In this document: positions 1 through 64,000 of the stretch, in pieces | Position numbering within the stretch: position 1 is the stretch's first letter | How the letters are laid out: every line of letters starts with the position of its first letter | From: Candidatus Marinacidobacterales bacterium | GTDB lineage: Bacteria; Acidobacteriota; Vicinamibacteria; Marinacidobacterales; SMYC01 | Reading direction: 5' to 3' | NCBI GenBank assembly: GCA_965237955.1 | Contig: OZ250169.1 | Coordinates: 3,744,001 to 3,808,000, forward strand | DNA length: 64,000 bases | Made by a program: the position numbers and the translations under genes | The notes under the pieces: generated by a model | Database searches by the model: none | Told to the model about the DNA's origin: nothing | The model's input: only the letters and a program-made list of their open reading frames with translations

Positions 1-2264
1 ACGGTCTCGTCGCTCCAGGCCGACTTGTAGTAGTAGTAGTCGTCCTTGGGGAAAGCGCAGGTGTCCATGAAGCCGAATTGTGAGCTGATGGCTGGCCAGT
101 CATAGGGAGCGGGTCCGCCGCGATTGTCGATGGCATTCCAGACGAATCCGCCCGCCACGTAATCCGTCTCGGCCACCATACGCCAGCTCCGCGCCGAAGC
201 GGTGTCGTAGGAGCTGAGATGGGCCTTCTCGTCGTCCTTGGCATAGACCCCGCGCGTCGTTCGGGCGTAGCCGGTCTCGAGGGCGACCATCGGCTGCTCC
301 GGATTCGCAGCGTGGTATTCGCGGTAATTATCCGGGTTGAACCCCCTGACATCGATGACTTCTGTCAAGTTTGCGAGACCCGCTAATAAATTGGTCTCTT
401 CAGGCGAGCGCGCGCCACCGGTCGGTCCCATGGGCCCGATGGTGGGACGGGTGGGGTCCCACCGCTTAACCACGTCTTGCATCGCCTTATACTGTTTCGT
501 TGCCTCCTCGTAGCCCTGTTTCAAACCCTCGTTGTACATGCTCCAGAGGACGATGCTGGGGTGGTTCCTGTCGCGCCGCACCAAGCTTTCCACGGTGGCC
601 AGCACCTCCTCCGAATCACCCATATGGCGATTCTCATTCATCACCAGCATTCCCAGGCGGTCGCACGCTTCCAGCACCTCCGGGGTATGCGGGTTGTGCG
701 AAGCGCGGAAGGCGTTCGCACCCATCTGTTTGAGCTTCTCTATCCGGTAAACGTTGATCCTGTCGGGCAGGGCGGCGCCCACTCCCGCGAAGTCATGGTG
801 GAGGTTGACTCCGTTGATCTTCACGTTTTTCCCGTTGAGGGAGAACCCGTTCCCGTCGAAGGTGAAATACCGTACCCCCAGCGGCGTCTCGTACCGGTCG
901 GTGACGCGCCCGCCGCTTTTTACCGTAGTCTTTACCGCATACAAGTATGGGTTCTCTAGAGACCACAGGGTCGGGTCTTGTATCGTGACGTCCTGGTTGA
1001 ATTCGTACTCCTGACCCGCTGGGATAGTCTGCTCCGCCTCGGACTCCGCCACCGTCTTCCCGTCAGTGTCGGTAACCGTGCTCGTGAGCGTGCACTCCAT
1101 CGACTCCGCGCTATCGTTGACGACGGTCGTCTGGATGTTGACCTCCGCCAGCTCGTTGGTGACCTCCGGCGAGGTGACGAAGGTCCCCCAGTGACCGACG
1201 TGCAGGGGGTCGAGCTTCGTTAGCCAGGCGTGGCGGTAGATGCCGCCGCCCTCGTACCACCAGCCCTCGTCCCAGTCCGCGTCGGCGCGCACCGTCACCA
1301 CATTCTCCCCGCCGAAGTTCGCCGCGTCGGTGATGTCGTAATAGAAGCCCGTGTAGCCGCTCCAGTGGTGACCGAGCCAATGACCGTTTACCCAGACGTC
1401 GCTATTCCGGTAGACCCCGTCGAACTCCAGCCAGATCCGCTTACCCTCGTCCGCGGCCGGGAGCTCGAAGCCGCGGCGGTACCAGCCGACGCCCTTGGGC
1501 TTGTAACCATGGTCCCTTTCGTACCAGAGCTCGCCTTCCCTTATGCCCTGGGGCTTGTCCGCCCCCTTGGGGTCGAAATCGCCCTCCACCACGAAGTCGT
1601 GGGGAACGCGGACCTCTTCCCAGCCGCTGTCGTCGAAGTCGACGGCCGCCGTCTTCACCGACCGCATCTTCGGGTCGTCTTGCCACAGGGCCGGCCTGTT
1701 GTACAGGGCCGCACCGTCGATGCCGCCGCGCCCCTCGACGTTTTCCACCAGCACCGCCAGCTCGTTCCGACCGCCATCTTCCCAGGTGTAGTTCAGATTG
1801 ATCTCGAAGGGGAAGTCCCCGCCCTCATGGTAGTAGGCTAACTCTCCGTTAACGTAGACGGTCGCGTTGTCGTCCACGGATTGAAAATAGAGCCGAGGCC
1901 TTCCGGTCGGTCCGGGCGGCAAGTCTCCGAGCTCCGTACGGAACCAGGCAAGACCCTCCTTGCCCTCGAACACGTCGCTACCCGGCTCCGTCTCCTGCCA
2001 ACCGGAGATATCGAGCCCCGGCGCCGCCATCGCTTTCGCCTCGTCCTCGCCCTTCTCGCTCGTCTTGAAGCGCCACTTGTCGATGGCCTTTCCCCGGGGC
2101 AAGGGGGTGAATCCCTCTGCCCTCCCCCGGTAGAATCGCCATCCCTCGTCCAGGAGTAGCTTCTGCCTTGGATTGTCATCCCGCGGAGCGCATGCGCTCG
2201 TTGTCAAGAATGTGGAAACGAGACCCATGGAGACACAAAGAATTAAAAAGGCTCTCGCGCTCAT
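1..2264 (-). CDS. GH2 family glycoside hydrolase (beta-galactosidase-like), copy B; runs off the window start
   Basis: Not in the ORF track because its stop lies outside the window. Manual translation from ATG 2264 gives MSARAFLILCVSMGLVSTFLTTSACAPRDDNPRQKLLLDEGWRF, with GGAAGGGG RBS. Near-identical to 2302..5181 at offset ~2908. GH2 motifs GVNLHHD and WSMYNE. Confidence 0.9.
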   Translation of the reverse strand, partial: MSARAFLILCVSMGLVSTFLTTSACAPRDDNPRQKLLLDEGWRFYRGRAEGFTPLPRGKAIDKWRFKTSEKGEDEAKAMAAPGLDISGWQETEPGSDVFEGKEGLAWFRTELGDLPPGPTGRPRLYFQSVDDNATVYVNGELAYYHEGGDFPFEINLNYTWEDGGRNELAVLVENVEGRGGIDGAALYNRPALWQDDPKMRSVKTAAVDFDDSGWEEVRVPHDFVVEGDFDPKGADKPQGIREGELWYERDHGYKPKGVGWYRRGFELPAADEGKRIWLEFDGVYRNSDVWVNGHWLGHHWSGYTGFYYDITDAANFGGENVVTVRADADWDEGWWYEGGGIYRHAWLTKLDPLHVGHWGTFVTSPEVTNELAEVNIQTTVVNDSAESMECTLTSTVTDTDGKTVAESEAEQTIPAGQEYEFNQDVTIQDPTLWSLENPYLYAVKTTVKSGGRVTDRYETPLGVRYFTFDGNGFSLNGKNVKINGVNLHHDFAGVGAALPDRINVYRIEKLKQMGANAFRASHNPHTPEVLEACDRLGMLVMNENRHMGDSEEVLATVESLVRRDRNHPSIVLWSMYNEGLKQGYEEATKQYKAMQDVVKRWDPTRPTIGPMGPTGGARSPEETNLLAGLANLTEVIDVRGFNPDNYREYHAANPEQPMVALETGYARTTRGVYAKDDEKAHLSSYDTASARSWRMVAETDYVAGGFVWNAIDNRGGPAPYDWPAISSQFGFMDTCAFPKDDYYYYKSAWSDET

Positions 2265-2301
2265 TTTGCCCCCTTCCGATCTTCCACCGTTCAGGCCCGA
2301 A

Positions 2302-5181
2302 TCACGGGACTCTCGGTCGAATCGGCGCCTTGGCCGTCGTTATCTCAACGACTGCCGTCTCGAGGCCCGAAGACTCTGCGGTCAGCTGGATCACGCCCGG
2401 CTGCTTCGTCGCCTGGATGATGACCATGGCCAAGCCGTTGAAGGCGCTGCGCTTGTCCGCCTTGTCCGCCTCGTGGCTCGAGGGGTCCCCGTTCCCCACG
2501 CCGATGATCTCCCCGGGGCCCTCTAGACTGAATTGCACCTCGTTCCCGGCGGTCGGCACGAACCGACCCTCCGCGTCGAGGATTCTGACTTTCACCAGGG
2601 AGACGTCCTCCCCGTCCGCGTTGACGCTCGAGCGGTCGGGCTCGAGTGCTATGCCGGCCGGCTCCTCCGCCGTCTCTCGCCTGGTCTCGGCGACGACCTC
2701 TCCGTCCCGGTAGCACTTGGCTTCCAGAACTCCGGGCTCCCACTCGACCTTCCACGATAGGCTCGAGTGCGGCTGCACGTCTTTTTGTCCCTGGCTCTCC
2801 CCGTTGAGAAACAGCTCGACGCTCTCGCAGTTGGTGTAGCACTGGACGTCGATCGTCTGGTCGCTTTCGTCTCTGTCGGCCCAGTTCCAGTGCGGGAATA
2901 AGTGAAGGACGGTCTCGTCGCTCCAGGCCGACTTGTAGGCGTAGTAGTCGTCCTTGGGGAAACCGCAGGTGTCCATGAGGCCGTATTGTGATGTGACGGC
3001 TGGCCAGTCAAAGGGAGCGGGCTCGCCCCGATAATCCATACCGTTCCAGACGAATCCGCCCGCGACGTAGTCCGTCTCGGCCACCGAACTCCAGCTCCGC
3101 GCCGAACCGGTGCCGTAGGAGCTGAGATAGGCCTTCTCGTCGTCCCTGGCATAGATCCCGCGCGTCGTTCGGGCGTAGCCGGTCTCGAGGGCGACCATCG
3201 GCTGATCCGGATTCGCAGCGTGGTATTCGTCGTATCTACGCGGGTTGAAACCCCTCACATCGATGACTTCTGTCAAGTTTGCGAGACCTTGTAATAAATT
3301 GGTCTCTTCAGGCGAGCGCGCGCCACCGGTCGGTCCCATGGGCCCGATGATGGGACGGGTGGGGTCCCACCGCTTGATCGCGTCCTGCATCGCTTTGTAC
3401 TGTTTCGTTGCCTCCTCGTAGCCCTGCTTCAACCCCTCGTTGTACATGCTATAGAGGACGATGCTTGGGTGGTTCCTGTCGCGCCGCACCATGCCTTCCA
3501 CAGTGGCGAGCACCTCCTCCGAATCACCCATGTGGCGATTCTCATTCATCACCAGTATCCCCAGGCGATCGGCCGCGTCCAGCACCTCCGCGGTCGGCGG
3601 GTTGTGCGCAGCGCGGTAGGCGTTCGCACCCATCTCCTTCAGCTTCTCCATCTTGTAAACGTTGATCCTGTCCGGCAAGGCGGCGCCCACTCCCGCGAAG
3701 TCATCGTGGAGGTTGACTCCGTTGATCTTCACGTTTTTCCCGTTGAGGGAGAACCCGTTCCCGTCGAAGGTGAAATACCGTACCCCCAGCGGCGTCTCGT
3801 ACCGGTCGGTGACGCGCCCGCCGCTTTTTACCGTAGTCTTTACCGCATACAAGTATGGGTTCTCTAGAGACCACAGGGTCGGGTCTTGTATCGTGACGTC
3901 CTGGTTGAATTCGTACTCCTGACCCGCTGGGATAGTCTGCTCCGCCTCGGACTCCGCCACCGTCTTCCCGTCAGTGTCGGTAACCGTGCTCGTGAGCGTG
4001 CACTCCATCGACTCCGCGCTATCGTTGACGACGGTCGTCTGGATGTTGACCTCCGCCAGCTCGTTGGTGACCTCCGGCGAGGTGACGAAGGTCCCCCAGT
4101 GACCGACGTGCAGGGGGTCGAGCTTCGTTAGCCAGGCGTGGCGGTAGATGCCGCCGCCCTCGTACCACCAGCCCTCGTCCCAGTCCGCGTCGGCGCGCAC
4201 CGTCACCACATTCTCCCCGCCGAAGTTCGCCGCGTCGGTGATGTCGTAATAGAAGCCCGTGTAGCCGCTCCAGTGGTGACCGAGCCAATGACCGTTTACC
4301 CAGACGTCGCTATTCCGGTAGACCCCGTCGAACTCCAGCCAGATCCGCTTACCCTCGTCCGCGGCCCGGAGCTCGAAGCCGCGGCGGTACCAGCCGACGC
4401 CCTTGGGCTTGTAACCATGGTCCCTGTCGTACCAGAGTTCGCCTTCCCTTTTACCCTGGGGCTTGTCCCCCCCCTTGGGGTCGAACTCGCCCCCCACCAC
4501 GAAGTCGTGGGGAACGCGGACCTCTTCCCAGCCGCTGTCGTCGAAGTCGACCGACGCCGTCTTCACCGACCGCATCTTCTGGTCGTCTTCCCACAGGGCC
4601 GGCCTGTTGTACAGGACCGTGCCGTCAATGCCGCCGCGGCCCCCGGTGTTGTGCACCAGCACCGCCAGCTCGTTCGGCCCGCCATCATTCCAGGTGTAGT
4701 TCAGATTGATCTCGAAGGGGAAGTCCCCGCCCTCATGGTAGTAGGCTAACTTCCCGTTAACGTAGACGGTCGCGTTGTCGTCCACGGATTGAAAATAGAG
4801 CCGAGGCCTTCCGGTCGGTCCGGGCGGCAAGTCTCCGAGCTCCGTACGGAACCAGGCAAGACCCTCCTTGCCCTCAAACACGTCGGTACCCGGCTCCGTC
4901 TCCTGCCAACCGGAGATATCGAGCCCGGGCGCCGCCATCGCTTCCGCCTCGTCCTCGCCCTTCTCGCTCACCTTCCAGCTCCACTTGTCGATGGTCTTTC
5001 CCCGGGGCAAGGGGGTGAATCCCTCTGCTCTCCCCCGGTAGAATCGCCATCCCTCGTCCATGAGTCGTTTCTGCCTTGGATTGTCATCCCGCGGAGCGCA
5101 TGCGCTCGTTGTCAGAAATGTGGAAATAAGACCCATGGAGACCAACAGAATCAAAAAGGCTCTCAAGCTAATTTTTCTCAT
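2302..5181 (-). CDS. GH2 family glycoside hydrolase (beta-galactosidase-like), probable lipoprotein, copy A
   Basis: Motifs FDGVY, WWYEGGGIYR, MVRRDRNHPSI, SMYNE, WNGMDYRGE, GVGNGDPS. GAGG RBS before ATG 5181. Signal ends in TSAC. Confidence 0.93.
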   Translation of the reverse strand: MRKISLRAFLILLVSMGLISTFLTTSACAPRDDNPRQKRLMDEGWRFYRGRAEGFTPLPRGKTIDKWSWKVSEKGEDEAEAMAAPGLDISGWQETEPGTDVFEGKEGLAWFRTELGDLPPGPTGRPRLYFQSVDDNATVYVNGKLAYYHEGGDFPFEINLNYTWNDGGPNELAVLVHNTGGRGGIDGTVLYNRPALWEDDQKMRSVKTASVDFDDSGWEEVRVPHDFVVGGEFDPKGGDKPQGKREGELWYDRDHGYKPKGVGWYRRGFELRAADEGKRIWLEFDGVYRNSDVWVNGHWLGHHWSGYTGFYYDITDAANFGGENVVTVRADADWDEGWWYEGGGIYRHAWLTKLDPLHVGHWGTFVTSPEVTNELAEVNIQTTVVNDSAESMECTLTSTVTDTDGKTVAESEAEQTIPAGQEYEFNQDVTIQDPTLWSLENPYLYAVKTTVKSGGRVTDRYETPLGVRYFTFDGNGFSLNGKNVKINGVNLHDDFAGVGAALPDRINVYKMEKLKEMGANAYRAAHNPPTAEVLDAADRLGILVMNENRHMGDSEEVLATVEGMVRRDRNHPSIVLYSMYNEGLKQGYEEATKQYKAMQDAIKRWDPTRPIIGPMGPTGGARSPEETNLLQGLANLTEVIDVRGFNPRRYDEYHAANPDQPMVALETGYARTTRGIYARDDEKAYLSSYGTGSARSWSSVAETDYVAGGFVWNGMDYRGEPAPFDWPAVTSQYGLMDTCGFPKDDYYAYKSAWSDETVLHLFPHWNWADRDESDQTIDVQCYTNCESVELFLNGESQGQKDVQPHSSLSWKVEWEPGVLEAKCYRDGEVVAETRRETAEEPAGIALEPDRSSVNADGEDVSLVKVRILDAEGRFVPTAGNEVQFSLEGPGEIIGVGNGDPSSHEADKADKRSAFNGLAMVIIQATKQPGVIQLTAESSGLETAVVEITTAKAPIRPRVP

Positions 5182-5721
5182 TTTATTAACCTCGCTAAGT
5201 CTCAAATCGGCGCTCACTCCTCGTTCGCACCTTCCGCTCGCACGCTCGCTGCAGACGGCGGCGGGCCGAACTCGATGATCTATCAGTTCAACGCTGATGG
5301 CTCCTCGCGCAGGGTGCAGACGACTTTCTCAGCCTGCTAAATACTATGCCCCGTGGACGACTTTTTTATTGTCTATGACTTTTTTTCTTTGTTACACAGC
5401 CTCGCGGTTGTCCGCAGAACGAAAGTTTCCTTGGTCGATGCCGGCTGTGGGCGATGAACGAATTCCGGGCAGCGGGTCTCAGGAGAGCCTGATAAATCAC
5501 GGGATGACATCAGTTCGAATCGGTGCTCGTCATCGATTGGTTAGCCCAGCCGGTCCAAATAGATAACCCACAGATCCTGCTGAGGCGGCCCAATACCGGC
5601 GCAATCTACCATGCTTGTCGAGAGAAATACAATTTTCTCGAACCATGGCACAGACAACGGGTTCGGCGAACGGTTCAACGCCTCGCCCCCGCTGGCCGAT
5701 GACTCTCGCTTGCAGCGCCAG

Positions 5722-6936
5722 TCAAACGGCGTTTTCGAGCAGCTTCAGCAATCGCTGGATGTCGGCGGGGTTGTTGAACATGGAGATGCTCACACGTATC
5801 ATCGAAGCGTTCTTCTCTCGGAAGGTGACCACGATGGCCTCTTCCTTCAGAAGACGTTTCAGATGCTCGGGGTCTTGTCCATGAACGAAGCTCATGATGG
5901 GTGACGGGTTGCCTTTGGGCGTCCAGATCTCGAGTCCCAACCTGGCGAGGCCCTCCCGGAGCTCTCGGGCCAGCGCCACGGTGTGCTCTTCGATTCTGGA
6001 AAGACCGACCTTGTTCAAGTAGCCGAGGGCGGCGGCGAGCTGGGCGACCGCACTGTAAGCGAGTGAGGCGTACTCGTACTTCTGCGCCGTGGTCCGGAGG
6101 CGGAAACGGTACTCGGGGAGCGTCTCCGCGACCTGGGAGTGGCCGTAGCGATCGGGCCTAATGCGATCGAGGTGCTCCTCGCGGATGAAGAGCGGCGCCA
6201 CGCCGAAGTTTGCGAAAAGCCACTTGAAGGCCCCGCTGGTGAGAAAGTCCACGCCCTGCTCGGTGAGGTTGGTGGGGAAGTGGCCGAGCGCCTGGACGGC
6301 GTCCGTGTAGAGGAGGGCACCTTTGGCGTGAGCGAGCTCCGCCAGGGCGCGGAGGTCGTGTCGATAGCCGTTGCGGTTCGACACCCAGGCCACGGAAACG
6401 AGCCGGGTCCTCTGGTCGATGCGCGCTTCGAAATCTTCGATCCGCGCCCGGCCCTCCTTCTGGGGAACGATGCGGAGCTCGATGCCCCGCTCCTTTTCGA
6501 GCTGCCGGTAGAGGACGAAGGTTGTAGTAAAGTGGAGCTCGTCCACAACGACGTTGTCGCCGGCTTGAAGATCGAGGCCGTGAGTGACGACGTTCTCTCC
6601 GTCGCTCGTCGAGTAGAGAAGAGCTACCTCCTCCGGCTTGGCGCCGAAGAGCTCAGCAAAGCTGGCGCGCGCCATCTCTTTGTTCTCCAATCGACGACGG
6701 CTATCCGCCCACAGCAACTTTTCGTCGGCGTACTCGACGGCCGCGTCTCTCACCACCGTCGGCATCGGGCCGATCCAGGCGGTGTTGAGAAACGTCTGGT
6801 TCCGGGTGACGGGAAAATCGGCGCGCACCCCGAGCGGATCTTCGGCGGGAGGGGCCGCCATACCGCGTACGGTCGGGAGCGAGGCCAGCCCGGCGGCGGT
6901 CGTCCTGAGGAAGCTACGGCGGTCCAGTAAGCTCAT
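5722..6936 (-). CDS. Class V PLP-dependent aminotransferase/cysteine desulfurase-like protein with Tat signal
   Basis: MSLLDRRSFL twin-Arg signal. DAVQALG and SGAFKWL (PLP lysine) motifs. GGAGA RBS before ATG 6936. Confidence 0.85.
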   Translation of the reverse strand: MSLLDRRSFLRTTAAGLASLPTVRGMAAPPAEDPLGVRADFPVTRNQTFLNTAWIGPMPTVVRDAAVEYADEKLLWADSRRRLENKEMARASFAELFGAKPEEVALLYSTSDGENVVTHGLDLQAGDNVVVDELHFTTTFVLYRQLEKERGIELRIVPQKEGRARIEDFEARIDQRTRLVSVAWVSNRNGYRHDLRALAELAHAKGALLYTDAVQALGHFPTNLTEQGVDFLTSGAFKWLFANFGVAPLFIREEHLDRIRPDRYGHSQVAETLPEYRFRLRTTAQKYEYASLAYSAVAQLAAALGYLNKVGLSRIEEHTVALARELREGLARLGLEIWTPKGNPSPIMSFVHGQDPEHLKRLLKEEAIVVTFREKNASMIRVSISMFNNPADIQRLLKLLENAV

Positions 6937-6985
6937 GGGAATCTCTCCTTTCCGATCAGCGCCGTTGTTAGAGACGCCATTGCTT

Positions 6986-7095
6986 TGCGTTTTCGAATGG
7001 TTGGACCGAAGAGGGCGTAAGCGTAGGAGCTTCTCCTGGGAGAAGATGGCCGAAATCCCGCACCGTATCCACAATCCGCGGCGCCGGATCACGCG
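6986..7095 (+). pseudogene. Possible remnant of a group II intron RT/maturase C-terminus
   Basis: Translates CVFEWLDRRGRKRRSFSWEK..., resembling maturase domain X (WLxRRxxxRSFxW). No start and no RT core. Confidence 0.35.
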
Positions 7096-7112
7096 CCAGA
7101 ACGGCAGCGATG

Positions 7113-8681
7113 CTACGGCTCCTGCGTCGGCTCGCTCGCCGACCCGTTCGAGGCTTGGATAAACGCAGCCACGTCGCGCTTGAACTGCCGAAGAACCTCC
7201 GGACGTATGTACATCATGTGCCCGGCCTCGTAATAGCCCATGCTCACCCGCTCGCGGTACGTTGGCTCATACCCAAGGTGATCGAACGTCCACTCCGTGG
7301 CGGCAAATACCGTGGCCACATCGTAGTAGCCGTTCGCGACGAACACGCGCAGGAAGGGATTACGCGCCATCACGTAGCGGAGGGAATCAGTTAGATTGAG
7401 GTAGCGGCCCTGAGGGTATTCCCACTTGCGCCCGAAGTCATACGAGCGGTATTGAAGGTCCGTCTCCCACTTCAGCTCGCGCCGCACGTAGTCGTTGAAC
7501 ATCGCCGTGAAGGCGCCACCCACTGCCGTGTCCGAGGGATCGAACTCTTGCTCCTCGCCGGCCGCGTCGGCGTCGATGCCAGTGAACCGGCTGTCGAGAC
7601 GCCCGACCATCAAGCGTCGATCACGCAGCAGCTCTTTGCGGAATCGTTTTGGGTTGACCCTCAGGTTAGCGTGTGCGATGTACTGGGGCGACAGGCCGGT
7701 GTAGCGCGCCACCTTCTCCGCCATGGCCTCGTTCTCCTCGCGGCTCAGCCGATTCCCTTTGGTGAGCGCGAGCAGGTATTCGCCGAATGCGAAAGCACGG
7801 GCTTTGGCAACAACTTCCTCGAGCTCGCCCTGGAGGTCTGCCGGCAGCTTCTTGTGATACCAGGCAGTCGCCGTGTAGGTGGGCAGGAAGAAGACGTAAT
7901 GCATGTCGTTGGCGGGTGCCTCCCTAAGCGTCATGAAGTCGAGGACCGAGGACACCAGGACGATGCCATTGAGCTCGATTTTTAGGCGCGCTTGCAAATC
8001 GGCGGCGACCCCCGCGGATCGCACCGTTCCATAGCTCTCGCCAAGGAGGTACTTCGGTGACGCCCAGCGGTCGAACCGGGTGATGTAGAGCTGGATGAAC
8101 TCGGAGAAGAACTCGATGTCCTGGTGGACGCCGTAGAACTGTTTTAGGTCCTCGCCTTCGGCCGCCCGGGTGAAGCCGGTCGCGACCGGGTCAATCGCCA
8201 CCAGATCCGTGACATCGAGCAGCGAGTCCCCGTTGTCCACCAGACGGTACGGCGGCGCCGGCTGGAAACCTTCGCTCGCCATTGGCACCCGCCGTGGCCC
8301 GAGCGCCCCCATATGGAGCCAGATGCTAGCCGAGCCCGGGCCGCCGTTGTAAAAGAAGGTGATCGGCCGGGCGCCCCGGTCCGTCTGGCCATCGCGAACG
8401 TAGGCGACGAAGAAGACGTTCGCTCTCGGCTTGCCGTCCGGGTGGCGCAGAACGAGCGTGCCTGCCGTCGCCGTGTAGGGAACCTCGGCGCCGCCGATAC
8501 GCACGCTGTGGGACGTGGTGGAGAGCTTGTCCTCCGCGACGACTGCCGCTTCGGATTCCGAGGACTCGCTCGTCGTAGCGTCGGGTGTCGGCTGCTGTGC
8601 TCGCGCCGGTTCGAGTGTCACCGCCCAGAGAAATGAGACCATTGCCAGGAGAACGAGGTTTTCAGGCCTTCGTGCGCGCAT
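7113..8681 (-). CDS. Peptidase S10 family serine carboxypeptidase
   Basis: NGGPGSAS, GESYG (catalytic Ser), GYYDVAT and AGHMMY motifs; N-terminal signal peptide. Confidence 0.92.
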   Translation of the reverse strand: MRARRPENLVLLAMVSFLWAVTLEPARAQQPTPDATTSESSESEAAVVAEDKLSTTSHSVRIGGAEVPYTATAGTLVLRHPDGKPRANVFFVAYVRDGQTDRGARPITFFYNGGPGSASIWLHMGALGPRRVPMASEGFQPAPPYRLVDNGDSLLDVTDLVAIDPVATGFTRAAEGEDLKQFYGVHQDIEFFSEFIQLYITRFDRWASPKYLLGESYGTVRSAGVAADLQARLKIELNGIVLVSSVLDFMTLREAPANDMHYVFFLPTYTATAWYHKKLPADLQGELEEVVAKARAFAFGEYLLALTKGNRLSREENEAMAEKVARYTGLSPQYIAHANLRVNPKRFRKELLRDRRLMVGRLDSRFTGIDADAAGEEQEFDPSDTAVGGAFTAMFNDYVRRELKWETDLQYRSYDFGRKWEYPQGRYLNLTDSLRYVMARNPFLRVFVANGYYDVATVFAATEWTFDHLGYEPTYRERVSMGYYEAGHMMYIRPEVLRQFKRDVAAFIQASNGSASEPTQEP

Positions 8682-9021
8682 CGAAATACCTCCAGACGTG
8701 GATGTGAGCGGGGACTATACCATGATGGGTTCTTCGAGACGAACCATCGCTTTCAGCGGGCTCGATGGTAGTTTTCGCTCTGTCTGAAACGTCGTTCTCA
8801 AGATCGGAGCCAGACACAACATTCAGGTTACTCCCATGTCTCCACGACAAGAGCAGGTCGATGCGCTCCTGGGAAATCAGACCACGTTCTCGGAGAAGGC
8901 GGAGGAGCTTTTAACGGAAAAGGAGCTCGGCTTGATGAGGATCGACGTAGGGAATAGGAAGCCACTCGCCGTCGGGTTTCCAAACGCCTCTGGAGACGAT
9001 GGAATGGATATTGTGGGTCCA

Positions 9022-9051
9022 TTGACACACAAGAGCGGGTGTCGCTATAGT
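9022..9051 (+). promoter_or_regulatory. Sigma70-like promoter
   Basis: TTGACA-18 bp-TATAGT upstream of the polysaccharide export gene. Confidence 0.5.
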
Positions 9052-9125
9052 CGGCTTCCGCTCGTATTCGGGAGCACGCGGAACGACAAAGTGTCGTTGG
9101 GGGGGGCTCTACGGCAACAAACTAC

Positions 9126-9498
9126 ATGCGCAGCACGAACCGAAGGGTGGCCGTGTCGCTCTTGCTCACCTGTTTCTGGTGCGTATTCACGGCGGACGGC
9201 CAATCTCAGTCTCGCGAGGACGGAAACGGCGCCGTGCCTGCTCAGTACGACATTGAACCACCCGGTATCGATCCCGCTCTTTTTTTCGGCACGGCGAATG
9301 CGGACTCCGCTCAATATCGATTGGGCCCCGAAGACGTGCTGGAGATCTCCGTGTTCGACATGGAGCAGTTCAACCGCACGGTTCGAGTCTCGGGAGCGGG
9401 CACCATCGATCTCCCGTTGGTGGGATTGATCGACGTACAAGGCCTGATTCCGGAGCGAGCTGCTGCCCGCGTCGCCGAAAGGCTACGCGACGATTTCG
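9126..9498 (+). pseudogene. Polysaccharide export (Wza/Poly_export) protein truncated by IS5
   Basis: YRLGPEDVLEISVF...GTIDLPLVG Poly_export motif; the frame runs into the IS end at 9499. Confidence 0.8.
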
Positions 9499-10585
9499 TG
9501 CCTTGGTGCACAACTCGCGATCTCGGTCCACAATTGTCCTTTACTCACGGATTCGAGGTTCCCCATGAGCATTTTCAAACGCACTCAGCGGAAGTATGTG
9601 AAGAAGGCCTATCGCGTGAGGAATTGGCGTGAATATGAGGCGGGTCTACGCAACCGTGGGAGCCTGACCGTCTGGATCTCGCTCACCGCCGGCAAGCTTG
9701 TGAACTGGGACGCACCCCGGCCGAGGAGGAGGAAACCGGGCCGTCAACGCAAGTACTCGAACCACGCCATCGAGACGGCTGTCACCCTGGGCATGGTGTT
9801 TCATCTGTCATCTAGGCAGAGCGAGGGATTGCTGCGATCGTTGTTCGCTCTGATGAAGCTAGACAATGATGTGCCCGATCACACCACGATCTCGAGGCGT
9901 AAGGCGAAGCTGGGTAAGGTCCCCTTCTACCAAGACAAGCAGAAGACGCCGTTGCACATCTTGATCGACAGCAGCGGTCTCGCTGTCCACGCCGGCCAGC
10001 TGCGCAGAGCACCAAAGAGCAGGGACTATCGCAAGCTCCATCTGTGTGTCGACGAGCAGAGTGGCGAAGTCGTCGCCGGCGAGCTGACGAGCAAAAGAGC
10101 CCGCGATTCATCGCGGGTTGCATCGCTTGTCGGACAGATCGACAGTCCCATCTCATCGGCCAGAGCTGACACCGCATACGACGCCGGCGGCGTCTATGAG
10201 GCAATCGAGAATCACAGCGCTCATTGCTCGCCGAGGGTGCTGATACCGCCGCGCAAGGGCGCCCAGCTCGCATCGGGGCCGGCGAGCAGCCGACAGCGCA
10301 ATCGCAACATTGCAGCACAAGCTCGGCTCGGCAAACGAAAGTGGCACACAGAATCGGGCTACAGCAAACGGAGCAAAGTCGAGACAACGTTCCATCGCTA
10401 CAAGGCTATCGTGGGCTCAGCGATGCGAGCGAGAGGGTTGGCGGCACAGAGAGTCGAGGCAAGGATCGGGTGCAAGATTCTCAACACCATGACGGCGCTC
10501 GGGATGCCTGATAGCGAGATGATCGGATGATGGGAGTCGGGGCCAAGCGAGCTATCGGCCTCTATCGGAGTTGTGCACCAAGGCA
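9499..10585 (+). mobile_element. IS5 family (IS903-like) element, copy 1
   Basis: 18-bp terminal inverted repeats TGCCTTGGTGCACAACTC / GAGTTGTGCACCAAGGCA. No target duplication visible. Confidence 0.92.
9565..10530 (+). CDS. IS5 family transposase
   Basis: NWREYEAGLRNRGSLTVW, PDHTTISRR, IDSSG, ADTAYD and YSKRSKVET motifs. Confidence 0.93.
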   Translation: MSIFKRTQRKYVKKAYRVRNWREYEAGLRNRGSLTVWISLTAGKLVNWDAPRPRRRKPGRQRKYSNHAIETAVTLGMVFHLSSRQSEGLLRSLFALMKLDNDVPDHTTISRRKAKLGKVPFYQDKQKTPLHILIDSSGLAVHAGQLRRAPKSRDYRKLHLCVDEQSGEVVAGELTSKRARDSSRVASLVGQIDSPISSARADTAYDAGGVYEAIENHSAHCSPRVLIPPRKGAQLASGPASSRQRNRNIAAQARLGKRKWHTESGYSKRSKVETTFHRYKAIVGSAMRARGLAAQRVEARIGCKILNTMTALGMPDSEMIG

Positions 10586-11703
10586 CTCAATCGCTGCTGG
10601 CGGAGCTTTTCCTCGCTCGATGCCAAGTAGTGGAGCGACATGGTGTGGACGGGCACTTCATCGAGCACTTGGCTCATCTTCAGGACGCAGTCTTCGTACG
10701 CGCCTTTGTTGAAGGACTCGATGCCCTGCTGGTAGACCTCTTCCAGAAGGTCTGCTTGAGCCGCCACGTTGGACCACTGCGAGACGCGAGGCTCGACCGA
10801 CATGGCCACGCTGTCGCCCCGATCTTTGGTCACGACGACGTCCTGCTCGTCGAGCTCGGGCACTTTCAACGGGATATTGGCGCTCGCGACCGCACCCGCG
10901 AGGGCTGCCCTGAGCTCGATCAGCGACTGGAAGCGCTCACCCATTTGTTTGGCGAGGGCTTTGACGACGATGGCCTCGACCTCGGCCGGCAGGACTAACT
11001 CATCGCTGAGCTTTCCCGGATCGTCGGAGACGATCTTGAAGACCGAGGCTGCCAGAGTGTCCGCGCGGAATGGATTGCGTCCCGTCAGAAGCTCATAGGA
11101 GACCACGCCCAGGGAGAAAATGTCCGCCTGGGTTGTGACCACCTGTCCGCGCATCTGCTCCGGTGCCATGTACTCGACGGTTCCGAAGACGGTGCCCGCC
11201 TTGGTGAGCTCGCCTTCGCCAACTTTGGCGACGCCGAAATCGAGCACTTTGACGACACCGCTTCGAAGGACGAAGACGTTCGAGGGCTTCAAATCGCGAT
11301 GGACGATCTTGTGCGCGTGCGCCTCGGAAAGGCCGGACGCGATCTGATCCACGATGGAGAGTTTTTGCCCGAGAGTCAGTTTCTTTTTCCGCCTCAGGAT
11401 CGACGACAGCGGCGCTCCCTCGAGAAGCTCCATCACCAGATAGGCGGTGTCGCCTTCCTCGAACAGCTCGTGAACGGTGATGATGTTCGGGTGCTGGAGC
11501 TGTCCTGCCGCTTGGGCCTCGCGGAGGAAGCGCAGGCGCAACTCGGCCTCGTGCGGCGAATCGGCCATGGACATGGTCTTGATCGCCACCAGCCGTCCGA
11601 GCCCGGGATCGACGGCGCTGTACACGACTCCCATCGCGCCGCGCCCCACTAGGCCGCGCACCTCGTACTTCCCGACCTTGTCGGGAATATCGTTCTTGGA
11701 CAT
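10586..11703 (-). pseudogene. Hanks-type Ser/Thr kinase with TPR-like tail, truncated at the C-terminus by IS5
   Basis: Start MSKNDIPDKVGKY; GRGAMG, HRDLKPSN, DFG and YMAPE motifs. The frame runs into the IS right end. Confidence 0.82.
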
Positions 11704-11881
11704 ACAAATCGCCCGGAGGAGTTGGTCGTGGTGTCTGATTTTCGGGTGTGGTTCTATGGTCTCACCCAGCCCCGAAGAATGCCACCAGCCCCCCTGCCCC
11801 ACGGGCACGGCCAAGGGCGGGGGAAGAATGCTGTTGGCCCCTTGCTTAGTTGCGACGGTTGGGCTACAACCTCGGGGTCCA

Positions 11882-13213
11882 ATGCGCATTTTCATTGTCG
11901 GCGCGGGCGAGGTGGGCTTCCACATCGCGAGCTCTCTTGCACGCGAGGGGCACGATCTCGTCGTCATCGAGGCCGACGCGGCGCAGGCGAAGAAGATTCA
12001 AACCGAGCTCGACGTCATGGGCATTCATGGCGATGGCTGTCAGCCGGAGCTCTTGAAAGAGTACGGCGTCGAGAACGCCGACCTCTTCTTCAGCGTTTCT
12101 GACGGTGACGCGGTGAACCTGCTCGCGGCGCTGACCGCTCGAGCTCTCGGGGCCAAACAGTGCGTTGCTCGCCTCGGGAACCCACAATACGGGGAGAATC
12201 CGCTTCTGCAAGCCGATCCCAATATTATCCCGCTCCATCCCGAACGGCTCGTCGCCGAAGAGATTCTCGGCTTGACGCGGGTCCCTGGCGTCAGCAAGGC
12301 GCATTTCTTCGAGGATGGAAAGCTTCTCTTGTTGCGCGCGCGACCGTCTCGTGACGCGGACATTTACCGCCGTCCGCTCAGAGAGCTATCGGGGCCCGAC
12401 GGCTGGATTCTCGTGGGCGTCGAGCGGGGCGGCAAGCTCACCATCCCAAAAGGTGACACCGAGCTGAAGCCAGGTCATCGGGTGTATGCCGTAGGGCGGA
12501 CGGAGACGGTGCGCGAGTTTCTCCGGGCGCTAGGAATCGAGGCGTCGCCCGTTCACAAAGTCGTCATCGCCGGCGCTGGACACGTCGGTAGCTGGCTCGC
12601 GAAAAAGCTCGTCGAGGACAACGTGCACGTCACGGTGATCCAACGACAAGCGCAAAAAGCGCTCGCGCTCGCCACTGAAGTTCCCGAGGCGCTGGTCCTG
12701 CATGGTGATGCGACCGACACGGGGATCTTGAAGGAGGCGGGCGCTGCCGACGCCGACTACTTCGTCGCCGCCACCCAGGACGATGAAAGCAACGTGATCA
12801 GCTCCTACCTTGCCCACGAGGCTGGCGCGCGCATCGTGGTGAGCCTCTACCAGCGGCCTGAGTTTCTGAACGTACTCCGGGCCGCGCGCGTCGATATCGG
12901 CCTCTCGCCCCGTCTCATCACCGCTGGCACCATCCTCCGTATGGTCCACCGGCGCGAAATCTTGAGCCTCGACCTGGTCGCGAGTGGTGAAGCCGAAGTC
13001 GTCGAGTTCCAAGTGCCGGACAGCTCGCGTGTTCTCAAAGCGCCGCTCCGGAAAATGAAGCTCCCGAAAGACAGCATCATCGGCGCGGTCATTCGTGGCG
13101 AGGAGCGCTACGTACCCGACGGCGATTTCACGTTCCAAGTCGGGGATCGCGCGCTCGTGTTCAGCTTGACCGAAGCCCTGCCCGCGCTCGAGAAGTTGTT
13201 CCGCGCTCGGTAA
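11882..13213 (+). CDS. trkA: Trk system potassium uptake NAD-binding subunit
   Basis: MRIFIVGAGEVG and second GAGHVG RCK domain; adjacent to trkH. Confidence 0.92.
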   Translation: MRIFIVGAGEVGFHIASSLAREGHDLVVIEADAAQAKKIQTELDVMGIHGDGCQPELLKEYGVENADLFFSVSDGDAVNLLAALTARALGAKQCVARLGNPQYGENPLLQADPNIIPLHPERLVAEEILGLTRVPGVSKAHFFEDGKLLLLRARPSRDADIYRRPLRELSGPDGWILVGVERGGKLTIPKGDTELKPGHRVYAVGRTETVREFLRALGIEASPVHKVVIAGAGHVGSWLAKKLVEDNVHVTVIQRQAQKALALATEVPEALVLHGDATDTGILKEAGAADADYFVAATQDDESNVISSYLAHEAGARIVVSLYQRPEFLNVLRAARVDIGLSPRLITAGTILRMVHRREILSLDLVASGEAEVVEFQVPDSSRVLKAPLRKMKLPKDSIIGAVIRGEERYVPDGDFTFQVGDRALVFSLTEALPALEKLFRAR

Positions 13214-13221
13214 TACCAGCG

Positions 13222-14748
13222 ATGTCCGAAGCTAAACGACTGGCCGGCCGGTTGCGCATCAACGTCAATATCGGAAGCGTTCTCTTTCTTCTCGGCCGCC
13301 TGCTGCTCGCGCTCGCGTTGGCACTCCTCGTCCCCGCGCTCGTGGCGCACTATCTCGAAGAAGACGCGCGTTGGGCATTCTATGCGGCCGCCGGCTTCGC
13401 CGCCGCGCTCGGCCTGTTTCTGGAGAGGTATTTCCACCAGGGGGAAGAGTTCGCCTTCGGCCGGCGCGAAGCGTTTCTGCTCGTCAGCTCCGCGTGGCTT
13501 CTGGCGACGGCGGTCGGCGCGATGCCGTACGTGCTGGAGAATGGCATCGCGTTCACCGTGGATGCGCTGTTCGAGTCTGCATCGGGGTTCACCACGACCG
13601 GTGCGTCCATCTTCGCCGATGTGGAGGTCCTCCCGCGCTCGGTCCTGCTGTGGCGAGCGTTGACCCAGTGGATTGGTGGCATGGGCATCATCGTGCTCGG
13701 GATTGCCGTGCTCCCGAAACTCGCAATAGGGGGGATGGAGCTTCTCAGCGCCGAGGCACCCGGGCCCATCCAGGAGAAGCTCACGCCCCGCATCGCTCAG
13801 ACGGCGAAAGCTCTTTGGGGCATCTACGTGTTGTTGACGCTCCTCGAGATAGGAGTCTTATTGGTTCTCGGGCTCGGCCTTCTCGATGCTGTGGCACATG
13901 CGTTCGCATCGATGGCGACGGGCGGGTTCTCCACGAGAAACGGCAGTATCAGCGCGTTCGAGAGCGCGGCGGTCGAGTGGACGGTCACGCTGTTCATGGT
14001 TCTCGCGGGCGCGAGTTTTGCGGTCCACTACCAGTGGCTGCGCGGAAGATTCTCGGTGTTGAAAAAGGATTCCGAGCTTCACCTGTACGTCGGGATTCTC
14101 GCGGCGGGAACTTTCGTGATCGTCTTGGATCTGATGTTCGGGCAGGTCACGAGCTCGTTCTTCGAAGCACTGCGACTCGCAGCGTTTCAAGTGGTGACGA
14201 TCGTAACGACCGCGGGCTTCGTGACCGCGGATTACGAGGCGTGGCCACAGGTCTCTCGGGTGCTCCTCTTCGTTCTCATGTTCACCGGCGGCTGCGCCGG
14301 CTCGACCGGTGGCTCGGTCAAAATCGTTCGCTTGCTGATCATCTTCAAGAAGATCGCGGTCGATTTGAAGCGGATGCTCCAGCCGCACGCCGTCTTGCCG
14401 GTGCGCTTGGGCTCGCGGAGCGTACCCGATGACGTCGTCTCCTCGGTGACGACTTTTTTCGTTCTGTTCTTGCTGCTGTTTGCGCTCGGCGGGATCGCGC
14501 TCACCATCTTCGGTGTCGATCCGGTCTCGGCGTTCTCGGCGTCGGCTGCTTGTCTCGGTAACATCGGCCCCGGTTTCGGCGCCGTCGGACCGACGATGAA
14601 CTACGCGGGCCTACCCGCGGCCGCGAAAGTGCTCCTCGCAGTATTGATGGTCGTCGGCCGTCTCGAGCTCTACACGGTGATGTTTATTTTGTTTGCCTCT
14701 CCTGCCATTTCAGTGGATCCTCTCGAGGGTGAGACCGCCACAGTTTAG
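13222..14748 (+). CDS. trkH: Trk system potassium uptake membrane protein; last codons replaced by ISL3 sequence
   Basis: ESASGFTTTG, ATGGFS, GGCAGSTGG, GNIGPG and GRLEL motifs. Confidence 0.92.
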   Translation: MSEAKRLAGRLRINVNIGSVLFLLGRLLLALALALLVPALVAHYLEEDARWAFYAAAGFAAALGLFLERYFHQGEEFAFGRREAFLLVSSAWLLATAVGAMPYVLENGIAFTVDALFESASGFTTTGASIFADVEVLPRSVLLWRALTQWIGGMGIIVLGIAVLPKLAIGGMELLSAEAPGPIQEKLTPRIAQTAKALWGIYVLLTLLEIGVLLVLGLGLLDAVAHAFASMATGGFSTRNGSISAFESAAVEWTVTLFMVLAGASFAVHYQWLRGRFSVLKKDSELHLYVGILAAGTFVIVLDLMFGQVTSSFFEALRLAAFQVVTIVTTAGFVTADYEAWPQVSRVLLFVLMFTGGCAGSTGGSVKIVRLLIIFKKIAVDLKRMLQPHAVLPVRLGSRSVPDDVVSSVTTFFVLFLLLFALGGIALTIFGVDPVSAFSASAACLGNIGPGFGAVGPTMNYAGLPAAAKVLLAVLMVVGRLELYTVMFILFASPAISVDPLEGETATV

Positions 14749-15930
14749 GTAGACGAGACTGATGAGAGCTTCGGCAGAGTGGAGTCCAAAGCTGCGGTGG
14801 CTCAGCAGCCGGGTTTTGTTGTTCATTCCTTCGAGTCGGCCGTTGCTGAGTCTCCACGTGACCCACGCGATGACGCCATCGAAGTGGCTGCGGATCATCT
14901 TCGCCGCGCGTTTGACGGGCTCTATCCTCGAGCTCATAGCGCGCCGCAGCCATCCTCGGAGAAACTTCTTGGCCCATGTCTCGGTTTTGTAGGTGTAGAG
15001 GTCCATGAAGTCGTCGCGCAGAAGCATGGCGCGGTAGAGGCGACGATTAGCTCGCACCTGCTCGCGGAGCACCCGTTTGTCTTTCGCGCTGCGGTTGTGT
15101 TTGGCCTTGAGAAGGGGAAACTTGGTGTTCTTGAGGTTGCGCCGGGCAGTCCCTTTGAGCTCGCGCACCAGCTCGCGCCGGGTCTTATCCACGGCCTCGT
15201 TCAGATGCTTGACGATGTGGAAGCGGTCAAAGATCACCCGTGCCTGAGGAGCCTTTTTGCCGACGACAGTTATGTACGGCTCCCACATGTCCATGCTGAC
15301 CGCTTCGAGCTCCGCGGCTCTTTGTGGTCCGAGCTTGCGGAAAAACCGCAGCAGCGTCTTGGCCTTGCGCTCCTTTCCCGCCCAGACGACCCGGCCGCTG
15401 AGATGGTCTATTACCACTGTTAAGTACTTGTGGCGTTTGCGGTAGCTGATCTCGTCCATCCCAATCACCCGCAATCCATCGAGCTCGCGCCGCTCATCCC
15501 GCTGCTCGGCAACCACTCGCTGGATGATCCGTCGCACCGAACGCCACGTCACTCGGAAATAGTTCGCTACGGCGCTGACGTCCGTCCTCTGTGCCAGCCA
15601 CGCTACCTCTTGTTCGAAGCTTTTGGTAAAGCGGCTTCCCTTGTCTGCCCAAGGCACCTTTTCTCTGACCACTCCACACCGCCGACATACCACTCGTCGG
15701 ATCGAGTAGCGAAGATAGGTCCGGACTCCGAACAGGTCCAAGTGCCGCCAGTAGCGATTGTAGCGATCTTTGTTCTTGCGGACCTTTCGTCCGCAAATCC
15801 CGCACAGAGGCTTCCTCCTCCGTGGTACTACATCCACCACCACTCTGTCTTTGTCCGCCTGGAAGTGGAAACCTCGGACCCACAGGCCTTGCAATCCGAT
15901 GAGCTTGTTGACTAACGTAGTAACGCGCAT
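14710..15930 (-). CDS. ISL3 family transposase
   Basis: Zn finger CGIC/CRRC; IGMDE, SMDMW, DRFH and NGRLEGMNNK motifs. Confidence 0.93.
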   Translation of the reverse strand: MRVTTLVNKLIGLQGLWVRGFHFQADKDRVVVDVVPRRRKPLCGICGRKVRKNKDRYNRYWRHLDLFGVRTYLRYSIRRVVCRRCGVVREKVPWADKGSRFTKSFEQEVAWLAQRTDVSAVANYFRVTWRSVRRIIQRVVAEQRDERRELDGLRVIGMDEISYRKRHKYLTVVIDHLSGRVVWAGKERKAKTLLRFFRKLGPQRAAELEAVSMDMWEPYITVVGKKAPQARVIFDRFHIVKHLNEAVDKTRRELVRELKGTARRNLKNTKFPLLKAKHNRSAKDKRVLREQVRANRRLYRAMLLRDDFMDLYTYKTETWAKKFLRGWLRRAMSSRIEPVKRAAKMIRSHFDGVIAWVTWRLSNGRLEGMNNKTRLLSHRSFGLHSAEALISLVYLNCGGLTLERIH

Positions 15931-16056
15931 CGCGGGAACGCTCTTTTCTCTTTCGGAAAAAAAGATTCTAGCGTTCTCGCCGATGCGCATCTACACATGG
16001 CTTACCCTCTCAACCCACGGGCCTCACCAAATGCCACTGCCCCTCAGCGGGAGACA

Positions 16057-16149
16057 AGGCTGTGGGAAACGCCCCCACGGTTCTGGTCGTTCAGACCTTG
16101 CTCACGACTGAGTTCTCTTCGAAGCCTGGAAGGGCGTTTTCCATAGCCT
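16057..16149 (+). other. 18-bp stem-loop in the ISL3 leader
   Basis: AGGCTGTGGGAAACGCCC / GGGCGTTTTCCATAGCCT pairs fully on the + strand using 2 G-U pairs. Confidence 0.7.
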
Positions 16150-16192
16150 CCACTAATCGAGCCCCCCCTTCCTTATTCCATATGAATTAATC

Positions 16193-17576
16193 GGGTCTAC
16201 GCGGAAATCTGTGGGCGAATGCTGACGGAGAAATAGTGTAACTCATTGTGTGGAAAAGGTATTCAGCACTTCATCAGGTGCTGAGAAGTGATCCGTTTTT
16301 CGGATAGGCTAACCGAGTGAAAAATCCCCAGTCGATCCGCTCGCTTTTTGCGCTACCAGGTTTCGTGGCTGGCGCCCGATTGAACGGTGTATTCGGTGAC
16401 CGATACGCCCGCGTCATCCAGCTCAAGAGGCGAAAAAAACAGCCGTGTGCTCGTACTGTGGGCATCGGTGCCGGGGGCGCTATGACAAGCAAGTGTGCCG
16501 GGTCCGCGACCTGTCGTTGGCAGGCTGGCGGATCTATCTGGAATACGAGCGTTGGCGCGTCAACTGTCGTGGGTGCGGTGGTGTGCATGTAGAACACTTG
16601 GACTGGCTGGCGAACAACCCGCGCTACACCCAGCGCTTTGCGACGCATGTGGGCAAGCTGTGCCGGGATATGCCGAACAAGGCGGTGGCCGAGATGGAAC
16701 GTCTGCACCACACTACGGTGAAGGACCTGGATAAGCTCTACATGCAAGAGCAAGTCGAGCGGGCGGGGCTGCCGGCGCCTCGGGCCATCGGTATTGATGA
16801 GATCTCCATCCGCAAGGGACATAACTATCGTGTCATTGTCAGCGACCTGGAGCGGGCGCGTCCCATCTGGGTGGGCGGTGAGGGTCGCAAAGAAACCGAC
16901 ATCGATTTGTTCTTCAAGGCGCTGGGCGGGAAGAAAAGCGCCCGTATCAAGCTGGCCGCCATGGATATGTGGAAGCCCTTCCGGAACTCGGTGATTAACA
17001 ACGCACCCAATGCGCGGATCATCTTCGACAAGTTTCATATCATGCGTCACCTGTCAAAGGCTCTCGATGAGGTCCGGCGCCGTGAGTACAAACGCCTCAG
17101 CGGCGAGGACCGGTCGTATATCAAGGGGCAGCGTTACACGTTGCTTTCCCGGCGGGAGAACCTGAGCCTGGACGGTCGCCGCGCACTCAAGAAGTTGCTC
17201 CAGGCCAACCGGCGCCTGAACACCGCCTATGTTTTGAAGGAGGCCTTCGGGCAACTCTGGGATTACCGCACCGAACGCGGGGCTCGCGCCTTTTTCACAC
17301 GTTGGAAAGACAGCCTCAAATGGCAGCGCCTGCATCCCTACCAGAAGTTCGCCGGAATGATTGAGTCCCATTGGGATGGTATCGCCTCCTACTGTCATCC
17401 TGAGAACAAAGTCAGTCTCGGACTGGTTGAAGGGGTCAACAACAAAATCCGTGTTCTGCAACGACGCGCCTACGGCTATCGTGACGAGGGATATCTCAAG
17501 CTGAAGATCGTGGCGGCATTCCTTCCGCCATTACCCAGAAATGCCGTTTTCAACCCACACGAACCCGCGTAGACCC
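16193..17576 (+). mobile_element. ISL3 family element (inner, nested)
   Basis: Inverted repeats GGGTCTACGCGG / CCGCGTAGACCC; perfect 8-bp target duplication AATTAATC (16185-16192, 17577-17584). Confidence 0.93.
16317..17572 (+). CDS. ISL3 transposase split by a probable -1 frameshift at A7C (16433-16440)
   Basis: ORF 16317 (..KRRKK) joins the -1 frame TAVCSYC..., which carries IGIDE, MDMW, DKFH and EGVNNK. Confidence 0.85.
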
Positions 17577-17607
17577 AATTAATCTTTCTTGTATATATAT
17601 CAGGAGG

Positions 17608-17760
17608 GGCCTGTGGGCGCTCGTGGGAAACGCGAAGCGTTTTCCAAGCGATTGTGGAAAACGCCGCTCCACGTTTGTACGTGCTCACAACCTTTCCCTA
17701 AACGCCTCTCTCGCCCGGAGTTTCCGGCGTTTTCCACAATCGCGGCAGCGTCCATAGGCC
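17608..17760 (+). ncRNA. Putative structured RNA or ssDNA element (three-stem junction) in the ISL3 leader
   Basis: Closing stem GGCCTGTGGGCGCT/AGCGTCCATAGGCC; hairpin TGGGAAACGC-GAA-GCGTTTTCCA; perfect 18-bp GCGATTGTGGAAAACGCC/GGCGTTTTCCACAATCGC. Confidence 0.5.
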
Positions 17761-17835
17761 ATGCCCTCCAACACAAATCAGATCCCCCGAAACGACAGGA
17801 GAACCGTTTGTTTTTTAGGCGGGTTGCATAGGACT

Positions 17836-18000
17836 GCCATAAGATCCGCCATCCGCCATCGGCCGTCAGCCATCGGCCAGAGCGCCTCGCCTCCGAGGCA
17901 GACGTCCACGACTCGCAACGCCGTCGCTACTCTCGAGCAAACGCCTTCCGCATAGACGCCGATCTGCTAATGGCCGACGGCTGGTGGCTGATGCCGATCC
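17836..18000. repeat. Heptamer-built inverted repeat (GCCATCC/GCCATCG/GCCGTCA)
   Basis: Tandem 7-mers at ~17848-17879, mirrored at ~17971-17995. Confidence 0.55.
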
Positions 18001-18044
18001 TTTGTCATAGAATCATCGGTCATGTTTGCTGCAGGAGGATTTCG

Positions 18045-19997
18045 ATGAGCCGCGGAAAAGCTGAAATTGACGCGCTATTGCAAGAAGGACGGGAGTTCGT
18101 GCCGTCGGACGCGTTTCGCGACCAGGCTCATGTGCGGGACGAGTCGCTCTACGTCGAGGCGGACAAGGATTTCGAAAGCTTCTGGGCGAGGATGGCCGGC
18201 GAGCTCGAGTGGATCGAGCCGTGGCACGAAGTGCTTTCGTGGAACCCACCGCACGCCAAGTGGTTCGTCGGTGGAAAGCTGAACGTCAGCGTCAACTGTC
18301 TCGACCGCCACGTGAAAACGGCGCGGCGCAACAAAGCGGCTCTCATATGGGAAGGCGAGCCAGGCGATAGGCGCACACTCACCTATTGGGATCTCTATCG
18401 CGAGGTGAACCGGTTTGCGAACGTTCTCAAAAAGCTCGGAGTCGGCAAGGGAGATCGGGTTGCCATATACCTCCCGATGATCCCCGAGCTCCCGATCGCG
18501 ATGTTGGCGTGCACCCGCATCGGTGCGGTGCATAGCGTCGTCTTCGGAGGTTTCAGCGCCGACTCTCTACGAGATCGCATCAATGACGCCGAAGCCAAGC
18601 TCGTCATCACCGCCAACGGAGGCTATCGCCGAGGCAATATCGTTCCGCTCAAGAAGTTCGCCGACGAGGCGGTCGAGGGTGCCCCGAGCGTCGAGAACGT
18701 CGTGGTCGTCAAGCGCGACGATTTCAAGATCCACTTCGAGGAAGGTCGGGATCACTGGTGGCACGATCTCGTCGCCGACGCTGACGCTTTTTGCGAGCCC
18801 GAGCCGATGGACGCCGAAGATCTGCTCTACATTCTTTATACATCGGGCACGACCGGTAAGCCCAAGGGCGTCGTCCATACGACCGGGGGGTACCTCACCC
18901 AGGTAGCGGCGACGACGAAGTACGTGTTCGATCTCAAAGACGACGACGTGTGGTGGGCGGCCGCCGACATCGGCTGGGTGACCGGCCACAGCTACATCGT
19001 CTATGGGCCCTTGGCGCTAGGGGTCACTGGGGTCATGTACGAAGGCTCCCCCGACTGGCCGGACAAGGACCGATTCTGGGCAACGGTGGCGAAATACGGC
19101 GTCACCTGCTTCTACACCGCGCCGACCGCGATCCGCGCGTTCATGAAGTGGGGGACAGAGTGGCCGGCCAAACACGATCTCTCGTCGTTGCGACTTCTCG
19201 GTACGGTGGGCGAGCCCATCAATCCCGAAGCATGGATGTGGTACTACGAGTTCATCGGGGGCAAGCGGTGCCCGGTCGTCGACACCTGGTGGCAAACCGA
19301 GACGGGTGCCATCATGTGCACCCCGCTACCGGGAGTGACGAAGCTCAAGCCCGGCTCGGCGACGAGGCCGTTCCCGGGTATCCAGATGGACATCCTGACC
19401 GAGGCTGGAGACACCGTCGAAATAGGTGGCGGCTTGCTCGCGATCAAACGCCCGTGGCCGTCGATGCTCCGCGGAATCTACGGCGATCCCGAGCGCTACG
19501 TGAGCACTTATTGGAGCAAGTGGTCGAACGACGTCTACTTCGCCGGCGATGGTGCGAAGCGGGATGAGGATGGCTTCTTCTGGCTCCTCGGCCGGGTGGA
19601 CGACGTCTTGAACGTTTCCGGTCATCGCATTGGAACCATGGAAGTCGAGAGCGCGCTCGTCGACTACCCGGACGTGGCCGAGGCCGCGGTCGTGGGACGG
19701 GCGCACGACATCAAAGGGCAGGCGATTTCCGCGTTCGTGACGTTGAAAGAAGGCAAGCAAGCCACGCCGTCTCTGATCGACGATTTGAAACAGCACGTCG
19801 TCAAACGCATCGGAGCGATCGCACGGCCCGACGACATCATTCTCACCGCGGATTTACCCAAGACACGCTCGGGCAAGATCATGAGACGCCTGCTCCGAGA
19901 CATCGCCGAAGGCAAGACCCTCGGCGATACTACGACGCTTGCGGATCCGGCTGTTGTTGAAAGCTTGAAGGAGAAATACGCCGACGAGGCTGAATAG
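18045..19997 (+). CDS. acs: Acetyl-CoA synthetase
   Basis: [20 protein letters not shown] and [11 protein letters not shown] motifs; AGGAGG RBS before ATG 18045. Confidence 0.96.
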
Positions 19998-20001
19998 ATC
20001 T

Positions 20002-21471
20002 ATGAAAATCTCACTGTCTCACCAACCGTTCGAAAAGCTCAAGACCGACCTGGCCGTAGCTGTCGTCAATTTTGACGGGCCTAACGGAGACCTCATCGAC
20101 GTCGACGATTCCGTTCTCGGGAAAGCGCTCAAAGACGCGAAGAAAGCGTTTCAGCGAGAGCGCTACCATCGCGAGGTGCTACTGAACTTCGGCGACAAGG
20201 CTCCGGTGAAAGCACTTCTCGTGTTCTCGTCCGCGCTCGAAAAAAACTACGACTTGCGGGAGAGCGTCAAGATCTTCGCTGCGCGCTCACTCGGCTATGC
20301 GTCCGACTATGGTCACGCGCGGCTCGCGTTTCTACTCAACGGTCCATCCGGTGTCGGCCACGTCGGCTGCGCGACCGAAGGGTACGTCCTCGGAGACTAC
20401 CGATTCGACAAGTATCGGAAGGACAAGACCAAAAGGAGCATTTCGGTCAGCCTCGTCTGCCGAGCGACCGCTCGCAAGACCGCCGAGCGCGAGCTCATTC
20501 GGAACCGCATCGTGAGCGAGGAAGTGAACCGAGCGCGCGACCTCGTGAACGAGCCCGGCGACAAGGTCTATCCGAAAACGCTGGCGCAGCTCGCAAAGAA
20601 GATCGGGACGGCCAGCAAGCTCGGTGTCACTATCGTTTCCGGCGCGGCGCTCGAGCGGCAGGGCTACAGCGGTCTCGTGGCGGTGGGGAAGGGGAGTGCC
20701 TACCCGCCCTGTCTCATCGTGTTGCGCTATCGCCCGGCAAAGAAATCGAAACGCCACCTTGCGCTCGTGGGCAAAGGGATCACGTTCGACACCGGCGGTA
20801 TTTCCATCAAGCCGTCCGAGGGCATGTGGTTGATGAAGGGGGACATGGCCGGTGGCGCGGCGGTGTTGGGAGCGATGGCGGCGATTGCCAAGCTGAAGCC
20901 GAAGGTCGCGGTCACCGGGATCGTCGCGGCAGCCGAGAACTTCCCGGGGCCCGAAGCCCAACGACCCGGCGACATTTTCATCGCCAAAAACGGCAAGTCG
21001 GTGATGGTGGACAACACCGACGCCGAAGGCCGCCTCGTACTCACCGATGCCCTCGCGCGCGCGGGAGAAGAAAAAGCGACGCACATCGTCGACGCCGCGA
21101 CGTTGACGGGTGCGATCGTGCGGACGCTCGGCACTGCGGTTGCGGGCATCATGGGCAACGACGCCAAACTCGTTCGTGCGGTCATCGATTCCGGGGCTCG
21201 TCACGGTGAAGCCTACTGGGAGCTACCGTTGATCGAGGAGTATCGCGAGATGCTGAAGACGCCCTACGCCGATCTGAACAACATCGGCGGAAAGTTCGCG
21301 GGTGCTATCACCGCTGGTCTGTTTCTCCAGGAGTTCGTCCCCGAAGGAGCGAAGTGGGTGCACCTCGACATCGCCGGACCGTTCATCCTCGAAAAGAAGT
21401 GGAAGTACTTTCCCGAAGGCGCCACCGGTTTCGGTGTGAAGACTTTCGTGGAGCTTGCGGAGTCGTTCTAA
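20002..21471 (+). CDS. pepA: Leucyl aminopeptidase (M17)
   Basis: GKGITFDTGG, MKGDMAG, NTDAEGRL and HLDIAG motifs. Confidence 0.93.
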   Translation: MKISLSHQPFEKLKTDLAVAVVNFDGPNGDLIDVDDSVLGKALKDAKKAFQRERYHREVLLNFGDKAPVKALLVFSSALEKNYDLRESVKIFAARSLGYASDYGHARLAFLLNGPSGVGHVGCATEGYVLGDYRFDKYRKDKTKRSISVSLVCRATARKTAERELIRNRIVSEEVNRARDLVNEPGDKVYPKTLAQLAKKIGTASKLGVTIVSGAALERQGYSGLVAVGKGSAYPPCLIVLRYRPAKKSKRHLALVGKGITFDTGGISIKPSEGMWLMKGDMAGGAAVLGAMAAIAKLKPKVAVTGIVAAAENFPGPEAQRPGDIFIAKNGKSVMVDNTDAEGRLVLTDALARAGEEKATHIVDAATLTGAIVRTLGTAVAGIMGNDAKLVRAVIDSGARHGEAYWELPLIEEYREMLKTPYADLNNIGGKFAGAITAGLFLQEFVPEGAKWVHLDIAGPFILEKKWKYFPEGATGFGVKTFVELAESF

Positions 21472-21480
21472 GCGGTGTGG

Positions 21481-21549
21481 GCATCCAGCATCCAGCATCC
21501 AGCATTCAGCTGGGGCGTGGAGTGAACTGGATGCTGAATGCTGAATGCT
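21481..21549. repeat. Heptamer-built hairpin between convergent genes (possible bidirectional terminator)
   Basis: (GCATCCA)3 GCATTCA ... TGGATGC (TGAATGC)2. Confidence 0.65.
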
Positions 21550-21552
21550 CCA

Positions 21553-22635
21553 CTACTGAGGAATAAATTCTCCCCGCTCATCCAGCGCCATTAGTAATTG
21601 CACTACCGTGCCGTAGCTTTGGGCGCCGCCTTCGACCTGCATCGCTCGCAGGTATCGGTCGTTTGCGCGGCTCGCCGCCTTGCTCACGGGGCCTTGGTAG
21701 CGGCGCCAGAACTCACGAATCGCGCGGACATCTTCACTCGGTCCTTCGTCGAGTCGAGACCAAGCTTGATCCACGTCGCTCGGCGGTAGATAGAACGACG
21801 CTTCGGTCAACAGGTAGCGAGTCGCGAAGAGGTACGCCGCGTAGCGAAAGTAGGTGGGGCTCGATTCGTCTGCGCACGCGAGGAACGCGGCGAAGTTCGC
21901 TTCACCTTCGTGGGTCACGCCGCGTTGATGTGCTTTTTCGTGGGCGACGACGACCGGGAGCAGAACGTCGGGCTGGAGCACGTTGACCGATGGCTCGCCG
22001 GTGAAGGGAATGAAGATCCCGCTGATGCCCAGATACGAGAACAATGTCGAGCTCGCGAGCGGTTTTGCCGGTGTCGGGTCGAACTCGATGCCGTCGCCCG
22101 GTAAGCTCAAGCGCTCGAACGCTTCGTCGAGGTTTCGGTTCAACTCGTCGAACGTAAACGGGAGGACCGTCGGTGTTTGCTCGTTGTCGAGCGCGTCGAA
22201 GAGAGACGATGCGGTCTCGGCGGCGCGCTCGCCGGCCGACAACACCGCTTGGGCGTCGACGGAACCGGCCGACAACCCCGTGCGGTCGGCGAGCGAGGGG
22301 CGTGCGTAGTTGAAGCCCCACAAAACGAGAAACATGGCAGCGAAGACACCGGCGGCGCACCAGCTCCATAGGAACGTCCCACGCCATCGGCGCTCGCCGC
22401 GCCGGAGTCGCCGATACAAACTCCAAAGAAGAAAAACGACGAGTAATCCAGCGATGGGCTCGGCGAGCGAGAACGGAACCCGATTCACGAACGCGAACGC
22501 TCGGGCAACGAGCGGATAGATGGACCGCGAATAGAGCGCATCGGTCCTGGCGGGGAAGCGAAGCGCGAGTGAGAAACTAACGACGGCGATCGGAAGCAGT
22601 GCGAGCAACACAGTCTTGGTGCGCGATCGGGTCAT
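21553..22635 (-). CDS. DUF3810-like membrane protein with HExxH motif
   Basis: WGFNYAR, PFTGE and HEKAHQRG..EGEANF motifs. Confidence 0.8.
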   Translation of the reverse strand: MTRSRTKTVLLALLPIAVVSFSLALRFPARTDALYSRSIYPLVARAFAFVNRVPFSLAEPIAGLLVVFLLWSLYRRLRRGERRWRGTFLWSWCAAGVFAAMFLVLWGFNYARPSLADRTGLSAGSVDAQAVLSAGERAAETASSLFDALDNEQTPTVLPFTFDELNRNLDEAFERLSLPGDGIEFDPTPAKPLASSTLFSYLGISGIFIPFTGEPSVNVLQPDVLLPVVVAHEKAHQRGVTHEGEANFAAFLACADESSPTYFRYAAYLFATRYLLTEASFYLPPSDVDQAWSRLDEGPSEDVRAIREFWRRYQGPVSKAASRANDRYLRAMQVEGGAQSYGTVVQLLMALDERGEFIPQ

Positions 22636-22695
22636 GGCGAAGATTTCAGTTTAGTCGAATTGATCTCGTGATGCCTGACGATCCATAAATCATCT

Positions 22696-23382
22696 GTGAT
22701 CGACGTTGCGGTCGTTGGCGGTGGCATTGTCGGTCTCGCGACCGCACGGGAGATTCTTTCGCGGGATCCGCGCCGAAGTGTTCTCGTGCTCGAAAAAGAG
22801 CGTGAGCTCGCCTCGCATCAAACCGGCCACAACAGCGGCGTCATCCACTCGGGCATCTACTACCGACCGGGATCGTTGAAGGCTCGCAATTGCCGTCGGG
22901 GAGTTCTTAAGCTCGTCGCGTTTTGTGGAGAGCACGGCGTTCCCTATGAGCTTTGCGGGAAGGTGGTGGTGGCGAGCTCGGAGGAGGAGCGCCCGCGGCT
23001 ACATGCGCTTTACGCGCGAGGCCGCGAGAACGGGGTCGGTGGGTTGCGGCTCATTACCCGAGACGAGCTGAAGGAGGTCGAGCCGCACGCCGAGGGTGTC
23101 GAGGCACTCGTTTCGGCGGAAACCGGAATCGTCAGCTTTCGCGCCGTCGCCGAGAAGATCGGCGAGGTTTTCCGGAACGAGGGTGGTCGAATCGAGACCG
23201 GAGCCAAGGTGCTATCGCTCGAATCCTCCACCCTCGTCACCAGCGCGGGTGATTTCGAGGCGAAGCGTGTCGTGTGCTGCGCCGGTCTCCATGCCGATCG
23301 GGTGGCGACGCTTTTGGGCGCGAAGCCCTCGATTCTGGTGCTCGGTTTCCGCGGCGAGTACTATCGATTGAGGCCGGAAAGC
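22696..23382 (+). pseudogene. lhgO: L-2-hydroxyglutarate oxidase truncated by IS5
   Basis: GGGIVGLA, HQTGHNSGVIHSGIYY and FRGEYY motifs; the C-terminal half is missing. Confidence 0.88.
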
Positions 23383-24597
23383 TGCCTTGGTGCACAACTC
23401 GCGATCTCGGTCCACAATTGTCCTTTACTCACGGATTCGAGGTTCCCCATGAGCATTTCCAAACGCACTCAGCGGAAGTATGTGAAGAAGGCCTATCGCG
23501 TGAGGAATTGGCGTGAATATGAGGCGGGTCTACGCAACCGTGGGAGCCTGACCGTCTGGATCTCGCTCACCGCCGGCAAGCTTGTGAACTGGGACGCGCC
23601 CCGGCCGAGGAGGAGGAAACCGGGCCGTCAACGCAAGTACTCGAACCACGCCATCGAGACGGCTGTCACCCTGGGCATGGTGTTTCATCTGTCATCTAGG
23701 CAGAGCGAGGGATTGCTGCGATCGTTGTTCGCTCTGATGAAGCTAGTCCCCTGTATCAGAACAAACTAGATAAAGCAGAGCTTGCCGAAACCCTTCTAAG
23801 TGCATGAATCTTATGAATCTTATGGGCTGGCGAAAAGCCTAACTTTGTTAGTGATCAAAGATCCAGGGGACTAGACAATGATGTGCCCGATCACACCACG
23901 ATCTCGAGGCGCAAGGCGAAGCTGGGTAAGGTCCCCTTCTACCAAGTCAAGCAGAAGACGCCGTTGCACATCTTGATCGACAGCAGCGGTCTCGCTGTCC
24001 ACGCCGGCCAGCTGCGCAGAGCACCAAAGAGCAGGGACTATCGCAAGCTCCATCTGTGTGTCGACGAGCAGAGTGGCGAAGTCGTCGCCGGCGAGCTGAC
24101 GAGCAAAAGAGCCCGCGATTCATCGCGGGTTGCATCGCTTGTCGGACAGATCGACAGTCCCATCTCATCGGCCAGAGCTGACACCGCATACGACGCCGGC
24201 GGCGTCTATGAGGCAATCGAGAATCACAGCGCTCATTGCTCGCCGAGGGTGCTGATACCGCCGCGCAAGGGCGCCCAGCTCGCATCGGGGCCGGCGAGCA
24301 GCCGACAGCGCAATCGCAACATTGCAGCACAAGCTCGGCTCGGCAAACGAAAGTGGCACACAGAATCGGGCTACAGCAAACGGAGCAAAGTCGAGACAAC
24401 GTTCCATCGCTACAAGGCTATCGTGGGCTCAGCGATGCGAGCGAGAGGGTTGGCGGCACAGAGAGTCGAGGCAAGGATCGGGTGCAAGATTCTCAACACG
24501 ATGACGGCGCTCGGGATGCCTGATAGCGAGATGATCGGATGATGGGAGTCGGGGCCAAGCGAGCTATCGGCCTCTATCGGAGTTGTGCACCAAGGCA
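23383..24597 (+). mobile_element. IS5 family element, copy 2; transposase interrupted by a MITE
   Basis: Same 18-bp terminal repeats and near-identical sequence to copy 1, plus 128 extra bp at the CTAG in ...ATGAAGCTAG. Confidence 0.92.
23747..23870 (+). mobile_element. IS630-derived MITE, copy 1 (124 bp)
   Basis: TCCCCTG...CAGGGGA flanked by duplicated CTAG. The empty site is visible in IS5 copy 1 (9859-9862). Confidence 0.9.
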
Positions 24598-24827
24598 TCC
24601 ATACGCCACTAATTCGCTATAAATCGGGGGCGTAACCGGACGAGTATCATCAGAAAGCGCTCGTCGTCGGGAGACACGTCGCAGGTACGAGCGAAGAGGT
24701 ATCAGTGCCGTAGCTCAAAGTCGAGCCGGAGGGCGGGGTCTCCGAACAGGTGGTAAATGCTGAGTAGCTCTGGAAAGGCGCCGGTGTCGGCGTAGCGCTT
24801 TTGAGCCTCGAGGACGGCGTCGCCTAG

Positions 24828-24952
24828 TCCCCTCTATCAGAACAAACTAGATAAAGCAGAGCTTGCCGAAACCATTCTAAGTGCATGAATCTTATGAATC
24901 TTATGGGCTGGCGAAAAGCCTAACTTTGTATAGTAATCAAAGATCCAGGGGA
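24828..24952 (+). mobile_element. IS630-derived MITE, copy 2 (125 bp)
   Basis: About 4 differences from copy 1; duplicated CTAG (24824-24827, 24953-24956). Removal restores HSRLGDAVL. Confidence 0.9.
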
Positions 24953-25039
24953 CTAGCCGAGAGTGTTCGCCGCTCAAAAGCTCTTGGAGAAGTGCCTTGT
25001 GGTAGCGATGTGCGGGCGCGTTCAAGCTCAGCCCGCTAG

Positions 25040-26220
25040 TCCCCTGGATCTTTAATTACTGTCCAAATTCGATTTGCCATGTGTATCGAGCGTTCGCTGG
25101 GCGAACCGAGCGATGGTTTCGAGGATTTGGTCGGCGGATTTCGTCCACTTGAACGGCTTTGGGTTCTCGTTGTGAGCATCGAGATAGTCTTGTATCGCAA
25201 CGCGGAGCTGAGGCACGCTCGTGTGCGAGCCTCGTCGCAAGGCGTGTTCGGTGAGCAAGCCAAAGAAGCGCTCAGCGAAGTTGAGCCAAGAGGCGTGTGT
25301 CGGTGTGAAGTGAAAGTGGAACCGAGGTCGCTTGGAAAGCCAGCGTTTGATCGCCGGTGTCTTGTGCGTGGCGAGATTGTCGAGCACGACGTGGATGTCC
25401 AACTCGCTGGGAACGGCTGCTTCGATCTCAGCGAGGAACTTCTTGAACTCTAGCGCTCGATGTCGCGCGTAGCACTTTCCGAAGACTTCACCTGTTGCGG
25501 CGTCGAGTGCGGCAAACAGGTCAGTCGTTCCATGCCGAATGTAGTCGTGGGTTTGTCGCTCGGGCTGGCCCAAGCTCATGGGCAGGACAGGTTGAGCACG
25601 CTCGAGCGCTTGAATCTGCGATTTCTCGTCGACGCACAGGACGACCGCGTTATCCGGTGGGTTCATATACAGGCCAACAACGTCGCGTACTTTTTCGACC
25701 AGTTGTGGGTCTTGCGAGAGACGAAACGATTCCGAGCGGTGCGGTTGAAGCCCGAACGTTCGCCAAATACGTCCAATCGTCGAATGACTCAGCCCAAGAT
25801 GCTTGGCCATCGAGCGCGTACTCCAATGGGTTCTCCCCTTTGGAGTCGTCTCCAGCGTCTTGGTCACGACTTCCTCGATCTGGTCATCGCCGATTTTGCG
25901 AGCCGCTCCCGGCCGAGGTTCGTCGTACAACCCTTCCATTCGTTGTTCTACAAAGCGTCTTCGCCACTTGCCCACCGTGCTCCTCATGGTGTGCATCTTC
26001 CTAGCAACTTCCATATTCGTCAGACCCGCCGCGCAATCCAGCACGATCTTCGCTCGGAAGGCTTGGTGCGGCGAACTACGGCTGCGTCGCGCCAGTCGCG
26101 TCAGCGCTTCGCTTTCTTGAGACGACAGCTTCAATTCGGCTTTTCGCCGGCCCTTGTGTTTCATGCATTTAGCAGATCACAGAAGGGCCGGTGTTGTCTA
26201 GCTTTTTCTGTTCCATGGGA
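25040..26220 (-). mobile_element. IS630 family element
   Basis: Ends TCCCCTGGA / TCCATGGGA flanked by CTAG. Removal restores AFSPSGLSL of the C25 gene. Confidence 0.92.
25052..26164 (-). CDS. IS630 family transposase
   Basis: [32 protein letters not shown] and [10 protein letters not shown] motifs. Confidence 0.94.
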
Positions 26221-29200
26221 CTAGGAGAAAAGGCCGCGATGGCACCTTTGCCTTCGGCTTTCAACAGCGCCTCGGCGAGCGAGTCGAAATACGGGAAGTG
26301 GAAGTAGCCGTTCAGGCAGTTCATCGTCAGCAGCAACGGTTGGCGTGACTGTGGTGAAAGCGCGCCCACGTTGCCGGTGTTGAATAGATTCTCGTCGGCC
26401 CACAAATGGATCGCGCCGTGACCGAGATAGCTCACGAGCGACGCTCCGTCGTCGAAGCTCTGGCGGATCGACGTGCGCGTCGACGTCGTGCCTAGCTCGT
26501 CGAGGTAAATCTTCGTCGTGGTCCGAGTCGCAAGAAGCGTCGATGCGATCTCCTCGGCGTCTCGAGCGAAGTTCCCTGCCTCGTCCGCGTCGTCAGCGAT
26601 GAGGACGAACGGTGCTTCTCCCGAGCGCTCGCCGGTCTCGAAGGCGATGATCTTGTTGACCATGACGCGCAGCTCGTCGGCCGATCGGGCCGGAAGCCGT
26701 CCGATGGCGACATCCGGCAGCAAGTCGTCGCCGTTCACGGCGGCGTAAGCGGGATCGGACGCGGTCCACAGGTAGCTCGTCTTCATCATGAAGGGCGGCA
26801 CCTGGTTGGTCACTCCGGTTCCGAGAGCGTCCTTGAAGTCGTAGGTGGCATCGCCGAGGAGCAAGACGTAGCGAAGCGACGGCGAGCGCCACTCGTGGTA
26901 GGCGTATGCGATGAAATCCCGCACCGCTTCGGGCGAGAGCTCACCGTAGCCGAACGCCGAGCCAATCTCTTCGATGGACGCCGTCCGTACGCGAAGGCCT
27001 TGTTCGCGCCGGTGTGCTATCAACGGCAACGCGACGCCGAGAAACGACTCGGGCCCGATGACGAGATAGTCGGTCTGACGGCGCGCCCTCTTCAATCGGC
27101 TCGCGCGTGGTGTTGGTGTTCTCAGTCCCGGTCGCATCACGCTCGCGATCGCCTGGTAGCGTCCGTCGTGCCGGAGGCCATCCCGACATGGCCCAACGCG
27201 GCGCGTCATCCCCATTGCCGAGCTCGATGACGTGGACAGCGTCGTCGAGTGCCGACCACGCGCGCGGATACTCGAGACGGAACCGGTCGAGCATGATCAT
27301 CGAGTAGGCGGCCCCGGTGTCGCCCACGTTCTCGATTTCGAGCTCGTTTTCTCCTTCCCGAAGAACGCCCGGCACAACCTCGGCCGCGAGCTTGTAAAGC
27401 GTTCTTTCCATCCCAATGCGCTTCGGCGATGAAGCTTCCGTTCATGTAGACGCGGACGTGATGATCGACCACACCGGAAATGTCACTCGTGCCCTGAAGC
27501 CAGAGCTCGAGACGCGACGGCTCCAAGACTGACACGGCCGCGAGATGGGGGCTCTCGAAACCAAAGCTTTTCCGTTCCGGCGCGAACGTCCCAGAGCCAC
27601 ACATCGGGAGCATTCACGAGCGTCGCTTTGATAATAACGATTCTCTTCACGCTCGACGGCGTGCCAATGAAACGTACCCCGTGGGCTCGTCGTCGAGTCG
27701 ACCACCTCCATCGTTTCACCGGCGGCGCCGAGCTCGAGCTCGTAGACTGCTTCTCGTCCGTACGGATTGGCTCGTTCTCCCTCGCTCCAGAAATAGAACG
27801 TGTCGCCCTCGATGTGGTATGGCACCGAGTTTCCTTGACGGCTCAGCCGAAGCTTCGACGTGCGAGCCCGCCGCCGCCCGAAAAGCTCCTGCAACGAGAC
27901 CGCGTAGAGCCCCCGCTCGACGGTTGCGAGATGCGCCACGACGCCACGCTTTCGACGGGACCTCACCTTGGATTGGATCTCGCGTCCCCGAAACACGAGC
28001 CGAACCCGGAGCTTTCGTGCTAGCCAAAGCCGTGAGCCGTCCCAGCTGAAGGGCGATAGCTCGACCAGAGCCTTTTTCTGCTCACCCTGGTACGCGAGCG
28101 TCACAACGCGCGCTCCCTCGCTTCGATAGATACGCCGTTGTCGCCGTCGACGTCGAGCGCGCACCGTACCCTCGGAAGACACGACGAGCTCCGGTGTCGC
28201 CGCTGAGGCTGGACGCAGCCCATCGAACGCCTCGACGTCGAGAGCGCGCACCGAAACGATCTCGACATTCCGGCCTGCTAGAGCGTCGATCCAGGCGCGT
28301 TTCGCAGGAAGCGATGTCCCGTACTCATCCAGCCCGGGAACGACGAGGCGCACCGTGCCGTCATCTTGCGGTATGGCGACGAAACCCGTCGTATCGAGCT
28401 CCAGAACCACGCCGCGTTTTCCCGGTAGCACTCGCAACGAGCTCGATTCCGGGGTGCCGTAGGTGATGCGCGAGGCGGTATCGTTTTCTTCCGCGACGTC
28501 GCCAGGCAGAGACACCCCGACTTGGGGAGTCGCGGCGACAGGCCCGTGTCGCTCGGTAGCCCCAGTCGTCTCGATGTCCTCGAGCTCATAGAAGTACGTC
28601 ACCCCGTTCACGAGACCCGAATCGAGATAACGATAACGTGCGCCGGACGGTGACGAGCCGAGCCCGGGGATCAAGTTGGACGTGATGCGCTCGTAGGGAC
28701 CCGCGGCGGACGGAGCGCGGTACAGATGAAAGCCGAGGTTGTTCAGCTCCGAGCCCGTCTCCCAATGGAGCTCGACCTCACTGTCGGCGCCGTTCGCGTC
28801 GAATCCAATCAGCTCGACCGCCGTGGGTACCGGGAGCGCGAACTCGAACCTCTGAGCGTTGGCGGTGATGTCGCCGCAGTACTGGAACAACAAGATGTCG
28901 GTCTTGACGAACGCTTCGACGGGAACCGTGGTGTAGGCGACCGCGGTCGCGGTGGGCTCTGACGTAGTACAGGTCGGGGCTACCGTTGACCGAGTACGTC
29001 GACCAGCCGGTGGGATCGGTCCAGTAAATCGTTCCGTCCGCAGTGAAGTCCGCAGTCTCGTCGGTGAAACCAAACCCCGCGAGGCTGGCCCATTGGATGC
29101 CGTTCCAGTACTCCCACACCAGCGTCGCCGTTCCCACGCCCCGTGTCGCGAGGGCGACGTTCAGACCGTGGAACTGCGAGTCGGCGCCGAAGTACAGATA

Positions 29201-32200
29201 CCTTCCACGGCTATTCCCATCGACAGCGTTGAAATTCAGCGTGTAGTTCCTCGCACCACTCGCGAGGTACTCGCTGGCGTTCGTCTCGAGTCCGCCGTGG
29301 GCGAGCGCGTCCGGCGCCGCGGTAGAGCCGCCGTAGCTTCTGACCTCGTCGTAGATTCCCGGGCCGAAGTCGCCGCTCCCGTCCGTGTTGTTACCGATAT
29401 GGAAGCTTCCGACGGTGAGGTTCGCGGCGACGTAGTCGCTCGCTGCATCCGTGTGAGGAGGTTCGACGCCGTTGATGTAAAGCCGCTGTTGAGTCCCGAG
29501 CCCCGCGGTCTCGTCCCACTCGATCCGCAAATGTACCCACTCGGCAGCCTGCCACTCGTAGTCTGCGGGATCGACCGAGAGGTCCGATGTCACCCCGCTG
29601 GCGACGATACGGAAGTGGAGGCGGTTGTCGGTGACCGTCTTCTGGATGTACCAGGCGTTGCTCGCGTCGACGAAAAAGCCGCCTATATCGCGCCCGACGC
29701 CGTCGTCGTGATCGTAGGTGGGCTGGAACCAGAATTCGAGCGCCCCCTGGAATTTGTCGAAGTTGCTCGTGGGGAAGGCCAGGGTTTCCGAGTTCGCGGG
29801 CATGTTGGCGCCGTTGCCGTGCCGACCCGGAACGTAGGTAATGCCGCCGCTCGCAAAACCTCCGGTGCCCACGTCGGGAGTGGTCGTCCACGCGGCGGCG
29901 TTTTGCGCGGTCGAGTGCCACAAGAGCGCGTCGGCGAAGTAGCTCCGCGACACCGGCTTGACGTCGGCCTGGAAGTCGACCCCTTGGGCTAGCGGACTGG
30001 CTTGAAGCGTTACCGTGGGCGATCGAAGCGAGTGCCACTCGCGGATCTTGAAAAACGGCGCATAGCGCGTGGCACCGCCGCCGCCATCGATGTCGACACG
30101 GAGCGTGGGGTCCATCGACGGATCCGCCTGCATCACGTAGGCGGCTTCGCCCTCGTTGAAGTCGTCACCGGCACCGGTGCTCTCGCTCGCGTGCGTCCAC
30201 GCGCTTCCGATCCCGATGGTGAGCGGATCGGGCACGCGATAGTCGGCGCTGCGCGCGGTGACGGCTGGGTCGGTATTGTTCAACAGCGTCCGAGGACGGA
30301 AGTACGTGAGGACGTTCCAGGTCTCGACATCACCCGCGCCGAGTACTTGGCCAGTCGTGTCGATCCAACCGGGGTTGACGCGCTCGGCGAATGATTGAAA
30401 GAACCAGTTCGTGCTGTCGGCCGTCGCCGAGTACCCGTTCACCGTGTCCCAGTCCTCGTGCAGTACGTACAAGAAGTCGGTCCGCACCGGCGGAGGTCCG
30501 CTGTTGTCGATGACGGCGAGCAGAAAATCGTCCCCTCCACCGCCCGGAGAGACCAGGCTCGTCTCGCTCGAGACGACCCGGCCGCTGAGCGGTCCGGCCG
30601 ACGTCTGATGCATCATCGACTCGACGTACTCGGTCGTGTAGGTGACGGGCGCCGTCGTCTTGCGCGTCCAGCGCAGGCCAATCTTGCCAGAAGGAAGAAT
30701 GGTGTAGTCACCTGTTCCTTCGACTCCACCGAGACGCACATTCACGTCGACGTAGTCCGAGAGCTGTCGCACGCGAACCCGGGTCGGCGTTGCCTCGAGT
30801 AGCTCCAGATAGCCCGCCAGATCTTCGCCGGCGTTGAAGAACGGAGCGCCGACTCTCATACCCGCGTTATGAAGTCCCATCGAGCTGCCGCTTCCGATGA
30901 GCGCCCCGGCGAGGTCGTTCGCTTTGCCGGGATCCTCCTGGAGGTCGTACATCTCCCGAATGCTGCCGCCGGCCGCAGTGTGGAATATCATCTCGAAGTC
31001 AGCCGGGGCAGCAACGGTGATGCTGTTTCCGGTCTCGCTCACATTCAAGGGAGCGCAACTGCCGGCGACGAAGTCGACGACGAACCAGCCGATGTCGGCA
31101 GTAGCGGTGTCGCCACCCGTCGTGCCTCTCGTGATCTGAAGGTTGGTGTTGCTCGTCAGATCCAGCGTGAACCAACCGACGCCGGGGTCGTCATCGGTCG
31201 CGAAAGAGGATCGACCACCACGAGCATGGTAGCCGCCTGCAGCGATGGATGAGCCCGCGTTGGCGGCCGATCCGAGGGTCACGTTCCTCTGTAGCTCGGT
31301 GGTGGTGAAGGGCTCGGTGTTGTGCTGCACCGTCGCGGCGTCGGTAAACTCCACGAGATACCAGGTGAGCTCGACGCTGGAGCCGGTGTTGTTGCGGTCG
31401 AAGGTCAACGTGCTCCCGTTCGTTACCACGCCGCGCACGAGGGTGCGTCCGATGTCGGGCGGCGACGTGACGGATTCGTGGCTGAAGACGAGCCAGGACT
31501 TCGAAGTGTCCACCGGGGGAACGAGTGGTGCCGGAAGTGAGAGATCGCTCGAGCTGAATACCACGTCGCCGGTTTGCACGTTGGCATCGAAGTACTCCAC
31601 GACTTGCCACTCCACGAAAGCGGCCGTGCCCGCATCCTGGGCAAACAAGCGGAGGTTCGTTGTCGTCGTCAACTTGGCGCGGATGGTGTCGCCGCTATCG
31701 AACAAGGACCCATCGGTGCGGAAGCTGATCAGGGGAAAGCTCTTCGTCAGATCCACCGTGGAGATCGGGACGTCGGTGTCGGCCGGATTCAGGGGCTCAG
31801 GCATTTGGAGGGTACCGCGTTGGACGTTCACGCCGCTCAGAAACTCGGCGACATACCAGTGAACGGTGACGTTTCCGGTGGTGCCGAGCCGCGAGAACGT
31901 GACGGTGGTGGAGTTCGTGAGCTGCCCACTGACTTGGATGCTGTGCGGCGTATTGCTGCTGCCGCTGACACCGAAAACGAGAAAGCTTTTCGCCGGAACG
32001 ACGGCCGGCGAGAGCGTGTCGGTAACGCTCGTGGTCCCGCCCGTGATCGTGACCGTACCCGATTGCACGCCCTTGAGCTGGGCGGCGGCGCCCGGCCTCG
32101 CGAGCCCGACGGCCGCGACGAGGCACACCCATGGAATCGCCTTCCGGAACATCGCATGAAAGAAATGCAAGTCGCGTACCAATACAACTATTGCATCTGT

Positions 32201-32290
32201 TTGATGTAAAAGGAGTTACAGGATCTAACCTCGACCGCGCTTGATGAAGTGGGTGGGAGATCCCCACACCGAAGGGTGCAAAACACCCGT

Positions 32291-33667
32291 CTAGCGGAGT
32301 GTGAGCGCCGGGTCGCCGAGCAGGTGATAAATGCTCAGTAGCTCCGGAAAGGCGCCGGTATCGGCGTAGGCTTCCTGGGCGGCCAACACCGCGTCGCCGA
32401 GGCGCTCGTGCTCGCCCTCGAGAAGAGCCTCGAGAAGTGCGGCGTGGTAGCGATGCGCGGGTGCGTCGAGACTCAACCCGCTCGGTGAGAACGCGGCCAC
32501 GATACCTCGGTCTCCCTGCTTCAGAAGCTCCTCGCTCAGCGAGTCGAAGTACGGAAAGTGGAAGTAGCCGTTCAAGCAGTTCATCGTCAGGAGCAGGGGC
32601 TGTTGTTCCTGAGGGGACAGCGACGCGATGTCGCGATTGGCGAGAATCATTTCCCCGGCCCAGAGGTGGATGCCGCCATGACCGAGGTAGCTCATCAACG
32701 AGCTCCCCTCGTCGAACGCGTTCACGATCGCTCGCTTCGTCTCGGCAATCCCGAGAGTCGAGAGGTAGATCGTCTCCGTATTGGTGCCGGACAGAATCGT
32801 CTTCGAGAGCTCTTCTGCATGCGCGACGAAATCGCCGGCGTCATCAGGATCGTCCGCAACGAGAACGATGCGCTCACGAAGACTTCGCGCGGCATTCTCG
32901 TAGGCGAGGATCTTGTTCACCATCTCGCGAACTTCCTCGACCGAAGAAGCGGGCAGCCGTCCGATGGCGATATCCGGGAGCTGGTCGTCACCGTTCACCG
33001 CCGCATAGGCCAGATCGGATGCCGTCCACAGAAAGCTGGTCCGGATCGATGGCGAGGGAACGTGGTCAATGGTTCCGGTGCCCAGACGATCCTTCGGGTC
33101 GTAGGTCGCGTCACCGACGAGAAGGACGCATTTCAACGAGGGCTCGCGCCAGTGATGATAGGCGTAAGTGACAAACTCTCGGATCGCGTTTGGACCGGGC
33201 TCGCCGAACCCGAACTCCGAGACGATGTCTTCCACCGATACCGCCCGCACCGAGAGTCCCTCGGCGGTGCGATGGGCGACGAGCGGCTGGGCGGCGTCGA
33301 TGAACGCTTCGGGGCCGATGAGGAGATAGTCCGCCTGACGGCGCTTACGGAGCGTCGTCTTCGTGACCGGTTGCACCGTGGGACGGAGCGCGGCTCCCGC
33401 GCCCACCGCGAGGTAGCTTCGGCCGGCCTCGACACGGAAACGCAAGCGCCCATCGACGACCTGCGCTTCCGTCAACCAGATCGGATCCGCGTTGGTGACA
33501 TCGACAACGTGCGTCGCGCCCGCGATCGCCGCCGTTCCCGACTCCCTCCACCGCGCTTCGAGGACGCCGGTATGGGTTCCGGTTTCAGCCGGATAGACGA
33601 GCTCGAATTTGTTCAGCATCACCATCGAGTACGCCGCTTCGGTGTCGCCGACGTTTTCCACCTCGAG
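32291..33667 (-). pseudogene. Second C25 peptidase-domain paralog, 5'-truncated
   Basis: Highly similar C25 core (YLGHGG, MNCLNGYF, LLGDPAL); begins mid-domain at LEVENVGDT with no true start. Confidence 0.8.
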
Positions 33668-35775
33668 CGGAGATCGAGCCCCAAGAAGTGATGCGCGTCG
33701 CCGGGAGTCTCGACAACATCTTTCGCACGGTGCAGACGCTCCCGGGCGTGGCCGCCACCGAGGATTTCGGGAGCCGGCTGAGCGTGCGCGGGGGTGAGCC
33801 TGATCAGAACCTCACGATCATGGACGGCGTCGAAGTCTCCAACCCTTACCGCCTGTTCGGACTGACCAGTGCATTCAACCCGGAAACGGTCGAGCACTTC
33901 GAGCTCACCGCGGGTGGTTTCAGCGCCAAGTACGGCGATCGCCTGTCGTCGATTTTGATCGTGGAGAACCGTTCGGGAAACAGCGAGAGGAGTTTCTCGG
34001 GTTCGATGGCGGCAAGCATCACCGACGCCAATCTAATTCTCGAAGGCGGTCTCCCCGGAGACGGCACGAGAGGGTCGTGGCTTCTGACCGCGCGACGCAC
34101 GTACTACGACGTCATCGCTGAGCGTATCGTGGACGAGAACCTTCCCGCGTTCGGCGATCTTCAGGCGAAACTCACGGTGGGCATCGGTGCCAGCGGCACG
34201 TTGTCCATCTTTGGACTCCGCAGTCGCGAAGATATAGATCTCAGCCTCAACGACGAAGACAAACCGGAGGAGTTCGGCAACATCGTCAACGATGCCGGAA
34301 ACGATCTCGTGTCGGTCTCCTTCGATTCCCCGATGGGGCTTCGAGCCAACTCCCGAACCATCTTCTCGTGGTACCGCAACCAGGACTTCCTCGATGTCGA
34401 CGGCCAGGTTCAAAACGAATCGAAGCGCTCGAACGCCCCCGGGGACGAAGCGCTCGGCTTCAGCAGGATCATTTTCGATCGCTTTTTGTCCGTCGAGGAT
34501 CTGGCCGTTCGTCAGGAATTCTCGTTTCTCGCTTCGGACGACCACTTTCTCGAGACAGGGTTCGAGTTCCACCGTCTCGAAACGGCGCTCAGCTTCGAGG
34601 CTCTCGGGGATCGCAACACGAGCGAGGCCAATGGCTCGAGCATTCGCGGCGGCGTCGGGCTTCCCGATTCGCTCGACTCCGTTGTACCTGCGAATCGCGT
34701 AGGCGTTTGGGTTCAAGACCAGTTCGCCCTCAGCCCAGCATGGACTTTGGAGCCAGGACTCCGCTTCGATTGGAGCGAGGCCAATGGGCGGGGCACGGTG
34801 TCTCCGCGGTTCACCGCTCTCTATCGCGTCAACCCGTCCACGCGTTTGAAGGGAGCCTTTGGCCTGTACACGCAGAGCCCCGGTTACGAGAAGCTGATTC
34901 AATCGGACTTCTTCATCGACCTCAGCGACGCGAGTGCACTCGAGCTGGCGCATCAGCGATCGACGCATTTCATCCTGGGATTCGAGCGCGATCTGGGCCC
35001 GGGCGTGACCGCTCGCGTCGAAAGCTTCTACAAAACGTTCAACGACCTCATAATAGGGCGACTCGAAACGAACGAGGAACGGCTCGAGCGCATCTCTCGA
35101 TACGACTTCCCTCCCGAGCTCAGAGACAGCATTCCGACGGCGCCGATCATCACCAGCAATCCTTCGAACGACGCTCGAGGAAACGCATACGGTTTCGACG
35201 TCTATCTTTCCAAGGCGGCAACGTCGCGGGAATCGCGCCTCGCCGGCTGGCTCTCCTACACGTGGAGTCGCGGTACGCGAGATGTCTACGCGCGCGTGTA
35301 CCCGTTCGACTACGACCGGCGTCATTCGCTGAACGTCGTCGGGAGCTACCGGTTGACGCGGAAGTGGACGCTGGCCTTGACCGCGCGGATTGCGTCCGGA
35401 TTCCCGTACACGCCGCCGCTTGGCGTCCGCGTTGCCGCGGTGGAGAATCCTGAAGACCCGGAGCGGCTGATCCCGGAGACAGACGATGAATGGCGGTTGG
35501 TTTACGAAGCGGACCTCGGTGACACCAATAACTTGAACACCGGACGTGTACCCTTCTATGCGCGCTTCGACGTGCGGGCGAGCTGGCGACCCGGTGGCGA
35601 CACAGGAAACTTCGAGCTCTACTTCGAGGTGATCAACGCGTTGAATCGCGACAACGCGATCCGATTGGAGCCACGGCTCGAGTACGACCCGACATCGGAC
35701 GTTCCCAGGATCGACGAAACGCCGACGGAGGGCTTTCCCCTTTTGCCGACGTTCGGAATCCGCTGGCGCTTCTAG
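33667..35775 (+). pseudogene. TonB-dependent receptor, 5'-truncated
   Basis: Plug motifs TLPGV, VRGG..DQN and GGFSAKYGDRLSS; C-terminal aromatic end GIRWRF. No signal peptide; begins abruptly. Confidence 0.8.
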
Positions 35776-36293
35776 GGGAGACGGCCCATCGCGCGCGTCG
35801 CCAGATCGACGACCTGCTCTTCTTCGGCAGACGGCGAGCTGACTTCGAGCACTTGATCTCCGCGAAAGGCTCGCACCGTGTGCTCTTCGGCAACGTACAT
35901 CGCCCAGTCGCCGGGGACACCGTCGACGGGGTGGTACTCGTCTCGCGGGGGATCCTCGCCGCCGAACTCTTCGCCGAAATCTGTGACGAACTCGTCGAAG
36001 GAACCGAGCACCGCCCTCTCAAGGGTCAGGACCGCGACCGGGTCACCAGATTCGGCCGATGCCCATGAACACTGCCCGAGGCCTTCGTCGCCCGGCTGTG
36101 GGTCACCGGCGGTCTTTCCGAGCGCCTCTTGGATGTCGGAAGCCGTGAGGAGCGCGCACAGGTCGGCCCGCGCGTCCGCCGGCTCGCTCGACGTGTCCGT
36201 GCCGCTCGAGGAATCGCCGCCGCCACCGCATCCCGCGACCAGCGCTGCAACAGCAAGCGAGTAGAACATTCTCCGTGCGTTCCAGTGCTTCAT
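35772..36293 (-). CDS. Lipoprotein (DUF3558-like)
   Basis: LVAGC lipobox; DLCALLT...C pattern. Confidence 0.6.
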   Translation of the reverse strand: MKHWNARRMFYSLAVAALVAGCGGGGDSSSGTDTSSEPADARADLCALLTASDIQEALGKTAGDPQPGDEGLGQCSWASAESGDPVAVLTLERAVLGSFDEFVTDFGEEFGGEDPPRDEYHPVDGVPGDWAMYVAEEHTVRAFRGDQVLEVSSPSAEEEQVVDLATRAMGRLP

Positions 36294-36346
36294 CGCGGTA
36301 GCTTAGCGCGACCTCTGAATTCTTCGCAATCCGATTCGTCGTTATA

Positions 36347-37083
36347 ATGGCCCGCTGTGACGACAACATCTACTTCATCGTGAACATCGATAGCGACCCG
36401 GATCCGGAGGACACGCCCCGCAACGACGCGGCCGTCCTCGAGAAATACAGCATCATGAAATCGACCGTCGATAAGTGCGTCGACGGGAAAGGGACGATCT
36501 GCGTGCAGACGAGTCCCATGTACCGCGATCGCTTCTTCGAAGATCCGTTCATGGATTTCTGGCGCGCGTGGGACTACCGTTCGCGGCTTACAAAGGTGGG
36601 TACCAGGGTCTCACGATGGAGATCGTGACGAACGTCGGCATTCCCATCGACGTCACCTACGCACCGGGCATTGTTTGGCCCGAGAAGCTCGCGGCGTGGG
36701 GCGACGCTCCGAAGAGCGCGTACTACATGTCGTCGGAAGCTAGCGCTCGTGCTGCCGAGCGGCGCGAGGAGAGCCCTGTTTTCGAGATTCCGTTCGGGTG
36801 GGACGGACAGGACTCCGATACGCGTCGACGCCTGCTCAACCAGCACTATCTCGTGAACGAGCTCTCCAACTGTGAGGCTCCTTGTCGGGTTTGGGACACG
36901 GTCGTGGAGCGCGGTGCGCGCTTGGGTGAATCTCAAATCGTGGGAATTCTTTGCCATACCTACGCGATGCAGAACGCAAAGCTGAGCCGGCGGTGCCGCG
37001 ACATCTTGACGTACATGCGCGCGCACGATGGTAGGCCGGTGACCGCGACCGAAGCCAAAGCAATCTACGACGAGGCCTATTAA
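36347..37083 (+). pseudogene. Polysaccharide deacetylase-like hypothetical protein with internal deletion and frameshift
   Basis: N-terminal NIDSDP and C-terminal ILCHTY fragments lie in different frames, joined near 36575. Confidence 0.45.
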
Positions 37084-38225
37084 AACTCGGTGCTTTCGTG
37101 CGGATACTCGCGGCCGCGCCAGCGGACGACGCCGTCCCTGCGGGTCATGCGCAGCGAACGCAGCACGATGATAAGCGTCACGATGGTGGCGAGCGGTGAG
37201 AAGACGATCGACCAGAGCGGAAAGTCCAGACGTAGGTGAACCAGCGCGCGGCTGACGATTACAAGCGCTAGGCTTGCAAAAACGGCGCCCACCGCTCCGG
37301 TGAAAGCACTCGCTGGCGATAAGAGTGCCAGCACCGGCCACAGGAACGGTGTAAGCCCGATCCACAGACTGACGAGGACGGCAACGACAGGTTTTAGGAT
37401 CGAGCGTCCGAAGCCGGCGTGCGCGTTCTTCGTAAAACCCTCGATGAACTCATCGAGGCCGTGGTACATCCGGAGACGCAGTCGATGCATGCCTAGCCGC
37501 GCACGACTCTCGAAGCCCGCGGCCTTGAGCTCCATCGCGAGTCGCACGTCGTCGACCACCGAGCTCTTGATGTGGTCGTGCCCGCCCATGGATTCGTAGG
37601 CTTCACGTCTTACCAGCCCGAACGCGCCTCCGCCCGCCGCCATGCGCGTGCCGGAGAGGAACGTGAGGAACGACGGGATGTAGACGAAGGCGACGATCGG
37701 GATCACGGGCATGAGGAGCCCCTCCCAAAAGCCCTCGCGCTCGAGATGCGGCAGGAGCGCCAGGTGATCCCAGCCACCTCGCTCGCACGCGGCGACCGCA
37801 TCACGAAGCGCCTGCGGGTGCAGCTCGACGTCGGCATCCATGAAGAGAATCCACTTCCCGCTCGCTTTGGCCGCGCCGGTCGCGAGCGCGTTCGGCTTCC
37901 CGAGCCAACCTGGCACGAGGGGTCGTGAGCTAACCGGAACGAGTCGAGGATCGGACGAGCGATGAGCGATCTCTTCCGCGGTACCGTCGGTGGACTCGTC
38001 GTCAACCACGATGACTTCGAAATCGGGATAGTCCTGGCGAAGAGCCGCATCGATGGTCCGCCCGACAGAGCGCTCTTCGTTGCGCGCCGGGATGACAATC
38101 GAAACGCGCGACGTGGGCTCGTCGGTTGCTTTCGTGAGCGATCGAAATACGAGGAGATTGATGACGGTCTGAACCGTCAGAAGGCACCAGACGACGAGGA
38201 GCAGCGTCGCCAGCACATCGAGCAT
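37080..38225 (-). CDS. GT2 family glycosyltransferase (HpnB/CrtQ-like)
   Basis: IPARNEE, VDDESTDGT, GWLGKP, FMDAD and WRGR motifs. Confidence 0.88.
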   Translation of the reverse strand: MLDVLATLLLVVWCLLTVQTVINLLVFRSLTKATDEPTSRVSIVIPARNEERSVGRTIDAALRQDYPDFEVIVVDDESTDGTAEEIAHRSSDPRLVPVSSRPLVPGWLGKPNALATGAAKASGKWILFMDADVELHPQALRDAVAACERGGWDHLALLPHLEREGFWEGLLMPVIPIVAFVYIPSFLTFLSGTRMAAGGGAFGLVRREAYESMGGHDHIKSSVVDDVRLAMELKAAGFESRARLGMHRLRLRMYHGLDEFIEGFTKNAHAGFGRSILKPVVAVLVSLWIGLTPFLWPVLALLSPASAFTGAVGAVFASLALVIVSRALVHLRLDFPLWSIVFSPLATIVTLIIVLRSLRMTRRDGVVRWRGREYPHESTEF

Positions 38226-38324
38226 CTCTTTCAGTGTACACCCCGCGTCTGGATCTCCGAGACTTCCGGGACGAGGTGCAGCCCCAGATCGACCCTAAAT
38301 ATCTATAAAACAACGACTTTTCGC

Positions 38325-38353
38325 TTGACATACTCCCACAACTACACTATAGT
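38325..38353 (+). promoter_or_regulatory. Sigma70-like promoter of the HNH gene
   Basis: TTGACA-17 bp-TATAGT, then a 5' UTR stem AGGAGAGC/GCTCTCCT and AGGAGG RBS. Confidence 0.65.
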
Positions 38354-38434
38354 TTCACCTCAGGAGAGCGGTCCCCCAACCGAACATCCTAACGCGATTG
38401 CTCTCCTCCCGAATTCACTTCACAGGAGGACTCT

Positions 38435-39682
38435 ATGTTGGTTCTGACTTCAGACGTCGGGCTCGAGCCCGGCCTTCCCGTCGATCAAATCGAATCCAGG
38501 CTCATCGATGCGGCCAGGCGGCATCATCTCGAGGAGCGGAACATCGCGTATTGGTTGCTCGAGCTCGACCGGCGGCGGTTGTATCAAGCGCGTGGGTTTT
38601 CGTCGACCGGCGACTATGCGATGGAGCTCGTCGGGATCAAGCCGCGCAAGGCGCAGTACCTGGTTTTCATCGCCAGCCGTCTCGAGAAACTACCGACCAT
38701 ACGGGAAGCTTTCGATAGCGGGACATTGACCTGGACCAAGGCGAGGGAGATCGTTTCCGTCGCGACTCCGGAAACGGAAGCGGAGTGGCTCGGAAAGGCC
38801 AAGGTTCTTACGAACCGGGACCTCGAAAAAGAAGTGCGCCGCCATGATGGAAGAGGCTCGGGCGCTTTCGCCACGGTCACGATCTCGATGCCGGTCGAAG
38901 TGTTGGAAATGTGGAACGACACCTACGAGCTCGCCGAGAGTTTGAGCGGGACCGCGCTCGAGAAGTGGCAGGTGCTCGAGCCGTCGCTGGCGGAGTTTCT
39001 CGGCACCCATCTTCCCGCTGCGTATGGGAACGGTCCGAGCCCGTCCGAGATGCCTGAGACGGATGACGAGAAGAGACTGCCTGAGTCGGTGCACAACGCT
39101 GTCCTCGATCGCGATCAGTGGCAGTGCTCCTTTCCCGGCTGCACGATGCGAAAGACGCTCGAAGTGCACCACATCGTGTTTCGGAGTCGCGGCGGGAGCG
39201 ACGAGCCGGGAAATCTCATCTGCTTGTGCCGTATGCATCATGCGCTCGTTCACCGGGGCATTTGCTCGATATCGGGCACTGTTGGCGTGGATCTGACGTT
39301 CGAGCGACCGCGGCTAGTCAACGAGACGGAGCCAAAGCCCTCGGAGCCTGTGGTGCTCGGCGATCCCCCCGAGGAAGCGAAGGAGGAAGCGGCGAGTGTG
39401 TACGACGAGATCGTGGGGTTCTTCGATAGCCATCCCTCCTCTTCGAAGCCTCCCAAGAAAGAATTCCGCGATCCGCTCGCGATGTGGGCCGCGGAGCAGG
39501 AAGCTTTCGAGCTGGCGCGACTTAGGAAACTGCGATCAGGACATTCCCATTCTCCTGACCCAGGCCCCGGCGCACACATGTGCGCGGAGCTCGTGAGTAC
39601 CGACTGCAGCGCTGAAGGACCTCGAAGTCCAAGATCCGAGGCCATCGGGAGGCCCGCCTGGGGGGTAATCTGCTATAACTGA
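38435..39682 (+). CDS. HNH endonuclease with DUF222-like N-terminus
   Basis: RDQWQCSFPGC...HHIVFRSRGG..NLICLCRMHHALVH; N-terminal GFSS..YA and LTWTKAREI segments. Confidence 0.85.
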   Translation: MLVLTSDVGLEPGLPVDQIESRLIDAARRHHLEERNIAYWLLELDRRRLYQARGFSSTGDYAMELVGIKPRKAQYLVFIASRLEKLPTIREAFDSGTLTWTKAREIVSVATPETEAEWLGKAKVLTNRDLEKEVRRHDGRGSGAFATVTISMPVEVLEMWNDTYELAESLSGTALEKWQVLEPSLAEFLGTHLPAAYGNGPSPSEMPETDDEKRLPESVHNAVLDRDQWQCSFPGCTMRKTLEVHHIVFRSRGGSDEPGNLICLCRMHHALVHRGICSISGTVGVDLTFERPRLVNETEPKPSEPVVLGDPPEEAKEEAASVYDEIVGFFDSHPSSSKPPKKEFRDPLAMWAAEQEAFELARLRKLRSGHSHSPDPGPGAHMCAELVSTDCSAEGPRSPRSEAIGRPAWGVICYN

Positions 39683-39688
39683 CTACCG

Positions 39689-42411
39689 ATGGTGCTCTCA
39701 TCCGGTAGTCGCCTGGGGAACTACGAGATTCTCGAGCCGCTCGGTGCCGGCGGGATGGGAGAAGTCTATCGCGCCCGCGACCGCAAGCTCGATCGAGACG
39801 TCGCGCTCAAGGTTCTGCCCGACGAGTTCGCCTCCGATCGCGATCGGATGGCGCGTTTCGAGCGCGAGGCGAAAGTGTTGGCGTCGCTCAACCATCATCA
39901 CATCGCGTCCATTCACGGGCTCGAAGAAGCCGGCTCGATGCGGGCCCTCGTGATGGAAGTCGTTGAAGGCCCGACGCTGGCGGAGCGGATCGAACATATC
40001 GAACGGGGGTCGATTCCAATCGACGAGGCGGTTACGATCGCCAAGCAGATCGCCGAAGCGCTCGAGTACGCGCACGAACGCTCGATCATTCATCGCGATT
40101 TGAAGCCCGCCAACGTGAAGTTGACCGAAGAGGGCGACGTCAAGCTCCTGGACTTCGGGCTCGCGAAAGCGCTCGAGGGCGACACCGGCAAAGCGCAAGA
40201 CGACTCCCACTCCCCTACTCTAACCCGGGGGGCCGGGGGGGCCCGGGGGGCCCGAGCCACCGAGCCGGCGTTCTCCTGGGGACGGCGGGATACATGTCTC
40301 CAGAGCAAGCCAAAGGAAAACCCGTCGATCGTCGCGCCGATATCTGGGCGTTCGGCGTCGTGTTGTTCGAGATGCTCACCGGCCGGCGTCTGTTCGCGGG
40401 CGAGACCGCATCGGAGACGCTCGCGTTCGTCATGACGAAGGAGCCGAGCTTCGAGGTGTTGCCGTCCGGTACGCCGGCGGCCGTTCGCGAATTGTTGCGT
40501 CGCTGTTTGACGAAGGATCCGCGAATGCGCCTGCAGGCCATCGGTGAAGCGCGCGTCGCGCTGTCAGTGCCGGCTGAGGAAGCCAACGAGGTCACCCCCG
40601 CGCGTCGCGCGAGATTTCTGCCTTGGATCGTCGCCGCTCTTTGTGCAGGCGTCGCCATCGTTGCGCTATTGCCGCGAGCCGAGAAGCTCGAAGCCCCCGT
40701 GCGCTTGAATGTCGAGCTCGGCGCCGGCCTTTCCCTGGATTGGTCGCAAGGCGCGGCGGCGGTTCTCTCGCCCGATGGGTCCACGCTCGCGTTCGTGGCC
40801 GGAGAGGGCGGAGAGCAATCGTCGAAGCTCTTCGTGCGCCGGCTCGATCAACAACAGGCGACACCGCTAGCCGGCACAGAGAGTGCCGAAGGTCCGTTCT
40901 TTTCACCCGATGGAGATTGGATAGGTTTTTTCGTTGGCGACTCCATGAGAAAGATCCAGGTCACCGGGGGCGCCTCGATGACGCTCGCCGATGTCCGGCG
41001 TCCGCGCAGCGCCTGGTGGGGCGACAACGGCTTGATCGCTCTCGCACCGGAGGTTGTCGGCGGTCTCATGAAAGTCTCGGCATCAGGCGGAGAGCTCGAG
41101 CCTCTGACCGAGCTCGACGAAACCGAGCACGAGATCACGCACCGCTGGCCGCAGATCCTTCCAGGGGGCGAGGTCGTCCTGTTCACCGCCGCAGCCACAG
41201 GAGGAGACTATAGCAACGCCAGTATCATCGTCGCTCTGTCGCTCAAGACCGGAGAACGTCAGATCGTTCATCGAGGAGGGTTCCACGCAAGGTATCTTCC
41301 GAGCGGGCACATTGTCTATATGCACGATACGACGCTCTACGCGGCACGCTTCGATCCGGAGCAGCTCGCGATCACGGGTGAGCGGCTCCCGGTCGTCGAA
41401 GGGGTCGTTTCCAGCACCACGGGCGGAGCTCAGTTTGCTGTTTCCGAAACCGGGACGCTCGTGTATTCGCATGGCGCCGCCGCGGGTGGTGTCACGATTC
41501 AGTGGATGCAACGCGATGGAAGTTTCGAGCCTCTGAGAGATACGGCCGCGATCTACCGTGCGCTACAGTTCTCGCCAGACGGCAGTCGACTGGCGCTCTC
41601 CGTCCTCGACCAGCTAACGGATATCTGGGTGTACGAGCTGCAACGAGGGACGATGTCACGGCTGACGTTCCACGAGGCGCGGGACTACAGGCCTATCTGG
41701 ACGTCGGATGGCAAGCGAATCGTGTTCGGTTCCACCCGAAACGAAAAGAGCGGCTCCGGTGATATCTACTGGAAGGCCGCGGACGGCACGGGGGATGCGC
41801 GACCACTACTCGAAAGCGAGCACGGCATCCTCCCAAATGCCTGGCATCCTGGTGGCGACCTTCTCGCGTACACCGTGTTCAATCCAGAGGGCGAGGACAT
41901 CTTCATCGTGCCTGTCCAAGACGACGAGTCCGAGGGTCTCAGGGCCGGCGAGCCCGAACCTTTCTTGACGGGCCCTTTCAACGAGGTAGAGGCGCGATTC
42001 TCCCCCGACGGGCACTTCATCTCCTACGCGTCCAACGAGTCGGGACGGTTCGAAGTCTACGTCAGGCCTTTTCCGGGTTCGGGCGGACGGTGGCAGATCT
42101 CGACCGCCGGCGGATACTCCCCCGAGTGGTCGCCGAACGGACGAGAGCTCTTCTACCGAGGAACCGGCTCGACGCGGCAGATGATGGTCGTTGGCTACTC
42201 GGTCGACGGTGACACCTTCATCCCCGAAACACCGGCACCGTGGTCGGACGGACGCTTTGTCCGGCGAGGCGCCACTCGCACTTTCTCGCTTCATCCCGAC
42301 GGCGATCGTTTCGCCGTCTTCAAAGCGCAAGAAGACATCACCGATAGCGACCACGTCACGTTCGTTTTCAACTTTTTCGACGAGCTCGAGCGCTTGGCGC
42401 CTGCGCGCTAG
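39689..42411 (+). pseudogene. Ser/Thr kinase with TolB/PD40 beta-propeller, frameshifted near 40225-40270
   Basis: Kinase N-part in ORF 39689; GVLLGTAGYMSPEQ and SPDG repeats in the -1 frame. Confidence 0.85.
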
Positions 42412-43204
42412 TCAGCAAGCAGCTTCTTGGCTTCCTTCGCCGCTTGCCGGTGGGTCGCGAACCACACGTTCCCCTTGGACTGCATGTGCCCAATTAACTC
42501 GCGGAGAACAACGATGCGAGAAACCGGTCTTCTCTTCGTAGGCCGCATCGAACTCGTCAGTGAGAGTCCGCAACCACTCGCGCGGCGACGTGTAGTTCTC
42601 GCCTCGCGGGTCGAGGACCGTCGCGTCGTCGGCCATGAGCGAGCTGCCGTAGAGGAAATCGAGTTGCTCGAGGATTGCAAACGTGTGCGCGTGGAGGTCG
42701 TACGCCGGAGCGCGGTAGCCCACGGGACGAGTGCCGGCCGTGCCAGATTGTTCCGTGAGGACGTTGAGCGAGCGCTCCATCAAGGACAGTTCTTCATCGG
42801 GCTCGCGGAGCCACGACGGGTGTTCGTGGATCCATCCGTGGATGCCAAATCTCGTGGTCTTGGTTGGATTGGATCGTTTCGACGATGGTCAGGTGGAGCA
42901 GCGCGGAGACCGCGGGAATGAAGAAGCTCGCCGGGATTTCGAAATCGGCGAGCAGGTCGATGACGTGGCCCAAGCCGACGCGCGCTCCGTACTCGCCTCG
43001 GGACAACTCGCTCACCGATGGGCGACCACCATCCATGAGCTCCCATGTTTAGGTATCGACGTCGAACGAGAGGAGCACGGCGACCCGGCTTTGGTTGGGC
43101 CACGATTCCGGTACCAGAGTTTTCCTGGCGGATATCTCGGACGCGATCAAGCGCAGCGCCTCGTCTGAGATCCTCCACCCTGGCATTTTCTGGCTCTCCG
43201 TCAT
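42412..43204 (-). pseudogene. Polysaccharide deacetylase family protein, degraded
   Basis: WPNQSRVAVLLSFDVD followed by an in-frame TAA, then GEYGARVG and GYRAP in changing frames. Confidence 0.8.
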
Positions 43205-44392
43205 GCACTCGCGAAACGTTCATAGCGGTAGTGCTTCAAGAGCTCCACGTCGACCCGGTCGAGGATCTCGATGGAGGCGAGCCGCCCCACCACGGGACAA
43301 AGCGTCACCCCGCTGTGCATGACCGCGAGATACAACTCCGGAGCTCCCTCGGGAAAGCCAAGAATCGGGTGGCCGTCTTTCGGGAGCGGCCGAAAGCCGA
43401 GCGTCACCCGCTCGAGCTCCAGCTTCTCGAGCGCGGGTAGATACGTCTTCCCCGACGCAAGAATCTTCTCCCCTTCTTCATCCGAAGCCTCTTTCACCGG
43501 CGTGGCACCGAATCCCATCCCCGCCACGAGCCGCCCATCGAGTTTCTGTTTCATATGCGCGCCCGGCGAGAGCACCACACGTTCGATCAGACGCTCGGAC
43601 GGCTTTGTGTGCGCGAGCACACCGCGCGACCCGATGAGCGGTACGTTGAGCCCCGCCATCGCCGCAAGCTTGGGCGTATCGACGCCGGCGGCAACGACGA
43701 GCACGTCGAGCTCGAAGTCTCCCTTGGTCGTCTTCACCCCGCGTAGCCGTCCCCACCGCAGATCGATCTCACGGACCCCGCACGGATACTCGACCCGAGC
43801 GCCCTCAGCCTTCGCGTGCTCGATCAGGACTTCCGTCGTTCGAACCGGATCGATGCTCCCTTCTTCTTCGCTGAAGTACGCCGCCGACACCGGACCCGGC
43901 ACGACGTTCTTCTCGAGCTTCTAAAATTCCTCCTCGTCAATGAGCCGCGCCGGATAGCCCCAGCGTTGGCTCTGCGCCACCCGCTCGCGTATCCCCCCCC
44001 CGCGCCCGGCCCGGATCCGCCGTCCAATCGAGGCTCCCGCCCCACTGGACTTTCAAATCGCCCCCGAGCTCTCGCTCCAAGTGCCGATACCCAAGCCCAC
44101 CCAGCCGGCTCAGGTGATGGTAATGAAACGGCCTCTTCCAAGAGGACGCGTTAATCCAGGCAAACGAGTTTTGGGTTGCCCCGGCCGCGGGCTTCGACTT
44201 CTCGAACAGAGTCACGTCCGCCCCACGCCGGGCCAGGTGATACGCGATGGAGCCTCCCAGGATTCCGCCACCAATTATGCCGATGCGCTGCGGCGCCCGA
44301 GTGGCAAGGACCTGCCTTGCACCTGGCAGTGCGGCGACCGCAAGCCCTGAGAACAAACGAAAGAAGCGCCTTCGGTCCAAATCCATTGCCAT
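43201..44392 (-). pseudogene. FAD-dependent oxidoreductase (DadA-like, Tat signal), frameshifted
   Basis: RRRFF signal, GGGILG and GATQNSFAW; C-part RPLPKDG and HSGVTL in another frame. Confidence 0.8.
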
Positions 44393-44550
44393 CACAGGAC
44401 TCCCTCGGAGTAGGCTCGGAGTAGGCTTCATACCACGCACACGTGCGGCGACGCCATCATGGAAAAATGGCTTAGAGATGGAGGACGGCCTTTACCAGGC
44501 TGTCCCTCCGCCGTTACCGGCGGAGGGGACCCGAATGCAGCGTGGCGTTC

Positions 44551-45057
44551 TTACCCTTCTTCGACGGTAATGGTAATGGTCTGGCAGAGGCCGGGTTCCT
44601 CCGTCGTCACGTGCTCGCCGTCGCCAATCTGAATCGTCAGCGTCTGCTCACCGGCAGGCAGCTGCATCTCGATCGTTGCCGAGCCATCACCGAAATGGAC
44701 CCACGGATCCGCTTCCGGAATGGCCTCGCCCGGCGGAAGGCAGTCGGTGTTGATGGCGATGTGATGGTGTCCGGCGCCTGCGTGAACGTCACCCTTGGGC
44801 TCGATCGTGTAATTTTCATGGCCGAACGTGAACGTCACCGGTGACGTCACCGTAGCGCCGTCGGACGGCTCGATGAAGAACACTCGCGGGGCGTCCGAGC
44901 TTTCCTCCTCGGCGGCGGCTTCCTCAATGGTTTCGGGCTCAGCGGCTTCCTCTCCCGAGTCGCCGCCTCCGCCACACGCGATGGCTAGCGCAAGCACCAT
45001 CAGGAAAAACAGAACTGCGATAAAGCCCCTTGGATTTTCGGTGCGGGCGTATTTCAT
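44551..45057 (-). CDS. DUF4399-like lipoprotein
   Basis: VFFIEP.DG, GHHH, HFGDG and GDGEH motifs; AIAC lipobox. Confidence 0.78.
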   Translation of the reverse strand: MKYARTENPRGFIAVLFFLMVLALAIACGGGGDSGEEAAEPETIEEAAAEEESSDAPRVFFIEPSDGATVTSPVTFTFGHENYTIEPKGDVHAGAGHHHIAINTDCLPPGEAIPEADPWVHFGDGSATIEMQLPAGEQTLTIQIGDGEHVTTEEPGLCQTITITVEEG

Positions 45058-45290
45058 TTCGGAATCTCCTCGTCGTCTGATGATTCAGTGTGGTTCCGCA
45101 AACTCGGGCTCGACCGCGTCAACACTTTTGACAAGAACCTCAGACCAATAATGACTGGTCCTTTTCGTGCACGCGGTGCCCTCCGTGCGGTTTGCAACAA
45201 GCGTGTGATGCTAGAGCAAAGCCGACGAGGATGCAAACCGGGCCTCGCGGGGTAGAATGCCGGGCACCGGGAACGGAAGGAGACGATCTC

Positions 45291-45689
45291 ATGAGAATTG
45301 CCGACTGTTTGATGGCCATACTCGCACTGAGCCTGCCCCTCGGCGCATGCTCAGAGGGGAGCGAGTCGGAGGCACCGCAGCTCGAAGGTGCGGAAATGGC
45401 CGCGGCTCTGGCGGATGAAGGCATTTTCCTCCTCGACGTGCGCGCGCCCAGTGAGCTCGAAGAGCTCGGCACCGTCGAAGGGTATGTGAACATCCCGATC
45501 GACCAGCTCGCCGATCGCCTCGACGAGCTTCCTCGAGACAAACCCATCCTCACCGCTTGAAACCGCGGTGGACGAGCCGCGGGTGCCGCGGCGTTGCTGC
45601 AAGAGAACGGTTTCGAGGTCGTTGGTTTTTGCGGACTGGGTAACTACGAGGGACAAAAGGTTTATCCGAAAGCCGCGTCGGAGTCCTGA
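45291..45689 (+). CDS. Rhodanese-domain lipoprotein with in-frame UGA (probable selenocysteine) at 45558
   Basis: LLDVR..E, NIPIDQL, KPILTA-UGA-NRGGRA..AA.LL.ENGF. The frame stays open 42 more codons, and a hairpin follows the UGA. Confidence 0.8.
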
Positions 45690-45726
45690 GCACAACGAAC
45701 AAAAGGGTGTCACCTGTATTTGAGTA

Positions 45727-45783
45727 TTGACAGGCTCAGCCGGGTAGCGCTATCATTCCAATAATGAAATTGAATTTCATTAT
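45727..45783 (+). promoter_or_regulatory. Promoter and Fur-type box upstream of feoAB
   Basis: TTGACA-18 bp-TATCAT, then palindrome ATAATGAAAT-TGA-ATTTCATTAT (45761-45783). Confidence 0.8.
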
Positions 45784-45798
45784 CGGAGCCCGGAAGCG

Positions 45799-46065
45799 TT
45801 GAGCGAAGAAGCGGTGAAAAAGCCGCTATCCTTGGCGGCGCAGTCCCCCGGATTTCGCGGCCGTATTCTCCCGCACGTCGAAGGCGAGGTCTCATGGCGA
45901 CTTCGCGAGCTCGGGTTCGTTCCCGGCACCACGGTCTCGGTCCTGCGCCGAGGCCCGCTCGGCGATCCGCTCCAGCTCGAGCTCCGCGGCTACCGCATCT
46001 GCCTTCGCAAGAACGACTTGGCTCCCATCCACGTCGAGCCTCTCGCCGAGCTCAGCAGGGCCTGA
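45799..46065 (+). CDS. feoA: Ferrous iron transport protein A
   Basis: RLRELGFVPG..GPLGDP..LRG motif. Confidence 0.88.
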   Translation: MSEEAVKKPLSLAAQSPGFRGRILPHVEGEVSWRLRELGFVPGTTVSVLRRGPLGDPLQLELRGYRICLRKNDLAPIHVEPLAELSRA

Positions 46066-46072
46066 GCCCAAC

Positions 46073-47977
46073 ATGAGCACGGCCGCGGTGTCCGAATCGC
46101 CGCTTTTGGTCGCGCTCCTCGGTGCCCCGAACTCAGGGAAAACGACGATCTTCAACGCGCTGACTGGTGCTCGCGCGAAAGTCGGTAACTACCCGGGCGT
46201 CACCGTAGAGCGCCGCGAGGGCGTGATCCGGAAGAGCTCTCGTTCGGTGCGCGTGCTCGATTTACCCGGGAGCTACAGCCTGCGCGGCGAAACCCCCGAC
46301 GAGCAAGTCGTCGAGCAAGTGCTCGCGGGCGAGCTCGACGCCAAGCCCGACGCACTCCTGATCGTCGTCGACGCGACCACGCTCCAGCGAAGTCTCGCGA
46401 TGGTCGTGGAAGCGCTCGAAGCGCACTCAGGGCTCCAGTGTGCTCTCGTCGTCACCATGATCGACGAGATGCGCGCGCGCGGCGGCAAGATCGATTTCGC
46501 TAAGCTCAGCAAAACACTAGGGACCCCGGTCTTTCCCGTCGTCGGTCACCGCGGTGTCGGGATGGATGCGCTCCTCCGTGCGCTCGAAGCGCCCGAGCAG
46601 TGGTCGCGCCCGAAGACGTTCCCGAAAACAGAAGCACCCGAGGAGCGGTTCGAGTGGGTGGACGAGGTGTGCCGGAACATCGGTGCGACGAAAATCGAGC
46701 CGGATACACGGAGCGACAAAATCGACCGGTGGCTCTTGCATCCGTTGATGGGTGGGCTCGCGTTCGCCGCGGTGATGATTTTCGTCTTCCAGAGCATCTT
46801 CACCTGGGCGGTTCCGGCGATGGACGGGATCGAAGGTTTTTTCGGCGAGCTCGGACGGCTGTCGCGAACGGTACTCCCCGCAGGGCTTTTCGCCGATCTC
46901 TGGGCAGACGGCATCGTTGCCGGAGTCGGCTCGGTACTCGTGTTTCTGCCGCAGATCATCATCCTGTTCACGCTGATCCATTTGCTGGAGGACGTGGGCT
47001 ATATGGCGCGCGCGGCGTTCGTGGTCGACCGCATCATGGGCTGGGTCGGCCTTCAGGGCCGCTCGTTCGTGGTGCTTCTCTCGTGTTCCGCGTGCGCGGT
47101 GCCCGGCATCATGGCTGCCCGCACTATCCCGTCCCCCCGGGACCGTCTCGCGACCATCCTCGTTTCGCCGTTCATGACGTGCTCGGCGCGACTCCCGGTG
47201 TACACACTCCTGATCGCTGCGTTCATTCCAGCCCAAACCATTGCTGGTTTCTTCGGCATTCAAGGTCTGGTGATGTTCGCGCTCTATCTAGCCGGAGCCT
47301 TTACCGCCCTCGCTTCGGCCGCGCTCCTCAAGGCGACCGTGGTGCGCGGCAACATCGCCACCTTCTACATGGAGCTTCCTCCTTACCGCTTCCCGACGCT
47401 GAAGCTTCTCGCGACTCAGGTGTGGCACAGCACCCGCCATTTTCTCAAACGCGCGGGCACGATCATCTTCGCCGCTTCCGTCGTCGTCTGGGCGCTCCTC
47501 AACTTCCCACGCGCCGATGCGCCAACCGGTATGTCACCCGAAGCCCAGGCACAGCAACAGCTCGAGGTGAGCGCGGGCGGGCACATCGGTCGCGCCCTCG
47601 AGCCGGCCATCGAACCGCTCGGGTTCGATTGGAAGATCGGAGTAGGCCTCGTCGCGAGCCTCGCGGCGCGGGAAGTCATCGTGGCCACGCTCGCCCAGAT
47701 CTACGCCGTCGGGGATCCAGACGATTTCGATGGGCTTCGGGGAGCGCTCCGGAGCGACATCAACCCGAACACCGGACAACCGGTCTTCAATATCGCCGTC
47801 GCGCTGTCACTCCTGGTGTTTTTCGTGTTCGCGCTCCAGTGCACTTCCACCATCGTGGTGATGGCGAAGGAGACCGGCTCGTGGAAATGGCCGGCGTTCG
47901 CGTTCAGCTACATGCTGGGTCTCGCCTACGTCGCGAGCTTCATCACCTACCGGGCCGCTTCCGCCTGGCTGCTCTGA
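46073..47977 (+). CDS. feoB: Ferrous iron transport protein B
   Basis: GAPNSGKT, NYPGVTVE, DLPG, CSARLPVY and AREVIV motifs. Confidence 0.94.
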   Translation: MSTAAVSESPLLVALLGAPNSGKTTIFNALTGARAKVGNYPGVTVERREGVIRKSSRSVRVLDLPGSYSLRGETPDEQVVEQVLAGELDAKPDALLIVVDATTLQRSLAMVVEALEAHSGLQCALVVTMIDEMRARGGKIDFAKLSKTLGTPVFPVVGHRGVGMDALLRALEAPEQWSRPKTFPKTEAPEERFEWVDEVCRNIGATKIEPDTRSDKIDRWLLHPLMGGLAFAAVMIFVFQSIFTWAVPAMDGIEGFFGELGRLSRTVLPAGLFADLWADGIVAGVGSVLVFLPQIIILFTLIHLLEDVGYMARAAFVVDRIMGWVGLQGRSFVVLLSCSACAVPGIMAARTIPSPRDRLATILVSPFMTCSARLPVYTLLIAAFIPAQTIAGFFGIQGLVMFALYLAGAFTALASAALLKATVVRGNIATFYMELPPYRFPTLKLLATQVWHSTRHFLKRAGTIIFAASVVVWALLNFPRADAPTGMSPEAQAQQQLEVSAGGHIGRALEPAIEPLGFDWKIGVGLVASLAAREVIVATLAQIYAVGDPDDFDGLRGALRSDINPNTGQPVFNIAVALSLLVFFVFALQCTSTIVVMAKETGSWKWPAFAFSYMLGLAYVASFITYRAASAWLL

Positions 47978-48003
47978 CCCCGGTTGCCGGGGGGTTCGGT
48001 TTC
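47977..48003 (+). terminator. Possible intrinsic terminator after feoB
   Basis: ACCCCGG-TTG-CCGGGGG stem followed by a weak T-rich tail. Confidence 0.4.
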
Positions 48004-48121
48004 ATGGTTCAATAGTTACTCCCCCCCGAGTTTGCTGGTCGAAAGAGCACAGCGAGTGTACGAGTCCACCACACAACTCAGCTATCGACGGACACCGCCG
48101 GAGTTCGGCCCAACGGCAACC

Positions 48122-49087
48122 ATGCGTGTCCCCCGCTACGTGCTCGAAAAAGTCCTCGGTTCTGGCTCGATGGGGGTCGTCTACCGAGCGCACGATCGTA
48201 TCCTCGGGCGCACGGTGGCCATCAAGACCATCCGTAAAGAGCTGATTTCAAAGGACTCGGAGTATCGAGCCTATCGAGACCGGTTCTTCCACGAAGCCCA
48301 CATCTTCGGCTCGCTGTCCCATCCGAATATCGTGGCGCTCTACGACGTCGGGGAGACCGACGACGGCTTGCCGTACCTGACGATGGAGTACGTGCCCGAC
48401 GCCTCGCTCGGCGGGCTCGACCGGCGCCTCAGCCTCGATCAGGTCATCTGGCTTCTCGCCCAGCTCGCGAGCGCCATCGACTACGCGCATACCCAGGAGA
48501 TCCTTCACCGCGACATCAAGCCGACGAACATCCTCTTGGGCGAAGGCGAAGAAGCCAAAATCGCCGATTTCGGCGTCGCCAAGATCTTGGGCGCCGAGTT
48601 CACCCGAAGCCAGACACGGTTCGGCACACCCGGATACATGTCCCCGGAGCAGGTGTTGGGTAAGACGTTGACCCGCAGTAGCGACGTTTTTTCCTTGGCG
48701 GTCGTCGCGTTCGAGCTTCTGTCGGGACGGAAGCCGTTTCCGGGGAAAAGTGTTCACTCGGTCTTGTATAAGATCGTGCATGCGGATCCGATTCTGCCCA
48801 CCGGGCTCGAGGCGACCGGGCTTGCGGTCAAGAAATGGAAGGAATTGTTCGCGAGCGCTCTCGCCAAGGAGCCGCAACGACGATACTCGTCGGCGTCCGA
48901 GCTCGTGTCCGAGCTCGTCGAGCTTTGTCCCGGCTCATGGCTCGGTGGCCTGCTCGTGGATGGACTTTCAGCGAAAGCACCCGCATTCGAAGAGCGCGGT
49001 GCACACGACACGCTGACGCTGTACGCGTCGGGACCGCTTTACTCACGGCTCGCTGACCGCACGATTCAGTCAGCGCGGACTGGGTAG
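48122..49087 (+). CDS. Ser/Thr protein kinase (start uncertain)
   Basis: GSGSMG, HRDIKPTN, DFG and YMSPEQ motifs. Confidence 0.82.
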   Translation: MRVPRYVLEKVLGSGSMGVVYRAHDRILGRTVAIKTIRKELISKDSEYRAYRDRFFHEAHIFGSLSHPNIVALYDVGETDDGLPYLTMEYVPDASLGGLDRRLSLDQVIWLLAQLASAIDYAHTQEILHRDIKPTNILLGEGEEAKIADFGVAKILGAEFTRSQTRFGTPGYMSPEQVLGKTLTRSSDVFSLAVVAFELLSGRKPFPGKSVHSVLYKIVHADPILPTGLEATGLAVKKWKELFASALAKEPQRRYSSASELVSELVELCPGSWLGGLLVDGLSAKAPAFEERGAHDTLTLYASGPLYSRLADRTIQSARTG

Positions 49088-49254
49088 GCATACTTAGGAC
49101 TCAGAATCTCCAATAGACCGGCGGCGGTCATGCCGCCGACGGCGAAAACCTTCGCGCGGTCCAAGAACTGACGACGGCTCACCCCTCCGTGAACGTAGAG
49201 GTCGAACAAGTCGAGAAGCCCCTGATCGAAATCGCTGGCTTTCTTTCGCTTCAT
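49066..49254 (-). pseudogene. N-terminal fragment of a YghX-like dienelactone hydrolase
   Basis: MKRKKASDFDQ..LFD.YVHG..SRR.FL; the catalytic domain is absent. Confidence 0.7.
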
Positions 49255-49272
49255 GATGGCCCTCTTCTCTAC

Positions 49273-50796
49273 CTACCGGCGGTGAGGCGGTGTCCCGTAT
49301 GGATAGTAGTCCTCTAAATTCACATGCTCGTAAGGTAGGGCGTCGAGAAAGGTCGTGCCCACGAACGGCTCTGGAGCTTCGACGACGACGATGGTCTTCG
49401 CGTAGCCGGTTTCGTCGAAGCCTCTTCGGAAGTGAACCCGCGATTTCAGGACGAACACGTCGTAGTCATCGGGATCGATAGAGCCCAAGCGAAACTCGTC
49501 CGGATAGAGGACTTGCTCGTAAGCCGGAGTAATGACGACGAGGTTGCCGTCCCCGAACGATATCGCTGCGACGCGCTCGTAGCCGAACCCCTCGCCGAAA
49601 TAGGTCACCGTTCCTTGGATACGGACGGGTGTTCCCCCTGATGGCGTGAAGCCGCCGATCTCCATGTCGAACGCGTCGCCCTCGGCTATCGCGTCCAGAG
49701 TCTCCGGCGAGGTGATGGTGCCGTACAAGACCTTCCCGATCCCAGCCGCTACGAACGCTTTGAGAATGTGAGTGGCATCTCCCGGTCGGTCACTGTGATC
49801 GCCTACCGCCACGGGCGTCTCACCGGTGGCGATGGCCTCTCGCACGATCCCCGCAGCCTCCTCCGGCTGAGGATAGTTGCCCACGGCAAACTCCCGGACC
49901 CTCCAGATGAATTCGTCCATGTCGTCGGCAATACGATCCGCCAACGCCTGGTCCCCGTTGGTCATGACGTGGACGGTGGCGCCGACATCGGGAACATCGG
50001 ACCAAGGGTAGCCGTAGAAGACGCTCACATAGGCGTCATCCTCGCGCGCCTCCCACCGCCGCGCTCTTTCCATGATGTCCATCGACGGAGACTGGCCCGT
50101 CCACTGCACCACGGTGGGGGTGATCACGCCCGGCTTGCGTGTTGCCGTGGTGGATGTGTACTCACCCGCCGCCGCGAGACGAAGCCCACGCGCCGCTCGC
50201 TCACCTTGGATATACGCGTCGTAGTGCGGGTAGCGTTTGGTCACGAAAGCGAAATCGGCCCAGCGCAAAAACTCGGCGTCTTCGTTTCCATGGAGATCGA
50301 ACGTTCCCGCGATGGGAACGTCGGGGCCAACGACCTCCCTGAATCGTCTCGCGATTTCCGCCTCCGGCCGGGGAACGTCGCGCACGGCCATCGCGCCGTG
50401 AAGGGCTAGATACACGGCGTCGACGGGCATCGCGTCCTTCAGTTCCGCGATCATCTGATCGAGGAAGTGGTCGAACGTGGCCTTCGTGTTCCAGCTACGC
50501 GACGAGCCGCCGAACACCCCACTAGGAGAGGTCAGTGGAACGAGCTCGACGTCTCCGAGTTCGCGCGCGCGCTTGGTGAACCCTCGAATGTAGCTTCCGG
50601 ATGAAAGGAGCTCTTCTCCGCTCAAGGCTTCTGAGTATTTCAGCCAGTCGTCGATCTCGGTATCGCCGCCCGGGCAGAACGTACACGTCTCGTGTGAGAA
50701 TTTAGCGACGGCGATTCTCAATGGATGGGAGGGAACCGTCTCAGTGCATCCCAGCAGCAAAACGGTACCCAGGAGCGTCACAGCAGTCGTACGCAT
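49273..50796 (-). CDS. M81 (MlrC-like) metallopeptidase, lipoprotein
   Basis: HETCTF, LHGAM, DLHGN, YPHYD and KSRVHFR motifs. Confidence 0.88.
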   Translation of the reverse strand: MRTTAVTLLGTVLLLGCTETVPSHPLRIAVAKFSHETCTFCPGGDTEIDDWLKYSEALSGEELLSSGSYIRGFTKRARELGDVELVPLTSPSGVFGGSSRSWNTKATFDHFLDQMIAELKDAMPVDAVYLALHGAMAVRDVPRPEAEIARRFREVVGPDVPIAGTFDLHGNEDAEFLRWADFAFVTKRYPHYDAYIQGERAARGLRLAAAGEYTSTTATRKPGVITPTVVQWTGQSPSMDIMERARRWEAREDDAYVSVFYGYPWSDVPDVGATVHVMTNGDQALADRIADDMDEFIWRVREFAVGNYPQPEEAAGIVREAIATGETPVAVGDHSDRPGDATHILKAFVAAGIGKVLYGTITSPETLDAIAEGDAFDMEIGGFTPSGGTPVRIQGTVTYFGEGFGYERVAAISFGDGNLVVITPAYEQVLYPDEFRLGSIDPDDYDVFVLKSRVHFRRGFDETGYAKTIVVVEAPEPFVGTTFLDALPYEHVNLEDYYPYGTPPHRR

Positions 50797-50809
50797 CGCG
50801 CGAACTATA

Positions 50810-52051
50810 TCAGCCCTTCACGCAAACGATCTGCTTGAGCCGGTAGACGATCTCGACGAGATCGCTCTGCGCTTCCATGACCGCATCAATGTCTTTGTAC
50901 GCGCCCGGCGTTTCGTCGATCACTCCCGCATCCTTGCGACACTCCACGCCCTCGGTGGCTTTGACGTGATCCTCCAGCGTGAACGCCTTCTTCGCCGCGG
51001 TTCGTGACATGACGCGGCCCGCACCGTGGCTGCACGAATCGAAGCTCTCTGGATTGCCCTTGCCACGCACGATGTAGGAACGCGCCCCCATGCTTCCGGG
51101 AATGATTCCGAGATCGCCGACGCCGGCCCGAACGGCCCCCTTGCGTGTCACAAAAACGTCCTCACCGTAGTGGTGTTCGCGCGCGACGTAGTTGTGGTGA
51201 CAGTTCACGACTTCCTCCTGCGCGCGGAACGCCGGCACGAGATTCGTTTGCTTCACCGCTTCGGTGATCGCCTCCATCATCAGCTCGCGGTTCGTCGCCG
51301 CGTACCGCTGTGCCCAGTCCACGGCTTGCCAGTAGTCGCCGAAGTGCTCGCTTCCCTCTTCGAAGTACGCGAGGTCCTTGTCGGGAAGCTTGTGCAGGTG
51401 GCGGTGCATGTCCTTTTGCGCGAGCTGGATGAAGTGCATCCCGGTGCGATTCCCCACACCGCGCGAGCCTGAATGCAGCATGAACCAAACGTCATCGTTC
51501 TCGTCCAGGCAAACTTCGATGAAGTGGTTGCCGGAGCCCAACGTAGCGAGCTGATTCACCGGATGGTTGTTCCGATCGAGCTTAGGGTACTTTGCGAGAA
51601 TTCGTTCATACCCCTCTTGCAGGCCCCGCCATGCCTTGGCGTTACGCTTCGGGGCGTTACCGTATGAGCCTTTGTCCCGGCGCCCACCGTGATGCGAGCG
51701 TCCGTGAGGCACCGCCTCCTCGATCGCCAAGCGGAGCGGCGCAAGGTTGTCCGGTAGATCCGATGCGCTCAGCGTCGTGTGCATGGCCGCCATCCCGCAG
51801 CCGATGTCGACGCCGACGGCGGCCGGGATGATGGCTTTGCGTGTGGGGATGACGCTCCCCACGGTCGCGCCCAATCCCCAGTGCACGTCCGGCATCGCGG
51901 CGAGCCACCGGTGGATGAACGGAAGCTGCGACGTGTTCAGAAGCTGCTCTTTGGCCTTGGGATCCACCGGGACGCCTCGAACCCAGGCCTTGACGGGACG
52001 GCCCTTGGGGTCGCGCTTTCCCCCTTGGATCAGGACGTACCGCTTGCTCAT
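50810..52051 (-). CDS. rtcB: RNA-splicing/repair ligase RtcB
   Basis: MPDVH.G.G, VGVDIGCG, GSGNHF, HSGSRG, RKGA, SHGAGR and DETPGAYK motifs. Confidence 0.95.
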   Translation of the reverse strand: MSKRYVLIQGGKRDPKGRPVKAWVRGVPVDPKAKEQLLNTSQLPFIHRWLAAMPDVHWGLGATVGSVIPTRKAIIPAAVGVDIGCGMAAMHTTLSASDLPDNLAPLRLAIEEAVPHGRSHHGGRRDKGSYGNAPKRNAKAWRGLQEGYERILAKYPKLDRNNHPVNQLATLGSGNHFIEVCLDENDDVWFMLHSGSRGVGNRTGMHFIQLAQKDMHRHLHKLPDKDLAYFEEGSEHFGDYWQAVDWAQRYAATNRELMMEAITEAVKQTNLVPAFRAQEEVVNCHHNYVAREHHYGEDVFVTRKGAVRAGVGDLGIIPGSMGARSYIVRGKGNPESFDSCSHGAGRVMSRTAAKKAFTLEDHVKATEGVECRKDAGVIDETPGAYKDIDAVMEAQSDLVEIVYRLKQIVCVKG

Positions 52052-52096
52052 GGTGGGACTATCTCACACCGAGGTCATCCCATAGAATGCAACGCT

Positions 52097-53889
52097 ATGT
52101 CGCTCTCTCCGGACACGCGGCTCGGGCCCTACAGAATCGTCGAGGCCATCGGTGCGGGCGGTATGGGGGAAGTGTACCGCGCGCGCGACACCAAGCTCGA
52201 CCGGACGGTGGCCCTCAAGATCCTTCCCCCAGAGCTTGCGAAGAGCGAGGAGCGCCGGACGCGTTTCCTCCGTGAGGCGAAAGCTGCATCCGCCATCGAC
52301 CACCCGAATGTCGCGCACATCTACGAGATTGGTGAGGCGGACGGCGTCCATTTCATCGCCATGCAGTACGTGGATGGCGCCAACCTCGCCGCAAGAGTGA
52401 AAGGTGACGCTCTCGCCACCGCCAACATTATTAATATAGGCCTCCAAACCGCGGACGCACTGGATGCCGCCCATGCGAAGGGCATCGTTCATCGGGATAT
52501 CAAACCGGCCAACCTGGTGCTCACCGACCGCGATCAGATCAAAGTTCTCGATTTCGGCCTCGCGAAATACGCGGCCACGGCCGAGGCGTTGAAAGATTCG
52601 GACGCGCCCACCGAAGCGAAGACAGCGGCCGGGATGGTGATGGGGACCGTCCACTACATGAGCCCCGAACAGGGCCTCGGGCGCGATGTGGATGGACGCT
52701 CGGACATTTTTTCTCTCGGTGTCGTCCTCTACGAGCTCACCACGGGCCGACTGCCGTTTTCCGGCGGAAGCCCGACGGAGACGATCGAGCGCATCGCCCA
52801 CGCACAGCCCGACGCGATCGCGCGCTTTAACTACGACGCACCGCCGGAGCTCGAGCGAATCATCCGCCGGTGTCTGGAGAAAGATCCCGAGGACCGCTAT
52901 CAAACGGCGAAGGATCTTTTTATCGAACTGAAGCATCTGAAACGGGACTCCGAGTTGGGAGCGGTCGTTGCGACAGCGCCCCGAGTGGCGCGTCGCATGC
53001 CGTGGCCAGCGCTTTCGATCGGAGCCCTCGTGTTGGTCGCGGCGGCCATCGGCTTGTTTTGGTTCTCGGGCGATTCGGAACGGATCGACTCCCTCGCCGT
53101 GCTCCCTTTCGAGAACGGGAGTGCCGATCCGGACACCGAATACTTCAGCGACGGAGTCACGGAATCGATCATCAGTAGCCTTTCCCAGCTACCGAACGTT
53201 AAAGTGATCTCGCGAAATTCGGCGTTCCGCTACAAGGGCCGGACCATCGATGCGGAAGCCGTGGGCCGGGAGCTCGACGTGGAAGCTCTCGTGTTGGGCC
53301 GCATCGTCCAGCGAGGCGACGAGCTATCCGTCAGTGCCGAGCTCGTACGCACTCATGACAGCGGGCAAATCTGGGGCGAGCAGTATCAGCTAAAGGCCGC
53401 GGACATCTTCACCATCCAGGAGAACATAGCGCGTGAAATCTCGGACGCATTGCGCGTTCAGCTGACGACCGAGCAGCAAGAGCTTCTGACGAAGCAATTC
53501 ACGGCGAGCTCCTCGGCTTACGAAGCGTACCTAAAGGGCCGCTACCACTGGAACCGAAGGACCGAGGAAGGGATCCGCCAAGCCATCGTGCATTTTCAGG
53601 AAGCCATCGAGGAGGACTCCGATTACGCCCTGGCTTATACGGGTTTGGCTGACAGCTTTAGCTTGCTCGGCTTCTACTACGTGTCGCCTCGCGAGGCCTT
53701 TCCCCAAGCGAGAGACGCAGCCGAGCGCGCTCTCGAGCTCGACGACAGCCTTGGCGAGGCCCACGCGTCGCTGGCTTATGTCAAGAACTTCTACGACTGG
53801 GACTTCGCCGGGGCGGAGCGGGATTTCCAAATAGCTATCGAGCTCAACCCCACGTACGCAACGGCGTATCACTGGTACTCCGCCCTCTT
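52097..53889 (+). pseudogene. Ser/Thr kinase with TolB_N-like and TPR domains, truncated by ISAzo13
   Basis: Kinase motifs, then SLAVLPFEN and TPR repeats; the frame ends in the IS terminus. Confidence 0.85.
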
Positions 53890-54930
53890 AGGGCCGGCGA
53901 CAAAATAAGTTCCCGTTTTCAAGACGGTCGGATGGTGTAGTTCCATTTGGGTAGAGTCTGGTCCTTTGTAACGGAAAGCGCCTGCATCCGCTCGTCAGTG
54001 ATTTTGACGCCCTTCGGATAACGACGCCGGATAAGGTGTGCGCGTACTCGCAAACCGGAAGAGGTGGTGGTCGTGCGGATGTATTTGAGGATGGTTTCGT
54101 AGCTGTCGAGAGGCCTGCCCGCCCAGTTCTTGCTGATCTCGCTGAACAGACGGTGCTCCACTGGATTCCACTTGGATGTACCGGACGGATAGTGGGCTAT
54201 GGTGATAGCGATGTCGTGGCGATTGCAAATCCGCGTTTGAAGCCCGTGCTTCCAACCCCGACACCGATAGCCATTGCTGCCCCCGGCGTCTGCCAATATC
54301 GCGAGGTCACGGGCTGCAGGATAGCGTCGCCGTCCTTCCGTTCGCCACCACTTCTCGATGGCATTCACGGCGAAGTCCGGGGTGTTGTACGAGGTACCAA
54401 TGAACACTGTCCCGCGGTTCGCGAGCAGATCGTAGACGCCGTAGGGGATTGCGATGCCGTTCGATTCGGAACGGAAGTCATGGTCTTTGACGAGAGTCGG
54501 CTCGCGGTTCCAGGCCTGCCCGCCGTTTTTGAATAATCCCACCAGCTCCCGTTTCTTCGTGTCTACGCTGATGATGGGATGACCAGCTGCGGCAAAACGC
54601 TCGCGCAGTTCGGCGATACACGCGAATTGGGTATCGCGATCTTCGGACGTGGCACCGCACAGCTTCTTGTGGTTCACCCGCAACGAGAAGCCGAGCTGTT
54701 TGAGCAGTCGACCGACGGTTTTGCTGCTGACGTTCACACCGAGGCTTCTTAGCTCGCAAGCAATCTTGTCGGTGGTCCGCCGCGTCCATTTCACTCCCGT
54801 CATCGGATCGCCCGCGGTGTCGTGCTTCATGAGTTCTTCGATCTTGGCGATGACTTCTGGCGTTTTTTTTGCACGGCGCGCCGTCCGCCACCCTTTCGCC
54901 GAACTCCGTCGAGCTCAACATCTCTCATTA
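53890..54930 (-). mobile_element. ISAzo13 family element, partial copy A
   Basis: ISVDTKKRELVG, ADAGGSN and SKWNPVEHRLF motifs; reverse complement of ~55839..56880. Confidence 0.9.
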
Positions 54931-55070
54931 TACAGCCTGCTCGATGAAAAGCAGCGCCGTCTCTACGCGGGAGTCGAGGCCATGAAGCTCGGTCACGGTG
55001 GCGACCAACAGATTGCCGAACTGCTCGGGATGGATCCGAGCACGGTAGCCAGAGGTCGTAGGGAATTGCT

Positions 55071-55208
55071 TGCTATTTTGTGCTTCCTCAACAGGCGGTC
55101 GAGATCTTCAGACTGATAGCTCGTAGGTCTCATAATAGGAGAAGTGCTCCTTTATAGGCGTAATTATACTAAAATGAGGACCGTTTGTCAAACACGCGCT
55201 GGTTGCTG
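55071..55208 (-). promoter_or_regulatory. Inverted 5' end of the ISAzo13 ORF with a consensus promoter
   Basis: Minus strand TTGACA(55191)-17 bp-TATAAT, AAGGAG RBS, ATG 55133 MRPTSYQSEDLDRLLRKHKIA. Confidence 0.7.
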
Positions 55209-55216
55209 AAGATCTT

Positions 55217-56880
55217 ACCCTCGATGATTTGAAGGCAGTGTTGGGTACCGATGTGGACTCGACCGTCTTCCGAAAGCTCAATGAGTTGGCGTATCGGACA
55301 AGCTACTCCCACCGTGGTAGCTACTACACGTTGGACGAGATCGCCCAGTTCGATCGAAAAGGTCTTTGGTCGTTGCGCTCAGTGTGGTTCTCGAAGTACG
55401 GGACGTTGCTTGCGACGGTAAAAGCGTTGGTCGCGGCCTGTGAGGCAGGCTACTACGTCGACGAGCTCGAGGACGAGGTGCAGGTTGACGTCAAGGCTCC
55501 TCTGTTGAAACTGGTCCGAGAGAAAAGATTGGCGCGCGAGCAGGTGTTCGGCCGATATCTGTATCTGGCCACCGATGTGAGCACGCGCAAGCAACAGCTC
55601 TCGGCCCGCCAGGTACAAGAGGCGTCACCTTCCACGTTGGGCTGGGTCGGGGGAGTCCGCGTGCTCCCCGTGGAGTTGAAGGCTGCGATCGTTCTTTTCT
55701 ACAGCCTGCTCGATGAAAAGCAGCGCCGTCTCTACGCGGGAGTCGAGGCCATGAAGCTCGGTCACGGTGGCGACCAACAGATTGCCGAACTGCTCGGGAT
55801 GGATCCGAGCACGGTAGCCAGAGGTCGTAGGGAATTACTAATGAGAGATGTTGAGCTCGACGGAGTTCGGCGAAAGGGTGGCGGACGGCGCGCCGTGCAA
55901 AAAAAAACGCCAGAAGTCATCGCCAAGATCGAAGAACTCATGAAGCACGACACCGCGGGCGATCCGATGACGGGAGTGAAATGGACGCGGCGGACCACCG
56001 ACAAGATTGCTTGCGAGCTAAGAAGCCTCGGTGTGAACGTCAGCAGCAAAACCGTCGGTCGACTGCTCAAACAGCTCGGCTTCTCGTTGCGGGTGAACCA
56101 CAAGAAGCTGTGCGGTGCCACGTCCGAAGATCGCGATACCCAATTCGCGTGTATCGCCGAACTGCGCGAGCGTTTTGCCGCAGCTGGTCATCCCATCATC
56201 AGCGTAGACACGAAGAAACGGGAGCTGGTGGGATTATTCAAAAACGGCGGGCAGGCCTGGAACCGCGAGCCGACTCTCGTCAAAGACCATGACTTCCGTT
56301 CCGAATCGAACGGCATCGCAATCCCCTACGGCGTCTACGATCTGCTCGCGAACCGCGGGACAGTGTTCATTGGTACCTCGTACAACACCCCGGACTTCGC
56401 CGTGAATGCCATCGAGAAGTGGTGGCGAACGGAAGGACGGCGACGCTATCCTGCAGCCCGTGACCTCGCGATATTGGCAGACGCCGGGGGCAGCAATGGC
56501 TATCGGTGTCGGGGTTGGAAGCACGGGCTTCAAACGCGGATTTGCAATCGCCACGACATCGCTATCACCATAGCCCACTATCCGTCCGGTACATCCAAGT
56601 GGAATCCAGTGGAGCACCGTCTGTTCAGCGAGATCAGCAAGAACTGGGCGGGCAGGCCTCTCGACAGCTACGAAACCATCCTCAAATACATCCGCACGAC
56701 CACCACCTCTTCCGGTTTGCGGGTACGCGCACACCTTATCCGGCGTCGTTATCCGAAGGGCGTCAAAATCACTGACGAGCGGATGCAGGCGCTTTCCGTT
56801 ACAAAGGACCAGACTCTACCCAAATGGAACTACACCATCCGACCGTCTTGAAAACGGGAACTTATTTTGTCGCCGGCCCT
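55217..56880 (+). mobile_element. ISAzo13 family element, copy B, lacking its in-line 5' end
   Basis: Long ORF to 56851 with the ISAzo13 transposase core; same terminus ...CTTATTTTGTCGCCGGCCCT. Confidence 0.9.
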
Positions 56881-56883
56881 TAG

Positions 56884-57033
56884 GACGAGGGCGTTTTCTA
56901 TGGCAGTCAAGAGATCGACGGCGTTCGTGTCGCCTCGCCGGTTCAGCGATACCTTGATCTTGCGTCGATTAAAGGCAGAGGCGAAGAGGCGGCCGGCGCC
57001 GTGCTCGACCTAGAGCTTCGACCGCAATGGTAA
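56884..57033 (+). pseudogene. C-terminal fragment of a type IV TA (AbiEi-like) antitoxin
   Basis: DEGVFYG..IDGVRVASPVQRYLDL....GRGEEAA...W*; its stop overlaps the next ATG. Confidence 0.65.
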
Positions 57034-57434
57034 CGCGAAAGGATTACGCTGCCGATGCCGTGGCGGCAGCTCGGTCCGTCCTCATCGAGCTCACGCACCT
57101 TTTAGGTGAGTATCACGATGACATGGTCGTCGTCAGTGGCTGGGTTCCAGAGCTTTTGTTGCCGAACGCGAACGAGCGTCACGTCGGAAGTCTCGATGTC
57201 GATATCGCCATCGACCATCGCAGCATCCCGGAGCACGTCTATCGAACGATCCAGGAACTCCTCTTGAGTCGGGGATACGAACAGGGCGACCAGCCGTTCG
57301 TTTTTGTGCGACTTGTGGAGAACGTTCTGATCGAGGTTGATCTTCTAGCAGGGGAGTACGGGGGTACAGGTCGAAACCGGAGACACCAGACAATCCAGCC
57401 GTCTCACAGACCTTCGCCGTTGTCACCAACGTGA
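57027..57434 (+). pseudogene. Truncated nucleotidyltransferase (AbiEii-like toxin)
   Basis: V(S)GWVP.LL....HVGSLDVD motif; coupled to the antitoxin fragment; ends abruptly. Confidence 0.6.
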
Positions 57435-57815
57435 CGGTGACATGCCTCTACATCATCGTTGGCCTTCTCGGGCTGCGGTTGATCCTGAGAAAGACGTGGC
57501 TTGCCGTCGGTGCGACTTTCGTTCTGATGACTGCGATTTGGGCTCCGGGCTACCCCTATTGGGGTTTCATCCCCGTGGGGCTATCGTCCGGCGCGTGGCC
57601 TCTACGTGTTCCTGCGCTTCGGCCGGCTCCCCGCCATGGTGGGAGGCTTCGTTGTCGAGCTCTTGCAGAGCTATCCACTCACCGTCGATGTTACAGCCTG
57701 ATACTCCTATGCGACGTATCTCGTCGCGGTCGTCGTTTTGGCGACCGCCACCTATGGCTTCCAGGTTTCATTGGCGGGACGGCCGGCGTTCGGGGAGTTG
57801 ATGGCCGAAGAGTAG
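57431..57815 (+). pseudogene. Frameshifted fragment of a multi-pass membrane protein
   Basis: Hydrophobic segments in two frames, ending SLAGRPAFGELMAEE*. Confidence 0.4.
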
Positions 57816-57846
57816 GAACCGCAACCAGTTCCTGTACGGCCTTCGG

Positions 57847-58122
57847 TTATCGGCGCTCGAGAATCCGGCGATAGACTTCGCGCCGGTGGGCGACACCCAC
57901 GACGTACACCACGACCTCCGTCACGTGCACCTCGTAGACGATACGGTAGTCCCCGATTCGAATGCGGTAAGCGTTCTGCCGTCCTCGTATGCGTCCGGCG
58001 CCCACAGGGATAGGGTCATCCACGAGCGTGTCGATGGTCGCCTTTACCCGGCGACGCGTCTTTGCGGGAAGTTTTCTGATCTCCTTGGGAACGGCCGCGT
58101 GCAGCAGAACCTTATATTTCGT
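57847..58122 (-). CDS. RelE/ParE family toxin (ACG start; not in the ORF track)
   Basis: TKYKVLLH..V.KEIRKLP...YRIRIGDYRIVYEV....VYVVGVAHRREVYR; overlaps the antitoxin stop. Confidence 0.8.
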   Translation of the reverse strand, partial: TKYKVLLHAAVPKEIRKLPAKTRRRVKATIDTLVDDPIPVGAGRIRGRQNAYRIRIGDYRIVYEVHVTEVVVYVVGVAHRREVYRRILERR

Positions 58123-58312
58123 CTCGGGCCTCTTCCCACTCGACCCAGGGACCGCGCCGACGCTCCTCGATCAAAGCAAGATCCTCCGCGTCTTCCAACC
58201 ATTGTGCGATTGCCTCCTGGACGACCGCTTGGGCTTTGAGACCGTGCTCGTCGCAGTAGCGATCCAAGAGCTCCTTCAGCTCTTCGTCGATACGATGCGT
58301 GATCGTGACCAT
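58112..58312 (-). CDS. RHH-type antitoxin (RelB/DUF6290-like)
   Basis: MVTITHRIDEELKELLD...EAIAQWLEDAED; directly upstream of the RelE-type gene. Confidence 0.8.
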   Translation of the reverse strand: MVTITHRIDEELKELLDRYCDEHGLKAQAVVQEAIAQWLEDAEDLALIEERRRGPWVEWEEARDEI

Positions 58313-58377
58313 GGATGTAGCTTAACTCAGGCACCAAGCATTTGCAAGCTTTCGCTGGCATCTCAGGGACCCCCACC

Positions 58378-59402
58378 TCAACCAGTCTTGGGGTGCCCAT
58401 CGACGTCATGAAGGAGGCGGCGGTGCGGCGGAGGTCGTGGCCGCGCAGCTCGATGCTCGGTCGCGTGCGAATGCGCTCGATCGCTTTTTGGGTGCTTCGC
58501 ATGTGCCCTTCGCCCCCGGGGCTCGGAAATACCCATGGGGAGTCGGTGTCTTCGAGCTCGCGCAGGAGATCGATCGCGGCATCTGACAACGGCACGCGGT
58601 GGGGTAGTCCGTTCTTGCTGCGCTCGGCTGGGATGGTCCACCAGCGGGCGTCGAGCTCGACGTCTTCCCAATGCATCGTGATGACTTCGCCACCGCGTTG
58701 GGCGGTGAGGAGTCTCAGCTTCAGCGCGCAGGCGACGACGAGACTCTCGTGCGATAGAGCACTCCAGAACTTGCGAATGTCACCCTCGCTCAGCACGTGG
58801 TGGCGGTGGCGGATCTTGGCGGGTCGGGGTAGGCCGCGGCAGGGGCTGTCATCGACGAGGTCGCGCGAGATCGCCCAGTTATAGATTTTTCGAATCAGTG
58901 CGTGGGTCTGATTTGCCTCGGCAGGGGCCGGGCGATGGACGATGTCCTCGAGAAGCCGGCGTAGATCGGCGCGGGTGATCTCCTTGGCCAACGCGGGCCC
59001 GAGAATTGGGAGGAGATTCTTTCGAATCCTTCGCTGGTCCTCTTTCCAACTCCGCTTATTGGGTTTGGCGTGGCGCTCGAGGTATTCGGCGGCCAGTTCT
59101 GCGAACGTACCAGCTTGGCGCTCTTCGATCTTGCGGGCAGCCGGATCACCGCCCATGGCGACTTCGGCTAATGCCGCCTTGGCCATCGTGCGGGCCTGGC
59201 TCAGGCTCAGCGGCGGGTACCGCCCCAGGGTGTAGCGGCGCAGACGCCTCCCCCGCCGGTACAGCACACAGAAGCTTTTGCGGCCGGACGGCGTGACGCG
59301 AACGGAGAACCCAGGGAGGAACTCGTCAAAGTACTCCGTTCGCTGCCCGCCGACCGGCCGCAGCTTGTGTACAGCGTGTGCCGTGAGTTTCGCTCTCGGC
59401 AT
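58378..59402 (-). pseudogene. Tyrosine recombinase/integrase with Arm-DNA-binding domain, truncated before the catalytic Tyr
   Basis: GFSVRVTPSGRKSF, TLGRYP, LTAQRGGE, KNG..H and HDLRRT motifs; similarity ends at GTPRLV. Confidence 0.82.
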
Positions 59403-59480
59403 CTACTGAGTAAGACGAGAAACGGGGCACGCAACCTCCCTTGAGAATTGACAAAGGCGCGGAAACGCGCGTTAATAATA

Positions 59481-61694
59481 ATGAGACCCAAAAATTTCAT
59501 ATTAGGACCAACCGTGCGCGGAGATTTGCGTCAATCCAGCCTGGCCGAAGTGATGCGGCACCTGTATGCCGAGCGCCAGAGCGGGATTTTGTATGTCTCG
59601 CGTCAGAACATCCGCAAGCGCATCCACCTCAGAAAAGGTGTAGCGATCTTTGCCGACGCTGGGGACGGTCAGGTGGCCGAAGTGATGCGGCACCTGTATG
59701 CCGAGCGCCAGAGCGGGATTTTGTATGTCTCGCGTCAGAACATCCGCAAGCGCATCCACCTCAGAAAAGGTGTAGCGATCTTTGCCGACGCTGGGGACGG
59801 TCAGGTCCAAACCCGTGAGCAAGCGGAACTTCTAGCGTACTCGCTGTTTACCTGGACTTCGGGCGAGTTCGCCTTCGAAGAAGGCGAGCCTGACATCGAC
59901 GACTCGCTGGCTTTCGAGGGCTCCCCCTCGACGGTAATTCTCGAGGGAAGCCGGCGCATCGACGAGCTGGAAATCCTGGAGCAGTTGCTCGGGGGGCGCG
60001 ACGCCGTTTTCGCATGCACCAAAACGTCAGTGCTCCCGTTGTTCAAGATGAAGCTGTCGCCTGCAGAAAATGCCATTCTCACGTTCGCTCGAGAGCGAGG
60101 GCGCTTCACGGCGGCGGATCTTCCGCTTCCTACGCAGGACTTGGCAGTCGTGTCTGCGTTGAACGCCCTCGTGGCCGTCGGACTTTTGGAGATCGAGAAA
60201 AAGGCCAAAGCGCCTGAGCCCGTTCCCGTCCCGGCGCCGACGCCCCCGGCGCCCGCCGCGCCAGCCCCACCGGCCGCACAAGCACCGGAGCCCGCGCTAG
60301 CACCAGCACCAGCAGCACCCGTGCCCGAAGCAGCACCCGCGCCCGAAGCAGCACCCGCGCCCGAAGCAGCACCCGCGCCGAGCGTTCCTCCTCCTGCTCC
60401 TGAACCGGCTCCGCAGGCGAGCAACGTCGCGCCGAGCGCTCCCAGCGATATGGAACAGCTGTTGAGCACCTACGAGGCGAAACGCAGTGGGCTTCCGCCG
60501 CCTCAGCCGGCTCCACAACCATCGCCGCCGCCCGTGCAAGCAACAACGCCACCGCCGGAGCCACCCATCATCGAACCCGCCGTAGCACCTCCGGAGCCAG
60601 CCATCGTAGCGCCCGAGCCTGCGCCGCCGCCTCCGCCCGCGCCGCCCGTCGTCGACGCGGCTCCTCCGATGCCTGAACCCGAGCCTCCGCCAGCGCCACC
60701 CGCGATCCGGCCTCCGAGAAAGCCGGATCCGCCCATTGCGCCGGCGCCGCCGCGACCATCGCTAGCGGAACTGGTTGCGGAGTGGAAGGCCGCAATCCTC
60801 GAGCGTCTTCCGGAAGGGAAAGCACGCCTCATCGCTGGCGGCTCGATCGCGCTCGTCACCTTGAGCATCGTGTCGGTCCTGTGGCTCACTTCAGGAAGCG
60901 ACGAGGCGTCGCAGTCCGATGCGGTGGTCGCTGCCGATTCCGAGCCGACGAAGCCAGAGCCGCCTGCGCCTGCACCCAAGCCGGAACCCGTTCCCGCTCC
61001 CGAGCCGGAACCGAGCGAAGCGGAGCTTTTCTATCGAGCGAACCTCGCGTTCGAGAGCGGAGACTTCGCGCAGAGCAAAGCGGAATTGACGAAGCTTCTC
61101 GAGCTCCAACCGGATCTCGCGGCGGCGCGTGAGCTCATGACTCGAGTCGCGCGCGAGCTCGCTCCCAAACCGGAGCCTCCGAAACCGAAGCCGCGTCCGC
61201 GACGCGTCGTCCGAAAGCCGCCGTCCAAACCGGAGCCCAAGCCCGAGCCGGAACCCGTGCAGCCGGCCCCTCCCACGCCGAACGCGCTGTTCGCGGACGC
61301 GCGCGCCGCGCTCAACCGCGGCGAGCTCGAAAACGCTCAGGTCAAGCTCGACGAGCTCGAGACGCTAAACCGGTCGTATCCGGGAGCGCGGCAGCTCCAG
61401 AACGAGCTGTCCGATCGTTTCTGGGAACGGAAACTTCCGCTGGCCTTCAGCACCCGGCACGACCACGCGCTCGGCGGTTGTAACGGCGTTCTGACGCTGA
61501 CGTCACGGGGCTACGGTTATCGCTCCGACGAGCATGATTGGTTCTGGAGCTTTGGGGAAATCGGGACGACCGATCGAAGAGGCGCACGCCGCCTGCGCAT
61601 CGAGACCAACGGCGGCAAAAGCTACAACTTCGAGCTGCGCGATGCTTTGTCCAACGACGACTGGGCGCGCTACCAACGAGTCAGGTCGCGTTGA
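59481..61694 (+). CDS. DUF4388-domain protein with Pro-rich linker, TM segment and TPR-like region
   Basis: GDL...SL.EV, SG.L, LFTWTSGEF.F and ILEGSRRIDE motifs. Confidence 0.72.
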   Translation: MRPKNFILGPTVRGDLRQSSLAEVMRHLYAERQSGILYVSRQNIRKRIHLRKGVAIFADAGDGQVAEVMRHLYAERQSGILYVSRQNIRKRIHLRKGVAIFADAGDGQVQTREQAELLAYSLFTWTSGEFAFEEGEPDIDDSLAFEGSPSTVILEGSRRIDELEILEQLLGGRDAVFACTKTSVLPLFKMKLSPAENAILTFARERGRFTAADLPLPTQDLAVVSALNALVAVGLLEIEKKAKAPEPVPVPAPTPPAPAAPAPPAAQAPEPALAPAPAAPVPEAAPAPEAAPAPEAAPAPSVPPPAPEPAPQASNVAPSAPSDMEQLLSTYEAKRSGLPPPQPAPQPSPPPVQATTPPPEPPIIEPAVAPPEPAIVAPEPAPPPPPAPPVVDAAPPMPEPEPPPAPPAIRPPRKPDPPIAPAPPRPSLAELVAEWKAAILERLPEGKARLIAGGSIALVTLSIVSVLWLTSGSDEASQSDAVVAADSEPTKPEPPAPAPKPEPVPAPEPEPSEAELFYRANLAFESGDFAQSKAELTKLLELQPDLAAARELMTRVARELAPKPEPPKPKPRPRRVVRKPPSKPEPKPEPEPVQPAPPTPNALFADARAALNRGELENAQVKLDELETLNRSYPGARQLQNELSDRFWERKLPLAFSTRHDHALGGCNGVLTLTSRGYGYRSDEHDWFWSFGEIGTTDRRGARRLRIETNGGKSYNFELRDALSNDDWARYQRVRSR
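59542..59806 (+). repeat. Exact in-frame 132-bp tandem duplication
   Basis: AEVMRHL...GDGQV (44 aa) occurs twice with identical DNA. Confidence 0.9.
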
Positions 61695-61699
61695 GATAG

Positions 61700-62359
61700 C
61701 GCTCTTCAATCACCACCCGGTGGTGGATCTCGTGGCCGGACTCTACCCGACACTTCTCGCAGCCGGCGCCGTTTGGTGGGAAGGATTTTTCGCACGACAC
61801 GCGGACCGACTCCGTTGGGCGTTCGTGGGTGTTGTCCTCGCCGGTGGCCTGGCGCTGGCGCCGTTGTTCCAATCGCTCCTGCCACCGGCCGCTCTCGCGC
61901 GCTTCGCGGGGTTCGTCGGCATCGACACGCAAATCGAGCGCGGCGAAGGCAAGCGCGCGGAGCTTCCTCAGTGGCTGGCCGATCGCTTCGGGTGGGAGGA
62001 GCTCGTGGCCCAAGTTGCCGCGATCTACGAAAACCTGCCACCGAATGAGCAACGCCTCGCGCTGATCCTCGCGCCTAGTTATGGGCATGCGGGCGCGCTC
62101 GAGTTATTGGGAGAGCCATACGAGCTTCCGCCCATCGTCTCGGCGCACAACCCGGCTCGCCGACGGGCCGGTCATCGTCATCGGCTCGAACCGAAACGAC
62201 CTCGAATCGGTGTTCAACGACGTCCAGCAGGTGGGAATCTACGAGTGTGATTACTGCATGAATTGGCTGAACGACACGCCAATTTTTGTCGGCCGCCAAT
62301 CCAAGCTTACGGCCTCAGAGTTCGAAGAGGCGTGGGAAGGCTTCAAGCACTACGAGTAA
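61700..62359 (+). pseudogene. C-terminal fragment of a GT39/ArnT-like membrane glycosyltransferase
   Basis: LPQWLADRFGWEEL, YGHAGALE and SAHN motifs, then a frameshift to WEGFKHYE*. Confidence 0.65.
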
Positions 62360-62962
62360 TTAATTGTCGGTTTCAGCCCAGAGCTTTTCGAGAACGCGGT
62401 CGCGACCACAGCCTCGACGGTAGAGCTTGTAGCGAAACTTGTGCCGCTGGTAGTAATCCTGGTGGTATTCCTCAGCGCGGTAGAACGTGGTCGCCTCCGT
62501 CACTTCCGTCGCCACCGTTTTCGGGAGCCTCCCGGACGCATCGATTTTTTGCTTCGACGCCTCGGCGAGCTGTCGTTGCTCTTCCGAGAGGTAGAAGATG
62601 CCGCTGCGATACTGTGAGCCGCGGTCGCAGAACTGACCTTTCGCGTCGGTGGGATCGATGTTGACCCAGAAGACTTCGAGTAGCTTTTCGTAGCTGACCT
62701 TGGCCGGGTCGTAGACGATCTCGACGGCTTCGGTGTGACCGGTACCACCGGACGACACCTGTTCGTAGCTAGGATTGTCGAGATGCCCACCGATGTAGCC
62801 GGACGTCGTCGACACCACTCCGTCGAGCGCGTCGAAGGGAGGCTCCATGCACCAGAAACAGCCTCCCGCGAAGGTTGCCTTCGCGAGCTCCGGCTCCTCT
62901 TGCGCTTCGGGTGCCATCCCCAGGATGAGAAACGCTAATGCCATCGTGGTGAGATTCATCAT
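62360..62962 (-). CDS. msrA: Peptide methionine sulfoxide reductase A
   Basis: AGGCFWC, GHTEAV, GQFCDRG.QY and AEEYHQDYY motifs. Confidence 0.95.
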   Translation of the reverse strand: MMNLTTMALAFLILGMAPEAQEEPELAKATFAGGCFWCMEPPFDALDGVVSTTSGYIGGHLDNPSYEQVSSGGTGHTEAVEIVYDPAKVSYEKLLEVFWVNIDPTDAKGQFCDRGSQYRSGIFYLSEEQRQLAEASKQKIDASGRLPKTVATEVTEATTFYRAEEYHQDYYQRHKFRYKLYRRGCGRDRVLEKLWAETDN

Positions 62963-62967
62963 GTCGG

Positions 62968-63477
62968 CTAGCTCCGGAGCGCTGGAAGCTCTTCGCCTTG
63001 GGGAACAAAGAGAAGAGCCAGGCCGTTGTTGCACCACCTCTGCCCGGTCGGCTTGGGTCCATCGTTGAAGATGTGACCCTGGTGGCCGCCGCAGCGGTTG
63101 CAGTGGTATTCCGTTCGCGGATAGATCAGCTTGAAATCACGCTTCGTGCCGGCGTGGCCTTCGATCTCCTGATAGAAGCTCGGCCAGCCGGTGCCGCTCT
63201 CGAACTTCGTAGATGCATCGAAAAGCGGCAGGTAGCACGCCGCACAGATGAACGTTCCCGCGCGCTTTTCCTCGAGGAGCGAGCTCGTGAACGCGCGCTC
63301 GGTGCCCTCTTCGAAGAGGATCCGGTAGCGGTCTTTTTCCAGCAGCTCGCGCCACTCGTCCTTGGACTTTTCGAGTTTCGCAATCGTTTCTTTGGATGTC
63401 GTCATCGTTTTGCCCCAAATCGTTGTGGGAACCACCAGGGAAAGCCCCGCAATGCCCAGAAATTCTCGTCGCCGCAT
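62968..63477 (-). CDS. msrB: Peptide methionine sulfoxide reductase B (Tat signal)
   Basis: GTERAF, SGTGWPSF and GHQGHIFNDGP..TG.RWCNN motifs; RRREFL signal. Confidence 0.95.
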   Translation of the reverse strand: MRRREFLGIAGLSLVVPTTIWGKTMTTSKETIAKLEKSKDEWRELLEKDRYRILFEEGTERAFTSSLLEEKRAGTFICAACYLPLFDASTKFESGTGWPSFYQEIEGHAGTKRDFKLIYPRTEYHCNRCGGHQGHIFNDGPKPTGQRWCNNGLALLFVPQGEELPALRS

Positions 63478-63583
63478 TTGCACACCTCCGTGACGTTTCT
63501 ACCTATATATGTGCGCCAAAGCCCCTGTTGGTTACATTACACCTTATTAATGTTCGACGAGCGACGCGCGTCGCCCCGACCCT

Positions 63584-63701
63584 CCCTCTCCCCCGTGGGG
63601 GGAGAGGGCCTGGGGTGAGGGGGATGTCCAGATTCACGAGCCGAGCCGCGCGGACTTTCGAGTCACAATGAGTAGTGCGGTAACACCCTCACCCCCCTCT
63701 C
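63584..63701. repeat. REP-like palindrome pair
   Basis: CCCTCTCCCCC-GTG-GGGGGAGAGGG..GGGGTGAGGG plus a truncated inverted partner ACCCTCACCCCCCTCTC. Confidence 0.7.
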
Positions 63702-63929
63702 ATCTACAGCGAGTTCGACTTCCGGCGCTCGCTCGAGTTTGTTGTCAACTACGGACGCGACAACGACGCGACCGCCGCGGTCACTGGAGCGCTGCTAGGC
63801 GCTTACGTCGGTGCGGAAGCGCTTCCCGAGAGGTGGGTTCACACGACGCTCGAGAGAAATCGCGCCATTGGGCTCGACCTCGAAGACTTGACCGATCGTC
63901 TCTTGTCTGCGATCGAGCGCCGCCGATAG
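63699..63929 (+). pseudogene. C-terminal fragment of an ADP-ribosylglycohydrolase
   Basis: VNYGRDNDATAAVTGALLGAYVGAEALPERW; no start; fused to the truncated REP arm. Confidence 0.72.
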
Positions 63930-64000
63930 CGCTTAGTCTTCGACGAGCCCGGCGCGCTTGATGAGAGCTCTGGCAAAAATCTGCCGGTGCTCGATGCTGA

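Follow-up and report, generated by a model that had tools for sequence, protein, structure and literature searches.

An oriC-like fold-back module in the leader of an acidobacterial ISL3 element recurs beside transposases of several insertion sequence families and on conjugative plasmids

An ISL3 insertion sequence in the 64,000-nt stretch of acidobacterial DNA analysed here (hereafter the window) raises the question of what a long, folded and non-coding leader is doing between the end of an element and its transposase gene. The initial annotation had put this leader at about 480 nt; it is 483 nt long once a second, nested ISL3 element is removed (Table 1). The outer element carries the features of its family, namely terminal inverted repeats, an 8-bp AT-rich target duplication and, by Pfam, an ISL3 DDE transposase with a zinc ribbon and an HTH domain. 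The source genome, a single contig of 8.13 Mb, harbours 53 full copies, with a perfect 8-bp target duplication at 41 of the 53; the flanks of the copy in the window agree at seven of eight positions. This copy was inserted in the 3' end of a membrane protein gene (13222-14748), presumably TrkH-like, and substitutes its C-terminus (overlap 14695-14748). In a search of public genome contigs, near-identical elements were retrieved from two related MAGs only, and are informative for variation within the lineage only.

The nested ISL3 sits in an AT-rich spacer that separates module A from the three-stem junction, and its empty site was bridged by contigs from two public runs. Insertions concentrate in this spacer (window 16166-16192 and 17585-17597), a hot spot at which 14 of the 80 related copies (L001-L080) are likewise split; where the inserted DNA was inspected, it proved to be a 588-bp IS200-like element, lying in one or the other orientation. 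The transposase gene of the nested element (window 16317-17572) is split across two frames at an A-run near 16433, possibly through a programmed frameshift. No end-to-end IS joint (circle junction) was present in contigs of seven distinct runs, contigs being a form of data from which rare forms are dropped.

Table 1. Coordinates of the outer and nested ISL3 elements and of the fold-back modules (positions within the window)
Feature	Position	Strand	Remarks
Outer ISL3 element	14695..17805	-	1,716-1,719 bp minus nested IS; terminal inverted repeats imperfect
ISL3 transposase, 406 aa	14710..15930	-	PF01610, PF13542, PF14690; alternative in-frame ATG upstream at 15990 possible
Nested ISL3, unrelated to outer element	16193..17576	+	8-bp duplication 16185-16192 / 17577-17584; no module inside
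Module A, reduced second copy of the module	16045..16149	+	stem conserved in relatives; weak match to model R1, E 0.0035
Module A, triplets with G in third place	16045-16056	+	
Module A, box-like 9-mer	16061-16069	+	
Module A, stem A	16057-16074/16132-16149	+	18 pairs: 16 Watson-Crick, 2 G-T
Three central-A triplets, DnaA-trio-like, preceded by AT-rich run	17598..17606	+	partly predicted to pair with 17765-17770
GC-rich spacer from triplets to box A	17607..17611	+	from sequence and family profile
Tandem DnaA-box-like sites on continuous 5' arm	box A 17612-17620, box B 17622-17630	+	
P2 hairpin	17624..17646	+	10 pairs, 1 G-T; capped by GNA-triloop mini-hairpin at 17632-17638
P3 stem	17648..17743	+	19 bp, perfect (19/19 Watson-Crick); 58-nt loop; one consensus box per arm, 17653-17661 and 17730-17738
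P1 outer stem, 3' arm closing the three-way junction	17748..17760	+	P1 has 13 pairs, 2 G-T

Two fold-back structures had been read in the leader from its letters, one on an 18-bp stem and the other a three-stem junction, and both were borne out by pairing and by folding scores. The folding z score of the junction was -8.3 on the plus strand against -5.4 on the minus strand as RNA, and -7.9 against -5.8 as DNA, with none of 200 shuffles equally stable, and that of stem A was -2.6 against -0.7. All five non-Watson-Crick pairs in the two structures are G-T (G-U as RNA) on the plus strand, just as annotated, and in the folded form boxes A and B each have a G-T pair at box position 6. The description of a perfect 18-bp stem holding a consensus DnaA box held in part: a consensus box, TTTTCCACA, does lie in a perfect stem, which is the 19-bp P3, whilst the 18-bp stem A is imperfect and its box-like sequence reads TTTTCCATA. 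Since the P3 box is altered in two relatives (L136 and L239), it is not the conserved core of the structure.

A covariance model (R1) was built from 18 homologues, with the copy in the window excluded, and matched both structures of the window, with E 6e-12 for the junction and 0.0035 for module A. Weak matches on both strands at window 24925-25066 (E 0.003 and 0.3) probably reflect an unrelated inverted repeat. In two alignments, of 15 and 18 sequences, 95% of cells were paired and the covariation score was reached by none of 500 shuffles in each; the variable stems covary, and the box cores are near-invariant. The G-T pair at position 6 of box A, a position left free by the search pattern, was kept by 13 of 15 sequences in one alignment and by 15 of 18 in the other, so that both the covariation and the strand bias on which the annotated proposal depended are present among homologues. 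Copies that have lost P3 between repeated core sequences (C1:4907435-4907514; L006) keep P1 and P2, and are still matched by the model. Within the ISL3 lineage, relatives differed at 1/120 stem against 38/364 non-stem positions, 2/120 against 21/364 (p 0.08) and 5/120 against 77/359, and six of eight stem changes yield G-T on the plus strand; judged from these substitutions, the stems are under purifying selection in this lineage.

The loops indicate which nucleic acid is folded. Three-base apices were of the GNA type in 63 of 68 cases and of its reverse complement in none (counted without energies, the closing pair being set by the pattern), whilst four-base apices were GNRA in 3 of 11 and UUCG in none; among model-found loci, 14 of 47 loops were GNA triloops, against one on the opposite strand. 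According to the available text of PMC13037366, the melting temperature of such mini-hairpins is 76.5 C in DNA, against 39 C for an RNA counterpart. The GNA triloops are a DNA rather than an RNA signature. They count against the structured non-coding RNA, transcribed from the strand opposite the transposase, that the initial annotation had offered as one of two readings. The G-U bias and the covariation are equally compatible with RNA, the motif strand came out as the more stable one in 105 of 111 copies when RNA energies were used, and the leader is covered by contigs from two RNA runs of a single study, which are unstranded, open to DNA carry-over and given no weight either way. Fold pairs genome-wide numbered 293 G-T against 46 A-C, a ratio biased by folding the chosen strand and likewise given no weight. 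The module shares with the transposase-associated motifs of Rfam that it is a structured, covarying and IS-linked non-coding sequence, but no characterised family was matched in Rfam 15 (4,227 families), either by the window region (E up to 5) or by ten homologous loci (gathering threshold), and the module is not a member of any Rfam family. Nor was a sigma-70-like promoter found in the leader; the side and strand of the module relative to the transposase vary between elements, which argues against an antisense or leader RNA, and the resemblance to oriC set out below would have no role in one. We consider the RNA reading very unlikely.

The 5' arm of the junction has the layout of the oriC unwinding site, in which trinucleotide repeats are followed by a GC spacer and then by tandem DnaA-box-like sites. 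The basal unwinding system is described, in the available text of PMC8287927 and bioRxiv 2022.03.18.484894, as comprising tandem or overlapping boxes, a GC region of about 4 bp and at least three trios, and the latter source gives three consecutive central-A trios as critical in Bacillus subtilis. In the 87 instances with box A located, of 111 that were non-redundant, G recurs upstream of box A at -6 (0.72), -9 (0.75), -12 (0.66) and -15 (0.52), a GC spacer follows, and the offset between the two box-like sites was 8 nt in 45 and 9 nt in 22 instances. At least three Y(A/C)G triplets were present in 12 of 21 model-found copies (21 of 26 were located; the model includes triplet columns), against 0.6% of 2,168 control sites, and in 28 of 54 copies outside ORF overlaps, again against 0.6% of control sites. 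A coding origin of the triplets was considered and excluded, as they persist outside ORF overlaps. The copy in the window follows the strict rule of three consecutive central-A trios. Among held-out copies only 7 of 21 do so, and among non-coding copies only 8 of 54, C being frequent in the middle place; central-A trios are therefore not a family feature.

The dnaA-dnaN regions of the Acidobacteriota themselves show the same triplet-spacer-box layout, their commonest box being TTTTCCACA (8), against 4 for TTATCCACA. A profile built from 79 IS copies alone gave the top rank, among about 6,900 positions, to a bottom-strand dnaA-dnaN site in 10 of 26 loci, where length would lead one to expect 0.97, a result to which the box richness of oriC contributes; nine of the ten top-ranked sites lie in the triplet-spacer-box register. 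In one dnaA-dnaN region (L252, genome G211), the oriC site runs into a short P2-like fold-back, a possible source of the module. In the window, box B lies 15 bp from the triplets and has two mismatches to the commonest box of the phylum and three to the E. coli box, box A has four mismatches, and the triplets scored at only the 94th percentile of controls against an oriC profile read with a 4-nt spacer. At box position 6, 77% of IS copies have G, whereas A stands there at 15 of 16 oriC sites, which were picked by a rule that favours A. Across 62 copies, mismatches to the box consensus were only slightly fewer in the 3' arm (2.15) than in the 5' arm (2.39; 27 better, 11 worse).

The module thus shares with the basal unwinding system tandem boxes, a GC spacer and a box no more than 16 bp away from the triplets, and agrees with that system in the order, strand and spacing of its parts (PMC8287927; bioRxiv 2022.03.18.484894, available text). 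It differs in that the oriC system is there described as acting on duplex DNA at the chromosome origin and as requiring central-A trios, whereas the middle base of the module's triplets is often C, its box position 6 is mostly G and its complementary strand comes from fold-back. It does not lie at a chromosome origin: all 62 model matches in the source genome fall in IS copies, 61 in this ISL3 and one beside an rve transposase, and dnaA lies at C1:2.35 Mb; the GC skew of the genome gave no clean placement of oriC. The module is not a member of the oriC system.

Confinement to IS copies also bears on the possibility of a REP- or MITE-like repeat that does nothing for the element. Such a repeat could explain a patchy distribution common to unrelated elements, but stand-alone dispersed copies were absent from the source genome, the module has neither terminal repeats nor target duplications of its own, and its stems are under purifying selection, which together make this explanation extremely improbable.

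Beyond the source genome, BLAST with the junction gave matches in 40 of 401 genomes of the phylum, some of them weak; several of the weak ones (e.g. L107 and L110) look like chance and were left out. The core pattern was found in at least 122 metagenome stretches, and model R1 matched in at least 45 of 151 genomes, with 25 candidates per genome scored. Among the 121 pattern instances listed, 67 lie within 700 bp of a representative transposase, of the IS3 (53), IS21 (11), IS256 (2) or ISL3 (1) family. For the other 54, Pfam searches of 102 of 123 nearby ORFs identified IS110 transposases at eight loci, rve/HTH proteins of the IS481-like type at eight, an IstB at one and a tyrosine integrase at one, and the remaining 36, many of them on short or incomplete contigs, were left without an assignment. 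Fifteen of 26 model-found loci examined adjoin IS transposases, two adjoin plasmid genes and nine have no assigned neighbour, and an IS91 transposase flanks locus L103. ORFs of 430-466 aa adjoining further modules (L149:86-1483, L159:204-1493, L270:253-1635) had no Pfam match and may be unclassified transposases. The module is thus not specific to ISL3, since it adjoins IS3, IS21, IS256, IS481-like, IS110, ISL3 and IS91 transposases and also occurs on conjugative plasmids, and its original framing as an ISL3 feature was too narrow.

The families were compared in 45 genomes that had been picked for having the module and are related to one another, with thresholds that were not uniform. Model matches occurred at 14 of 30 rve loci and, at E < 1e-5, at 5 of 18 ISL3 loci (12 of 30 having been removed as duplicate copies, and two weaker matches left uncounted). 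At IS4/IS5-type loci there were 2 in 30, both owned by a neighbouring IS21 or ISL3, and at IS630-type loci none in 30, such that none of these 60 loci owns a module. The raw counts give a Fisher p of 2e-6, which is overstated because the genomes are related, one rve locus was in the training set and the thresholds differed. The module-positive families of this comparison form circles, and the available text of bioRxiv 2023.06.07.543989 lists IS3, IS21, IS30, IS256, IS110 and ISL3 as circle-forming. Most circle-forming IS examined are without the module: it is missing at 13 of the 18 ISL3 and 16 of the 30 rve loci, as well as from the nested ISL3. As most related IS lack one, it is dispensable in general. 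Its strand relative to the transposase varies within ISL3, IS110, IS256 and IS481-like elements; a universal strand rule, true for IS21 and nearly all IS3, was rejected as it is broken by ISL3 (L352), IS256 (L272), IS110 and IS481-like elements. An unrelated rve-type element of the same genome (L240:2040-2220; C1:991046) has a near-identical AT-rich, triplet and spacer flank beside its module, which suggests, from sequence identity, exchange between IS families.

Some copies of the module lie outside insertion sequences altogether. Two in genome G123 are situated between a coupling-protein (T4CP) gene and a VirB11-like gene with no IS, and one in G119 adjoins a RepA_C gene. A variant from viral contigs matched 145 plasmid records, of which 110 were typed conjugative and 115 came from two genera; examples on plasmid backbones are flanked by repA and parA or have ssb and parAB close by. 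The boxes of the plasmid copies read TTGTCCACA or are ATATCCACA-like, a qualitative sign which suggests that the box sequence tracks the host lineage. The motif of the window itself matched one plasmid record and two viral contigs, whilst a search of phages with a Bradyrhizobium copy gave one chance match. A branched module that includes two identical hairpins (L111:100-380) occupies one end of a viral contig; its neighbour is a phage adaptor gene, and no IS was seen.

Such locations raise the alternative that the module is a DnaA-dependent single-strand priming site for conjugative or rolling-circle transfer, which insertion sequences carry as cargo and do not use in copy-out. The IS-free copies on plasmid backbones, the predominance of conjugative records and the lack of a module in most circle-forming IS all agree with it. 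The plasmid figures are, however, raw counts dominated by the two genera, the absence of the module from IS4/IS5/IS630-type elements of the same genomes is unexpected for cargo, and its conservation extends to a chromosomal IS that is present 53 times. A role in transfer alone is in our view unlikely.

The leaders of the outer ISL3 also hold a large share of the DnaA boxes of their genome. Of 274 matches to TT(A/T)TNCACA, 117 lie within these leaders, as do 117 of 179 occurrences of TTTTCCACA, in 0.36% of the genome. DnaA might accordingly act on duplex or cruciform boxes in transposase regulation, cell-cycle timing or titration, with folding secondary; P3 would present two perfect boxes in duplex form, and a DnaA box is contained in the outside end of IS50. 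A duplex or cruciform site predicts neither a G-T bias nor GNA loops confined to one strand, and the position of the module relative to the transposase promoter varies, as does the perfect P3 box, so that we regard this explanation as quite unlikely.

The ABC-primosome A site, which originates from R6K, is the closest known counterpart of a folded DnaA box. R6K was found to contain only one DnaA-box hairpin, upstream of pir, which we take to be the published A site; it shares the geometry of the module, its 5' arm being degenerate, its 3' arm holding a perfect box and G-T pairs occurring in the stem. This hairpin is the only match of model R1 in 39,872 bp, at a non-significant E of 0.23. As described in the available text of PMC6127211 and PMC3105425, the A site is a DnaA-box-like sequence, made double-stranded by the folding of one strand, through which DnaA loads DnaB and primase on single-stranded DNA. 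The module shares this construction, and is predicted to share helicase loading and priming. It differs in its tandem boxes, upstream triplets, branched stems, GNA loops and location in insertion sequences, the A site being described in the same text as one box in one hairpin. By analogy, the module's mode of action is likely that of an A site to which oriC-type triplets have been added. The other reading of the initial annotation, priming by a DnaA box on single-stranded DNA, is supported, whilst the conserved feature proved to be the 5' arm of trios, spacer and tandem boxes, and not a single perfect 9-mer.

The ssi, sso and Frpo signals are likewise strand-specific folded DNA of mobile elements with a single-stranded stage and mini-hairpin loops (PMC7690428; PMC13037366). 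Their readers are RNA polymerase or primases, and no such signal was found described inside an IS element in the literature searched. A host reader other than DnaA, be it RNA polymerase as at Frpo, primase alone or PriA, might be addressed by the module, as the strand bias and DNA-type loops name no reader, mini-hairpins are known from primase and phage polymerase sites (PMC13037366, available text) and Frpo-type sites are common on conjugative plasmids. Because the bases that do not vary resemble a DnaA box and keep the register of oriC, and the leader duplex has no promoter-like site, we give this possibility only a very slim chance. No description of such a module was found in the literature searched, for ISL3, as the initial annotation had also stated, or for any insertion sequence; most subscription papers and bioRxiv supplements lay outside the search.

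We favour, with moderate confidence, the explanation that the leader module is a DnaA-loading single-strand priming site, similar to the A site of the ABC primosome, which is used after copy-out. Most bacterial IS families move by copy-out/paste-in (PMC7780238, available text); a single-strand bridge is formed, and replication from the freed 3'-OH then gives the circle. Accounts of copy-out state that host replication turns the figure-eight into a circle and, in their available text, do not name the primer of the second strand. Beyond its structure, selection, strand preference, oriC-like layout and distribution, which were all observed, we infer for the module DnaA binding, a G-T switch and a role at this step, as follows. 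Synthesis from the donor 3'-OH would displace the circularised IS strand, which would need a primer of its own. The freed plus strand would fold, making the tandem DnaA-box-like sites double-stranded beside unpaired triplets (part of which is predicted by folding to be paired in the copy in the window). Host DnaA would bind the folded boxes, extend on the triplets as in the basal unwinding system of oriC, and load the replicative helicase and primase as at the A site. With G at position 6 where oriC has A, the box on the 5' arm would be a weaker site in duplex DNA, and the G-T pair formed only on folding would restore the consensus T on the partner strand, which may keep at least 50 chromosomal copies silent as origins. 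On conjugative elements, the module would prime the transferred strand. The prediction as to which strand carries the module is weakened, because either IS end is able to act as donor in one IS256-family element, according to the available text of its description.

More tentatively, circle-forming IS and conjugative elements, at least in the Acidobacteriota and Pseudomonadota, might share a swappable mimic of the origin that works only as a single strand, is silenced in duplex DNA by the G-T switch, has its box matched to the host and recruits DnaA to prime the copy-out or transferred strand. Titration of DnaA by the box-rich ISL3 leaders is also possible, and expansion of the IS could affect availability of the initiator. 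If the swappable origin mimic exists as proposed, DnaA would be a direct host factor of replicative transposition. The module offers, for priming of the second strand, a concrete and mutable cis site together with a named host factor, and the ABC primosome, so far familiar chiefly through an in vitro template, would become a widespread natural pathway.
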